Below, in pieces: positions 1 to 64,000 of a DNA stretch of 64,000 nucleotides (within the stretch, counting starts at the first letter, position 1; each line of letters opens with the position of its first letter). A program made the translations under genes and the position numbers. The notes under the pieces are model-generated. The model did not search any database and had not been told where the DNA came from. It worked only from the letters and a program-made list of their open reading frames with translations. The stretch is from the NCBI GenBank assembly GCA_965644295.1, contig CBFFRP010000167.1, positions 104,691-168,690 of the forward strand, given 5' to 3'. The stretch comes from Paraphysomonas bandaiensis (taxonomy: Eukaryota; Protista; Chrysophyceae).

Positions 1-94
1 ATTCATTCGTTCTGAATGGTAGTGTACCAAACTGGTTGAGAATTGAATATGTAATTCATTTATATATAATATATTCTATCGAAATAGTCAGCAA

Positions 95-166
95 GCGGGG
101 ATAGCTCAGCGGTAGAGCAATTGATTGCAGCTCAATAGGCCATTGGTTCGAATCCGATTTCTCGCT
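95..166 (+). tRNA. tRNA-Cys(GCA), copy 1
   Basis: Cloverleaf: acceptor GCGGGGA/TTCTCGC, D-arm GCTC/GAGC, anticodon stem ATTGA/TCAAT with loop TTGCAGC (GCA), T-loop TTCGAAT, discriminator T; followed by a T-run (Pol III terminator). Confidence 0.95.
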
Positions 167-274
167 TCTCCTTTTTTGCACCTTTCATACACTGATATGA
201 TCGGAAACGTATTCTGTGGCATGAACTTAAAATAAACCTTTATATTAACCAAATAACTCACGTGTTGTCAGCAA

Positions 275-346
275 GCGGGGATAGCTCAGCGGTAGAGCAA
301 TTGATTGCAGCTCAATAGGCCATTGGTTCGAATCCGATTTCTCGCT
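275..346 (+). tRNA. tRNA-Cys(GCA), copy 2
   Basis: Identical to copy 1, with the same 8-bp leader GTCAGCAA and a downstream T-run. Confidence 0.95.
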
Positions 347-808
347 TCTCTTTTTTTTGCTATTTTCAAAGATATCTTTGTGTTTTTTTATGTAAATATT
401 CCGGATTTTTATATGCTGTACTGCTGTATACTGGCGTAATAGTATCATACCGCATACTCTGCGTGCTATAGTTATGGGAGGGGGCAGAGTATTTAACTCG
501 ACATTGCTATAGTATCATCTCCGGCTGCCACGAAACTCTCAGCAGATACCGTTATCCAGGAGCTCTTAAGTCATCGACAAGGGACTATCCTGTATGCAAT
601 ATAGAGCATCACCACCCCTTGCAGGCCATATATATACAGATAGTTCTATATACTAAGAGTCCATTTAACGGACACGGATTAAGAGACACCAACACCTGTA
701 TCATCACTTAAACCAATCACCGGAGAGTTATCTTTTGTGCGGATTGTTTGAGTACTTCAGCGAGATATTGTGTGAGCTACCTGTGACGGCACTGTGCGAT
801 AGTTTGAT

Positions 809-2785
809 ATGAGTATATTGAGAGGCGCAACAGTTATCGCTCTTGTTTTGTTTGTGAGGTTATCAACAATCAATGCACGAATGAAATAATTTCTATGCAG
901 TGCGAATGGAGGATACAGATCACGGCTGGTATCTATGCTGAATCGAAACCAAATTCAGAGCAAACTCTTTGAGCCATGTATGGGAAAAGGTGAATGCTTC
1001 AGGTAAATTCTCTCTATATAAAAATAAGTACCAATCAATTAGACACTTTGTAGTGGCGCTTGGATGGGTAATATAGCTCATCTATTAGATAATCCAAAAC
1101 TTGATGAATTTTTCCCCAATGGTGAAATCGATAAGGACACTCGATCCGTTCGTTGCGAAGATGCGTCTTTTTTCTTTTTTCATAAAATGCTCGATATTCG
1201 TCGCACAGAGAAATGGGGCGAGCCTCCTATTCAGACGATTGATCTCTTTGACTTCTCTGGTTTATTACTATAATATTATATCGTAAGTAATACCAGTTAC
1301 TGTAGTTTTACATTTGTCATCGACGGAGAGGCTTTTGTACAAAACTTTGAATCGTTCGAAGGAGGCAAAGGTATTGCTCGTATAAGTCACAATTAAATAT
1401 CTTTCAGCTTCATAGGACTTGCTGGAAAGGGAGATGAATCACACACTTCGGTCTCTGAGCGTTTATTTTAATCCTCATGCGGAGGGTAACATTAGGTGAA
1501 CGACTGAGTATTACATGAACGGACTTCATCTATTTCTGCAGACGGATGGCCATGGAAGGCAAGAGCACTGCTTTGGCTTCTTCTGCTATCTCATATAATT
1601 TTAAAGTACTGTAGACATCATTTTACGTTTACCTACTGAACTAATTTTCTGACTACATACCAGAACAATAGGAGGTCTTTGCAGGAACTCGCAGATCGCA
1701 CTCTTGTCGTGATACCCTTTCTTCTTAGCAGCAAGGGTGAAAGTTAGTACAATTGGGTAGTGTTAACTCTTTGTAAAATATATTTGGTACGCAGGTGGCA
1801 CAATGAAAACTTATAGAAAGAAAAATCTGAAGTTGTGTTTTTGGTCAATCTTTCCACTCTTTCGCAATATAATTGGTAATGCAAGATTTGCAGCGATTGA
1901 GTAACGTACTCACGTGCTTTGCAGGTGCCGTCGTCAATGACAGAGACAGAGAGCAAGCTTTACGCATATTACCTTTTTCACGTGTGATCAAGATTCCCGG
2001 TCGGTGTCCTGTTTGGGGCAGCGACTTTCTCCTCACTTACCATGTGCAGAAGTGACAGTGACGGGCATGTGTGGGCTTCCGATGGCAGCTCTTTTACAAA
2101 TTAGGCGGTCTGTGTATTGCTAACATCTTATCGGAGCATCATATGCTTTTGATGTAGGGAAATGTTGATTAATACGACGATGCGAGACTCATTTGACTTC
2201 ATATACTATACGGAAGGGGATCAGGTTTTGTTCGCACGGAAACTGCCGGACATATTTTCGTATCTGACGACACACCAATATACAGTGAGTTTTTATAATT
2301 ACTTGTAATTGTATCGTCACTTGTAATATGAGGCCTTATCTCCGCATCGACTCGTTGTGCCATCGGAATTGGTGCTACAGAGTTTTGGCAGAAACTTGAC
2401 TGAGATGATAAATATTGGCGGTAGCCATTCAAGATTTTCATGCTGTCTTGATACTTCTTCACTTGCTGTGACCCGCGTACACTGGAAACCAATTTCCAGT
2501 CCGTCAGCTACTGTGATAAAGATATTTGGTGTACCAGTAGTAGCAGGCAACGGGAATTTTTTCACTCAAGAGTATCGAGTCTGTAACATTTCTCATCGAG
2601 TAAATCATTGCCCTAAAAATGTGAACTCTGCTACATTTCTGATGTATGATGAAGATCCGCCTATATTTATTAAGGTGTTATGTTGAACTTATCTGTATAC
2701 TTAGCAGTAATTGTTATATAAGGCTATCCAGGAAAAACTCTACGTAAATGATATGAATGGTGGGTTGACGAAATATATTCACTAG
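809..2785 (+). CDS. Multi-exon (~11 exons) secreted or signal-anchored protein of unknown function, possibly glycosyltransferase-like
   Basis: Manual splicing at GT-AG introns gives one open frame: MSILRGATVIALVLFVSANGG...RTLVVIPFLLSSKGG...LKLCFWSIFPLFRNII...FDFIYYTEGDQVLF...LSPHRLVV...TKYIH*. Hydrophobic N-terminus; ExD motif after a beta-strand. Confidence 0.7.
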
Positions 2786-5616
2786 GAAGGGGTATTCGTT
2801 TTCACCGGTTTAGCCAATGATCTTTTTTCCCTTTCCGAGAACGTGTCCTAGTATAGTGCTAGTGTTGATTAAACTAAGCTATGTATAGATTTTTATGAAA
2901 ATCCCGGCTTATCTTTTGTGTGTGCTGACAAGCAAGCCTCAGCTACTTCTACACTACACTTGCGTCATTCATACATGATTCCGAAAACCCCTCGCATTCT
3001 AGTGGATGAGGAGTCTCAACCAATGCAATGCTAGACCTATAATGAGATACTTAGTCATGCATGGTCACGAGAAGCTCCGCGAAATCGTTTTTAGGGAATG
3101 GAAAGATGAACATGGCTTTGTTAGTTGCTAGAATCTGCGCGAAAAACATATACAGGTGATGCATTGCTATGAAAACCCCGTGTAAACTCTATGAAGAGGT
3201 GAAAACAGATGAGGCAGTAGAGTGGTTCTCACAGAATCTGTACGCGATCTATATGGTCAGCCAAGATGGTGGCGGGTGTGCGTAACTACGTAGAATTAGC
3301 GCAAAATCTGGTGTTGTAAGTGGTGTACCAGTGAACCCACACTATGGCTACACTGTCGGAATCAGGCCCTGGTAACCATTAACACCTATAAGTAGACAAT
3401 ACCGCTCATAATATATAGTGTGGTGCTCCCTTAATTACTAATTTTTAGTTAAATAACAGACTACGAATTGTAACTACTTCTCGCTCTCCACTGGCACATC
3501 AGGAACTTCTTGCAGGGTTTCATGGAGGGCATCATAAGCATCCCACAACATGTATAATTCGCTCGTAGGAAATAGCAACGATTCTAGAAAATAAGAATTC
3601 AGGTGTCATGATCAACTTTGCACGATTACAGAGCCTCTCAACAATAACATTAGATTGTGCTTCGATATAAAGCAAAAAGCTGTAGTTGGTCTCTTAGATA
3701 CTAAGTCGAGCTCTCTTTTGGTGACCTCGGCGCTGTCCAGAATCAGTTTCTGCACTTTTGTCGAATGAGAACAAACTGGCATTCTTAAACGTCTTTAGTT
3801 CTCTATATATAGCATATATCAAGTACCAATACATACATGCCATTAATAGTACTTACCGGCAATTATAATGGCATGCATTAATGAAAAATGTCGCGGCGAT
3901 TATAATGACCATTTTAATGGTAATGGCCGCAATGGGGCAGGTATGCAGGTATGCTGTAGTACTGTAGTTTCGCTTCATAAACAACTTAATTTTAGATTGT
4001 GATATATATATCCTGCGTACAGGAGTGGTATACAGAGTAGAGTATAAAGTCTTGTCTACTCCATGTTATCTTCTAGAGGATATATATATACAGCACCGTA
4101 AGTAAACCATATGCAAACGTGGGGGAAAAAATTCCCGCGCTTTTGACGTGTATTCCTCTTGTTAAAACTAGCTTGCTACTAGAGTCCTAAAATAAGTTTC
4201 TGCATTATTTGTACTGATATATATTATATTATTGACTAATATTGCAAAGTATTATTATTTTTCAGTGTATAAATGGGCTGAACTAACCATTTGATTGAAA
4301 TGTACGTGAATTAGCTACAAACTAGTTCTAGCTAGTCATTATTGTATAAACTTAAAGCCACATGATTATATAGAACAGAAGAGTAACGAACATACAATGT
4401 ACACTCTACTCTACTCTCTCTACATATATTTCAATAACATTCTGCAGAATACTTTGTTCTTATCCTTCCTGTTATCAAGCTCGAGGCACTGGGCTTCAGC
4501 TTTGAAGTTGTCACGTTCGTAAGCAAAATGAATGTGTTCCAGTATAGAAGACTTTCTATACAGGAGTTCTTCCTGCTCTTCTTTCTATCTTTGCTTTGGT
4601 TTCGACGGGGAGGTCTCATCTTTCGACGAAGCTGAATGATGCCTCCTCTTCACAGCTGCTGAAGTGCCCATCATCAATGCGTGCAGGTAACTCCACAGAG
4701 CTCTCGATCTCTTTCTTCCGACAACCCTTTCTTAAAAAGTAGACTTATAATTAGTCAGGTCATGCACTACAGAAGCTGAAACTTGATACTTTTAAAGGAC
4801 TATAGGAACGTCAATAGCGATGACATTGTCGAATAATATAAGACTTTGAAGATATATAATTATTTACTACCACTAGCGTTCTGATTAGGTAGTGGTTATA
4901 TAAGTAGCTCAATTGACTCGGAGTGTTTTAGTGCTTGATATTTATATCAGTGTGCATGGTATACTGGACATTTCTGTTGCTATATATAGTGCATCATATT
5001 GATCAGTGTGCTTCAGTTCGATAAGTTAATGCGAATTTTGTTTTTGTGTGTATGTGAATGGAAGTATATCTGGTTAATTAATTATTCAAAAGATAGTGTT
5101 GATTTGACAGTTTTCAACAATTTGATATTATTGTCAATTTATTGGAAGTATTTTATCAGAGTATTGTATTGATGTTCATTGAATCTTGTTATAATATTGG
5201 AGATTATTATTACGGTTTACACGCTGATAATCGATCGACAAAATATTTTGTTCAAATGTTATCGATTTCAAGTTGGTGTTTCAGTGGAGAGTAATCGATT
5301 AATGCCAGGAATATTTCTATAAGCTTAATTCCGAGTGAATATTTAGTTCATTGTATTTTCGATTCGCCATTTCAACTCTTGATATTTTCGAGAAGTGTAT
5401 TATTTTTATTAACTACTTACAAGAGTTTATGCATCGATATACATAGATAAATGCGGAACACAGATGCATCGCCTTCAATGCAACAATAATCCAGTATACC
5501 AAAAAATAAAGTACGATACATTACATCTTTAAATCCTAATGATAGCTTTGTCCCAGTGATAATTCGCGTAGGTATCATACTGCTAATTATTCTTGGCAAA
5601 TCATAAAGCACAAGGC

Positions 5617-8600
5617 TTATCTATCGTTTGTGTCAGTAGAGGCGGGATCGCGCGAGAACTTATCATCGTGCTCGCTGCTACACTCCTCATCAATATTCTC
5701 CATTACAGATGCACGATTCTTTTTCACACTCTTTCCAAGTCTCCCTTCATCGTCGCCATCATCATTGTCACACATGTCTTCATGTTCACTCCACATTTTC
5801 GCAGATATCTTGGAGTGATAAATCTCCCTATTCTCTAAAATATACAGGCGACGATGCAAAGATTCCAGCTGTGCTTGGATCACATTTCTTTCGTCCGTAA
5901 TGGCTGTAACAGATGACACGGACGCCGCATTCATATGATCCTCCTTTCTTACCTCAGCCTTCTTCGGAAACAGCTGAGATAATATCCTTCAGATAAGTTA
6001 ATTAGACGATACAAAGAAAACGCCGATAAATACCTAGACTTTATTCGTACACCGTCATCTTTCTTCACCAATTGAAATTTCTTATCGAGATCGTACCCCT
6101 GTACTAATGTTAGTGCTATGTTTCCATATACTATATTAAATTGATGACATCACCTCTAATAAGTTTCGTAGAATCCGTAGAAATAACAAGTCCATTATCT
6201 TGATAGCAGTAATTACGAAAGAAACCGCGATTACAGCACGTATTGTCGTTGCTTTCATATTGGTAAGTAGTATGATAGTCGATGTCACTCCGCATGATAT
6301 GAATACCGCGAATGTTGCTGTACAGATTGAATATCACCACTTAAACCCAAATAAGAGAAATATGCTCACCGTATACTGCGCTCCGTATATGGCTCGTACC
6401 AACTGGAAGATTTCGTGTGAGAAAGCAGAGTACAGCACCCATAAGAAGAATCAGTGCTATGTACCCGAACTGTAAATATATATACACGTCACTGACATTG
6501 TACGAACAACACAGCACATTAGTAATTTCAAATTGATTATCGCGTATAGTTTTCTTCTCAACAGAGCTTCCATTTGTATTTAAAGCAAGCAAAACGACTG
6601 CAATAACGACAAGCAAAACTGTCCGAAATAAAGCCTGAGCTTTCGTTACTTTCACTCGAGTTAGGGAATTGTTGAGAACCATATACATACGCCACGTCTT
6701 CACAACAAGGGGTACAAATACAAGGTGAAATGCGAGTTGAGAGAGCCACAATAGCGCTTCGCATCGAACTGAAGTCACTTCTAGACACATCACGATTGCT
6801 GCGACGCATGCCGTAATACATCCCGTTAGAATAACATACGCTAACTCTGGTTGTGCTATTCCAATCAACCTATACTCTCTGTAACAATATATTAGCACTG
6901 CACATGTTATTGCGATTAGAATTCCGATGACGGCCGCGGCGATAACAAGAGCAGCAATGAGAAGTGGAAGGTGTATCGTTTGAGGATCAGGTCTATCTGT
7001 GGTACGGGTGTTATCCGCGGTATTGAAAACGACATCACTGCTACAAACGCGGCCCATTGACATGCCACTAAAACAGGGCAAAAATACAGATTCTGGACCT
7101 GTTTGCACTGCCCCAATTTGAATGAAACCGATGTGATCTGAGACGTTTTCTAACTTTTGCTCCAGGTACTTATCAGGATCAAAATTCAACACCCTGTAGA
7201 CAAGTCCTTCTGTACGAGCCCCCCCTGCACCGACACCAATGAGCTGCCCATCCAAAGAAACCGGTCCACTCAGTCCGCGGAAGCGCGCGTACTCTTCCAT
7301 TGATTCCCTGAGAGAGTTATGTGTGATGTTATCTGCATGAGTGACATTGTTTTCTGACAAGTACAACAAGTGGTGCAGTCCGTGTGCTAACGCAATTACC
7401 GCATCATACGCAAAAGCTACAGTTCTACTCATTTCGTTGCCGGTGTAAGTAGAGAAGTTAAGTCCTGTGCAGACAAGGGAATAGTTATGAATAGACTCGT
7501 TTTCCATTTCATACGGACAGACGGGTAGCAAGGATGTTTGATGCAAGTAGAACGTGCCACTGGAATCTGTTGCGTTGTTACATTCCCACTGGCCATCATG
7601 CTCTTGCCCATTTGTAGGATCTTGCACACTCCACCTAGACACGAAGGCGGAAAACTCGTCTGATTCACGGTTTATGTCCAGTGAAACCCCTATGGAGCCT
7701 CTCATCACTTCTACTACATCAGAAGACGACATATCTCCACCGATACCCTCCCAGACTTCGGGGTATGTGATTACCTCTGTGCCAATGATCTGGATTCCTT
7801 CCCGAAACACTCCTCTCTTACGCCCTTCAGAGAGAAGGCAACCTACTTCATGAGGAGAAATCAGCAGTACGTACACACGCGCTCCGCTTTGTCGCATGGC
7901 CTCCAAACTCAATTTATAGGCATCGCTGCAATTACTCCACGTTACACCCTCTTCGATACTGACAAAGGGTAGCTCAACAGTAGTCAATACAGATATACCG
8001 TGATGCCCTGCTCGCCTCATGAACTCCGCACTGGAATATATACCATCGACCCCGGTAGAATGTACAACACAAACCCTTCGCCAACCATAACTAGACGCAA
8101 TGAAGTCCGCCAGCACCCTGCCCTGAAGGGAATAAGGAGGGTTTGCTTGTAGAAATGCCGGAAAGAGTTCTCGATCAATCACGAGTGTTGAATCTAACGA
8201 AAACCCCACCCCTAAAATATTACCTTCCTCGAATACAGGCCGCGTGCCTAAATCGTTTATAACATACAAAAATGCATAATATGATATTGACTGACCTCTC
8301 AATGCAATTTCTTCATCCGGGCCTAAATAGGCAACAATTCCAGAGCCTTCCGTAAGTGCGGTTGCTCCAAGACCAGAGCATCTGAAGGTGTCAGTACTCA
8401 AAAATCTTGAAGATATTCGTGTGGTAGGCAGAATATTATCATATATTCCGTCAGATTTGTTGTTTATTTCACGAATAGCCATTAGTATAGCTGATTCTAC
8501 TTCCACATTAGAAACACTAATGCTCCCATATGATAGCAGCGACATAACGACACCGATATTGACATCATTTAAAGTCGAAGCTTCACTTAGCCAGACCAAG

Positions 8601-8644
8601 AGATGGATAAGATATATGAGGACCCCTATCTTGCTCCTTCCCAT
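5617..8644 (-). CDS. Class C GPCR-like receptor (Venus-flytrap/ANF-receptor ectodomain + 7TM, GABA-B-like)
   Basis: ORF 6341..8689 has a signal peptide from ATG 8644, ectodomain motifs (AIREIN, YGWRRVCVVHS, FAYDAVIALAH, FRGLSGPV) and TM helices (AQPELAY, LVVKTWR). Three further spliced exons add the last TMs and a tail (ORF 5617..5934) with a coiled coil. Confidence 0.85.
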
Positions 8645-10013
8645 ATCTATTTTATACGACAGATATGCAGATAGAACAGGCCCAAACACAAGTAGATACG
8701 CAGGTACAGTACAGGGAGCTAATCAACATCTACAGCCTACCACTCATGTCACCAATTTGATAATATACAGAACTAACTGACAGATAAATGACCTGTTCGT
8801 GTTCTATGAAGTGCATAGAGCAGAGTAGAGTAGAGTTCTATATATATATCTGTGTATACGGTATATATATATGGAGAGAGAGGGCTCACTGTGGTATATA
8901 TATACGTACGTAAGTAGTACTTGAATACACAGTACACTGTACACTGTACATACTGCTCTACCTCCCATCCTCGAAGCAGTTATACCCATACAAAAGAGCA
9001 GCAATCTGATAATATTCTGAAAAACACTGATTTTGGCCTAACTTCTCTAAGAAATAATGGTATCTACAGAGAAATCTGTCTATTTTTTCGAAATATTGAT
9101 TTTCTTGTCGTCAAAATTGTCTGTTTTTCTACAGCAGTCTATACTCTGAACTGAGAAGGTGAGAGAGAGCAAGCTGAACAATACTCATATAACTGTGAGA
9201 CAACAGCATCAACATATCTGTTGGTATTCAAGATCAAGAGAGACTATGAAGAGATACTCACCAGCAGAAAGGAACTGACTACGAAGAGATCTTTTATTTA
9301 ATTGCGGTGGATGTAGTGCTACATCGCCTGGCAGTGCATGTGCATAAGCCAACCCGGAGATATAATTAAAACTATTACAAGTATGAACGACTGCAGCGCG
9401 GATGACCCGATCATGAACCTTGTGAATCATAAACACTTCGAACATATCCGACTTTGGTTCCATTATGTGTTTTTGCAATAAGAAGCCTAATCAGGATGAA
9501 TGTGTACTGACGGCAGAAACAGCAGCAGACATAAAGACAATGGCCTTCAGAAAAGTCATTAATTTCACTCGGTGCTATTATGCCAAGTGGGCTCGAGTAT
9601 ATGTATATATGTCGAACTATGCTCACCAGTTGGGAAGTATTACTATGCGCTTGAAGGTTTATGTATTTATTAGTGGTAGCTTGTTCTATCAACAGCAATG
9701 AAATACCATACACAATTACTATAATAAGAGAGAAAGCAAACAGTATAAGCTAATACTGTGATAACATTGGAGACAGTGCTTGTAAGGTGATGTTGGCTGG
9801 TACTACCTCGTAGCAACAAAACTATCACAATATCAATATACTTTAACAGTTCTCTTAAGTGAATTAGTAAGCAGTTTTCTATCTATACAATACTCAAACA
9901 CTATTAGAATTTGGAATGCATTATGCATTACAATTCATAGATATGTTCAATGCACTAGTTCAGCTGAAGCTTATATAAGAATGAGAAACTACAGTTCTAT
10001 GATAATACAACGA

Positions 10014-10412
10014 TACAACGAGTAACTCATAACAGCCTCGAGAAGTAGTATATGTAGCATAAGAATTTATAGCTTTAGTTTTAACCACACTCAAAAACCA
10101 CACACAACATCAATACACAAAGAAACAGAAAACACTGTTAATATTAACAAAAAACGTAACATTCATTTCTGACTCAACTCAAATGAACTATGTCAATTCG
10201 CATGACATAGTACAGATTATACAACGAGTAACTCATAACAGCCTCGAGAAGTAGTATATGTAGCATAAGAATTTATAGCTTTAGTTTTAACCACACTCAA
10301 AAACCACACACAACATCAATACACAAAGAAACAGAAAACACTGTTAATATTAACAAAAAACGTAACATTCATTTCTGACTCAACTCAAATGAACTATGTC
10401 AATTCGCATGAC
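10014..10412. repeat. Tandem direct duplication of ~193 bp (period ~206 bp)
   Basis: TACAACGAGTAACTCATAACAGCC...GTCAATTCGCATGAC occurs twice, essentially identical. Confidence 0.9.
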
Positions 10413-11048
10413 GCATTGGATAATACACACAGACGCAATTGCTGGGAAAAATGACTTGCAGGTAACTTCATTATATTAGACTCATTCTTGTATTAAAGAT
10501 GTCTCCGAAACAGAGTGGATCCAATTTAAAATACCGCACATAAAAAGCTGCACGACAAGCCAAAGCTAGGAGCGAATCAAATAAATTCTAAAGCAGTGGA
10601 GGCAGATTTATTTTGAGACATGAGTCATTACATTTTCTAGGTTCGGACATTGTCAGTCATATCCAATGTTTAAACTGCGAAGGCCAGCACACTCCTGAGC
10701 ATATTTCTTAAGCTTGTTACACCTGAATTTGTCACGACAATTGCCTAATACGTATGTCCTGATCACCTCACTTACAACAGGGGAGACTCTATACTGATAT
10801 AGAAAAATCTGTACCTAACCTTAACCTAACCCCAATAGATATTATAGAGTACTTTAGTTTTATCTTCAAGTACTAGCAGACGCTTTGTATGTGCATGGTG
10901 CATGCAAGCACACTCTTTGATAGTACTATTCAGTATTCAGTGGGGTAATAGAGTAAATTTAATAGATTTGGACTTAAATTTATTGTTTTTTATAAGAGTT
11001 GTTCTGGGTACTAATGTGTGTGGTTATAGTTATATTTAACCACGGGCA

Positions 11049-11140
11049 ATAAGGAAGCTATATCGTCCCGCGCTCAAAATTTTGAAACGAGGGCAAAAAG
11101 CCCGAGTTTTAAAATTTCGACAAGGGACGATACTCCTTAT
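11049..11140. repeat. Imperfect palindrome / small fold-back element
   Basis: ATAAGGA..TATCGTCCC..TCAAAATTTTGAAAC..GGGC, A5 loop, then GCCC..GTTTTAAAATTTCGA..GGGACGATA.TCCTTAT. Confidence 0.7.
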
Positions 11141-12293
11141 CCCTCTAGGTTATATTGTAGCTTATCCTCATGACGTTGAAAAGTTTATATTAGATTGTAT
11201 AGCTATTTGTAGCATGCTTGCTGTAAGAAGAAATAGATGTTCCCTGATTAACTTTAAGAACACAATCAATGATATGTATACTGTATGCTTGGGGAGAGTA
11301 GCAATAGTACTAGATCAACTCAACACAATAAACCCCAAGTTTCAATAACAACTACAACAAATGTACTCCTACCACAGAAGAATACTGAGGGAATAGCAAC
11401 TGCGAGGTGTTGAAATTTGTACATATGTGTGATGATGAATGCGAACAGTTGTAGGCGCAAGAGAGGCTTCTTATTCCCTTAATTAGCATCATCATCACAT
11501 TTATATATACAGCAGGCTTGTTGACCTCTGCAAGTGCACCTGATCGAATGATGTGTGTATGATATGAGGCACACAATATCATATGACCCAAACACTGAAA
11601 TAACTGGGTGCCACTGCTTCTAACCACCTATATAGCATCAGACATGGTACTTAAACTCCTGTAATATTCTTAAAGTTGTTTCGAAGTCCTGGCTATGAAG
11701 ATAGATTGCTTGTACTGACATCGTTATGATGTTATACAGCAGTCGAAGGATGGAATATAACTTGAAGTGCCTAATGATTGAACTCATCATTGTGGTTTCT
11801 CTATAATTGTGTACTATATAATGAAATCACGTACATATGACTGTCATTATCATAATTAGGATAGAAGTGAGCTTCTGCTGAACCGAATATTGAAGTTGAA
11901 TATCTGATATGAGCGCTCTGTTGAGACAAAATCAGGTCGAAAAAAAGCTTTTTTTGAGACAAAATGGGGATAAGACTATAATTACAATTGAGGAATAACT
12001 ACATTGGACTTATCAAAGTGATCGATGCAAGCTGACAAGAAACCAATACCTTTTCTCACTTAATCTATGAATGACAAGTCGAGTTAGTTACAAGTTGTAG
12101 GGGTGCAAATTGTTGTTCATCCCGACTTTAACAATAACTTTCCCACTATGGGATCTATCTACTTCTACACTAAACTAAACAATTATGCAAGTCTCGCCTA
12201 AGAAATACATCTCATACTCTCCACTCACCCGCAGCAATAGATTAAACATAGCCGATTTCTCCCAGAACGGTGAGCAGCGCGAACTGTGAGAGC

Positions 12294-15239
12294 TTATTTC
12301 TGTTTACGAGTGACATCACCGATTCTTCCCTGCAACAGTAGTGGTGCTAACTCTTTAATATATGCCCATGACCCAATAACGTGCCTGAAAAAGCATATGT
12401 AATTATCCACTATATAGCTGAATGGGCATACCTCCACGCAACAACTAGAAACCCGAAGAAAATAAAGAGGTAGATATTTTGGAAACCATCCTCAGCTCTC
12501 TGGACAGTATATTACTAAAACACCCAGACTACTTTATAATACCTCGCAAATATCAGTGGAACATGTCGAATCAACTATAACGGCGAGTATCCATGATAGA
12601 GTTGCAATAATTAAAGGAAGGGCAAAAAATTCCACATTGCGAAACGGATTGCGATACGCATTGCTGTCGAAATATCGTTTACGCTCCTTCTCGATATCAT
12701 CAAGCAGTTCGGTCCTAGAATCGAACATTATCATGGTTGTCTTCACAACGAGGAAAAATATTGCTACCTTTTGCGACCGATTGCAACTTCAGATCCCATT
12801 TCAGCAATCTCATTAAAAATACTCAGTGCACTTTGAAGAGATTCTTTGTGGATCACCTACAGCAGCACATGTGATATATCCTTCGAATATTTACAATTAC
12901 TGCTGACATTAAGATTACTCTCTTTCACGAAGTGCCCTTCGGGTCCTATGTGCAAGTTACAAGATTTCATTTCGAGTGGCAGTACATTTCTTACCCGCAA
13001 CTGCATCCATTGCGGATTTATAGGACTTGATAGCCATATCATAAGCGTTGCGATTATTAGCATCCGCAGTGGCCTCAAGCATTGTCATTGCCTTTAGGCA
13101 CAGCGTAAATTGAAATTATCTCATTACTACTAGTATACCTTTGGGAAACAGCTCCCATCGTGCTCAAACATTGCAGCATATGCTTTGATAAAATTAAGAA
13201 GTTCTGGGCCCGTAATGGAACTGTACAATCGTCGTAAAATACACGTATCATTAAATCTTCCCATACCGGTTATTTATTCTCTTGGGTTCTATAATCGTAT
13301 CGAAAATGAATCGAACATAATGGTTTAATAAACCTCTAAACGCGAATGAGAAACAGTGAAATAAAAATACGGATCGTCATAAGTAAATCCACCTGAAGGA
13401 TGCTTCAATCTTTTCAATGTCTCCAGCATAGTTCTTTTTAATAACATGAAATCCTTCAGCAACATTATTTATATCGTTTCCGTTTCGACATCAAACCTGG
13501 GTGCGGGAGAAGGAAACATCCTACTTTCTCAAAACACCTCGATATTTGGTCACGCGTACTCTGCTGGAACGATCAGCCACCCTAAATGATTGGGATAGAG
13601 AACTAAACCTGTAAATCGGATGCGCCCCTCGATTTTATGACACTATGCAAATATTCCATCATCTCTGAATGATAGGCTTTGAATACTTCATTCTAAAAGT
13701 GCAACAGTGTCACTTATAAACTACTAATTAAATAACCGACCTCAGATTTCCCCGACTCAAGTGCATCTTCCCAATCGGTGTCAAAGTTTTGCCAATCACG
13801 AACCAAAAATTCAATTCTACATAAATATCAAATTTCACGTACAAATGCAGGATAATACACCCAACCTTTGAAAAGGACTTTTAACAATGACATTGGTGTC
13901 AGGTTTCACATCTACTATATATGTGAAAACAAAGTACTATCAATAGAATAACTTACAACCTTCAGTTTCGTTTTCGGTATTGCAATCATCATGTACTTCC
14001 TAAAAGACCAACATTAGAATACGTATATACTACTAAGCACTAATTCGATATTGTATATTCATCTCAGTTCTCTGATCATTTCATATTCTCATTGTTAGAA
14101 AGCCACTAGCATTTGTACACAGCATATTGCAACAGCCAATACAACACAACCACAAATAGGCCGGTTTAAAACTAAACGAATATAAGGGCTACGAGGTATA
14201 ATGCTTTTACAATTGAGTACATGCGTGACAAAATGAAGGACGTATTCACCACAACGAATCAAATAAGATCAAGATACACATCATGGATGATGTATACATA
14301 CAACAACGACGTATCGTCACTACTTACATTAACAACATCATCGGCAGGTGTATCAGTGTTCTGCTCACCCAGTGCCATTCTGCCATACTCAGAAAAAAGA
14401 GCCAAATGCTGTAAGTTATCTTCCTGAATGCGCTTATCTACATTATAGATCTGGGGTCTGTTGATTAGTCGCGGAAGTTATGAGCTCACACAGGGTAGTA
14501 CCTGGTACGATGATATCATTGTACTCAAACCGAATATCTGCGCAGTCAATGTCATTGTAGTTTCATTGTCAAACATTCCTTGTGTATCCATCAGCAATAT
14601 TGCTATCTTTTCTGGATGACTCGACACTTTTCGAAGGAAAGGTTCTGACCACATCCAAATACCAGTGGTCTGTCTACTTTGTCCCCCGCACCAAGCAAAC
14701 CCTTTCAGATCACCCGTCCCTTCTTCTGGACTGGATTTTTTTTCGTTTACATTTCCTTCGCGGAGTGCATCACCTATATCATACAATTCAATACTTGATT
14801 TGTAATCTCACAGGTCACACACCACTAGCAGTCATCCACGCTGTCGACAAATCGTCCGAAGAGCCATGGCGGAGGTAGCGAAGAAAAAATGTCAATCTGT
14901 GTAAAGGTAATGAAATTATTTTTGTACTAAATGATAGCTACAATGTCACTCACAGAAAAGACTTGCCACTGCGGAAGGCCCCAACAACCGAAAGAATCGC
15001 TACTTTTGTGCCAGCGGGAATCTATAAGCCCATCACATGTCGCAGTTAATATATATTTATATCGGCACCTTATTAAGGATGCGTTCAATGTTATCTTCTA
15101 GTAATATGAATTCATTTTTATCCTCGTCTTCTCCAGTGGATACAATCTAAAGCACATGATTCAATCCATGAGGTACAGTGTGTATATATACAGATAGAAT
15201 GAACCGAACCTGAAGCGGTTGTCCTTCATCGCTGTCCAT
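12294..15239 (-). CDS. ATL: Atlastin-like GTPase (ER fusion), many exons
   Basis: Exons encode SVVGAFRSGKSF (P-loop), GFAWCGGQSRQTTGIWMWSEPF, LLMDTQGMFD, FLVRDW, CFLLPHPG and two C-terminal TM segments. Confidence 0.9.
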
Positions 15240-15727
15240 TATTAACACTATCTAGATTTACTCCCTTTAATCACTACAATTCTCACTTTAATGGCGCTTA
15301 TTCAGTATGCGACCTGCAACTAATCTGCTGGGTTGGTTATGTAGCTACGGTATGGTATGGTACACAGGCTCACAGCACTACACGATCACTCATAGGAAAA
15401 CACGCCCCTCATCGGTCAATAATAGTACACAAATACGTGTATATACAGAACAATACAGCAGATTCACAGCGTATTCTTGTATTCTTCAATAGACCTATAC
15501 GTACGAACCGGGTATGTGTAGCTGTGGTATACGGGATTATACGTATGGAGTGGTATGTATGGGATATTGCGTACTGTTTTTTATTGATTGGCGATGAGAC
15601 TGAGGAGAATGAGTGGTTGCGCATCGTAGTGGATGCATATCACAGTCTCGTGCACACGGCATCTAAAGTGCAAAGAGACTCACAATCCAAATACCAGATA
15701 TTAGTATTTCAATAAACTATTTTAGAA

Positions 15728-16340
15728 ATGGATCTTTGTTTCGACGAGCTTGCTGTGGCACTGAGGTTATAAAATGCGATTGTTTGTGAAGTCTGGGGCT
15801 TAAAATTTATTTTGCAGGTATATCGCTGATGTGGAACTCGCAGCAGCACCTGATGCTACTCAGAAGAAGGCATCTGCCCCAGCACAGCCTAGTAAACCAG
15901 CAGCCAAAGCTGATGATTTCGATGATATGTTTGGCGATGATGATGATGAGACCGAAGAGGAGAAGGCAGCTAACAAAGCAAGACAAGAGCGTATGGCTCT
16001 TGCCAAAAAACTGAAGGAGGAAAAGGATGCCAAGGAAGGAAAAGTAAAGAAAAATAAGCCAAAGCCCGTGGAAAAGTCTCTTATTGTTCTAGACGTTAAG
16101 CCTTGGGAGGCCGACTGCGACCTTGAGGCTGTTTGGAAGGAGATCATCAAGTATGAACAAGAGGGACTTCAGTGGGGTGCCACTTTTAAACTCGAGCCTG
16201 TGGCTTTTGGAATCAAAAAGCTTGTTCTCACCTGTACTATAGTTGATAGTCTGGTGCTGTTAGATGATGTGACCGATAATATTGAGGCGATGGAGGATTA
16301 TGTGCAGAGTGTCACTGTTGCTTCAATGAACAAAATATAA
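15728..16340 (+). CDS. EEF1B: Translation elongation factor 1-beta/delta (EF-1B), 2 exons
   Basis: Exon 1 MDLCFDELAVALR, intron 15766-15817; acidic linker DDFDDMFGDDDDE; GEF domain KSLIVLDVKPWE...EPVAFGIKKL...VQSVTVASMNKI. Confidence 0.93.
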
Positions 16341-17196
16341 TTTGGTTGCAAGCTTATCGTCAACGAAACAGCACAAAATGATGCTCTTATCTTGTTGTCC
16401 ATTTAATAATTGAGAGTCGATTGAAAATTTTGTGTATTTTTGTCAATTTTGGATCACTGTGAAGCTCGTGTGTTTGTTGTACGTAGTATTCTTAGTTTCT
16501 CAGATAGAACTTCTTTGTATTTACAAAGCACTACCGTACGCTATGTATACTTTTAGGATGATAATTGGAGGTATTGTGGCTAATACTTCCTTTCTCAAGT
16601 ATTATTCAGCGTAGCTTTATGCGTGCTTAGCGGAACAAATTTCGCAGTCATGCGTGCGCATGCACGGTTAATCAAGTTGCTTCTCATTGATTTCGGTTTA
16701 CTTCACTCTATTCTACGGATTAAGTTAAATGGATAAGTTACTTTCAATATATATCATAAAACAAAGTTGATGTGCCACTTGTCTGTCTGAAGATTTAATG
16801 AAGCTGTCGTTTGTCATTTTCTTCATTAGGAAAAAAAATGACCCATTGTTCTATTACCTACATCACTAAACTAGAAGCAACATCGTATGTACTATATGGG
16901 ATGCATAGAAACATCCTTCCCTATTAACTTCACGGAAATGACATTTGACAGAACTACTACACAACTACGGATGGGATTCATCCCGTTTGACATCTAGAAA
17001 ACATATAGTATTCAAATCAGCATACACCGCTATGATTAGTTAAATAAAGCCATGAATGCAAAGAAGCTTGCCTAATTCTAGACATTATCAGATTATTTCG
17101 CACTTAGTGATTATCAGCAACATACTGTACACAATAGAGATATTGTAGGCAGTTGACAAGGATATGTGGCGATTTTCATGGTCGTCGGACGAAAAT

Positions 17197-18303
17197 TTAA
17201 GAAGGAGGATATCCACCAATATCGATGCCAAACTTATCCAATACTTTGTTCGTAAGAAGAATTAGTGTGTACTGCAAGTTGTTTTGAAGTGAGAGGGAAA
17301 TGTTGACTTCGCGAATAGGCACCCCAATGCTGAGCCCTTCATAATTTTTTATAGTGTGCCACTCCCAGTCAGGGTTGTAGAGTAGATCACCGGCAATAAC
17401 ATCAGAGTATCGCAGAGGAATATGATCGTGAAGCTCAGCCATGTTGCGATTTCCGGTTTGCATATTGACTTTTCCTCCTCGCAGAGGGTACATTTGTGAG
17501 CTGTATTTGGGATCCATGAAATACCATCTCTTGCGTCCTGTCACTTGAGCGAACCAATTATTTCCACCAGCACAATGCCAGCCAGTGCCAGTAGTAGCAT
17601 CACTGTCATTTGAGCCACGTCCCACAACAAGCTGAGAGCCGAAGAACGATTTGTGATTCGGTCCTCCGAATCCCGGCCAAATTCTGTCGAGATCCAAATC
17701 TTCGCGAACAACTTGATTAATTCGCTTGCGCAACTCTTTCGCAGAACCGACATCAGAATGGTTGAAATTAGAACGCGACTCTACAGGGAAAAATAGATAC
17801 TTCTTAGAGTCTTCCTGCTCCACAATTTCAGTGTACGCAGTGCGAAAAGGTAGCAGCTCACGCTCATTCTGAAGTGTTCCATAAGTAGCCTTAGATACCA
17901 CCGGGATAATGAATTCCCCAATTCTAGACGACAAATATTCTGGATCGGTCCATCTTTTCTCCGCATTGCTCCCGATAAAAAGACCACGAACAATGGCCGG
18001 GTAACGAAAATTCTCCGTAGCAGTTCTCAAAGACTCGAATGAGTAATCTTTGGCATCAATAATAGGGATCTGAATAGGGGCCCTCTTGATTGATCTATCA
18101 ATATTATTGAACTGATTCCAAAAACTTCTCGCTTCCTCCCGATAGGATGTGAACAACAGAGCATTAGGGATGATATGGAGCAAGGAGTCCCCCGCCTGGC
18201 GAGTGCGTAGAATGGGAATCATGACAATAGCAGCCACGAGAGGGACGATGACAAACGTCATCAACGCCGAACAAACTGAACGTTTCTTTGCACGACTAGA
18301 CAT
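17197..18303 (-). CDS. JmjC/cupin-8 Fe(II)/2OG oxygenase-like protein with N-terminal signal anchor
   Basis: Single exon; PAIVRGL, GTGWHCAGGNNWFAQVTGRKRW, GDLLYNPDWEWHTIKN. Confidence 0.8.
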   Translation of the reverse strand: MSSRAKKRSVCSALMTFVIVPLVAAIVMIPILRTRQAGDSLLHIIPNALLFTSYREEARSFWNQFNNIDRSIKRAPIQIPIIDAKDYSFESLRTATENFRYPAIVRGLFIGSNAEKRWTDPEYLSSRIGEFIIPVVSKATYGTLQNERELLPFRTAYTEIVEQEDSKKYLFFPVESRSNFNHSDVGSAKELRKRINQVVREDLDLDRIWPGFGGPNHKSFFGSQLVVGRGSNDSDATTGTGWHCAGGNNWFAQVTGRKRWYFMDPKYSSQMYPLRGGKVNMQTGNRNMAELHDHIPLRYSDVIAGDLLYNPDWEWHTIKNYEGLSIGVPIREVNISLSLQNNLQYTLILLTNKVLDKFGIDIGGYPPS

Positions 18304-18889
18304 TGCAATATTCCAATATAGCCACACAGGTTAAAAATAAGTCAGTGCGGAGATGATATAAATATATGGGTCCACATGTGCATGTATTTGATGCACAGAA
18401 TACGCCTATAGAGAGTTGAAGCAACGTGCAATGAAGTGCATATGGATGATGCTGTGGGTGGTGGTCGAGAGCCTGCCTGTATCTATAATACAACTACAGC
18501 ATCTGTATTCTGTGTATATGTGCTGTATACACTAGACAGTAGGTCTATACCAAGTTAAGAGAAGAATGGCATTTTTTTAACTGTCGGGAAGGCATAAATC
18601 TGGATTTATTGCATATATTGGAGTTTTTTGTCCTCCTTTAGGTTATAAATACACGATTCCTTTCTGGAACTGTGCAGCATAATAAGACAATATGGCAGTT
18701 CGGCAGTATGGTATGCATTACGTAGAGGAGTATTAACTTTAACCCACTGGAAGGACGCTCATCAATCCCTCAATTTTGTTTATAACTTTCTGTTGATTTG
18801 CTGCTTATATTTGATATATTTGTTGCGATTCTAACAGTTTCCATCAACACAAGCAGTCCTGTTATTGGCAAATAGCTCTCGCCATTCAT

Positions 18890-19161
18890 ATGATAGAAGT
18901 CGTATGTAACGATCGTCTCGGTAAAAAAGTCAGAGTCAAATGTAACGAAGACGATACCATAGGAGACTTAAAGAAATTAATAGCTGCTCAGGTAAATATT
19001 AGATACATTTCACTACGAGTTGTGACATCAGTCTTTGTAAGGTTGGAACACGACCCGAAAAAATCCGAATTCAGAAGTGGTACACAATATATAAAGACCA
19101 TATTACACTGGAGGATTATGAGATTCACGATGGTATGGGTTTGGAATTGTATTATAATTAG
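18890..19161 (+). CDS. UBL5: Ubiquitin-like protein 5 (Hub1), 2 exons
   Basis: [34 protein letters not shown], intron 18992-19041, [39 protein letters not shown]. Confidence 0.97.
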
Positions 19162-19419
19162 GCTATCGCAGTGTTTGCCGTTTCTGAGAATGAGTGGTTT
19201 CGCGTTCATGTCCTTCTGCAGAGAAGTATTGGGTTGATAGTCATATAGTTTAAAATGAAATTCATGAACAGCACAGAAGTAATTTATAAATCAATGAATT
19301 GCTTCAACATACGTGATATAGCCTTAATCGAATAGTGTGGTAATTTTGGGTCACGTGCATACTACTTGTAGAGTTTGACATTCGTAACATTCGTAAATCT
19401 ATTCTTACTCCACGACATC

Positions 19420-20520
19420 GCCTATACTAGAGACAAAACATTGTTTATATCAAAATTCTGCATGGCGTATGTCCAATAGTTGTGTTGGTTGAAATAAGCC
19501 CTACATGCATTTATGCATTTTATTATGGTCTCGGCACCAAGCAAAATATAAGCATCATTTCTGATGAGTAGCGCAAGCAACCTGAAGCACTTAAACCAAT
19601 GGATAACACGCAGCAAAAAATCACGACGGTCATCAAAGCACAACAATTCCATGGGTCAAGAGGGGTTTGGACAGCAAAAGGGTTAGAAACGCCCACAAAC
19701 ACTTCCCTCCAACAACACCTCAAGTTGAGAAGCCGGAATATCTCTTACATCCGAGATAACGAAAGTAGAACTGCAAGGTACTTCACGACTTATTCATCAA
19801 CATCAACGAAGTAGGCATATAATATTTGTCTATCATCGCTGAGAAAAGAGAAATGTCATCATCCAAGTGCACTATACGGGGGGCGGATGCGGTGGTTTCT
19901 GGAAGGTGGAGATGCATAAAATTAACAGAGACCGAGAAAACTGCACGAGATTATCTAAACGCTAACATCAGGTGCTGAGAATATAAAGTTACTCACACTT
20001 CGCGTAATAGTTATAATTAATAATCTAAATTAAAGTTTTTCAAAACGTGAATTCGGATATTCAAACACGAATGGATTCGAAGATGGCTATAATGTAGGAC
20101 ATTTTACACATATAGTGCTAGGACTTGGCGCAAAAGTCTGTCGGAACCCTCAACAAAGCCGGACTTTCATCTTTTCGTGGTGTTCTTTGAGGGACAAGTA
20201 CCGGAGATATTTCTCCGGGAAACTAACGTGCGCCGCATATATCGCTCTATCACTCATACCTGAATGCTTGTGCGGTACAATAAGTGTCTTTTGTGTACGT
20301 CTTTGAGCCTTGTCGAATAAACAGGCGTCTGAGAATGAACCCACCTCATGGGGCTTCCGGGGTATTGGGCTGCCTGCTGAAGTCAATCATCCGGGATGTC
20401 CACCATAAGGACTCAAAAGTCCTGAAGTCAGCAGATGTCAAGTATATCAATATTCTGCTTGTTCACTGCGTTTGCTTTGAAAGTGATTGCACCTTGGTGC
20501 TTGTGGTGACGCACAAGTAG
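19420..20520 (-). pseudogene. Degenerate dispersed coding element with stops and frameshifts, related to 24120-24410 and 37600-37950
   Basis: 20150-20520 aligns by eye with 37600-37950 (IYLT.ADFR, LQQAAQ.P, EVG.F, VSFPEK). 19480-19535 resembles 24125-24177 (AETII, RAYFNQ). Confidence 0.5.
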
Positions 20521-21504
20521 TTTTCTTAGACATTCGGAAATAGTAGGATATCAGAGTTAAGGACTAGTTAGTTAATTTGAAATTCTATATTAGTTCTGAC
20601 TCTTAAATAAATGCCTCTTGCTAATAATAAGGAATTCACTACTGGTCTTCAAGAGTCACAAAAAATGTACTATATTATAGCGTATAAGCATTAAGAGTTT
20701 GTGGAGTTTTGAGTTATACCTAAAGTTGAGCAATGAAATGCTGTGGTCAATGGATTCTTGATTTGCTGTAGTCTGTAGTCCAGAGATAAAGACTGTATTA
20801 TAAAAATATTTCACGAAATATATTAACTAAGCGAAGAATAGTGACTGTATTAGGTCATGACTGTCAGCGATTATATACTATTGATTAAGAGTAGCGAAGC
20901 CAAACCACGTAATAAAGCTTCTTGCTTCTAGGATCAAAACGTATAATTCTGGTCTAGTAGTTCCCCATACAGCCGAATTCGGTTGTATCAGCTGAACGCT
21001 TTACATCCATATAGTAGTCTTCAGTCAGAGCAGCTATGATATCCCAGATTGTTGACCGAGGGCGGCAGTTCAACGATATCACCTTCCTTTTAGCTTGCCT
21101 TCTATATCCTCATTCGTACATATTTCGACAAGTATTCTCTATCGTTAACTTTAACCCTCTGGGAATCAGTCACCAAAGTTTTTCTCTGTTATGAGCTCTA
21201 CCATTGTATGTGACCTTGGTTTATAGCCATTTAGGGCATTATAAATTTGCTTGAATTTAAGGTTCTAAACAAAATATTGGACACCGCACAAGGTAGCACA
21301 CAAAGAATATTTAAAACTGGGTACAATGTAAAGCAACTAGGATTAATTATAAGGTGTAAACCTTATGAGGTTACAAATTTACGACTCCACCATTACATAT
21401 ATAGTATTCTGCATAGTAAAACATCATGTTACTGTATTGAACTCACCACTAAACATATATCACAGGGTGAGTGCAGAAATAAAGTATAAGAACCTCCTGT
21501 GCAC

Positions 21505-23503
21505 TTACTTCCGCATGCACTGGTCAAGCTCTAACATCATAATCTCGGAACCCGCAATTCCTTCAGATAATGTTGTCATATCATTTGCTAACAGACCGAC
21601 CTGCATATCCAAGGACGCCTGGTCATTGGACATATCCACAAGCCCATCCCACATATCTGTCATTAGGGACATTTGGTTTGTCATCATATCTGCCATTATT
21701 TCCGCCGTCTGCATCATAACATTAACCATTTCCGAAAATTCTCCGAAAGGGTTTGTTCCGTTGGTGTGCGAACTCTGGAAAGCAGTGAGCTTATCCAATA
21801 GAGATAAAAATTGTTTTCTTCGCTCCTGTACAATATCGCGTCTCTACAAATGTTTGTTAACAAAAAAGTTACATTGAGTATTACTTGTACTCACAGATAG
21901 AAGTCGGGTATTGCCAGACTTATGGTGATGCCGCCTGTACAGCTCAATGCTATTTTCACAGCTTTCACTGCGTACATCGCCAAACCACGAACCTAATCGC
22001 TCATACGATGGCCTCCAGGTGCCACCATCTGTCAATAGAGCAGGGCAAAATTCCGACACCAAGTCCAATCCCTGCTCAATGAACACCACAATACACTCAG
22101 ACATGTCTCCAATTGCATATCCCATTTGTATTATATACTCCTCTGTTTGCACAATATCGCCGGCCAGCTTGCCAATTTCGTCGATACAGTCTTCACATAT
22201 TTCAGTCATTATATCAGCTCCATCCCCCATTGTCAAGATCATTTGGGCCATTATGTCAGCACATACCTCCGCAGCACAGCAGAAGGGGTCCCACCACGTG
22301 TCACACGGCATCCACCCGTCATCATCTTGTTCATCATAACCTTTTTCGGTCTGCCTGCTCCCTCGCAAACCCACGCTATGACTTCCACTACTCTCGGGAA
22401 TTTTGCTGTTGTCGTTCTGTGATGACATGTAAACATTTCGTCGACCCTGCAGAGTGCTGTAGTGCCTCAATACTCGCGCCAAACCCTCCGTAAGATGTGC
22501 GGATGTAATCTGCAGCTTGGACCTGATAGAGCGCACATCGAGAGGTTCACCTTTCGCTGCCACATCAGGAAAAGAACAATGGGAAAGCAAGTCATCATCC
22601 AATTCGTCCTTTCCTGCCCTCGATAGTTTCTTTATATATACGTTATTATTTCTATCATTTCTGTTGCCAACTTGTGGTCTATATGTGTCTCCATGTCGAC
22701 AACAAGAGGTTGCCATATCAGCCATCAGCTCTTCTGTGATAACAATTTCGTCTGCCATGTACCCTATCTATAAACAAAATAACAATATGTTTCAAAATAG
22801 CAATAACAATGGGTTTATTCACGCGATCAGGCAACAACTGATCACCTGATAACTCATGTTTACGATGAGACATTCCGTGTCGACTATTCGGTCGCCCATG
22901 TCTTGAATTGCTGCATCCTGATAGAGAAATATAAATCAAAACTTCTACATACCACACAATACAAACCATGTAGGACAAAATTTCCAGAAAGTCATCATTA
23001 AATACTTCAAACGTTTCGATGCATGCATCCATCACAACTATTAATTCATCCATGGCTGAGCATCGGTCGAAGCGAACATCTACAAAAGCATTGTCACCCC
23101 AGACAGATTCATAGACCACTACACTCTTGTTGGCATTAGTTGAATGAATAATATTCTGACGAAACTCTTTGTCTCTGCGAATATCATCATTACAGTCACA
23201 GGATTCAATTAAATCGATGAGTATTTCTTCAGTTTCCACTATACGGTCTGCCATATCAAGTATCAACCCCGCCTCCTCTATAATAAGACTCTCCGTGTAC
23301 ACTATGCGATCAGAAAATGAACTAATGGAGTCAATCATTTCTTGTTCGAGATCTATCCACCCCTCCTCACAGTGCTGCATGGTGTCTATCATCACGTTAC
23401 ACTCATCAATGAACTTGTCCATCTCTTCCATTGGAGTATCACAAAGCGCATATTCAAGCACACCAAGTGTCACCATTACGGCGACACAGATAATACCCCT
23501 CAT
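21505..23503 (-). CDS. Secreted protein with four acidic, Met/Cys-rich helical repeats (4 exons)
   Basis: Signal peptide MRGIICVAVMVTLGVLEYALC. Three GT-AG introns join ORFs 22718..23503, 21844..22758 and 21505..21798. Recurring motif [MF][AGS]D[RE]IVxTE. Confidence 0.8.
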
Positions 23504-24980
23504 GGTTGTTTGAGGGTCAAGTGAGGTGATTCAATTCCGTGTAGAATGGACTGCTCTGTACAGGCAGTACCGCACTGTATACGTATACCGTACTGGCATC
23601 TACTACAAGAATACTGCTGTACATATAGGAGGATGGCCATGCCATGCATCTTAGCGTGTCCAGTGCACATCCATATCGCATAGAGATGCATATCTAGATA
23701 TGCAGTACTCGTATATGTTTATTTTACCTGCCGATACTCATAGGATACAACACATACACTGCTATCTGTGTGGTAGCATAAGGGATCCATGCTCAGCCGC
23801 AACTATCATCTCCACTCTGATAAGATAAACAAGCCAGCATGACTTAAATACCAGAGTGGGAATGAAACCTGGTCATAACGGTAGCAAAGGGGGTGGAAGA
23901 AATCTCTATTATGGTTCCATGCAATCGAACGGAAATACCTTTAATTACCGGCCATAAGTGTGAATGATGACACATGATAATGTTTATTAACATGCTCAGA
24001 TGCTTTGTTGAAATCACACGTTATGGATTAATTCCCAGATACTCTGAGTGCTTCTGTGAATGGCAGCGAATAAAGGCAAATGCCGATACGTTACTGGCCC
24101 ATTCCGAGAGTGTATTCTTGTACAGCAGTTGGGTTGATTGAAATAAGCCCTACCTATGTTGTATTATAGTCTCAGCGCATTCTTTGTGTGTGGCGTCAAG
24201 CATGATCTAACTAAACCGAAACTATAATTCGTGGCCACACACGATTACGAGAATCCCTGCGTATTCTGTGGGGTGGGGTTGTCCAACCAATGCCGTGCTA
24301 GGTCTGTACAGGGTCATGAGTGGTCATGGAAAGCCCCGCGTATTTTTTGTAAAGGTTAACATGGGTGTGGGCGGTAGGTGCCTCTCTCAGAATCCATTCA
24401 CGTTTCATTTTGGGATGTAAAGATGTAGAAGTGAATTTAGAAGATTATCGTATTTACAAGATACTGATAGTCTGCAATGCATTGAGTAATCTTAATTAAA
24501 AATGCATCAGTGGTATAAACACAATTCAGACTGACAATACTACTCTGCAGTATAGTATACAGTACCATATTGAGTTGGACACTAGAACTCATTGTGTAGC
24601 TACTTGATAAGGTTGGGTCAACTCTCACACAAACGGAATCAAAGCCAAACTAGAGTATGTACGTTTTATATCACAGTGTATGTTTGACGAGCAGAGTAGC
24701 TATCACAATTCTCCACTCTAACACTGCCAACACTTGATGACCAACCAGAGCGTTGCCCCCCAGTTAGTACTTCATACTTCATATACTAGTCCCAGAAATA
24801 CTACTCTTTTCCTACATCTAATATACCCAAGACAGTCCCATAGCAGATTCTAGATAAGAATATGAACTCCAATTTTATATTTACTCGCTTTTGTAACAAT
24901 GTCATCGCCAATTAACACAGGCAACATGTCGTGTCACTCCCAAACGAGTAGGCACGCAATAACGCACGGGCTCCCACAGT

Positions 24981-25682
24981 TTACTTACCTAGGGAAAACA
25001 TGCGAGGTAAAATATTTCGTCCTTTCAGAGCATACTACAAAGAGATTATTCGTGACTCAGAGATAATTTAAAATCCACGTACCTGATAGGCAACAGCTCC
25101 AACGTGTACAGGAACCAAAAACTGCCCATAATAACCCACAAGCTTGTGGTACTTGTGCGCCGGCTTTGCAATAGAGCCATCGGCTTTCGCTGGGCCCTTA
25201 ATTGTTGTAAAAAAGAAAGGCAGCCCTTTCCCAGAATAGTATCCCATCAAAACACCAGACACAGGCATAAAAATCATAAATCCGTACAGCAGGGTGTGCG
25301 TCACATTGGCGGTAAATATTTCCCACGCTTCTCCGGGAACATGTGGGGGAATTTTGGATAGTGCCCGTGATGCCAAGCGCGGTACAAGTAACATACATGC
25401 CAATGTACCACATGACTTGTGATAAAACATCATGTCACCTTTCAACTTTTTATCCTTCGTATTCTGAAACACTTGCATGCATCCAATACTACGCCGCATT
25501 AATACGATATAAAGTATGGAAATATACACTTACCAACCGATAACAGCTCCAGCCATGGCCCAATGAGTGATCTGCATGGATGTAGAGTAGGACTCAACAT
25601 TTTCACTCGCTTTAGTTGAAAATAATTTTCTCAATTGATGAAATCTTTGCTTTGAAAGCGATGTCTTCAGAAAACCAAACAT
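24981..25682 (-). CDS. Bacterial-type cytochrome b561 (CybB/YceJ family) with putative mitochondrial presequence, 3 exons
   Basis: YSTSMQITHW, MFYHKSCG, HTLLYGFMIFMPVSG, HKYH, VHVGAV...ILPRM heme-ligand pattern. N-terminus MFGFLKTSLSKQRFHQLRKLFST is basic and lacks acidic residues. Confidence 0.85.
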
Positions 25683-26189
25683 GTTCGCTTTGAAGTTGGA
25701 TCAAGATTGCGATAGCGGACTTCAGTTAAGTCAAAGATAGTAACGGTACTGGTATGATATTACAATCACAGACGAGCCTTACAGTCTATCAGTACAACAA
25801 CAACATCTAGACATGTCATATTTTTTATTTCAAAAAAAGAAGAATATCTGCAGCACTGTCAATACAGCCATATACAGGAGTACAAGAAATACTCATATAC
25901 TTGTGGAGTATTTCCAACACATCAAATATCAACAAATTCTCTCTTTTGCGAAAACTATGGACTTTTTCTTCCAGTATATTGATATAAATAGCATTTTTAT
26001 GTACCTATATCGTTGTAATAGGAGGCGTATGTCATCTATACATATAGCTATATCGCAGAGGATAGACATTAACAAATTCTAGGAAGATTCAGCTTATTCA
26101 AAGCTTAACTTCTATTGGAAGAGTGATTTCAAGCAAAGCGTTTGCGGATTATAGTGAAGTTGTGTGTTTAGTTAAGACAGAGAGGCGAT

Positions 26190-26706
26190 ATGGTATTGGA
26201 AGACTCTCAAAAAATAGGAGTTGGTTTGCTGTGCTTGGGTTTAGGGTTTATCTCTATTGGTATGATCATGCTCTTTGATTCCGCGATGATTGCGATTGGT
26301 ATGATCCACCTGACATACAGTTCTTCTGTTTACTTTCAGTTTAGGAAACACCCTCTTCTTATGTGGTCTATACTTTTCAATAGGGCTGAAGCGTACGATA
26401 TCCCTGTTTACAAGGTATAAACATGTTGTAATTAAATAATTTCAATTTCACCTTTTTACTAGGCCAGATAGAATACGTGGAACGATTTGCTTCTTTCTCG
26501 GCATTGCGCTTGTTCTCTTCCGCTATCCTGTTGTTGGTATGATATTGGAGTCATTTGGAATTCTGAATTTATTCGGAAATTTCTTACCTACGATTTTAAA
26601 TTTTGCGAGACAAGTTCCTGGGTTATCTGTAGTGTTAGATTTTCCAGTTGTGTCCCAGGTGGCTGACTTCATCGCAGGAAAGACGCGATCTAAATACTCT
26701 GTTTAG
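26190..26706 (+). CDS. GOT1: Got1/GOLT1 vesicle transport protein, 3 exons
   Basis: DSQKIGVGLLCLG...LFDSAMIAIGN...RIRGTICFFLGIALV...GMILESFGILNLFGNF. Confidence 0.9.
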
Positions 26707-27245
26707 ATGTTGTATTGAATGCATTGACCTTTTTCGTTTTCGAGGCGTGTTGTTGTATTGTTGTATCAATTGTTAACTATATATAATACCCTCGATATTT
26801 TCTGTTAGATTTTAGTTACATGCAACAACATGCGAAGCAAAATTTTCATCGTTGGAATATAAGACTGCACTCCCGTGTGTCATACTATATTGTACATGAT
26901 GATGACGAATCATATATCCATATATATTCCTTATCATTTTATTTAAGTCTACCTTTCCAATGCTTTTCATGTATGCCAACATCTGGCTTGTCACACACTC
27001 AACTTTTAATATTTCAATTCGAATTCACTTGATGCTGTCTTAACAATCTGACGATATTACGATTATCTATTATATAACATAGAAGATATATTTCCCTATT
27101 CTATCACGCTGGTTGGCGAATATTGAAAGTAGTAAACAACAAATGATAAACTTGATGGACTATTAGAGGTCCTATAAAATTAATACATCACTTTTACTTC
27201 TATGTGAGTGCCAACTCCTCACACTGACGAGTCACTCTCCCAATA

Positions 27246-28371
27246 TTATCCTGATGAATGTGACACAGTGAAGGAGTGAATAATCGTTCCGTCATACGAG
27301 ATGAAATCAGTTACAAGGTTTTCGAATGATTCATCAAATGTGTGTAAGGTGAACCCAGCGGTCTTAGAGTTCCAAAGTGTCTGATAAGAATGGCTTGATG
27401 CCGGGGATATATGTCCCAGTATCTCTTTATCACCAGCAACTTTCCGGGCCATACGATCTCGTACCTGATCGGAGGTGGACACCAGCGCACCTGCACCCGA
27501 AGTGACATATGCACCAGAGTTATCAACGGTATAATGTGTCAGGGTGTGTGCATGGCCGTTTAAGTATAAATCAAAGCCATGAGCTTGAATGAGAGAAGTA
27601 AAATCTTGAACGTCGATTTCATCAGCAGGATGGTGACCAACTATGATCAACCAATCAGCTTCAGGCACTGCGGCTAGCGCCTTTTGCAGCCAGTTGTACT
27701 GCTCTGTACAGTCCTGGGAGATGATATTCTCATGAAACATACATTCGCCCTCGAAATCGTCGTCACTGCTGTCGAGAGAGCATGTTGGATAATCCGAACC
27801 GCAAGGGTCCCAGTATTCAGGGTTGTCACTGCGATAGTCAGAAATGCATGGAGAAGTGTCGAGAAATATAAATGAAATGTAGGTGCTGCTGTCAGGATCA
27901 ATAAGCACGCGGCGAGTGTAGTAGCGGGCATCCATTATCCAATTCTCATTCATCGTACTGTACTCCACCTGGGCTGTTACATTATATCCATACTCGTGGT
28001 TGCCAAGAACAGAGTACCAAGGTATCTGTAGAGACTCCTCGGAATAAGGTTTGACATAATCGACTTCAATCTGATAGTCGCTCGTGTTCTGAATACCGCA
28101 CCAGTAGAAGTTATCACCAACATTTACTACAAACGAAGCCCCCGAAGATGAAGCCGTCTCAGCCATCTGCGAGGAAACTGAGTAGACATTTGTCTCGGCC
28201 TGTCCTCCTAGTGCTGCTCCTCCTGTATGGATAGTAATGAGAGCTATACAGTTATAGTATTACATCTATACAAGTCCTTATGCTCCACTCACCCCAATCA
28301 CCTACAGTTAGGAAAGAGAAGGAGAGCGACAGTGGCAGGGGAGATAATAACAGAAGAACATGGAAAAGCAT
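27246..28371 (-). CDS. Secreted tartrate-resistant/purple acid phosphatase (ACP5-like metallophosphoesterase), 2 exons
   Basis: Signal peptide; GDWG, GDNFY, GNHEY, VGHHP and NGHAH metal-binding motifs. Confidence 0.9.
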
Positions 28372-28934
28372 TGTGTATTATGACTAAACTTGTTGGTCTA
28401 CTTAATGCGGGCAGGATTCTATGGGGATAATCTATAGTGATATTTATATACGGCGGTATACTGGTGCTGTAGACACATTAATGTACTGCTGTACAACATG
28501 TAGACGGGTACATACTGCAGTGGAACAACCCTACACAGGTAGGAACTGTATAACAGTGTAACTGTAATCTACACACCTCAGTATAGTATCGTATCGTATA
28601 GTAGTGGAGTGTATACAGCAGTGTACAGTAGCAGTAGCAGTAGCAGGAGAGTGTGGTATTGGAAAGAACAGTGAGAAGAAGCTCAGAGAAAGAGACTCAT
28701 GTATCACACACGACTCATGTGTCTGTTATGGACACAGACCTCCTCGGCGTGATCTTACTTAGCCAATAACTGACAGTGATCCATCTCACTGCCATTAAAC
28801 AGATTGACTGCATTAACTGTTATTCATACAATACACTGATGACAGTGTCGGAGTGTTGCTACTTACAGGCATACATTTTTACATTAATTATATAATTTGG
28901 TTACTTCTGTGAGTGTTCTGTTGTGACTGTTGAT

Positions 28935-31900
28935 ATGCAATCAGACAAGGAGGGGCATCAGTCTAACGACAGGAGTGACGCTGATTACGATCTGATTTCA
29001 CTGTTCGATATGGGGACAGTGTCCAATCAGGAAAATGGACCACCGAAAAAAATCAAATCAGAGTTGGTGTCAATACCCCGGTGTGTTTTCACTGAAAACT
29101 CCGTCTCATATGTCGAAGACAAGATGCTGTCTTATTTTGAAGAAGATATTTGTATTGCTGATCCCCCTCTTTTAACCTCCCGAAGTGAGAGTCGTTTGAA
29201 ACTAAACTTTTCACGTGGATGTGGGAAAGATGAGCGCGATACGGACCACTTTGTAATGCCGTCTCTGCGTTTAGACTACATGGACGACAAAGAGTACAGC
29301 GAACCAGTACGTGACAGAGATAAAATCTGGGCCATAGATTCCCAAAGAAATATTTTAAACAAGGATCCGCCCACAGAAAAGAAGAACGAGCTTGTATGTG
29401 TATACTACGAGTGGTTTCATTTTTTAAATTGTGTTCTACCCAGGCACTTGGTGAGCATTCGAAACCGCCATCTCATCCTCCACTGCTGTGGTGTCCAGCC
29501 CTTCAAACAGCACTACGTAAAAGGTATAAAGAATGCACAGCGAAATTATGACTTATAAGCTGCCTACAGACGAATTTTGCGCCAAGCGGCAGTTATCAGT
29601 GACACCCACTGCTTCGTGGACATTTACGGACTGGGCGTGGCTGGGCGAGTTCTCGCCCCTGGCAGTGCCACAAACCGGTTACTCTTGATTGAAGCGTATT
29701 CGGTGTGGGACAGCACCACCCACAGCCTCGTGTTGCATATTCCTCAACTCAAGGTACATCTGCTTCATTTTATTGCGCACCCACGCATGACCTTTTTTTG
29801 TTAGCGGTTACTTCTCGGACAAGAGCATCTGTTTGTTCCAGGCAAGAAGTATGAACTGGTGCGCGCATTGGTGAGCCTGCTCTACTTCGACTATACCATC
29901 ACATACGAAGCAGTGTCTGATACAGAGGGTATTCCCTTGTGCTTTATAATTCTAAGTTCTCATGCATATATGCAGAGAAGAGCATTATGTCTCGGCCGCT
30001 TTCTCGTGCGAAAACCAAAGACATTATCAATGCAGCACCAAGTACAATCCAGGGCGAGTTGGATTCATGTAATGAGGCGGGTCCAGAGCACGTGGAAGAA
30101 GAGGATTCTCATGACCGACAGGAGAGTGAGGAGGATGTTCCAGGCAGTTGCACTAAAACAATTCACGTGTCACATCTAGAAAAATTTAAGTTACCAGAGA
30201 GTTATCCGCAAAGCATCGCAGATATAATCCGCGCTGTATCCACGAAAGACGCTTTACTTGACACTCTCAGGCCTGGTCTCACACAAACTCTCAGGATTAG
30301 GTACAGTCCTGTTATTAATTTGAAAACTCCGTACTCTCTAATGCTATACAGCTCGGAGAAAAGGATAAATGGCCCTGTGATCCGCCGCCAGGAAGCAGCA
30401 GAAAAATACCGTAAAGAGCAAGCGGAGTTTGAGCGGAAGCGTCTGGCTTGGTTGGCGATTCCAAGACGATATAAAGGGTGGCTTTCCGGAAAGTGTATTC
30501 GTGCACGCGGAAAAATTGTTGTGATGTCTTGCTACAGGTACTGAATGTACTGAAATATTCACAATTCACGCAGTCATGGTTTTTGTACCAGAATGCCGAA
30601 TCGACCATCGGTACTGTCGATAAAAGGCCACGCCGCGTTTGAATGCGCTAAACTCACGCATAATCTCGAACTTGGAAGCATGGGTCTATATTTTGGGATC
30701 AGATTGTCCCCAAAAAAATGGGAAGACGACATCGCGAAATATGTTGTGTCAAGAGCAGCGAAGTTGCTCACGATTGGTACGGTTCTTTTCGATACTGGTA
30801 GTTAACGATGATATGATATTATAGGCGAAGCTGATGTGAGGCAAACCGTGTACATTTCGTACATGGGAAAGAATGGCTCCGAGTCGCAGTTGTCGCCTCT
30901 TCCAACATGCATCGGATTTGAGAAGCGGAGGGGGATTACTTGGGCTAGGTAATACGTAGCATTAGCTTAATGATTTGTACTTATGCCCACTTCAGGGATA
31001 GAGCCCTTCCTGCGCGAGCAAGTTGTGCTCCTGGTGAGTGATGTTCACCCTGTATCATACTTACCTAAAAGTTGTTTAGATATACCTCTTCATCACGAAC
31101 CTCTATGGGTGCAAAGTACATCAGCACTTGGTAGACGCAGTTTGCGAAAGAGGAGGTTGTATGCAGGAGAGCAGTTGTGTGGTACCTGTAGACCACGAAG
31201 GGAAGTAGGACGCCCTAGACGGATACTTACAAGGTTTTCGTGAACTACTTTCATGTTGACATCGTTGTTACGTGTGTTGCAGAGGGAAAAGAATTGGACA
31301 CGTGTATGGTGTTTATTCGTTTTATCTAGCATGTGAACTATGCGATGATACAATAGCCTCAATAGAGGATATAGAACACAGTATTGCGAATAAGGAATTT
31401 GGGAACCAGGTATACTATGACATTGATGAGTCGAAGTGTATGATGTAAATATTCTTAGGAATTACCCCCATGTCTTGGACCAGGGATATCCATTACTGTA
31501 GAAGTTTATTTTCCTGAAAATCCCACTACCGTAGCTGTACGACAAGGTGATGACCTTGGCATTGGGTCATCAGTTCTAGGCGGCCCCACTGTTCTTCGTC
31601 TCGATCTCTCCCGGGGAGATATCTGCCGTCTCGTAGATGATAAGTCGTTGCTTCGCGTAGGTTTTAGACTCGGTCATACTTTCTTTGAAGAAGGCGCATC
31701 GGAGGTAGAAGTCAAGAAAGTGGAGGATGCTTGGATAGCTATAGCCAATACTATAATGAACAAGTGTAGGTGGAGAAGAAAGTTATATCCTGGGAACAGT
31801 GAAGGATATGCTGCGAAGGTGGAAAAAGCGAATGAATTACTGGTTATTAATAGTGTGGACGTTACGGACGAAGTGATTGGTAAATCACGTGAAAAGGTTA

Positions 31901-32724
31901 TATGTCCATTACCCGTGATGAAGGCTCCAATTAGTGAAAACGATGAAGATAGTGAGAATTGGTCTGTTAGCAGCAAAGAAGTTAACGAGGTGTCAATTGA
32001 GTCGGCTCAACCTGTAGCAAGTGTTGAGGAGTTAGTGCTTTCATTACCGACTGTAATATTTAATAAAACGTGCTCTGTGCTCAGTGAGTCGGACAATAGA
32101 TCGGAAGTTGTGTTGCAGGTGTGTTTCTGCTGACTGTGGTGTTTTTTTAACCAATAATGACAGATACTGGTGTGGCAACATGGCATTCACATGGGTGTAA
32201 TATGTTTCGACAGAGAAATGAAGGACATCTACTTTGCACAGTCGGCAGATGAACAGCAAGAAATACTGTGTGTAGAACTGCAGGCATCTGGCCTCGAAGA
32301 AATAGCTATTAATATGTCTTTCTTCGCAGGGAGTCTGACGTATCAAGAAGAAGTAAGAATTATGATTTCAAATATATGGTTTGACAGTGATATACAGAAG
32401 TTGAAAGATGGCACAATAAAGAGATATATCCAAGTTATGAGGGATGCGGATGTCGAAGACACCACGGGTTTTATTAATGATGAGTACGGATCGCAAGTTA
32501 GTACATGTAGCTGCATATTTGTCGTATTTATTTTGTTTTTCCAGGCTGTTGAAGCGTCGCGCAACGCCTCTGAAGCTGCCCGAGCTCGTCAAAACGCTGG
32601 AGTTGTTGAAGCGAAAAAAGCCGAAGAAATTGAGAAAGTGGCCCCTGCTGATATGGACAATGAAAGTGATGTATATCAGTCAGGATCAGGAGAGGAGTTA
32701 CATGATGATGACGTTTTCATATAG
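28935..32724 (+). CDS. Large multi-exon protein of unknown function
   Basis: Chain of same-strand ORFs (28923, 29577, 29939, 30593, 31648, 32170) separated by short GT-AG introns. No family recognised; exon boundaries approximate. Confidence 0.6.
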
Positions 32725-32959
32725 TGTTTTAGAGAGTGAAGTGAATATATGTTATGTGAACAAGTGTCGAGTGGCCTATACGTTTTGTTCGTTTGAAAAT
32801 ATTTTCATCGTGTTGTTAAATACACAATATTTTCTAATAATTCACAGTATTTTCGTGGAAAACCAAAAGGAATATACTTACCTATATAAAGTGTATCTTA
32901 CAGGGGGTACCGTTCGTGGTGATAATACGACAGGCCTCAGAGGGTGGAATGTACATTAC

Positions 32960-33083
32960 CAGGGCTGCGTATGAGTTAATTGTCAATTATTGAAATTGCA
33001 ATAATTGAAATTGAGAGACAGCAAGTAATAATTGAAATTATAATTGACTACAACCTGCGTCAATTAATTGATACGCAGCCCTG
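32960..33083. mobile_element. 124-bp MITE with hAT-type TIRs
   Basis: TIRs CAGGGCTGCGTAT / ATACGCAGCCCTG; interior AATTG repeats; flanks TACATTAC / TATATAAC match 6/8 (decayed 8-bp TSD). Confidence 0.75.
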
Positions 33084-34113
33084 TATATAACACCCTTAAC
33101 AACAATTTATTCGATTGGACGAATGTATATGGCACTAAAGGTAATCTTTCCTCAAAGCAAAGCGGAAAATTTGTGATTTAGCACGAGAAAGAAATTAAAT
33201 CAACTAATGAAGAAAAAACATAGTTTGAGCATGTTATTTTCTCCTTCTTATAAGATGTTAGCTGTCATTGGAAAGAAAACTTGACAGTATGCTGCTGAAT
33301 TGTACTATACAGCTACACAATGTATTATGGTGAGCTCGCTACAGTATATAATAACCCTGGAGAGCAGTGCAATGAAGTGCACTATGCGGTGTGTGTGACG
33401 ACAATACGATGTACGACATACACAGTTCATTATCTATAGTATTCTAGCGTGACGTATAAGCATGTTTATATACAAGCTGTAGGATGAGAAGTCTGTGATA
33501 GAAGGGACAGGTTAGTGGCATGAGCCTTTATTAAAGAGAAAACTAATAACAAAACAAGTTAATCACACTATACATTATCATCAACCTGTGAATTGTTATT
33601 GTCCTACAAACGTAACTTGTTCTTGGGAATAAGTTACCTGGGGCTGCAGTTAGGAAGCAAATCAAGCTATGAGGATGACGCCATTCTAGTGAAGGACACC
33701 AACACAGTGCAGAGGCAATACTAGATATGAGAGATATTGCATCACTTATTGCAGCGACTACTTCGAAGCCTTACAGCAGCGCTGCCTTACCTGCTGGTGG
33801 TTTCAACCGATACACCACAGGCTTTCATACGGTGTACGTTACAACATTCCGCCTGAATGCAAACCCCAACAACACCATGGCTAGTGACAACTACTCAAGT
33901 ATTCATTTCAATCAGATCTCATTGATTGTATATGCTGACCACAACGCCCTCAAGTTCTATATTAAGAACCCCTCTGCTGCTATGTATATGTACGTGATAG
34001 GCGGTCATAGAATTAACTACTAAGCAATCATCATTCCGATGTATCTCTGTATGATATCTACAGTGCTGCTTCTGATAAACGCATTCATGCATGCATGCAT
34101 GTATGTATGTATG

Positions 34114-34934
34114 TGAGGAGAGTTCAGAGGATGCCTCGGAGAGGACGAGAACGAGAAGGCGTTAGCTGCGTGGGAGGCGAATGATCGCAAGCGGCGTAAG
34201 CTGGAAACGAAGCGCCAAGTAGCAAAAGCAAAAGGCACTTTTGAGCAGAGTGTGCTAGGAAAAGACGAGAGGCTTTTAGGCGAGACTGGATAGAGACTCC
34301 TCGGCGCCCTCTGTGTCATCCCGTAACGCAATCTGCACCGGGTCTTCAACCCTCGGATCATAACAGATCGGACGTAACTTCGAGATATGATGCTTCGTCG
34401 TGCCTTTGGTCAAAAGACTCTGCACTGTATAAATTCCACCATCTATTGCCACCACCTTCATGGGGCCTTTTAAATATGGTAATAACTTGCTCGGAGGACC
34501 CTTCCTCAACGAGTTATGGCGATATTCCACTAGCACCAAAGCCCCTACCGGATATGAGGATATACCCTCCGGCATATTAGACTCAATATGATGCTGGTCT
34601 CGGATACGCAAATTCTGTTGTGCATACGCCCTAACCTTATCCTGAGCGACAAAACTGTCTACCAGCTACAATATCGATATTCAATTACTATGATGTCTAG
34701 GAGAATTAGGAAAAGTAAACGCGTTGGAGAGAAGGAAGTTGAGGGGGTTCCAGAGGAACCGAGACCCTCCAGTGTTGTGGAAGGGGAGGAGGCCCCCTCA
34801 ACTTCCTTCTCTCCAACGCGTTTACTTTTCCTAATTCTCCTAGACATCAGAGTAACTGAATATCGATATTGTAGCTGGTAGACACCAAGAGAATGTAGAC
34901 TAGGGAATATATGGTTATTATGCATATAAGAATT
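34114..34934 (-). mobile_element. Rearranged Ty3/gypsy retrotransposon remnant (integrase C-terminus plus 5' leader)
   Basis: ORF 34276..34611 YPVGALVLV...SKLLPYLKGPMKV...HISKLRP (GPY/F-type integrase tail). 34793-34934 reverse-complement matches the element leader at 56790-56940. Confidence 0.75.
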
Positions 34935-35073
34935 ATGTATGTATGTATGTATGTATGTATGTATGTATGTATGTATGTATGTATGTATGTATGTATGTAT
35001 GTATGTATGTATGTATGTATGTATGTATGTATGTATGTATGTATGTATGTATGTATGTATGTATGTATGTATG

Positions 35074-35105
<32 letters not shown>

Positions 35106-35283
35106 TGTATGTATGTATGTATGTATGTATGTATGTATGTATGTATGTATGTATGTATGTATGTATGTATGTATGTATGTATGTATGTATGTATGTATGT
35201 ATGTATGTATGTATGTATGTATGTATGTATGTATGTATGTATGTATGTATGTATGTATGTATGTATGTATGTATGTATGTATG

Positions 35284-35314
<31 letters not shown>

Positions 35315-35695
35315 GTATGTATGTGTATGTATGTATGTATGTATGTATGTATGTATGTATGTATGTATGTATGTATGTATGTATGTATGTATGTATGTAT
35401 GTATGTATGTATGTATGTATGTATGTATGTATGTATGTATGTATGTATGTATGTATGTATGTATGTATGTATGTATGTATGTATGTATGTATGTATGTAT
35501 GTATGTATGTATGTATGTATGTATGTATGTATGTATGTATGTATGTATGTATGTATGTATGTATGTATGTATGTATGTATGTATGTATGTATGTATGTAT
35601 GTATGTATGTATGTATGTATGTATGTATGTATGTATGTATGTATGTATGTATGTATGTATGTATGCATGTATGTATGTATGTATGTATGTATGCA
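34935..35695. repeat. (TATG)n microsatellite, ~760 bp
   Basis: Near-perfect tetranucleotide tract. Confidence 0.99.
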
Positions 35696-35766
35696 TGTTG
35701 CTTATGGTTGTTATGGTGGTATAGTGTATGGTACAGTGTATCATATCATAGTGTAGTGTACTAACG

Positions 35767-36986
35767 ATGCGTCAAAGTGGATCGTTTCTTAAAAAGGCGG
35801 GAAGCATCATCCCTGCCATTGATGTACACACCCACATGTATCTCCCGGGCTACATGAACATCCTCCGTAAGCGTGTGGACATCCCTCGAGTGGCTTCTAT
35901 AGATGGTAGCGATCGTCTTATTATTCTTCCAGGTGAAGACGCAGAAAAGACCACTAACGTAGGCCGTCCCATAGGGAGGGAGTACTGGGATGTTAATGCT
36001 AAGTTAAAGTACATGGACCAGCATGGGATACAGACATCAGTTGTCAGTCTAGCGAACCCATGGTTGGATTTTATAGAGGGAGATGAGGCGGAGAGTGTGG
36101 CACAGGAGCTTAATGATGAGCTGCAGACTATGTGTGATAACTCTAATGGACGCTTGTATGGGTTTGCTACTCTTCCTGTCCGTAACACTGCTGCATCGGT
36201 GCGGGAAGTGGAAAGGATATCCAAACTCGAGCATGTGCGTGGTGTTATTTTGGGCACCCCTGGGGCGGGGAAGGGTCTGGATGACGAGGGTATGCGAGAT
36301 GTACTTGGAGCAATTGAGGCGAACAACCTCATGATATTCATGCATCCCCATTATGGTTAGTGATTGTATTCCCCTTTATTTCTGAGATATACTGTTAACT
36401 TTGCTACAGGTGTTGGAAACGAACACTTTCACGACTCTGGTCACAGTTTGTTTTTAGCACTAGGTAAAACTATGACTGAGTGCGTATTCAGTTGTGTGAT
36501 GAATATTTCCCAGGATTTCCTTTTGAAACTACAGTTGCCGTATCTCGACTCATTGTGAGCGGTACATTGGATAGGTTTCCGAATTTGCGCCTCCTTGTGG
36601 CTCATGCTGGTGCCGCAATGCCGGCGCTTGTAGGGCGTTTGGACAGTTGTGTAGCACATGACATTGCTGTGTCGTCTCGTTTGAAACATGCTCCGACTGA
36701 GTATCTGCAACGCATGTACTTCGATGCGATCGCCTACAGCGAACCCGCTATGGACTGCCTTATAAAATTTGTGGGTGTGGAACGGATTATGTTTGGAACT
36801 GATAATCCCTTTTTCCCTCCTCCAACATCTCCAGGAGCTACTACTTCATCCATCGGTTCTGATGGTGTCTCTTCTGTACTGTGGCCGTCAACGATGAAGG
36901 TATTCAGCACTATGGAGCACCTGACGCTTGATTCCCAAGAAAAAATTATGTATGGAAATGCGAAATCTCTTTTGAATATAAAGTGA
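35767..36986 (+). CDS. Amidohydrolase-2 decarboxylase, uracil-5-carboxylate (iso-orotate) decarboxylase/ACMSD-like, 3 exons
   Basis: IDVHTHMY, RLIILP, GRPIG, MDQHGIQTSVVSLANPWLDF, FMHPHYG, LALGFPFETT, AHAGAA, IMFGTDNPFFPP. Confidence 0.85.
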
Positions 36987-39095
36987 ACTCAGGCAAATCT
37001 GGATTATTCATGTTTGGTTGCATATTATCGAATTTTCTATCGGAATTTTATAACCATAGAATAATTCATTTAACAACGTCGCCAACATTACTTCTCTTCC
37101 ATCTTCGTCAACTACTCAATTACACATCTCTGACAATGACAAGTATACGGTTACTACATGCACATGTACTTCGCACTATTATTATAATAACCCATACTTC
37201 TACAGCGTGGCTTGAAACCCTGATATATTTTTGGTATCCCTACAGTCATATTTCCTAGATACTAGTATATGAATGTCGTTTATTTATGCGAAGGAGTAAA
37301 TGTATAATGTATACAGCATAGTATTGTTGGGTTGTGAATAACTGTGGATATTGATGCTAGACTATATTGCATAGACTACTGTTACGAATTAGTAGAATAT
37401 CAAAGTTAAGCACTAGTTTGTTAAATTGTAATGCTAAAATGACTAGCATTCTTCTAGCCACTAATTGATGCAAGGTCTCAACGCCTATTGCTAAATTATC
37501 AGACATTCACTACTAATGCTAAATTAATTCTGACTCTTAAACGCCTATGTTGCTAATAATAAGACATTCACTATACAGTAAATATGCGATGAAACTGCGT
37601 GGTCTTAACAAAGTCGGATTTAAACTTTTTTGTGGTGTTCTGGGGAATAAGTACCGGTGAGTTTTTTTCTGGGAAACTAACGTAAGTCGCATTCGTAGAC
37701 AGCAGTTTTACTTATAACCACATGCTTGTTGTTATGGAGTAGACAGAAGTTTAGGAATGGGCCCACCTCAAAGGTGTTTGGGTTTTGGGCTGCTTGTTGC
37801 AACCAGTCATCCGTAATGAGTTCACTATAATGGCTCGGAATCCTGAAGTCAGCGTATGTCAGGTATATCATTCTGCATTCTAACTGTGTTGGCTTGGATT
37901 GATTGATAGCGAAGATGGTTGTACCTTGATGCTTGCGGCTACGCGCAAGTAGTCCTCGTAGTGCTAAACAGTAGAATATTTGCGCTAGTATTCAATAGAT
38001 TATTTTAATTTAGTTTTTCCTTGTTGCTCTACGTTTACTGCTAAAATAAGATATTTAATATATATATAAACCTGCGTGCAAGTTACACGGAGATTTATTT
38101 ACACGTAGTATATTATTAAAATTTAATCTAATAACGTAACCAATAATCCAATCATTACGCATGAGCACAAGATCGTATCCGTATAGATCCACCTGCTTAT
38201 ATTTATGGCCTTTCAGGTGTACATGGAATATATAGACATAATAATATCAACCACTTGCTGTAGCCCGCGCATAGAGGTACGAGGCGCTGACCCACCGCGA
38301 CATTTCTTTCTAGTAAATTGCCTTCAGTCTAAAAACATATCAACTTATTTCCGAAGAAATATATTTCAACATTGGATATCTTTAGTCCTGCAGTGAAATT
38401 TTGGATTGACTTCTTATGTAGCTGTATGACGTGAAAGAGTATTATCATTGGTGGAACACTTAGATTTCACTAAAATAGAACTGTAGAATACGTTAATTAC
38501 AACGTGAAAAACTGTAACACGTAGTTAAAATACTATGTAACTATAGCTGTGAAACTGAAGTATCACGACGACTCAAGATACGGAAGTTGGTCAGTGGTTG
38601 ACATTAAAGAAATATAAAACTATGTTGTATGTTGATATGTTTTACATGACAACGCACAAGTACCTAAGCAGAAATAGTAATCTATATAGTCTAAAGACAT
38701 AGTTTTCTTTAACAATCTAAACCAACAAAATGTTTAAAAGCCAATGCATAGCCATTCGTTTTAGTGAACTCGTTTAGTTGAGGTTGTGACTGCCATATTT
38801 TTAATCAAACTAGACAGCACAACGAAACTTTTAGTTCTGCATATGGCCACTATCTTGATTTAGTTTCATTATAGATTATAGCCATTAGCTCACCGAAACA
38901 ACCTGATTTCTATAACAAAGTCTTGTAAATTATAAAATGTATGGTGTAGTATACATGATACATAATAAATTCAATATAGTAGACAAAAAGAATAATTAGG
39001 TCGATGCAAGAATAAGAGCGATATGAGCTGAAAACAAAAGACTCCACACAACGCACATACATTCTTATTACTGTTCAATATTATGGGATACGATT

Positions 39096-42000
39096 CTATC
39101 TTAAGCGTTTAATATTGAAGCTTTCCATACTTGCTGCAGGGTGAGATACGTAAAAATTTAGTTTGAATTGACATGCAGTTGGTTTAAAAGTGGATGGCAC
39201 AATCGCATATTGACCTGCTACAAGTTCAATACTTTGTAATGAGGCTCCTGTCGGTCGAACAACATACTTTCCATCATTACTAGATGCCAAAGCAGTCTTC
39301 GAGCTGCAAGTACTATTCAAAACAAATTGTTTGGGAGTGTCGGAATCTACTTCGGTATCATCAGGTGTCGTTTCCGTATCAGATTTCCTTTGGAGTTCCG
39401 ATGAAGGTACATCGCTACGCTGCAAACATTGTGCTGCATCGAATAGAGCGAGGTGCAATCCGACATTGGAAGCTTCTGACCTTGTGGATATTACTGTAAG
39501 TCGACACGAAAGAGTCGCTGAAACAGGTAACTGCAAATACGTAGAATTAGTGTATATAATATACATTATATGAACAATGTACCGTGACGAGATATATAGG
39601 ATTATTTTTGTATTGTCCGTAGTTAGAGCATCCAGCAGCCGTTCCATCATCCTGGGAGTACCAGTAATCGCAGGAAAACTATATTCTGTATTAATACCTG
39701 ACGCCATTCTCCACTATGAGATATATTCTGCATCTTATACCCCTCTGGAGCAATCTAACAATCAAGCACGATATGACATGACGATGCATTATAACAAGGC
39801 ATTCACCTCACTAACGCTGAAATACTTCTTGTTAAAGGAGGGCACTTGACTTGCACCAGCTTTAGTAGCGAACGTCAAAACAAATGGTCCCCGAGAAGTA
39901 TTAGAGAAAGTGGATATAACCACAATGTATTCTCCTGTTAGACAAAACATTAGAGACGAGATGACATTATATGTCATGGTTCTATACTCGACCTGGTGCC
40001 AATATATCCATAGCACAGTAGCAGAATCCAGACCTGAAATGGAGTCAAATAAAGAAGTAACAGGGGTGTACATTACTTGTAGTTCCCCGACGTCATCACT
40101 TCCGAAGCATCACTGACGATGCAATCGATGCGCCCACATGATTGCGATTCCTCAGTTTCATTGCTTTTTCTAGGGCTGTTTATTCTCGGATCAATAACAG
40201 ATATGCTGGCACTGATCTGATTAAATATACTCAGCACATTTTTACTAGAAGTAGACAATAATAACCTCTTTGGGAAACATAGCATGAATATGCATGTCCA
40301 AGCCCTTCTTGCCATTGATACGCAATCTACGAGTTCAAGGGGACGACATGAAATATTTATCGTAACATGGCCCCTACTACTATACCGATATTGGGGATTT
40401 AAGTAAAAGAACTCGCTGCTTGTATTTCCTCCAGCGTTACTTTCAGTCCACTCGCCATGAATAGTGAGCTGTATTTATCACCTCAAATGCTAATAATACT
40501 ACTGTACTGGTACCTGATTTTGAGGTAGCGGGGGGCATGGAGTACACGTAAACGGAAGTCTTGTAGAGTACACCGAGAGTGTGAAGTTAATATCTTTCTT
40601 TTTGTCATTCTGTGATAGCACCAGTGTATACTCAATAGGCTGAAAAAATATTACACAGGTCGTCTCGATCACAATACAAGCACCTTTCCATGGGGATATT
40701 CCAGGGTTTTCTCGGTACTATCTTCAGTTGTGATATCTATGCGAGTGAGAATATGGGGGTCGCTTGAGTAAACTCCCTTCACATAAGGAGTCGTGGGAGC
40801 GTAAATGCGCTTGCCTCCCCTGCGACGATACATTAAGTTTTAAGCACCAGATTATATAAAATCACCTGTACACATGCAGTGTTAAAAAAATTTCTTTATC
40901 TGGGTCAGATGAACATTCCTCTACTGTCGATGTGATATGCCGGCTGAGAAGAACCCAGACTGTGGACGAATCTGCAGAGGGTATACCACTCTATTCACAG
41001 AAGCGTAAAACTATGAGGTATACAAAAACTAGATGAAATGTATTACCTGTGGGGCGGTATGACTGCCGTTTAAACACAGGTGATATTGAGGAGAAGCCCC
41101 AACGTAATACGTATCCTTACGTGGTCCCTGGGACAAAGGCCAGTGTCCATGCAAAGTAGAGCGGAATAGAAACAGTGCCGGGTTCCCTGCAAATAAGTAA
41201 GATAAAGTAGAAAGGCTTGCATTTACGATTGCGTACAATTTAAAAAAAAACTATCAAACACCTTTCTACAGTCAGAAAACTCAATCCAAAATATCCCATG
41301 GTCGTTCAACTTCTGAAAGTTTTCTACTGACACTCCTAGGGCCTTACTGAGATCTGGAGACCAGTGATCCGCCGAAGAATATCTACCTCGCCAGGCCTGT
41401 CTTGCCCATGGGTTCTTCACCTGCATCATTCTCAAGTTTCCAGATACCTTTACATCCAGCACAGCGTATGCGTGCCCTGGCACTAAGCCTGTAGCTTCTT
41501 CCTCTTCCGGAGAGAGATTTCCGGTTGATATTGTTATCAAACAGTCACCAAACTGATGCGCACTCAGTATTCGTTGCCAGGCCCTGTCTTCGGACTGTCT
41601 AAAATCCGATGACGGATACTCCGAATTGCGTGCACTTTTGGAATCCTCCTCGAAAAACACATGCTCAGGTATCCACCCCGTTAGTGCATGCAAGTCAATA
41701 CCGGAGTTTGAACCAGGAAAATCATATCCACCGTTAACTTTCATGTAAGCTTTCTCTATAAGGCTCACCCAGAATTCCTCAGGATCCCTGGAGGCAGAGC
41801 AGAGAAGTCGCCTGTTGCGTTTGCAGACCGGCAGTCTATCGTCAATTACAACTTTGCGGAACACTCCATTTAGAAAAAGCTTTACAATATACTTTCCCGT
41901 AGAACTAATGATGGGAACCCCATGTTCATTCTGTGGGTATATAATCGAAGTGATTAATTTTCGGTTGTGACGAGCTTCATATGCGGAGGCGATACAGAGG

Positions 42001-42833
42001 GAGCAAACGAATGAGCAATCTGCAACTAAGTCCTGTGTAATCCAAAGAGGGCTCACACGACGAATCATCACAGGTGATCCATTGGGCCCAACGATGTCAG
42101 CCAGACGGCGATACTCAGCGACGTGGCGAATCTGTGACTCAGAGAGTGATGGTAACCCATCTGGGTCTTCATAAAGCCTTGAACCTGAAAATACCTCCCT
42201 CTTTTCATCATCCATCCACGGCAGAAACCATTTGCCATTGATAGTACTCGATGCGCGCAATATGTACTTCTCTTCGTCACTGAAACTCTCCGAGGTTGCT
42301 GGAGTAACATGTGCCGCAATGTTTGGCGGCGCAGATGGACTAGCTAGAGCAGATTTAGTCTCCAAATTATCAGCGGAAGAATCACAACTAGTACTTATCT
42401 CAACTGCAGTCATCGCCTTTATCACAGTCGCCCTGTCTAGTATCGATGCCACCCTCTTTCTTAGTGTTTCATTATCTCTTTTTCTCAACGCTTCCATGTG
42501 ATAATCGACTGCTTGTGTATATAATTTGACAGTATTGGTCGAGCGGTCACCTCGTTCGTCTAAACTCAGAGCCTTCTCTAACGCCATATCTCCTTGACGA
42601 ACCAGCTCAACACACGACTCAAGTACACTCACATCTGACTTATACAGTTGTATTTTACTGTGTATAAGGTTTCTTTTATCATAATCGCATTCCATCTGAA
42701 TAATAGAACTAAACTCCTTAAGAGCCCTCTGATAGTGATCAACAGACTCTCTCCAGTGAAAAGATCGATCAAGATCAGTGGCTGTCTTGAGACTTGAGAA
42801 GGCGGCATCATATCGAGCCGATAGAGAGGCCAT
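39096..42833 (-). CDS. CAPN7: Calpain-7/PalB-like protease (two MIT domains, CysPc, calpain III domains), multi-exon
   Basis: QDLVADCSF (catalytic Cys), LIEKAYMKVNGGYDFPGSNSGIDLHALTGWIPE, GHAYAVL, KNPW; C-terminal YAIVPSTF. Confidence 0.92.
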
Positions 42834-43370
42834 AGCTCAGTTTATTCTTAGTACAGTGTGTTGTTCATGTTGACATACAGACATACGGAGCGATCTATTG
42901 CTATCTCCTCATACAGTGTATAGAGCATACCGAGAGCGGTATATCATACTACAGTATGTAGACAGACAGTAGGACCCTATACATACATACATACACCAGG
43001 CATGGTACAGCAGTACATATGCTGCACATATCAGCGTCTGCTCTGTACACGAATGGTACAGCAGTGTATTGACATTGTATTGACATCCGTACTCGTCCAG
43101 CACTCTGGAAGTACGGTATTCGGTATTCCCATCTCAACACATGCATCTTTCATCCTAGAATCAAGAAATATCCCCACCTGCTGCTGGTGATGAAGAGTCA
43201 TCCAATCAATGATGCACAAACAGCAACTTCATCCGTCACCAAAACATATGTGCAAATACATGGAGAGCGATTTCCACCACTGATCTGATGAGAGCCGCAC
43301 ACTCACTCAGATAAATACACACACATCTCTGTCATTATTTCACATCTGAGCAAACACACTTCAGCACTAA

Positions 43371-44439
<1,069 letters not shown>

Positions 44440-46039
44440 TTACATTTAATTAGTCAAGAAACTGCAGTTTTGATTATTGTGCACGCGGTTTCTAAAACGC
44501 GAGTTTTGAATGTGCTTTCGCAGGTAATGCCGAATTGGCATTACAAGGTTTTGGGAATAATTTTTGCTTTTCTGTTGTAATATTGTCGTTGGTAGTTGTT
44601 GTAATATTTGTCGAGATTGTTGTTTAACATAAAACAGTTTGGTCAAATAATTTACTTGAAATCCGATCTTGCAGTGTAGGGTTAGGGTTCTATTTTACTG
44701 TGTCTTGATATATTTCCACTACTAAGATAAACCGTCTAACCAGATAGTCAACAGCCCTTACTGTGTATGTACCAGGGCTAGGGAACAATATATTGCTATA
44801 TATGTACTATGTACACTATCTTAACTTCTATGTGAGTCACATAATGTGACAAACTTATACACGAAATGATGTTACTTTATTGTTTATAGGTATTGTCATC
44901 TGCCAATACACTTTTCGATATTATGGCTAGAGAGTCTCTAGTAGAGACCAACTTGAGATGAGACCTAAAGCATAGTAGTGCTATATTGTGATGCAAGCGA
45001 TGCTGAGATGTTGAGTCCTGCTAAAAATGAGAACAATAATTGAGTGTTGTAAGCTGTGGCAATAACGTATTTAAACATTTAAACTAAAGCAGTATACATT
45101 TGTAGTAATCGTACTATGAGAATAAATGACGATAAGTATATGATAGTGAAACGGAATATAGTGACTAAGTAAGATCGTACAAGAAATGAGTGGTAGTAGC
45201 GACAACATGAAATTGGTGATTGGTAGGAGATATTGATTATAATTTATAATTCTCAGTATTGAGTAGAAGTTTACCTCAGTTGTTATGTTAATACTTCTCA
45301 TAAAATGTCAAACTTTGATAAGCAAGAGAAGCACTAAAAGCTAGAAATCAAAGTAGAAGACAGCGAACAACACATAAAATGAACCCAGTAAACTCGTATT
45401 ACAGCTGTAATATATATACAGGCAAGTATGTGGAATGCATTCGGTGAATAACAGCGATGTGGCAAGAAAGTATATAGTATATAGTATATAACGACATCTT
45501 CAGTCTCTAAAAGTAGCTTACTGGAAGACTAGAACCAGATGAAAGGTTCATAAATCAATCAACTGCAATGTCTGCTCACATCAATTTAACATTTACATAT
45601 ACATAATGCATATATATGGCAAGCAACAAACGTTTGACGTAATTCCCTATGTCGAGTAACAGGAGCAGAACGTAACCTGTAATCAACACGTCGTCGCTCA
45701 CTAAGTCTTCAATATTTGATTAGTTATGGATAGAGGTCTAAGTAGTCTGTCTAGCATTCAACTAGCCACTACATTGGTGCAGATTTTTAACGCCTACTGC
45801 TAAATAATAAGACTTTCAATAAATATATTAGAAATTGCCGTTAAATGACCACGGGTGTAGGTGTACACTATAAATCTTACTACATCACGAGCTATACGCC
45901 AAATATAAATATATTTCGGTAACTCCACAACACCAACCTATGGCATATAGCTACTACATATATAATTACTCTTGGCAGTATTGTGTCAAGTGTAAACCTT
46001 CAGCTTGATTATTCCTTATGGAAACATTGCTGCCCACTT

Positions 46040-47680
46040 TTAATCAGAAAACAATTTGCGAATCATCACATCCATCCAAGGTATGAAGAAATCACACTCA
46101 TCCTTCCTAACACCGTGCAACTCATCAATCTGCATAGGTCCATGCAAGGCTAGCAAATTGTCATCGTCCAAGTCGTAAGCCCTCCACAGAGGCAATGTAT
46201 GTGAAGAGTTAGGGACGTTATGGCCGTTAGGAGAACCGTTTTGTTCAATAAACGCTCCCCAATATCCCGCCATTATATCTGCCATATCGCTATCAGTATC
46301 TGACGCCATGTAGCTGTTGTCGTGGAAAACAAACGGAATTTCATTGGTGTGCTGAACAAAAGGAACGCTGCTGCCATCTGCCAAGTAGTCAAACCAATAC
46401 AAATAGCTTCCATATTTACGCTGTTCTTCTTTCTGCTTCAATGCTATCTGCTGAGAACCATACTTCGCTCCACAGTAAAAGTCTGCATCAGCAAGAGCGC
46501 GTTGACCCGCCCACCAATACAGACTCGGTACTTGTCCATCCACTGAAACATAAGGGTACGATGACTCATTCTTTCCCCGTACATAAAGATCCAACAGTGA
46601 ATTTATTTCAGTAAGGGTGAAATATGTGCTCCAGTACGCCACCAACCCTGCCTCCTGCACATTATATGAAAGTGGAAGGAACATGCTTCCTTCATCTGTA
46701 TTGGTGCCATGCAACACCGTCACGTCTGCAAGATTTCCTGCAGAAGCAGCTATCCAAGGGTGGGTCAAGAGCTCAATACCATCAACTGTAGGGTTATAGG
46801 GTGTACCATAATACACACTAGAAGAAGTGATATCCAATGAAGCGTTGTATATAGTCTGCGTAGGGAGGGCCAATAGGCATTCTAGGGTATCACATTGTAC
46901 CTCTTGTAATAGCGATGCAAAAGCATCTTCTGCAACCCACATTGGCTGTGTAATCCACATGATAAAACTCCCTGATTCCATGATTGCGGAGGAAAAATAA
47001 GGGGTAGATCGAGGCATTGCGAGGTGGTTGGATACACTCCCAGCCCCTGCAGACTCTCCAAAAATCATCACCTGTTGCGGATCTCCCCCAAATGCACGGA
47101 TATTCTCATGAATCCAAATAAGAGCCTGTCGCTGGTCTTGCAAACCATAGTTACCAGTGCTACCATCTCCTTTGTCATGCTTTCTTAGCACAGCAGATCC
47201 ACTGAATCCAAATACATTGAGGCGGTAATTCATAGAAACCACAATGGCGCTACCGAGCCAAAAATTGACAAAGTCACTGCCTTCGATATCATTTCCCATT
47301 CCTGACATATAGCTTCCTCCATGAATGTACACTGCCACTGGTAACTTTCCCCCCGTGTTGTGCAGTCTAGTGGAGTCCACCCATACATTAAGAAACAAAC
47401 AGTCCTCACTGCCCATTTCAACGCCATCAAAATAAGTCTGTTTACAGGGGCTACCATATTCAGTAGCATCCAGTACGGTATGTGGGTCTGGATTAGTCCA
47501 TGGTTGAGGAGGAGCCCAGCGTAGATCGTCGACAGGAGCAGCAGCATAGGGCACTCCTTTAAATGCCGTTACACCGGCACTTGTGTGGACTCCCTGTAGC
47601 TGTGTGCCATCAGGTAACACAACTATATCTGACCCAACTGCTGAGTGGGTTACTAGTAGATATATAAGGGCTGTAAGCAT
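46040..47680 (-). CDS. Secreted type-B carboxylesterase/cholinesterase-like
   Basis: Signal peptide, SEDCLFLNVW, IHGGSY, FGESAG nucleophile motif, GTNTDEG, HTNE. Confidence 0.93.
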   Translation of the reverse strand: MLTALIYLLVTHSAVGSDIVVLPDGTQLQGVHTSAGVTAFKGVPYAAAPVDDLRWAPPQPWTNPDPHTVLDATEYGSPCKQTYFDGVEMGSEDCLFLNVWVDSTRLHNTGGKLPVAVYIHGGSYMSGMGNDIEGSDFVNFWLGSAIVVSMNYRLNVFGFSGSAVLRKHDKGDGSTGNYGLQDQRQALIWIHENIRAFGGDPQQVMIFGESAGAGSVSNHLAMPRSTPYFSSAIMESGSFIMWITQPMWVAEDAFASLLQEVQCDTLECLLALPTQTIYNASLDITSSSVYYGTPYNPTVDGIELLTHPWIAASAGNLADVTVLHGTNTDEGSMFLPLSYNVQEAGLVAYWSTYFTLTEINSLLDLYVRGKNESSYPYVSVDGQVPSLYWWAGQRALADADFYCGAKYGSQQIALKQKEEQRKYGSYLYWFDYLADGSSVPFVQHTNEIPFVFHDNSYMASDTDSDMADIMAGYWGAFIEQNGSPNGHNVPNSSHTLPLWRAYDLDDDNLLALHGPMQIDELHGVRKDECDFFIPWMDVMIRKLFSD

Positions 47681-48137
47681 ATTGTCGGGGTGGGAATGCT
47701 GTTAATGTTCTCGCTATATGCATACATACACATCTACAGGCAGGTCTCGACTCCTCCGTGGAGGTGTACACACACCATATAGATATACGATATACTGCAT
47801 TGCGTACACCGCCGTATATATATGTATACCGTATACCAGTGCAGTTCATACTCCACTATGTATGTATGTATTCATGTATTCCTGTATTCCTGTTGCTGGT
47901 GTGTATGCATAGAGGTGATGTACAGCAGTAGATGGATGCAGGAGATGGATATGCAGGGGGCATAAGTTAAGTTAGATTCTACCAACTACTTCTTCATATT
48001 AATCCATTCATCATACTGTGCTATCGATGTACTGCGAATGCGTGAACTGAGTAAACATACGTCATTTATGAGGCACACTGTGCGCTTTTAATACGTTAGT
48101 ATTGATTGCACCTGTAACCTGTCAGGTTAGAGTAACG

Positions 48138-48770
48138 ATGAAAAGATTCAATAGTTCTAGTTTTTTGCAACGTGGAATTAAGGTGGCTAATCAGCCTCGC
48201 TTAGTCTTGATTGCGGGTTGTACTGGTACAGGGAAGAGTACATTGGGTATGAATATTGCCTTGTCAGAGGGAATATTAAAGTGTGTATCAACGGACACCA
48301 TTCGTCAGGTTGTTCGTTCGTTTGACAGCAGTGATGCAGTTCATAGATCAAGCTATTCAGGCACTGGTGATGCTGTTGCTCAGTGGCTGGAAGCTTCTCG
48401 CGCGCTCAACCCTGCCATTACATCTATTGTTAACGATGCCAGCAATCGGCGAAACTCATTAGTTCTGGAGGGTGTACACATCGTTCCATCTAATGACATA
48501 CTGACACCGTGGAGGGAACAATGGGGACAAGCTCTTGGCATTCTTCTAATAATTTCGAATCCTGATGCTCATAGAGATGTACTCTATAAACGTGGGAAAA
48601 TGTCTGGGAAAGGCGCCAGTACCCAATTAGAAGCATTTAATCGAATAAGAACTATACAGGAGAATATGATTGAACGTGCAATTACGAGTGAGTGGTTAAT
48701 AGTAGAGCAACAGCTTCAGCCCGATCCTGTTAGCATTGTACATCAGTATTTTCAGCGGCAAGCGTCATAG
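48138..48770 (+). CDS. 2-phosphoglycerate-kinase-like P-loop NTPase (start uncertain)
   Basis: LVLIAGCTGTGKST, VSTDTIRQVVR, SLVLEGVHIVP, FNRIRTIQ. Confidence 0.75.
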   Translation: MKRFNSSSFLQRGIKVANQPRLVLIAGCTGTGKSTLGMNIALSEGILKCVSTDTIRQVVRSFDSSDAVHRSSYSGTGDAVAQWLEASRALNPAITSIVNDASNRRNSLVLEGVHIVPSNDILTPWREQWGQALGILLIISNPDAHRDVLYKRGKMSGKGASTQLEAFNRIRTIQENMIERAITSEWLIVEQQLQPDPVSIVHQYFQRQAS

Positions 48771-49492
48771 GCAGGCGAATATACCGAGGGTACTGAGCCT
48801 GTCCTGATGTCCAGATATATTTATTTGTCGCTTAGTACGTTAGACGAATTATTTATGTTAACATATCATCTGTACGGCTAATAAGGAGGCTGTATCGTCC
48901 CGTGCTAAAAATTTGAAATAAAGGCGAAAGCAAATAAAAAATGAAAGTATTGCTTCAAATGAATGGATGAATTCAAATCGTTATATTGAACTTAATTTAG
49001 GTCAAAAAGACTATTTTTGAGATAGAATGGGGATATAGTTATATATTGGTATGCTACTTACTACTTAATGTATCTGAATCTGAGATAGCTTTTTTCGCAC
49101 ATCTATGAGCTGTTATGTTGTTTCTGTCCAATCCAATTCATCGAACACATTCAAAAACACTATGAATTAAGTCGCATATGCAGCGAAAAAGTAAGTACAG
49201 TTCGAGTGCTTTTACTGGGTAATGATATCCTCATACTGTCGTTAATATGCAATATGCTTACATCGATTCCTCCTTATAAGTTATATTGGATAACACTGTA
49301 ATCAATACTACAGAGATACGTCATATTGCAACGAATAATACTGAAAAATCATAAACACAGTATTAATACCTACAGAAGTAAGTAGCAATATAAAACGTGT
49401 AAGTTCGTCTCTGCATGACACAATAATATCAATATTTAAATCAGAAAAAACGTCTGTATAACGTTCTTTCAGGCGTAAGCCAGATACGGACA

Positions 49493-50062
49493 CTAACATG
49501 CGGTGTCTTCTTCGTCTTGAGAATCCAAAGCTAGTTTGGCGATCAAACTTAAATCCTCAGCAACCACCTGAGCGGCCACATCACTGATATCAGAGTTAAA
49601 GAAGCTTCCACCTCTACGGTGGCTTTTGTAGTCCGGGTGACGGGGATTGAAGTCATCGTATTCGTCAAAAGAACTAGACTCCAAATGCTTCTCGATTACA
49701 AAAACTTCTTCACTCTCCTGCGAAGCACAGTCTGAGAGTGTACCCATCAGAACACTGCCACTAGGGTCCAGTAGCGCTTCCCGGTCACTGACACCGACAA
49801 TTAATCGATACAGCATAACGCGCAACGCTCCTAGAGTGGGGCGGCTGAGATCTAGAAACTGAGGGTCTAACTTCGATGTTCGTGGGTCTTTATTAATGAG
49901 TTGCTGGGCTACATCAGAGCTCAAAACAAGTCTAGAAAATCGTTTTGATGATGCTGAGAGTGATAATATATCTGAGAGTTCACAGTATTGCCAAATGAGA
50001 GGGAGCCAGGGTGACTGTTGTCCTGAATCTGATGTGATGATGCTTGAAAGTTGAGGCACCAT
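49493..50062 (-). CDS. Small protein with F-box-like N-terminal motif
   Basis: WLPLIWQYCELSDILSLSASSKRFSRLV resembles the F-box pattern. Confidence 0.5.
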   Translation of the reverse strand: MVPQLSSIITSDSGQQSPWLPLIWQYCELSDILSLSASSKRFSRLVLSSDVAQQLINKDPRTSKLDPQFLDLSRPTLGALRVMLYRLIVGVSDREALLDPSGSVLMGTLSDCASQESEEVFVIEKHLESSSFDEYDDFNPRHPDYKSHRRGGSFFNSDISDVAAQVVAEDLSLIAKLALDSQDEEDTAC

Positions 50063-50539
50063 AGCGGTCTTCAACTACTCCTTAAAGTATAGAGCAATAA
50101 TGACGAGTCGGAGCCTGCAACTACCACTTCACTCATATGCTGTACTGTGTACTGTACTATACTATACTGCTGTACATAACACAATACAGCATACGGACAT
50201 TCCTACTGTACCAAATCACGTCACTCATACGCTGGTACGCAGTGCATGCCAACTTCCACTTCTAGTTCCCTTGTAACTATACCATCGAATACAGGGTTAT
50301 ACAGTGCCGTATGACCGGGTCCCGTGTACTGACTCAACTGTGTAGTCGGGTATGTATGCTGCTGTATGCAGTGTGTATGTATGTATGTACGTATATTGGC
50401 TCGACAGTTGTGATGATATGAATCCATACACTCTCCATGTACGCAGATCTCTCTGTGATCTATGCTCACACATATACATATACGGCAACCCTCTGCCACT
50501 CCAACAGAGATGTTAGTACAGTCTTATTAACATCTGACT

Positions 50540-53500
50540 ATGTTTTGCGAGAACGCTCTAACGGTCTATCCGATAGAGCACTTCGTATTCCCTCATGATG
50601 TGGGCATAGTGAAGATCGTAATAGGGATGCTATACATCGTTATGTCATGCATCACTGTCTTCTGGATACATCATCAAGAGAGGGTTGCTCGACGAGGTGA
50701 TAATGAGGCGGTTCATTCCGTAATTTTTCCAATTTTCACGAAGATGATGTGGCTATCTGCGTTCAGCAGCCTCTCAGTGGGGTTCCTCATGTTGTTTGTA
50801 CCTGTAGAGGTGACCAGTTCCAATAGTGGCCTTGCCAGATGGCTGTATCCACTAGCTTGGGCATTGCAGCATGCTGTAATTGAAGGCATGGCATTTTTGT
50901 TTATGCAGAAAGGGGTAGGAAATCGGGCTGCTAAAATTGCTGGAATTTATACCCTTTCATGGTGCACCATCACCTTTATCATACAGTGTGTAGTATACTC
51001 TTATGGCGGTGTGGTTGCTATTGTAGCGCAAGTTATATGGAGCATAATGATGCTTGTGTTCTACTTGGCTCTGTGGAAACTCCCCCGCAACAAGTTATTC
51101 AGACGCCCTGCAGCCATTTCTTATGCCCAGTTCTGGTTTTACTTTCGTACTATGACCATTATATTCTTTATATTCGCGGAGTCAGGGCACGCCGTCTTGT
51201 CTCAAATAGGAGCCTGTGGGTATGTGTTTGGCCCGCTTCTGTTGTTTGCTCTGGTGCAACCACTTCTGTGCTACTGGAGTCTCCTCCAAGACAGTAGGTA
51301 AAGCATATATACTTGTACTAGTTGAATATTAATATGAATTTAGTTGGTGGCAGGGACTGACAATTTCGCAAGGTGTTCACAGGTGTAGTATAAACGCACA
51401 GCTACTTAAAGTCTGAAGTCAGGCTGATTGATATATTTTGTAGGTTATCGGAGGATTCAATGGTTTCTCCACTACTCGGTGTTGATATATCGCTATGCTC
51501 AGCACAGGCACTTGCAATGGCTATGGACAACATTAGCAGTACCACACGATTAATAAATTTTGCTCATATATATCTCGACAAGGGTGCATTACTGGGGCAG
51601 GGGTCTTTTTCAAGGGTGTACAGGTGTGCGGGAGTGATAGAAATCATTCCTCATGTATTGTGTTTTGCTTGGAAATAAAAATGGCACCATAATGGTGTAT
51701 TATTTACAATGAATTTATATATATACAAAGTTTGTTATTTTTATTTAGGGGTTCCTACAGAAAGCACCCTTGCGCCATCAAGCTAATATTCACACTAGAC
51801 CTGACACCAGGTGTTATTCGACGGGTGTGCGCGGAGGCCACTATACTCACTGCCGCTCGGGTACGTTTGGATACATCTTGCACCGCACATGATATATTTT
51901 AAGTGTTTAGTTAGAATGAATTTTGCTAACCGTTTGAGTTGATATTGTGAATATTCATCAATTAAGTCATCTTTGTTTTCAAAGTAATATGCGATGTAGA
52001 GTCCTAACGTGGTGCATATATACGGGGTATCAGTACTACCTCCGAGGTATGTGAATTTTATATTGAACTATTATTCACTAATTATGAAGTAGCGTGTGTA
52101 TTGTGTTGGAGTTGTGCTCTTTCGGATCCTTGGCAGATGTATTGCGAGGTGATGGCGAAGGACAGGAAAGGATTCCGCTACAGCTCTCGTGGAAAGACAG
52201 AATCTTCTTAGCACTAGGATGTGCAAGGTTGTTGTATACCTATGTGATAATATGGTTGTGATTGACACCATTGTAGAGGGGTAGCATCGTTGCATGGCCT
52301 TAACAAATCTGTGGTACATCGTGACATAAAGTCTTTCAATTTTTTAGGTAACAGTCTTCATGTGATCATTTTATTATTCGTCATATATGAATGATTCATT
52401 TGCATATAGTGGACTGCCAATTAAATGCCAAACTAGCCGATCTTGAGCTGGGTAACACGGACGAGACGCCATCCTTGACCGATGATGCTGATATTCAGAC
52501 AGATGATATACTGGTCAACTGGCTCGCACCAGAGGTAGTTCACAGTTATTTTGTCTATTTATTTATCGTTGGCATTGACTAGGTATGTAGGTTTTACAAG
52601 CAGCTGCATACAGTCAAGCTTCCGATGTATATGCTCTTGCATTGGTTTTGTGGGAAATAGTATCGGAAAAAATTCCGTATGAAGCCGAAGTCAATACTGG
52701 AACATCCTATAGTATTAAAAATATGGTACTAGTACATATTTGTATACATCTTACTTATATGTTCCTTTGTTGTATTGTTCTACATCATACAGGTGACGGC
52801 CGGATATCGTCCGAGTTTTCCCGCATCATGCCCTCCGGATTATCAGTATATAGTTACATCTGGGTGGTCGGCAAGCCCTCTCCAGAGACCCTCTGCACCT
52901 GGTCTGTTCTAACAGCCTGTGCTCAATTAATATTCAAGTAATATTTTTGTGTTTTTGCAGAAATGGTTTCCGCTTTGACAAATATTTGGAAATTAGCCTG
53001 CGACGAAAGTCTGTTGTTGTTGGGGGTAATAAGATCATTTTCGACCTCCCTTGGCTGATTTCTTAAACAGGCTCATAATGAAGTGATTACCTCAACTCTT
53101 GATTTTTGTGAATCTCCAATCGATGTCCGACATGTCGAAGGAAATCAGTCATCATTTATTAAGAAGGACAGCTCATGCTCTAGTGTCTCATCGTCTAAAT
53201 TTTGTTCTATTGGATCTTACGTAAGAAACAATTCGACACCTGTACATCACTCCATACCACCAAGCTCTGCCAAAAATGGTAGTGAAATCAAACACCCAAT
53301 GCCAGAGTTGCAAGAACTTTATACTAGAATTCGACAGAACGATTGTTGGAGTGCTTTAGATGAATTGAGTGATCCAGTGGTAATTGTGAGTAAGATGGAA
53401 CCTCATATCATATTGAAATGCTCTCCGGCTTTCGTTTCACTGTTGGGCTATGAAAGTAGACAGCTCTTTGGACGTACGTTGGATTGTGTTATTGATTCCC

Positions 53501-54263
53501 ACTACAGCTTTTACACAGACAGTCAAGATACACCACTTACACTATTATCCAGATTTTATACCGCACTTGGTTCGACGGGTATGGCACATATGGTAAACAA
53601 CATAGTCAATCTTGATCAACAATCTATTCAATGTTCATTTCATGGTTATGTCATTGAACGGATTGATGGTGAAGAGGAGGTGAAGGATGGGGCTACACTA
53701 GAAAGCAACCAACATAGCAGGTAGCCATTTTAATTTTCTTGTTTTAATCTTATGGTTCGTTGTTTGCGACTGAATGTTTTATTCAAGTTAATTACTTTGA
53801 TAATGTGTACTGTAGTCCAGGGCTTTCATCGACTGATACGCGGAAATCTGATTCAAGAACTAAGAGTTGGAAATCTAGATTTTCATTTCTACTGGGAAAT
53901 TCTCCTTCGATAAATAATGAGAGTGTGGCATTCTATGCAGTGTATGCGACCTGTCTACATGATTCAAGTCCTACGCAGCAAGATGAGCGTTATAGCGAGA
54001 ACCAAGAAGACAACACATTACCGAGGACAAGTGATTTATCAGCGAAGTTAAATCATATGATTAGCATCAACTCCCTTTCGAATAGAAGTAGTGATGTATG
54101 GAGTTATTTTTCCGGAGGTAGTCAAACAGAGAAAAGTATAGAACGACAAGCAACTCCGCCGGCATGTCTGAGTCCAACAGTATCAGTGTCGTTAGGAGGA
54201 AATAGCGATGACGTAGTTAACACACCCGCCCTGAAGATGCAAGGACTCGCAACTGACTGTTAA
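50540..54263 (+). CDS. 7TM receptor-like domain fused to a TKL-type protein kinase and a PAS-like domain, multi-exon
   Basis: Exon 1 has 7 hydrophobic segments. Kinase exons: LGQGSFSRVY, CAIKL, HRDIKSFNFL, KLADLELG, NWLAPE, SDVYAL. Then PVVIV...CSPAFVSLLGYESRQLFGRTL (PAS-like). Confidence 0.85.
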
Positions 54264-54269
54264 TATTAC

Positions 54270-54693
54270 CAGGCTTGCGTAACAATTAATGGTGATGAAG
54301 ACAAGACTATTCGTTATATAACGACAACCAAAAGCTCAAGAAAGCACGCATCAAACTGCCAACACAATATCGTTGCATGAATCATTTGTATAGCACTACC
54401 AATGTTTGTGAGAGTTTGTTTTGCACAGCTAAGATTGTTATGACTGATTTTCGCCAGCGAATGACACCTAGACAACTTGAAATATTGATGTTTTTACGTG
54501 CATATCGGCATCTTTGGGATGAGGTTGTAGTTCAGAAAGATATTCTAAAACCCAGCAATAAAATTGAAGGAAATTAATTGGCAATATATTGCCAATTAAT
54601 TGTATTGCTAAAATTGGATGCTTGGTTAATAATTGCAATTATTGTATTATTATTGTTGGATACCTGTCACCAATTAATTGTAATGCAAGCCTG
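54270..54693 (+). mobile_element. Internally deleted hAT DNA transposon
   Basis: TIRs CAGGCTTGCGTAACAATTAAT / ATTAATTGTAATGCAAGCCTG. Internal ORF TTNVCESLFCTAK...RMTPRQLEILMFL matches the hAT C-terminal dimerisation pattern. Confidence 0.8.
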
Positions 54694-55211
54694 GACTACA
54701 TTCTAGCGTAGCCCGATTATATGTAGTGTTTATGAGTTTGATATATACTTTCAAGTATTGCACCGCTATTACATAATGCATAGTGTGATGCGAATAGATA
54801 GTTAAATTTTCAATGGGTTGTAGCTTTAGAAAGACTACACATTAACTCAATATTGATCCTGTTAGAATTCATACCTTGATGTTTTTTGAGAATCTCTTTT
54901 CCAGTTGAAGATATGTATTCTTGTCTAGCGATAAATTATGACTCAGTTAGTAAACTAATTTTGTCTTAAAACCCATGATCATATTATTTCCATCACTGTA
55001 ACTCCTTATGTATGCTTAGTGTTTCACATGAATATTCAGTAGAGATAACTCAATGACTTCGTCTTATCTGCTGTACTACATCTATAGCACAACATAATGA
55101 CCCTGTTACTAACTTCTTACTCTCTACATATAGCTACAGCAATAGGAAATAGATGCAGCATTTACAGTTCTTTAGCTACATATACTGGAAGATTTGTTTT
55201 AATTAGGAATG

Positions 55212-56126
55212 TCACATATAAAGTATTTCTTCTATGCTGTCTACATTAGATTCGAAATCCAAAGTGGCAACCTCTATCTGTGAGTCGTCCCCTTTGTTCG
55301 AAGAATTCAACACATTGCTGAACAATTCTGCAGCCTTATACTTTAATCTTCGTCCTTTACCTGACCTTAATTCTACCTTTCCTAACTCATTGAACTTAAC
55401 TAACACATTTCGACCTTTTGATCGAGCTTTATATATACAAAACTTTCGAAAATTCTTAACGCTGGCACAAGGAGATATATTCGAAACTTTCGTTGAATTG
55501 TACACTATACTTTCCCCTTCGACTATTCTGTAGGGATTGTCATACAGGACAAGTAAATAGATAAATGGAAATTTCTCTATGAGACTGTATACAGATTCCT
55601 TCGGGGGCAGTGACAGGTATGGAGGCCGAAAGACTTCGTGGTATATATTGCACCCTTCGGACAGCAACTTAACACAACACATATCCATCGATCGATTGGT
55701 GAATTGGAAATATCCTGAATTATGAGCCGCTTCACTCAACGGCCGTACGAAATTGTCATCATACAAAGAGCCATACGTAAGACAGGGCTGTTTGCAGTGA
55801 AAACGACCTCGAGTGGACGTATGCACAATGAAAGGTAACTTCGCAACATTCTTATACACATCATACAGCGCATTGGAAGGACTCAATGCACGACTACAGT
55901 AAATACACTTCCGTATATTGCATTCCATAACATTATGAGGGGCGCATATATCGCAGTACAGAGATCCACAGTAACGGCAATGATGTTTTCTCCAAAAAAA
56001 TGAAAACTTTACACCGCATGAGCGACACTCTATAGCCGTGTGATCGTCTTCCCATATCACTCTATAGCGATCTGATAGAGCCTCACGACGCTGTGATGAA
56101 AACTTAGCAAGATAAGTCTCTATCAT
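55212..56126 (-). CDS. FYVE zinc-finger protein
   Basis: WEDD...CRSC...FSFFWRKHHCRYCGSLYCDIC...RKCIYC. Confidence 0.88.
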   Translation of the reverse strand: MIETYLAKFSSQRREALSDRYRVIWEDDHTAIECRSCGVKFSFFWRKHHCRYCGSLYCDICAPHNVMECNIRKCIYCSRALSPSNALYDVYKNVAKLPFIVHTSTRGRFHCKQPCLTYGSLYDDNFVRPLSEAAHNSGYFQFTNRSMDMCCVKLLSEGCNIYHEVFRPPYLSLPPKESVYSLIEKFPFIYLLVLYDNPYRIVEGESIVYNSTKVSNISPCASVKNFRKFCIYKARSKGRNVLVKFNELGKVELRSGKGRRLKYKAAELFSNVLNSSNKGDDSQIEVATLDFESNVDSIEEILYM

Positions 56127-56280
56127 TCTAATGGTGGAGAAGAATGGCTAGAGAACACTGAAGGACATAACGATTATTAATAGGCAAAGTGACACGGCAC
56201 TATATACATACATATATACACAGACCATACAGTAGATATCACCACCAGATACACACACTCCACAAACCTTATGCCACACG

Positions 56281-56655
56281 TATGTACAGTATGTATGTAT
56301 GTATGTATGTATGTATGTATGTATGTATGTATGTATGTATGTATGTATGTATGTATGTATGTATGTATGTATGTATGTATGTATGTATGTATGTATGTAT
56401 GTATGTATGTATGTATGTATGTATGTATGTATGTATGTATGTATGTATGTATGTATGTATGTATGTATGTATGTATGTATGTATGTATGTATGTATGTAT
56501 GTATGTATGTATGTATGTATGTATGTATGTATGTATGTATGTATGTATGTATGTATGTATGTATGTATGTATGTATGTATGTATGTATGTATGTATGTAT
56601 GTATGTATGTATGTATGTATGTATGTATGTATGTATGTATGTATGTATGTATGTA
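56281..56655. repeat. (TATG)n microsatellite, ~370 bp
   Basis: Near-perfect tetranucleotide tract. Confidence 0.99.
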
Positions 56656-56656
56656 T

Positions 56657-59075
56657 TGTGGCATGAAACCCCAGCCTTTTGGGAAAACCTTGGGTTTTTA
56701 GATTTGCGATCACTCTCCTTCAGGGTTTGCCTTGGGCACGTCCCTTCAGGATCGTGATATAGTGATAGGCAGTTGCTTCATGCCAGCCTATACATACATG
56801 ATTCTTATATACATAATAACCATATATTCCTAGTCTTCTTTCTCTTGGTGTCTGTCAGCTACAATATCGATATTCAGTTTAACTGATATCAAGGAGAGCA
56901 AGGAAATGAAAACGCGTTTTAGAACAAGAGTGTGAGGGGGTTCCTGAGGAGCCGAGACCCTCCAGTGTGATGGAAGGGAAGGAGGCAGGGGCCTCCGACC
57001 GAGAACTTCCAAAGAGTGATTTAGATTATGAGGGTGAGGGGGTTCCTGAGGAGCCGAGACCCTCCAGTGTGATGGAAGGGAAGGAGGCAGGGGCCTCCGA
57101 CCGAGAACTTCCAAAGAGTGATTTAGATTATGAGGGTGAGGGGGTTCCTGAGGAGCCGAGACCCTCCAGTGTGATGGAAGGGAAGGAGGCAGGGGCCTCC
57201 GACCGAGAACTTCAAAAGAGGGATTTAAATTATGAGAGTGAGGGGGCTCTTGAGGAGCCGATAACCTCCAGTTCAACGGAAGGGAAGGAGGCAGAGGCCT
57301 CCGACCGAGAACTTCCGAAGAGTGGTTCGTATGGAAAATACTCCAAAGGTGAGTTCTGCGAATTATACTCGGCTGTCATGGGTTGAAATGAACAGGGTGG
57401 GAAAAGGATGTGCAAGGCTCTGCTTGATACTGGCGCGTCGGCGAACTTTATTAGTAAAGACGTTGTACAGTGGTTGATAGAGAGTGATTCTGTTCCAATA
57501 CCTGTAATTAAGAATATTGCGGGTGGCTTGAAGTCTGCTTTTGCATTGTGTAGGAGGGGTGTACCCTTTGATGTAAAAATCCTTTCGGAGGCAAAGGAGC
57601 CTCCGGGGTTGCAAGCTAGGTTAACTGCTTGGGAATTAGATTTAAATTTTGATATTATATTAGGAATGCAGACTGTACGAGAACTAGATTTAGTTGTACA
57701 TTGCCCTAATGCTTTATGAGCACGGACAGCGCATGGCGGCTAGCCAACGTAGTGGGAAACAGCGCATTCCTTCATGCGAGAGAGAGAGATGATCAGTCTG
57801 GGGGAGCAGTGCCTCTTGGCCTGGGCGTGCACGCGTCTTACCCTTGTGGGGGGGAACGAGCCAGCGTTCGTCTACCGCTACGCAAAAATTATGACCTTGG
57901 GGTGCAGAGCGAGTTAGCTCCACTCGAGGTAGGAATCAATGATAGTGGCGAAGATTGGTCATACCCAGTGGAGGAGCAGTTGCTCTCTCTGGGGGTCGAG
58001 GACCCTACTAACTTCTCGACCAGGTCCGCAAGGGACCGAGAGAATATGAAGGAGATTCGCGATGATCAATTGGAGTCTATTGATTCTGATTATTTAAGTG
58101 CGGAAAAGGATCCGCAAGTGCTTCCAGATAAGATATTTGGATCCCCGAGTTTACAGAGTCGTATCCGGGATGTCCTGGGGGAATACAAGGAGATATTCCG
58201 ATTAGAGATTCGTAAAGGGGAACCAGCCAAGCTGGAGCCTTTTGAGTTAGAAGTCCGGAACCCGTCTGAAACGTGGTTGATACCGGCACATAAATTGCCT
58301 CCCCGGAGGTTAGACAGGAGTCGCCAGCGCGAGCTCCAACATTTGGTGGATAAGCTAGAGAAGTTAGGAGCAATCCAACTTAGCACAGCCACTCATCACA
58401 GTCATCCCTTTGTGGTGCCGAAGCCAGATAATAAAGGGCGGTGGGTAATAGACTATAAAAACTTAAATCGGGTCACGACTTCAGAAAGCTGGCCAATTCC
58501 AAATATAAGAGATATGATCTATAGAATTGGTGCCAGGGGGTAAACGATCCCGTGCTGGGTTGCCTTTTTACTCAAAACGGGGTGTACGAGTGGCTCCGGC
58601 TCCCCATGGGTTTAAAGTGCGCTCCATCTTATTTCCAGAGGCAAATGCAAAATATAGTGCTTGCGGGCCTGGTATATAATGAGTTTTCTTTGCATGCAAT
58701 ATTGGGAAATTATACAAAAAGTCTCAAGCGCATCGGAAAGTGCTCGACTGGTCAGTGGAGGCCACGGTAGCATTCGATGAGCGGAAGGAGCGAATTCATG
58801 AGTGTCCCTTATTATTTTTTATGGATGATGTTTTCCCCATCTATCTATATACTGATGCATCAATAATAGGGATTGGGGCTCATTTGGTGCAAATCGTGGA
58901 GGGTCACGACGCACAATAATTGGTATGATTAGTAAGACGTTCGAGTCAACCTTGGCGAAATGGCATACCTGTGAGCAGGAAGGATTTGCCATTTTTGTAT
59001 GCCTTGAATAAGTGGGAATACTTGTTGAGAGATCGACGTTTCATTGTTCGAACTGATCACGACAGCTTAAAGTCG
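56657..59075 (+). mobile_element. Degenerate Ty3/gypsy LTR retrotransposon (protease, RT, RNase H; stops and frameshifts)
   Basis: ALLDTGASANFI (aspartic protease); HPFVVPKPDNKGRWVIDYKNLN and YEWLRLPMGLKCAPSYFQ (RT); YTDAS..GIGA, EQEGFAI, FIVRTDH (RNase H). Begins TG right after the microsatellite. Confidence 0.9.
56933..57325 (+). repeat. 102-bp tandem repeat (~3.8 copies) in the gypsy leader
   Basis: Unit GAGGGGGTTCCTGAGGAGCCGAGACCCTCC...; last copy diverged. Confidence 0.92.
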
Positions 59076-59299
59076 AGGTAATACCAAAACCTGGGTTTTG
59101 ATGTAAAACCTGGTGAAATTTTTGGTGATGGTCGGAAAAGGGTATAACTATGCACAATAAGTAACTATGAAGTTAATAACAGTGTGAAGAGTATTATTTA
59201 TAATATTTTTTACTAATTTCTTCCATATTACTTCAGTTTTACAGCAATAAAAGTCACCGACTACACATATATATTACATACAGTTCACAAGTATGAACT

Positions 59300-59849
59300 A
59301 TAACCATCTCACTAAACACCACTACACCATCTCAGAATACACCCACATACCATCTCACTATACACCCATATACCATCTCACTATACACCCATACCATATT
59401 ACTATGCATCACTATACCATCCCACTATATTATACCACTATACCATCTACTGTATGCCACTATACCACCTAACTATACATCACTACACTATCTCACTATA
59501 CACCCATATACCATCTCACTATACACCCATATACCATCTCACTATACACCCATACCATATTATTATGCATCACTATACCATCCCACTATATTATACCACT
59601 ATACCATCTACTGTATGCCACTATACCACCTAACTATACATCACTACACTATCTCACTATACACCCATATACCATCTCACTATACACCCATATACCATCT
59701 CACTATACACCCATACCATATTATTATGCATCACTATACCATCCCACTATATTATACCACTATACCATCTACTGTATACCACTATACCACCTAACTATAC
59801 ATCACTACACTATCTCACTATACACCCATATACCATTTCACTATACACC
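59300..59849. repeat. C/A-rich minisatellite with ~161-bp higher-order repeat (3 copies)
   Basis: CACTATAC/CCATCT subunits; marker CTACTGTA at 59447, 59608 and 59769. Confidence 0.9.
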
Positions 59850-60831
59850 TACGTATGGGACAAATCATACGCGATGGGCAGAAACCAAGCCAAAGGAAAA
59901 ACCGGGCCTGATCACATAACAACGGCCTCAGCATGCGCAGACTGTGCACTCCCAATCGACAACATGGCACACAGCCTTCTCACCTGCACACACCCCGACC
60001 TCACTCACATACGTGAAGATGTTCACCAAGCACACCACAAGTTCGACAAACTTCGCACACGCACGCTCCCCCATCCCTGGTTCCACACCGCCATAATCAA
60101 ACTAGCAAAAGCCGCATGGAATCCACACACACCCCAGGCTGAGCGCTACTGGACCGGCCACATTACTGCCACACAATTGACCGACGCATTCGGACGCCAC
60201 ATATCCAGCTCACTGCTCGAACATCAGTTCCACGTTCTCGAAAAATCCGTAACCTCTATCCTCCTTCCCCTATATGGTGGAGGGCTCCGCATGCTTCGAA
60301 ACAGAGGTCTCAGACATCACAACACAGACACGGCATCAGTAACACCGATTACGACCCCACCACACTCACAGCAACGCCCGTCGCAGGATACTCACCCGAC
60401 ACCAAAAATACTCCAACTACTCCTAGCGACATCCACCCCAAGAATTCTATCCGCTGCAAGAGTCCGAACCCGACAGAGACAAGCACCACCACTCCGGAAA
60501 CAACTCCTCCTTACTTGTGGTCGAAATCCCACCTCGACAACGAGCACCATCTACACCACCGACTTACACTCTCATATACATCTAGCCCCAACCATCCCCC
60601 GTAAAACTCACGATACAGGCCCGGCAGACACACTGCCCAAAGGCAGACCCCCCGATTAACCTCACTGCAAGGGACGGTTGAACCATGGTGCTCGCAGCGA
60701 TGCACAAGCAGTCCCGAGACGGTAGCCCGCTAATAGTAGTATATAGTAAGTCGAGTTATTAGTTATTCTATAGATGTAAAACTAGTTTCTGTACGCAACC
60801 GTTCTCATGTAATAATCAGATATTCTTTTAT
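59850..60831 (+). mobile_element. 5'-truncated non-LTR retrotransposon (LINE ORF2 C-terminus)
   Basis: ORF 59874..60659 with a CADC...H...C zinc knuckle; flanked by the 15-bp direct repeat ATTTCACTATACACC (59835-59849 and 60832-60846). Confidence 0.7.
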
Positions 60832-62965
60832 ATTTCACTATACACCCATATACTACCTCACTATACATCACTATATTATACCACTATACCATCTCACTAT
60901 ACATCACTATACCATCTCACTATATACCACTATACTATCTCACTATATACCACTATACCATCTCACTATACAACCACTGCACCATCTAACTATATATCAC
61001 TATGCCATCTAACTATGCTAATATACCATCTCACTATACATCCAGATACCATATTACTATTCACCACTATACCATCCCACTATATACCACTATACCATCT
61101 CACTATATACCACTATACCATCTCACTATATACCACTAGTATACCATATCACTATATATCACTATACCATCTCACCATATGCCACTATACTATCTCACTA
61201 TATTATACCACTATACCATCTAACTATATATCACTATGCCATCTAACTATGCTAATATACCATCTCACTATATACCATTACACCATCTCACTATACAACC
61301 ACTGTACCATATCACTACACACCCAGATACCATCCCACTATACCATCTCACTATATACCACGATACCATCTCACCATATGTCACTATACCATCTCACTAT
61401 ACATCCAGATACCATCTCACTATACAACCACTGTACCATCTCACTATACACCCAGATACCATCCCACTATATACCACTATACCATCTCACTATATACCAC
61501 TATACCATCTCACTATATACCACTATACCATCTCACTATATTATACCACTATACCATCTAACTATATTATATCACTATGCCATCTAACTATGCTAATATA
61601 CCATCTCACTATACATCCCTACACCATATTACTATTCACCACTATACCATCCCACTATATACCACTATACCATCTCACTATATACCACTACTATACCATA
61701 TCACTATACCATCTCACCATATGCCACTATACCATATTACGATTCACCCATATACCATCTAACTATATACACTATACCATCTCACTATACAACCACTGTA
61801 CCATCGCACTATACAACCACTGTACCATCTCACTATATACCACTATACCATCTCACTATATAACACTATACCATATCACTATATACCACTATACCATCTC
61901 ACAATATACCACTATACCATCTCACAATATACCACTATACCATCTCACTATACAACCACTGTACCATCTCACTATATACCCAGATACCATCCCACTATAT
62001 ACCACTATACCATATCAATATATACCACTATACCATCTCACCATATGTCACTATACTATCTCACTATACATCACTATACCATCTCACTATATTATACCAC
62101 TATACCATCTAACTATATATCACTATGCCATCTAACTATGCTAATATACCATCTCACTATACATCCCTACACCATATTACTATTCACCACTATACCATCT
62201 CACTATATACCACTATACCATCTCACTATATACCACTACTATACCATATCACTATACCATCTCACCATATGCCACTATACCATATTACGATTCACCCATA
62301 TACCATCTAACTATATACACTATACCATCTCACTATACAACCATTGTACCATCTCACAATACACGCAGATACCATCCCACTATATACCACTATACCATCT
62401 CACTATATAACACTATACCATATCACTATATACCACTATACCATCTTACAATATACCACTATACCATCTCACAATATACCACTATACCATATCACAATAT
62501 ACCACTATACCATCTCACAATATACCACTATACCATATCAATATATACCACTATACCATCTCACCATATACCACTATACCATATCAATATATGCCACTAT
62601 ACCATCTAACTATATACACTATACCATCTCACTATACAACCATTGTACCATCTCACAATACACGCAGATACCATCCCACTATATACCACTATACCATCTC
62701 ACTATATTATAACACTATACCATATCACTATATACCACTATACCATCTTACTATATACCACTATACCATCTCACAATATACCACTATACCATATCACAAT
62801 ATACCACTATACCATCTCACTATATACCACTATACCATATCACTATATACCACTATACCATATCAATATATACCACTATACCATCTCAATATATGCCACT
62901 ATACTATCTCACTATACATCCCTATACCATCTAACTATATACACTATACCATCTCACTCTTACCA
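60832..62965. repeat. C/A-rich satellite, ~23-bp unit CACTATACCATCTCACTATATAC, with larger block duplications
   Basis: Continuous degenerate array, very G-poor on +; blocks at 61577 and 62125 (548 bp apart) nearly identical. Confidence 0.95.
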
Positions 62966-63141
62966 CATAATGCATGCAGCAGGCGGACATAAAGGTCTTC
63001 AACATGGCACTGGTTCTTTCATGCTAATAGTAAATATATCTGTACAATATATTTCAATAGTTAATGTATATTTATAATAGATATGTATTTTACTGCAAGC
63101 AAAAGACCATGGGCACAGAATACACGGATGCAACACGTGCA

Positions 63142-63948
63142 GATTGGGAAGGTCACATCTTTTCATGACGACACTGTCCCAATAGCAGTCGCCACCGCTA
63201 TTGAGGCGAGTTGAAGTCACAGGTTTCCTTCCGCAACCATTATATATACAGTATAACATACAAGTAAGTTCTGTCGACATCTTTTCATGACAACCCTGCG
63301 CCAATAGCAGTCGCCACCGCTACTGACACGAGTGGATATCACAGGTGACCGAACAAACAAGTATAACATATGAAGGTTGGGAAGGTCACATCTTTTCATG
63401 ACGACACTGTCCCAATAGCAGTCGCCACCGCTATTGAGGCGAGTTGAAGTCACAGGTTTCCTTCCGCAACCATTATATATACAGTATAACATACAAGTAA
63501 GTTCTGTCGACATCTTTTCATGACAACCCTGCGCCAATAGCAGTCGCCACCGCTACTGACACGAGTGGATATCACAGGTGACCGAACAAACAAGTATAAC
63601 ATATGAAGGTTGGGAAGGTCACATCTTTTCATGACGACACTGTCCCAATAGCAGTCGCCACCGCTATTGAGGCGAGTTGAAGTCACAGGTTTCCTTCCGC
63701 AACCATTATATATACAGTATAACATACAAGTAAGTTCTGTCGACATCTTTTCATGACAACCCTGCGCCAATAGCAGTCGCCACCGCTACTGACACGAGTG
63801 GATATCACAGGTGACCGAACAAACAAGTATAACATATGAAGGTTGGGAAGGTCACATCTTTTCATGACGACACTGTCCCAATAGCAGTCGCCACCGCTAT
63901 TGAGGCGAGTTGAAGTCACAGGTTTCCTTCCGCAACCATTATATATAC
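63142..63948 (-). repeat. 233-bp tandem array of alternating A/B hairpin units (4 A + 3 B), candidate structured ncRNA array
   Basis: A at 63142, 63375, 63608, 63841; B at 63264, 63497, 63730. Shared core CATCTTTTCATGAC...CCAATAGCAGTCGCCACCGCTA...TCACAGGT. Confidence 0.9.
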
Positions 63949-64000
63949 GTACGTACATGTAATCAAGCATAACAGACATTCATGGCAGACAGGTTCGTGT

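Follow-up and report, generated by a model that had tools for sequence, protein, structure and literature searches.

The window, a stretch of 64,000 nucleotides of Paraphysomonas bandaiensis DNA, carries close to its end a tandem array at 63144–63948, for which Tandem Repeats Finder gives a period of 233 bp, 3.5 copies and 100% matches. One period is built from hairpin unit A (63375–63471, 97 nt), an AT-rich spacer of 29 nt, hairpin unit B (63501–63587, 87 nt) and a second AT-rich spacer of 20 nt. Over a core of 74 nt, A and B form a gap-free alignment with 12 differences, 10 of which lie within the hairpin. An earlier sequence-only reading had described a 233-bp dimer of a 97-nt A and a 95-nt B sharing a colinear 70-nt core with about 10 substitutions; the period, the length of A and the colinearity are retained, while the length of B and the extent of the core are revised as given above. 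The minus-strand apex that it described and the motif common to both spacers read in the sequence as stated. The units follow each other in the order A-B-A-B-A-B-A and are assigned to the minus strand, on which the hairpins are stronger. Unit A1 (63142–63238) is placed in register with A2 around a covariance-model match on its core (63155–63228, 103 bits) and B1 (63268–63354) matches the same model with 102.5 bits; A2 and B2 are the two units of the period given above, and A3 (63608–63704), B3 (63734–63820) and A4 (63841–63937), the last unit, are likewise covariance-model matches. Unit A is the first and the last unit in all arrays of this kind. A tRNA scan of the array returned nothing. Minus-strand open reading frames of about 106 aa occur once per period, and a coding array is unlikely because 233 is not a multiple of three and the scanned ORFs of the surrounding element display no Pfam match.

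The array forms part of a copy of a ~6.87-kb non-autonomous transposon with terminal inverted repeats (TIRs), which occupies 59070–64000 on the plus strand and was delimited by aligning the end of the window (BLAST) with six internal copies from the genome. The copy begins at its left end, with a 25-nt TIR (59070–59094, plus strand) that directly follows TTA, presumably its 3-bp target site, and is cut at 64000, about 2.2 kb before the right end, where truncation of the locus indicates the end of the contig. Between the TIR and the array lie, all on the plus strand, a minisatellite with periods of 161 and 23 bp (59297–59849), an ORF of 261 aa without a Pfam match (59874–60659) and a long C-rich minisatellite with a 23-bp unit and a GC skew of about −0.9 (60835–62966). 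The 261-aa ORF displays an N-terminal Cys/His pattern (C..C ... H....C) and may be a captured fragment. The element additionally carries a 553-bp duplication and a 225-bp × 3 repeat resembling exon plus intron.

Folding and substitution pattern of the hairpin units

The fold energies of A and B were compared with those of 200 dinucleotide shuffles, both as RNA and as DNA. The minus strand of unit A (A2) folds as RNA with −40.1 kcal/mol (z −4.4; as DNA z −3.0) and its plus strand with −34.9 kcal/mol (z −4.3; as DNA z −2.1). Unit B (B2) reaches −35.9 kcal/mol as minus-strand RNA (z −3.9; as DNA z 0.05) and −17.4 kcal/mol as plus-strand RNA (z +0.2; as DNA z +0.7). As minus-strand RNA, both of the hairpins proposed by the sequence-only reading are thus more stable than their shuffles, and the alternating hairpin structure exceeds chance. 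The stem of unit B extends over ~25 bp and is interrupted by just three 1-nt bulges, unit A contains internal loops, and the apical loop comprises 4 nt. The closing stems, said to differ in sequence between A and B and yet to pair, do so in both units. Six minus-strand G-U wobbles had also been described, and the minus strand indeed holds six G.U pairs in B and three in A, with one wobble of the opposite kind, in A. Counted as independent events, about six wobbles favour the minus strand versus one the plus strand, a bias that is by itself not significant (binomial P ~0.12).

The differences between A and B are dominated by changes that mirror each other on the two arms. RNAalifold recovers the two compensatory pairs noted earlier, A-U to C-G and C-G to G-C, as well as two further pairs altered on one side with pairing kept, C-G to U-G and A-U to G-U. 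Of the 10 core substitutions, eight occupy four column pairs in mirrored positions, and at each of the six pairs affected B can still form a pair; the mirroring has P ~3e-4 in a permutation test, and P ~0.11 when strictly paired columns alone are considered. Adjacent double changes are present on both arms, at columns 13–14 with 59–60 and 23–24 with 51–52. For a transcript of two periods the minus strand reaches −186 kcal/mol (z −8.1), versus −130 kcal/mol (z −3.6) for the plus strand. In the minimum-energy fold of this minus-strand transcript, one B pairs with the next B within a diffuse ensemble; the array is therefore predicted to form hairpins and duplexes that compete with each other rather than a row of discrete hairpins.

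The sequence-only reading could not match the array to a known family, in agreement with the Rfam search, in which the single match within the array at E up to 10 is MIR7526 (RF04214; 22.1 bits, E 0.11, against a gathering score of 110). Since the aligned stretch runs over two adjacent units and not along a single hairpin, the match is of the kind that a palindrome gives by chance. The hammerhead, twister, HDV, pistol and hatchet models have no match in the array at E up to 10, and across the whole element no Rfam family reaches its gathering score. A covariance model, R1, was built from the cores of A and B with 22 pairs; in a whole-genome search it retrieves 115 units, every one inside the transposon subfamily described below, with no homologue elsewhere in the genome. 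JGI metagenome contigs scanned with the apex, both in exact and in wobble-degenerate form, likewise returned nothing. Degenerate copies contribute 34 units (20 distinct) with 98.6% paired cells, a figure biased upward because the alignment was fitted to the model. Among the 20 variants the same two pairs alone change on both sides, and the remaining changes comprise a few wobble-preserving transitions and several that break a pair. Thus, these further homologues add no new covarying pair beyond the split between A and B.

The TIR transposon family

The structure of the host element is defined by the full-length reference copy L045:1001–7865. Its 25-nt TIRs, at L045:1001–1025 and 7841–7865, are perfect, and the same ends are found in six of the six internal copies. 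Target-site duplications (TSDs) of 3 bp (TAA, CCT, TAG, AAC and GAA) flank five of the six complete copies, the older C141 copy being mismatched. In addition, a paralogue of the site into which the C263 copy inserted is found, free of any insertion, in the right flank of the C432 copy; at the position of the C263 TSD it has the 3-mer just once. Comparison of the six internal copies together with 20 kb of surrounding sequence delimits a common block of 6,865 bp, which is 99.87–99.96% identical among C146, C263, C288 and C432, and homology stops exactly at the TIRs. The C141 copy is older (90–98% identical) and the C433 copy carries a deletion. The array sits in the middle of the element, ~3.6 kb from either end. 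No Pfam domain, and no HUH domain, is present in the scanned ORFs of the element, which is called non-autonomous because a transposase was found neither in it nor in an identified partner. These data firmly establish that the array lies inside a young non-autonomous DNA transposon with TIRs; with six independent loci in different flanks, an assembly artefact is an implausible source of the TIRs and TSDs.

At least five contigs (the window, at 63949–64000, and the starts of C537, C338, C69 and C354) stop at the same base, ~50 bp beyond the last unit. A 5-bp indel, AAGCA, lies at this break, where it is present in the window and in contigs from DNA runs and absent in L045. The contig ends past the array look like a repeat-caused assembly break and not like a chromosome end. 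A subtelomeric location, considered in view of the several copies lying ~50 bp from contig ends, was rejected: at six loci within large contigs the element runs on to its full length.

The assembly searched comprises 62.5 Mb in 669 contigs, and the 233-bp period is present at 16 loci, nearly all 100% identical and with the same first and last bases. The arrays contain 3.5 periods in the window and in C432, 4.5 in C288, C146, C69, C338 and C537, and 5.5 in C141. This variation among copies that are otherwise 99.9% identical is typical minisatellite behaviour. There is no sign of satellite expansion in the assembly, where no array exceeds 5.5 periods and none lies outside a copy of the element, several copies being at contig ends where longer, collapsed arrays are possible. 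The 25-nt TIR end itself is far more widespread, occurring 285 times genome-wide (141 + 144) versus 0 for the reversed control. The related elements range from 0.6 to 8 kb and share the termini alone; L046, L047 and L050 are without the array. Thus, most of the ~140 family members transposed without hairpins, and a single subfamily, at the 16 loci, carries the units.

An autonomous partner was not found among the larger elements with the same ends. L046 is a non-coding member of 8.1 kb, and L048/L049 represent two separate ends that flank a clathrin heavy-chain gene. L047 (G000:C159:104082–111503) is a short family member with a nested LINE, the element sequence overlapping by 13 bp on either side of the insert. 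The insert contains an RT ORF of 877 aa and an ORF of 747 aa with RNase-H-like neighbours in the ESM Atlas, and the nearest ESM Atlas clusters of one of the nested-LINE ORFs are diatom proteins; the enclosure of this LINE by TIRs reads as ordinary nesting. The genome contains 42 matches to the Harbinger-type transposase DDE_Tnp_4, and the TIR is absent from six of the six loci inspected; among the candidates with 3-bp TSDs, PIF/Harbinger is the only one with a transposase domain found in this genome. The CACTA transposase domain Transposase_21 has no match in the genome.

Two relatives illustrate the origin of the dimer. The older relative in C297 contains a single A-like unit with the same upstream flank; 2 nt are inserted in its apical stem, and one arm of its basal helix is lost through a deletion of 7 nt. 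The relative in C26 contains one A+B period. Therefore, the dimer array is a recent elaboration. In the 3′ part of the element, beyond the window end, the 225-bp × 3 repeat (L045:6845–7685) behaves as exon plus intron, with GT..AG joints at 7132>7256 and 7357>7502 in RNA contigs. A stretch within the 3′ subterminal region of L045 shows 85–97% similarity to host sequence beside the C288 insertion. The TIR family seems to carry a captured gene fragment, the C288 copy sitting in a paralogue of that gene.

Transcripts, origin and possible role of the array

The array is represented in two marine plankton metatranscriptomes by collapsed unitigs of 286 and 263 nt, without mismatch and at a depth of ~3–4. 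In run X1 of the organism, taken to be RNA by guess, the array has a depth of 459, other interior parts of the element 48–600 and the gene-like 3′ part 2,000–7,000. In the RNA-run contigs of the three studies, array sequence is thus no more abundant than the rest of the element, and it may stem from DNA carry-over. A GT..AG joint is found in X1 at L045:7357>7502 and a second joint, 7132>7256, in metatranscriptome X3. The splice-like joint of X1 lies elsewhere in the element than the array and fits X1 being RNA.

The locus is best explained, at a probability of about three in four, as a palindromic internal minisatellite of a young non-autonomous TIR transposon, the minisatellite possibly being a passive source of dsRNA. 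A single palindromic unit, like that of C297, would have duplicated to give A plus B, as in C26; slippage or unequal exchange would then have multiplied the AB dimer, and transposition would have dispersed it. The mirrored substitutions would be a consequence of the palindromic unit, acquired through template switching or fold-back repair or through weak selection on pairing. The array would be transcribed at a low level along with the rest of the element and, every unit being a palindrome related to every other, its transcripts would fold into hairpins or pair up in extended, imperfect duplexes. These could feed the transposon-directed small-RNA pathway of the host, as a by-product and not as the output of a dedicated RNA gene. 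In P. tricornutum, the one diatom studied for this, most small RNAs (the bulk of those of 25–30 nt) map to transposons (PMC4247016). Since internal repeats in transposable elements are well known and P. tricornutum small RNAs fall on such elements, the likeliest role of an array transcript would be that of a further dsRNA substrate in transposon silencing. In its organization the array is ordinary repeat biology, a young non-autonomous transposon with an unstable internal minisatellite.

The compensatory substitutions had been taken as evidence of structured RNAs or ssDNA hairpin sites in the sequence-only reading, on the argument that neutral drift should not produce compensatory changes. This argument is too strong, for cases are documented in which a single event of template switching in replication built or repaired a hairpin stem or made compensatory changes of several bases (PMC8794818). 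The adjacent double changes between A and B fit such events. Template switching should, however, give Watson-Crick pairs, and two of the changed pairs of B are U.G, which counts against the preferred explanation; therefore, later point mutations or selection are needed beside template switching. Selection on an RNA fold would also give the mirrored pattern, which at P ~3e-4 is equally expected from it and counts against a passive array, as does the pairing of the closing stems despite their different sequences. A further point against the preferred explanation is that neither a transposase nor an autonomous partner of the element was found. The minus-favouring wobbles and the energies of the two-period folds (−186 versus −130 kcal/mol) point in the same direction. 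Selection on the minus-strand RNA fold would explain both the co-changing arms and the wobble bias, its basis being one A/B split and a 6-to-1 count of wobbles.

A transposon-borne hairpin-RNA array under selection is accordingly the alternative that shares most of these observations, and it is judged unlikely. Here the minus strand would be transcribed and the A and B hairpins, or duplexes between units, would be diced into small RNAs that act on the transposon family in cis or in trans, whether by self-regulation or by triggering host silencing. The array would then amount to a mobile cluster of miRNA-like hairpins or hairpin siRNAs. Such selection would account for folding that exceeds shuffles on the minus strand in both units (z −4.4 and −3.9), for the failure of B to fold on the plus strand and for the B stem of ~25 bp with three 1-nt bulges. 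The two compensatory and two wobble-preserving changes, with six of six changed pairs able to pair in B, are in keeping with it, although the covariation amounts to a single A/B split to which further variants add none. The 98.6% of paired cells across variants similarly speaks for maintained pairing, but this percentage is inflated by an alignment fitted to the model, and the older relative has lost part of its stem. Three RNA studies contain array sequence, yet at a depth no greater than that of the adjoining regions of the element, and most of the ~140 family members lack the hairpins. The transposon targeting of P. tricornutum small RNAs is favourable to this alternative, while canonical miRNAs were not detectable in P. 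tricornutum and none has been validated in diatoms (PMC4247016). A loop of 4 nt, and internal loops such as those of A, depart from the form of canonical pre-miRNAs, and the sole Rfam match, MIR7526, stays at 22 bits versus a gathering score of 110. The narrower proposal of a minus-strand-specific hairpin-RNA cluster, kept by selection on pairing and processed into small RNAs that regulate the ~140-member TIR family, is rather improbable.

A role at the level of DNA appears very unlikely. The units would in this case extrude as hairpins or cruciforms and serve as binding sites for a transposase or host factor, or as sites of recombination or replication pausing. The copy number of the array is unstable, as expected for structure-prone DNA, and unit A beats its shuffles as DNA on both strands (z −2.1 and −3.0); unit B, in contrast, is no better than shuffles (z +0.7 and 0.05), and G.T wobbles add little in DNA. 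Moreover, the array lies ~3.6 kb from the ends of an element whose array-less relatives transposed, no HUH/Rep-type gene is present, and the TIRs and TSDs indicate cut-and-paste and not ssDNA transposition. The hairpin recognition sites in single-stranded DNA suggested by the sequence-only reading are disfavoured, because B as DNA does not rise above its shuffles. The folding statistics and the regular alternation of the units would also suit a cluster of non-coding RNA genes of the host, such as a polycistron of miRNA-like hairpins or ribozymes that happens to lie beside repeats. This origin is extremely improbable and is largely refuted by the transposon boundaries, since every copy occupies the same position in the same TIR element with unrelated flanks outside; no ribozyme and no Rfam family other than the chance MIR7526 match was found at E up to 10. 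The polycistronic array of structured RNAs proposed from the first inspection has lost its support, as the array proves to be an internal piece of a transposable element, enclosed by TIRs and TSDs and present at 16 loci, without added covariation. A dedicated structured-RNA gene cluster is not supported.

As the minisatellite of a non-autonomous transposon, the array has parallels in several known systems. Internal tandem repeats are known from non-autonomous DNA transposons such as Tetris (PMC4079207), and the passage from transposon to satellite has been reviewed (PMC12628747). The closest likeness is to TIR-220 of Tetris, a foldback element of Drosophila virilis (PMC4079207), in which a head-to-tail repeat of similar size (~220–233 bp) also lies in a non-autonomous TIR element, copies differ in how many repeats they contain and the termini recur in a short related element. 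In contrast to Tetris, the present repeats are located in the middle of the element and not within the TIRs, and their period is a dimer of diverged palindromic hairpins; unlike Tetris and other transposon-to-satellite cases, no kb-size arrays were found outside the element, the maximum being 5.5 periods. In maize, miRNA-like structures of transposons correlate with small RNAs (PMC10760457). Similarly to these maize hairpins and to hairpin-RNA or endo-siRNA loci, the array places stable hairpins in a transposon that would be natural Dicer substrates if transcribed. Unlike hairpin-RNA and miRNA-like loci, its loop measures 4 nt, unit A has internal loops and the hairpins are known from the genomic sequence and RNA contigs alone. 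The tandem arrangement of hairpins of about pre-miRNA size recalls polycistronic miRNA clusters, from which the array differs in that its MIR7526 match falls far below the gathering score. Ribozyme satellites and retrozymes share with it tandem structured units of a few hundred bp that occur in RNA libraries; unlike retrozymes, the present element has no ribozyme match and moves as a TIR/TSD DNA element. The reverse-complement repeat with arms that change together resembles the products of template switching (PMC8794818), from which the U.G wobbles among the resulting pairs set it apart. Finally, TIRs with 3-bp TSDs, the lack of an HUH domain in the scanned ORFs and the failure of B to fold better than shuffles as DNA distinguish the element from IS200/IS605- or Helitron-like elements with ssDNA hairpins.

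For annotation, the array, the upstream 23-bp minisatellites and the gene-like 3′ part constitute one 6.87-kb element that breaks the assembly at several contig ends, and the whole element should be masked together and not called an RNA locus. The array is an example of a palindromic unit in a mobile element that gains mirrored, compensatory-looking substitutions, and it calls for caution in structure-based RNA gene discovery from few sequences. Should the small-RNA reading be true, the array would offer a tractable transposon-borne hairpin trigger for silencing.

Other features of the window

Two tandem tRNA-Cys(GCA) genes lie on the plus strand at 94–168 and 274–348, 180 bp apart. Very long tetranucleotide microsatellites are present at 34934–35698, (TATG) × 192, and at 56280–56656, (GTAT) × 94, each 98% pure. 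Tandem repetition is also observed at 10013–10412, as a perfect 206-bp × 1.9 duplication, and at 56928–57324, where a GC-rich 102-bp unit is repeated 3.9 times with 94% identity and, 102 being a multiple of three, could be coding. Long intron-free host ORFs encode a class-C GPCR with an ANF-receptor domain (6341–8689), an MIT-domain calpain (41223–42833) and a carboxylesterase (46040–47680).
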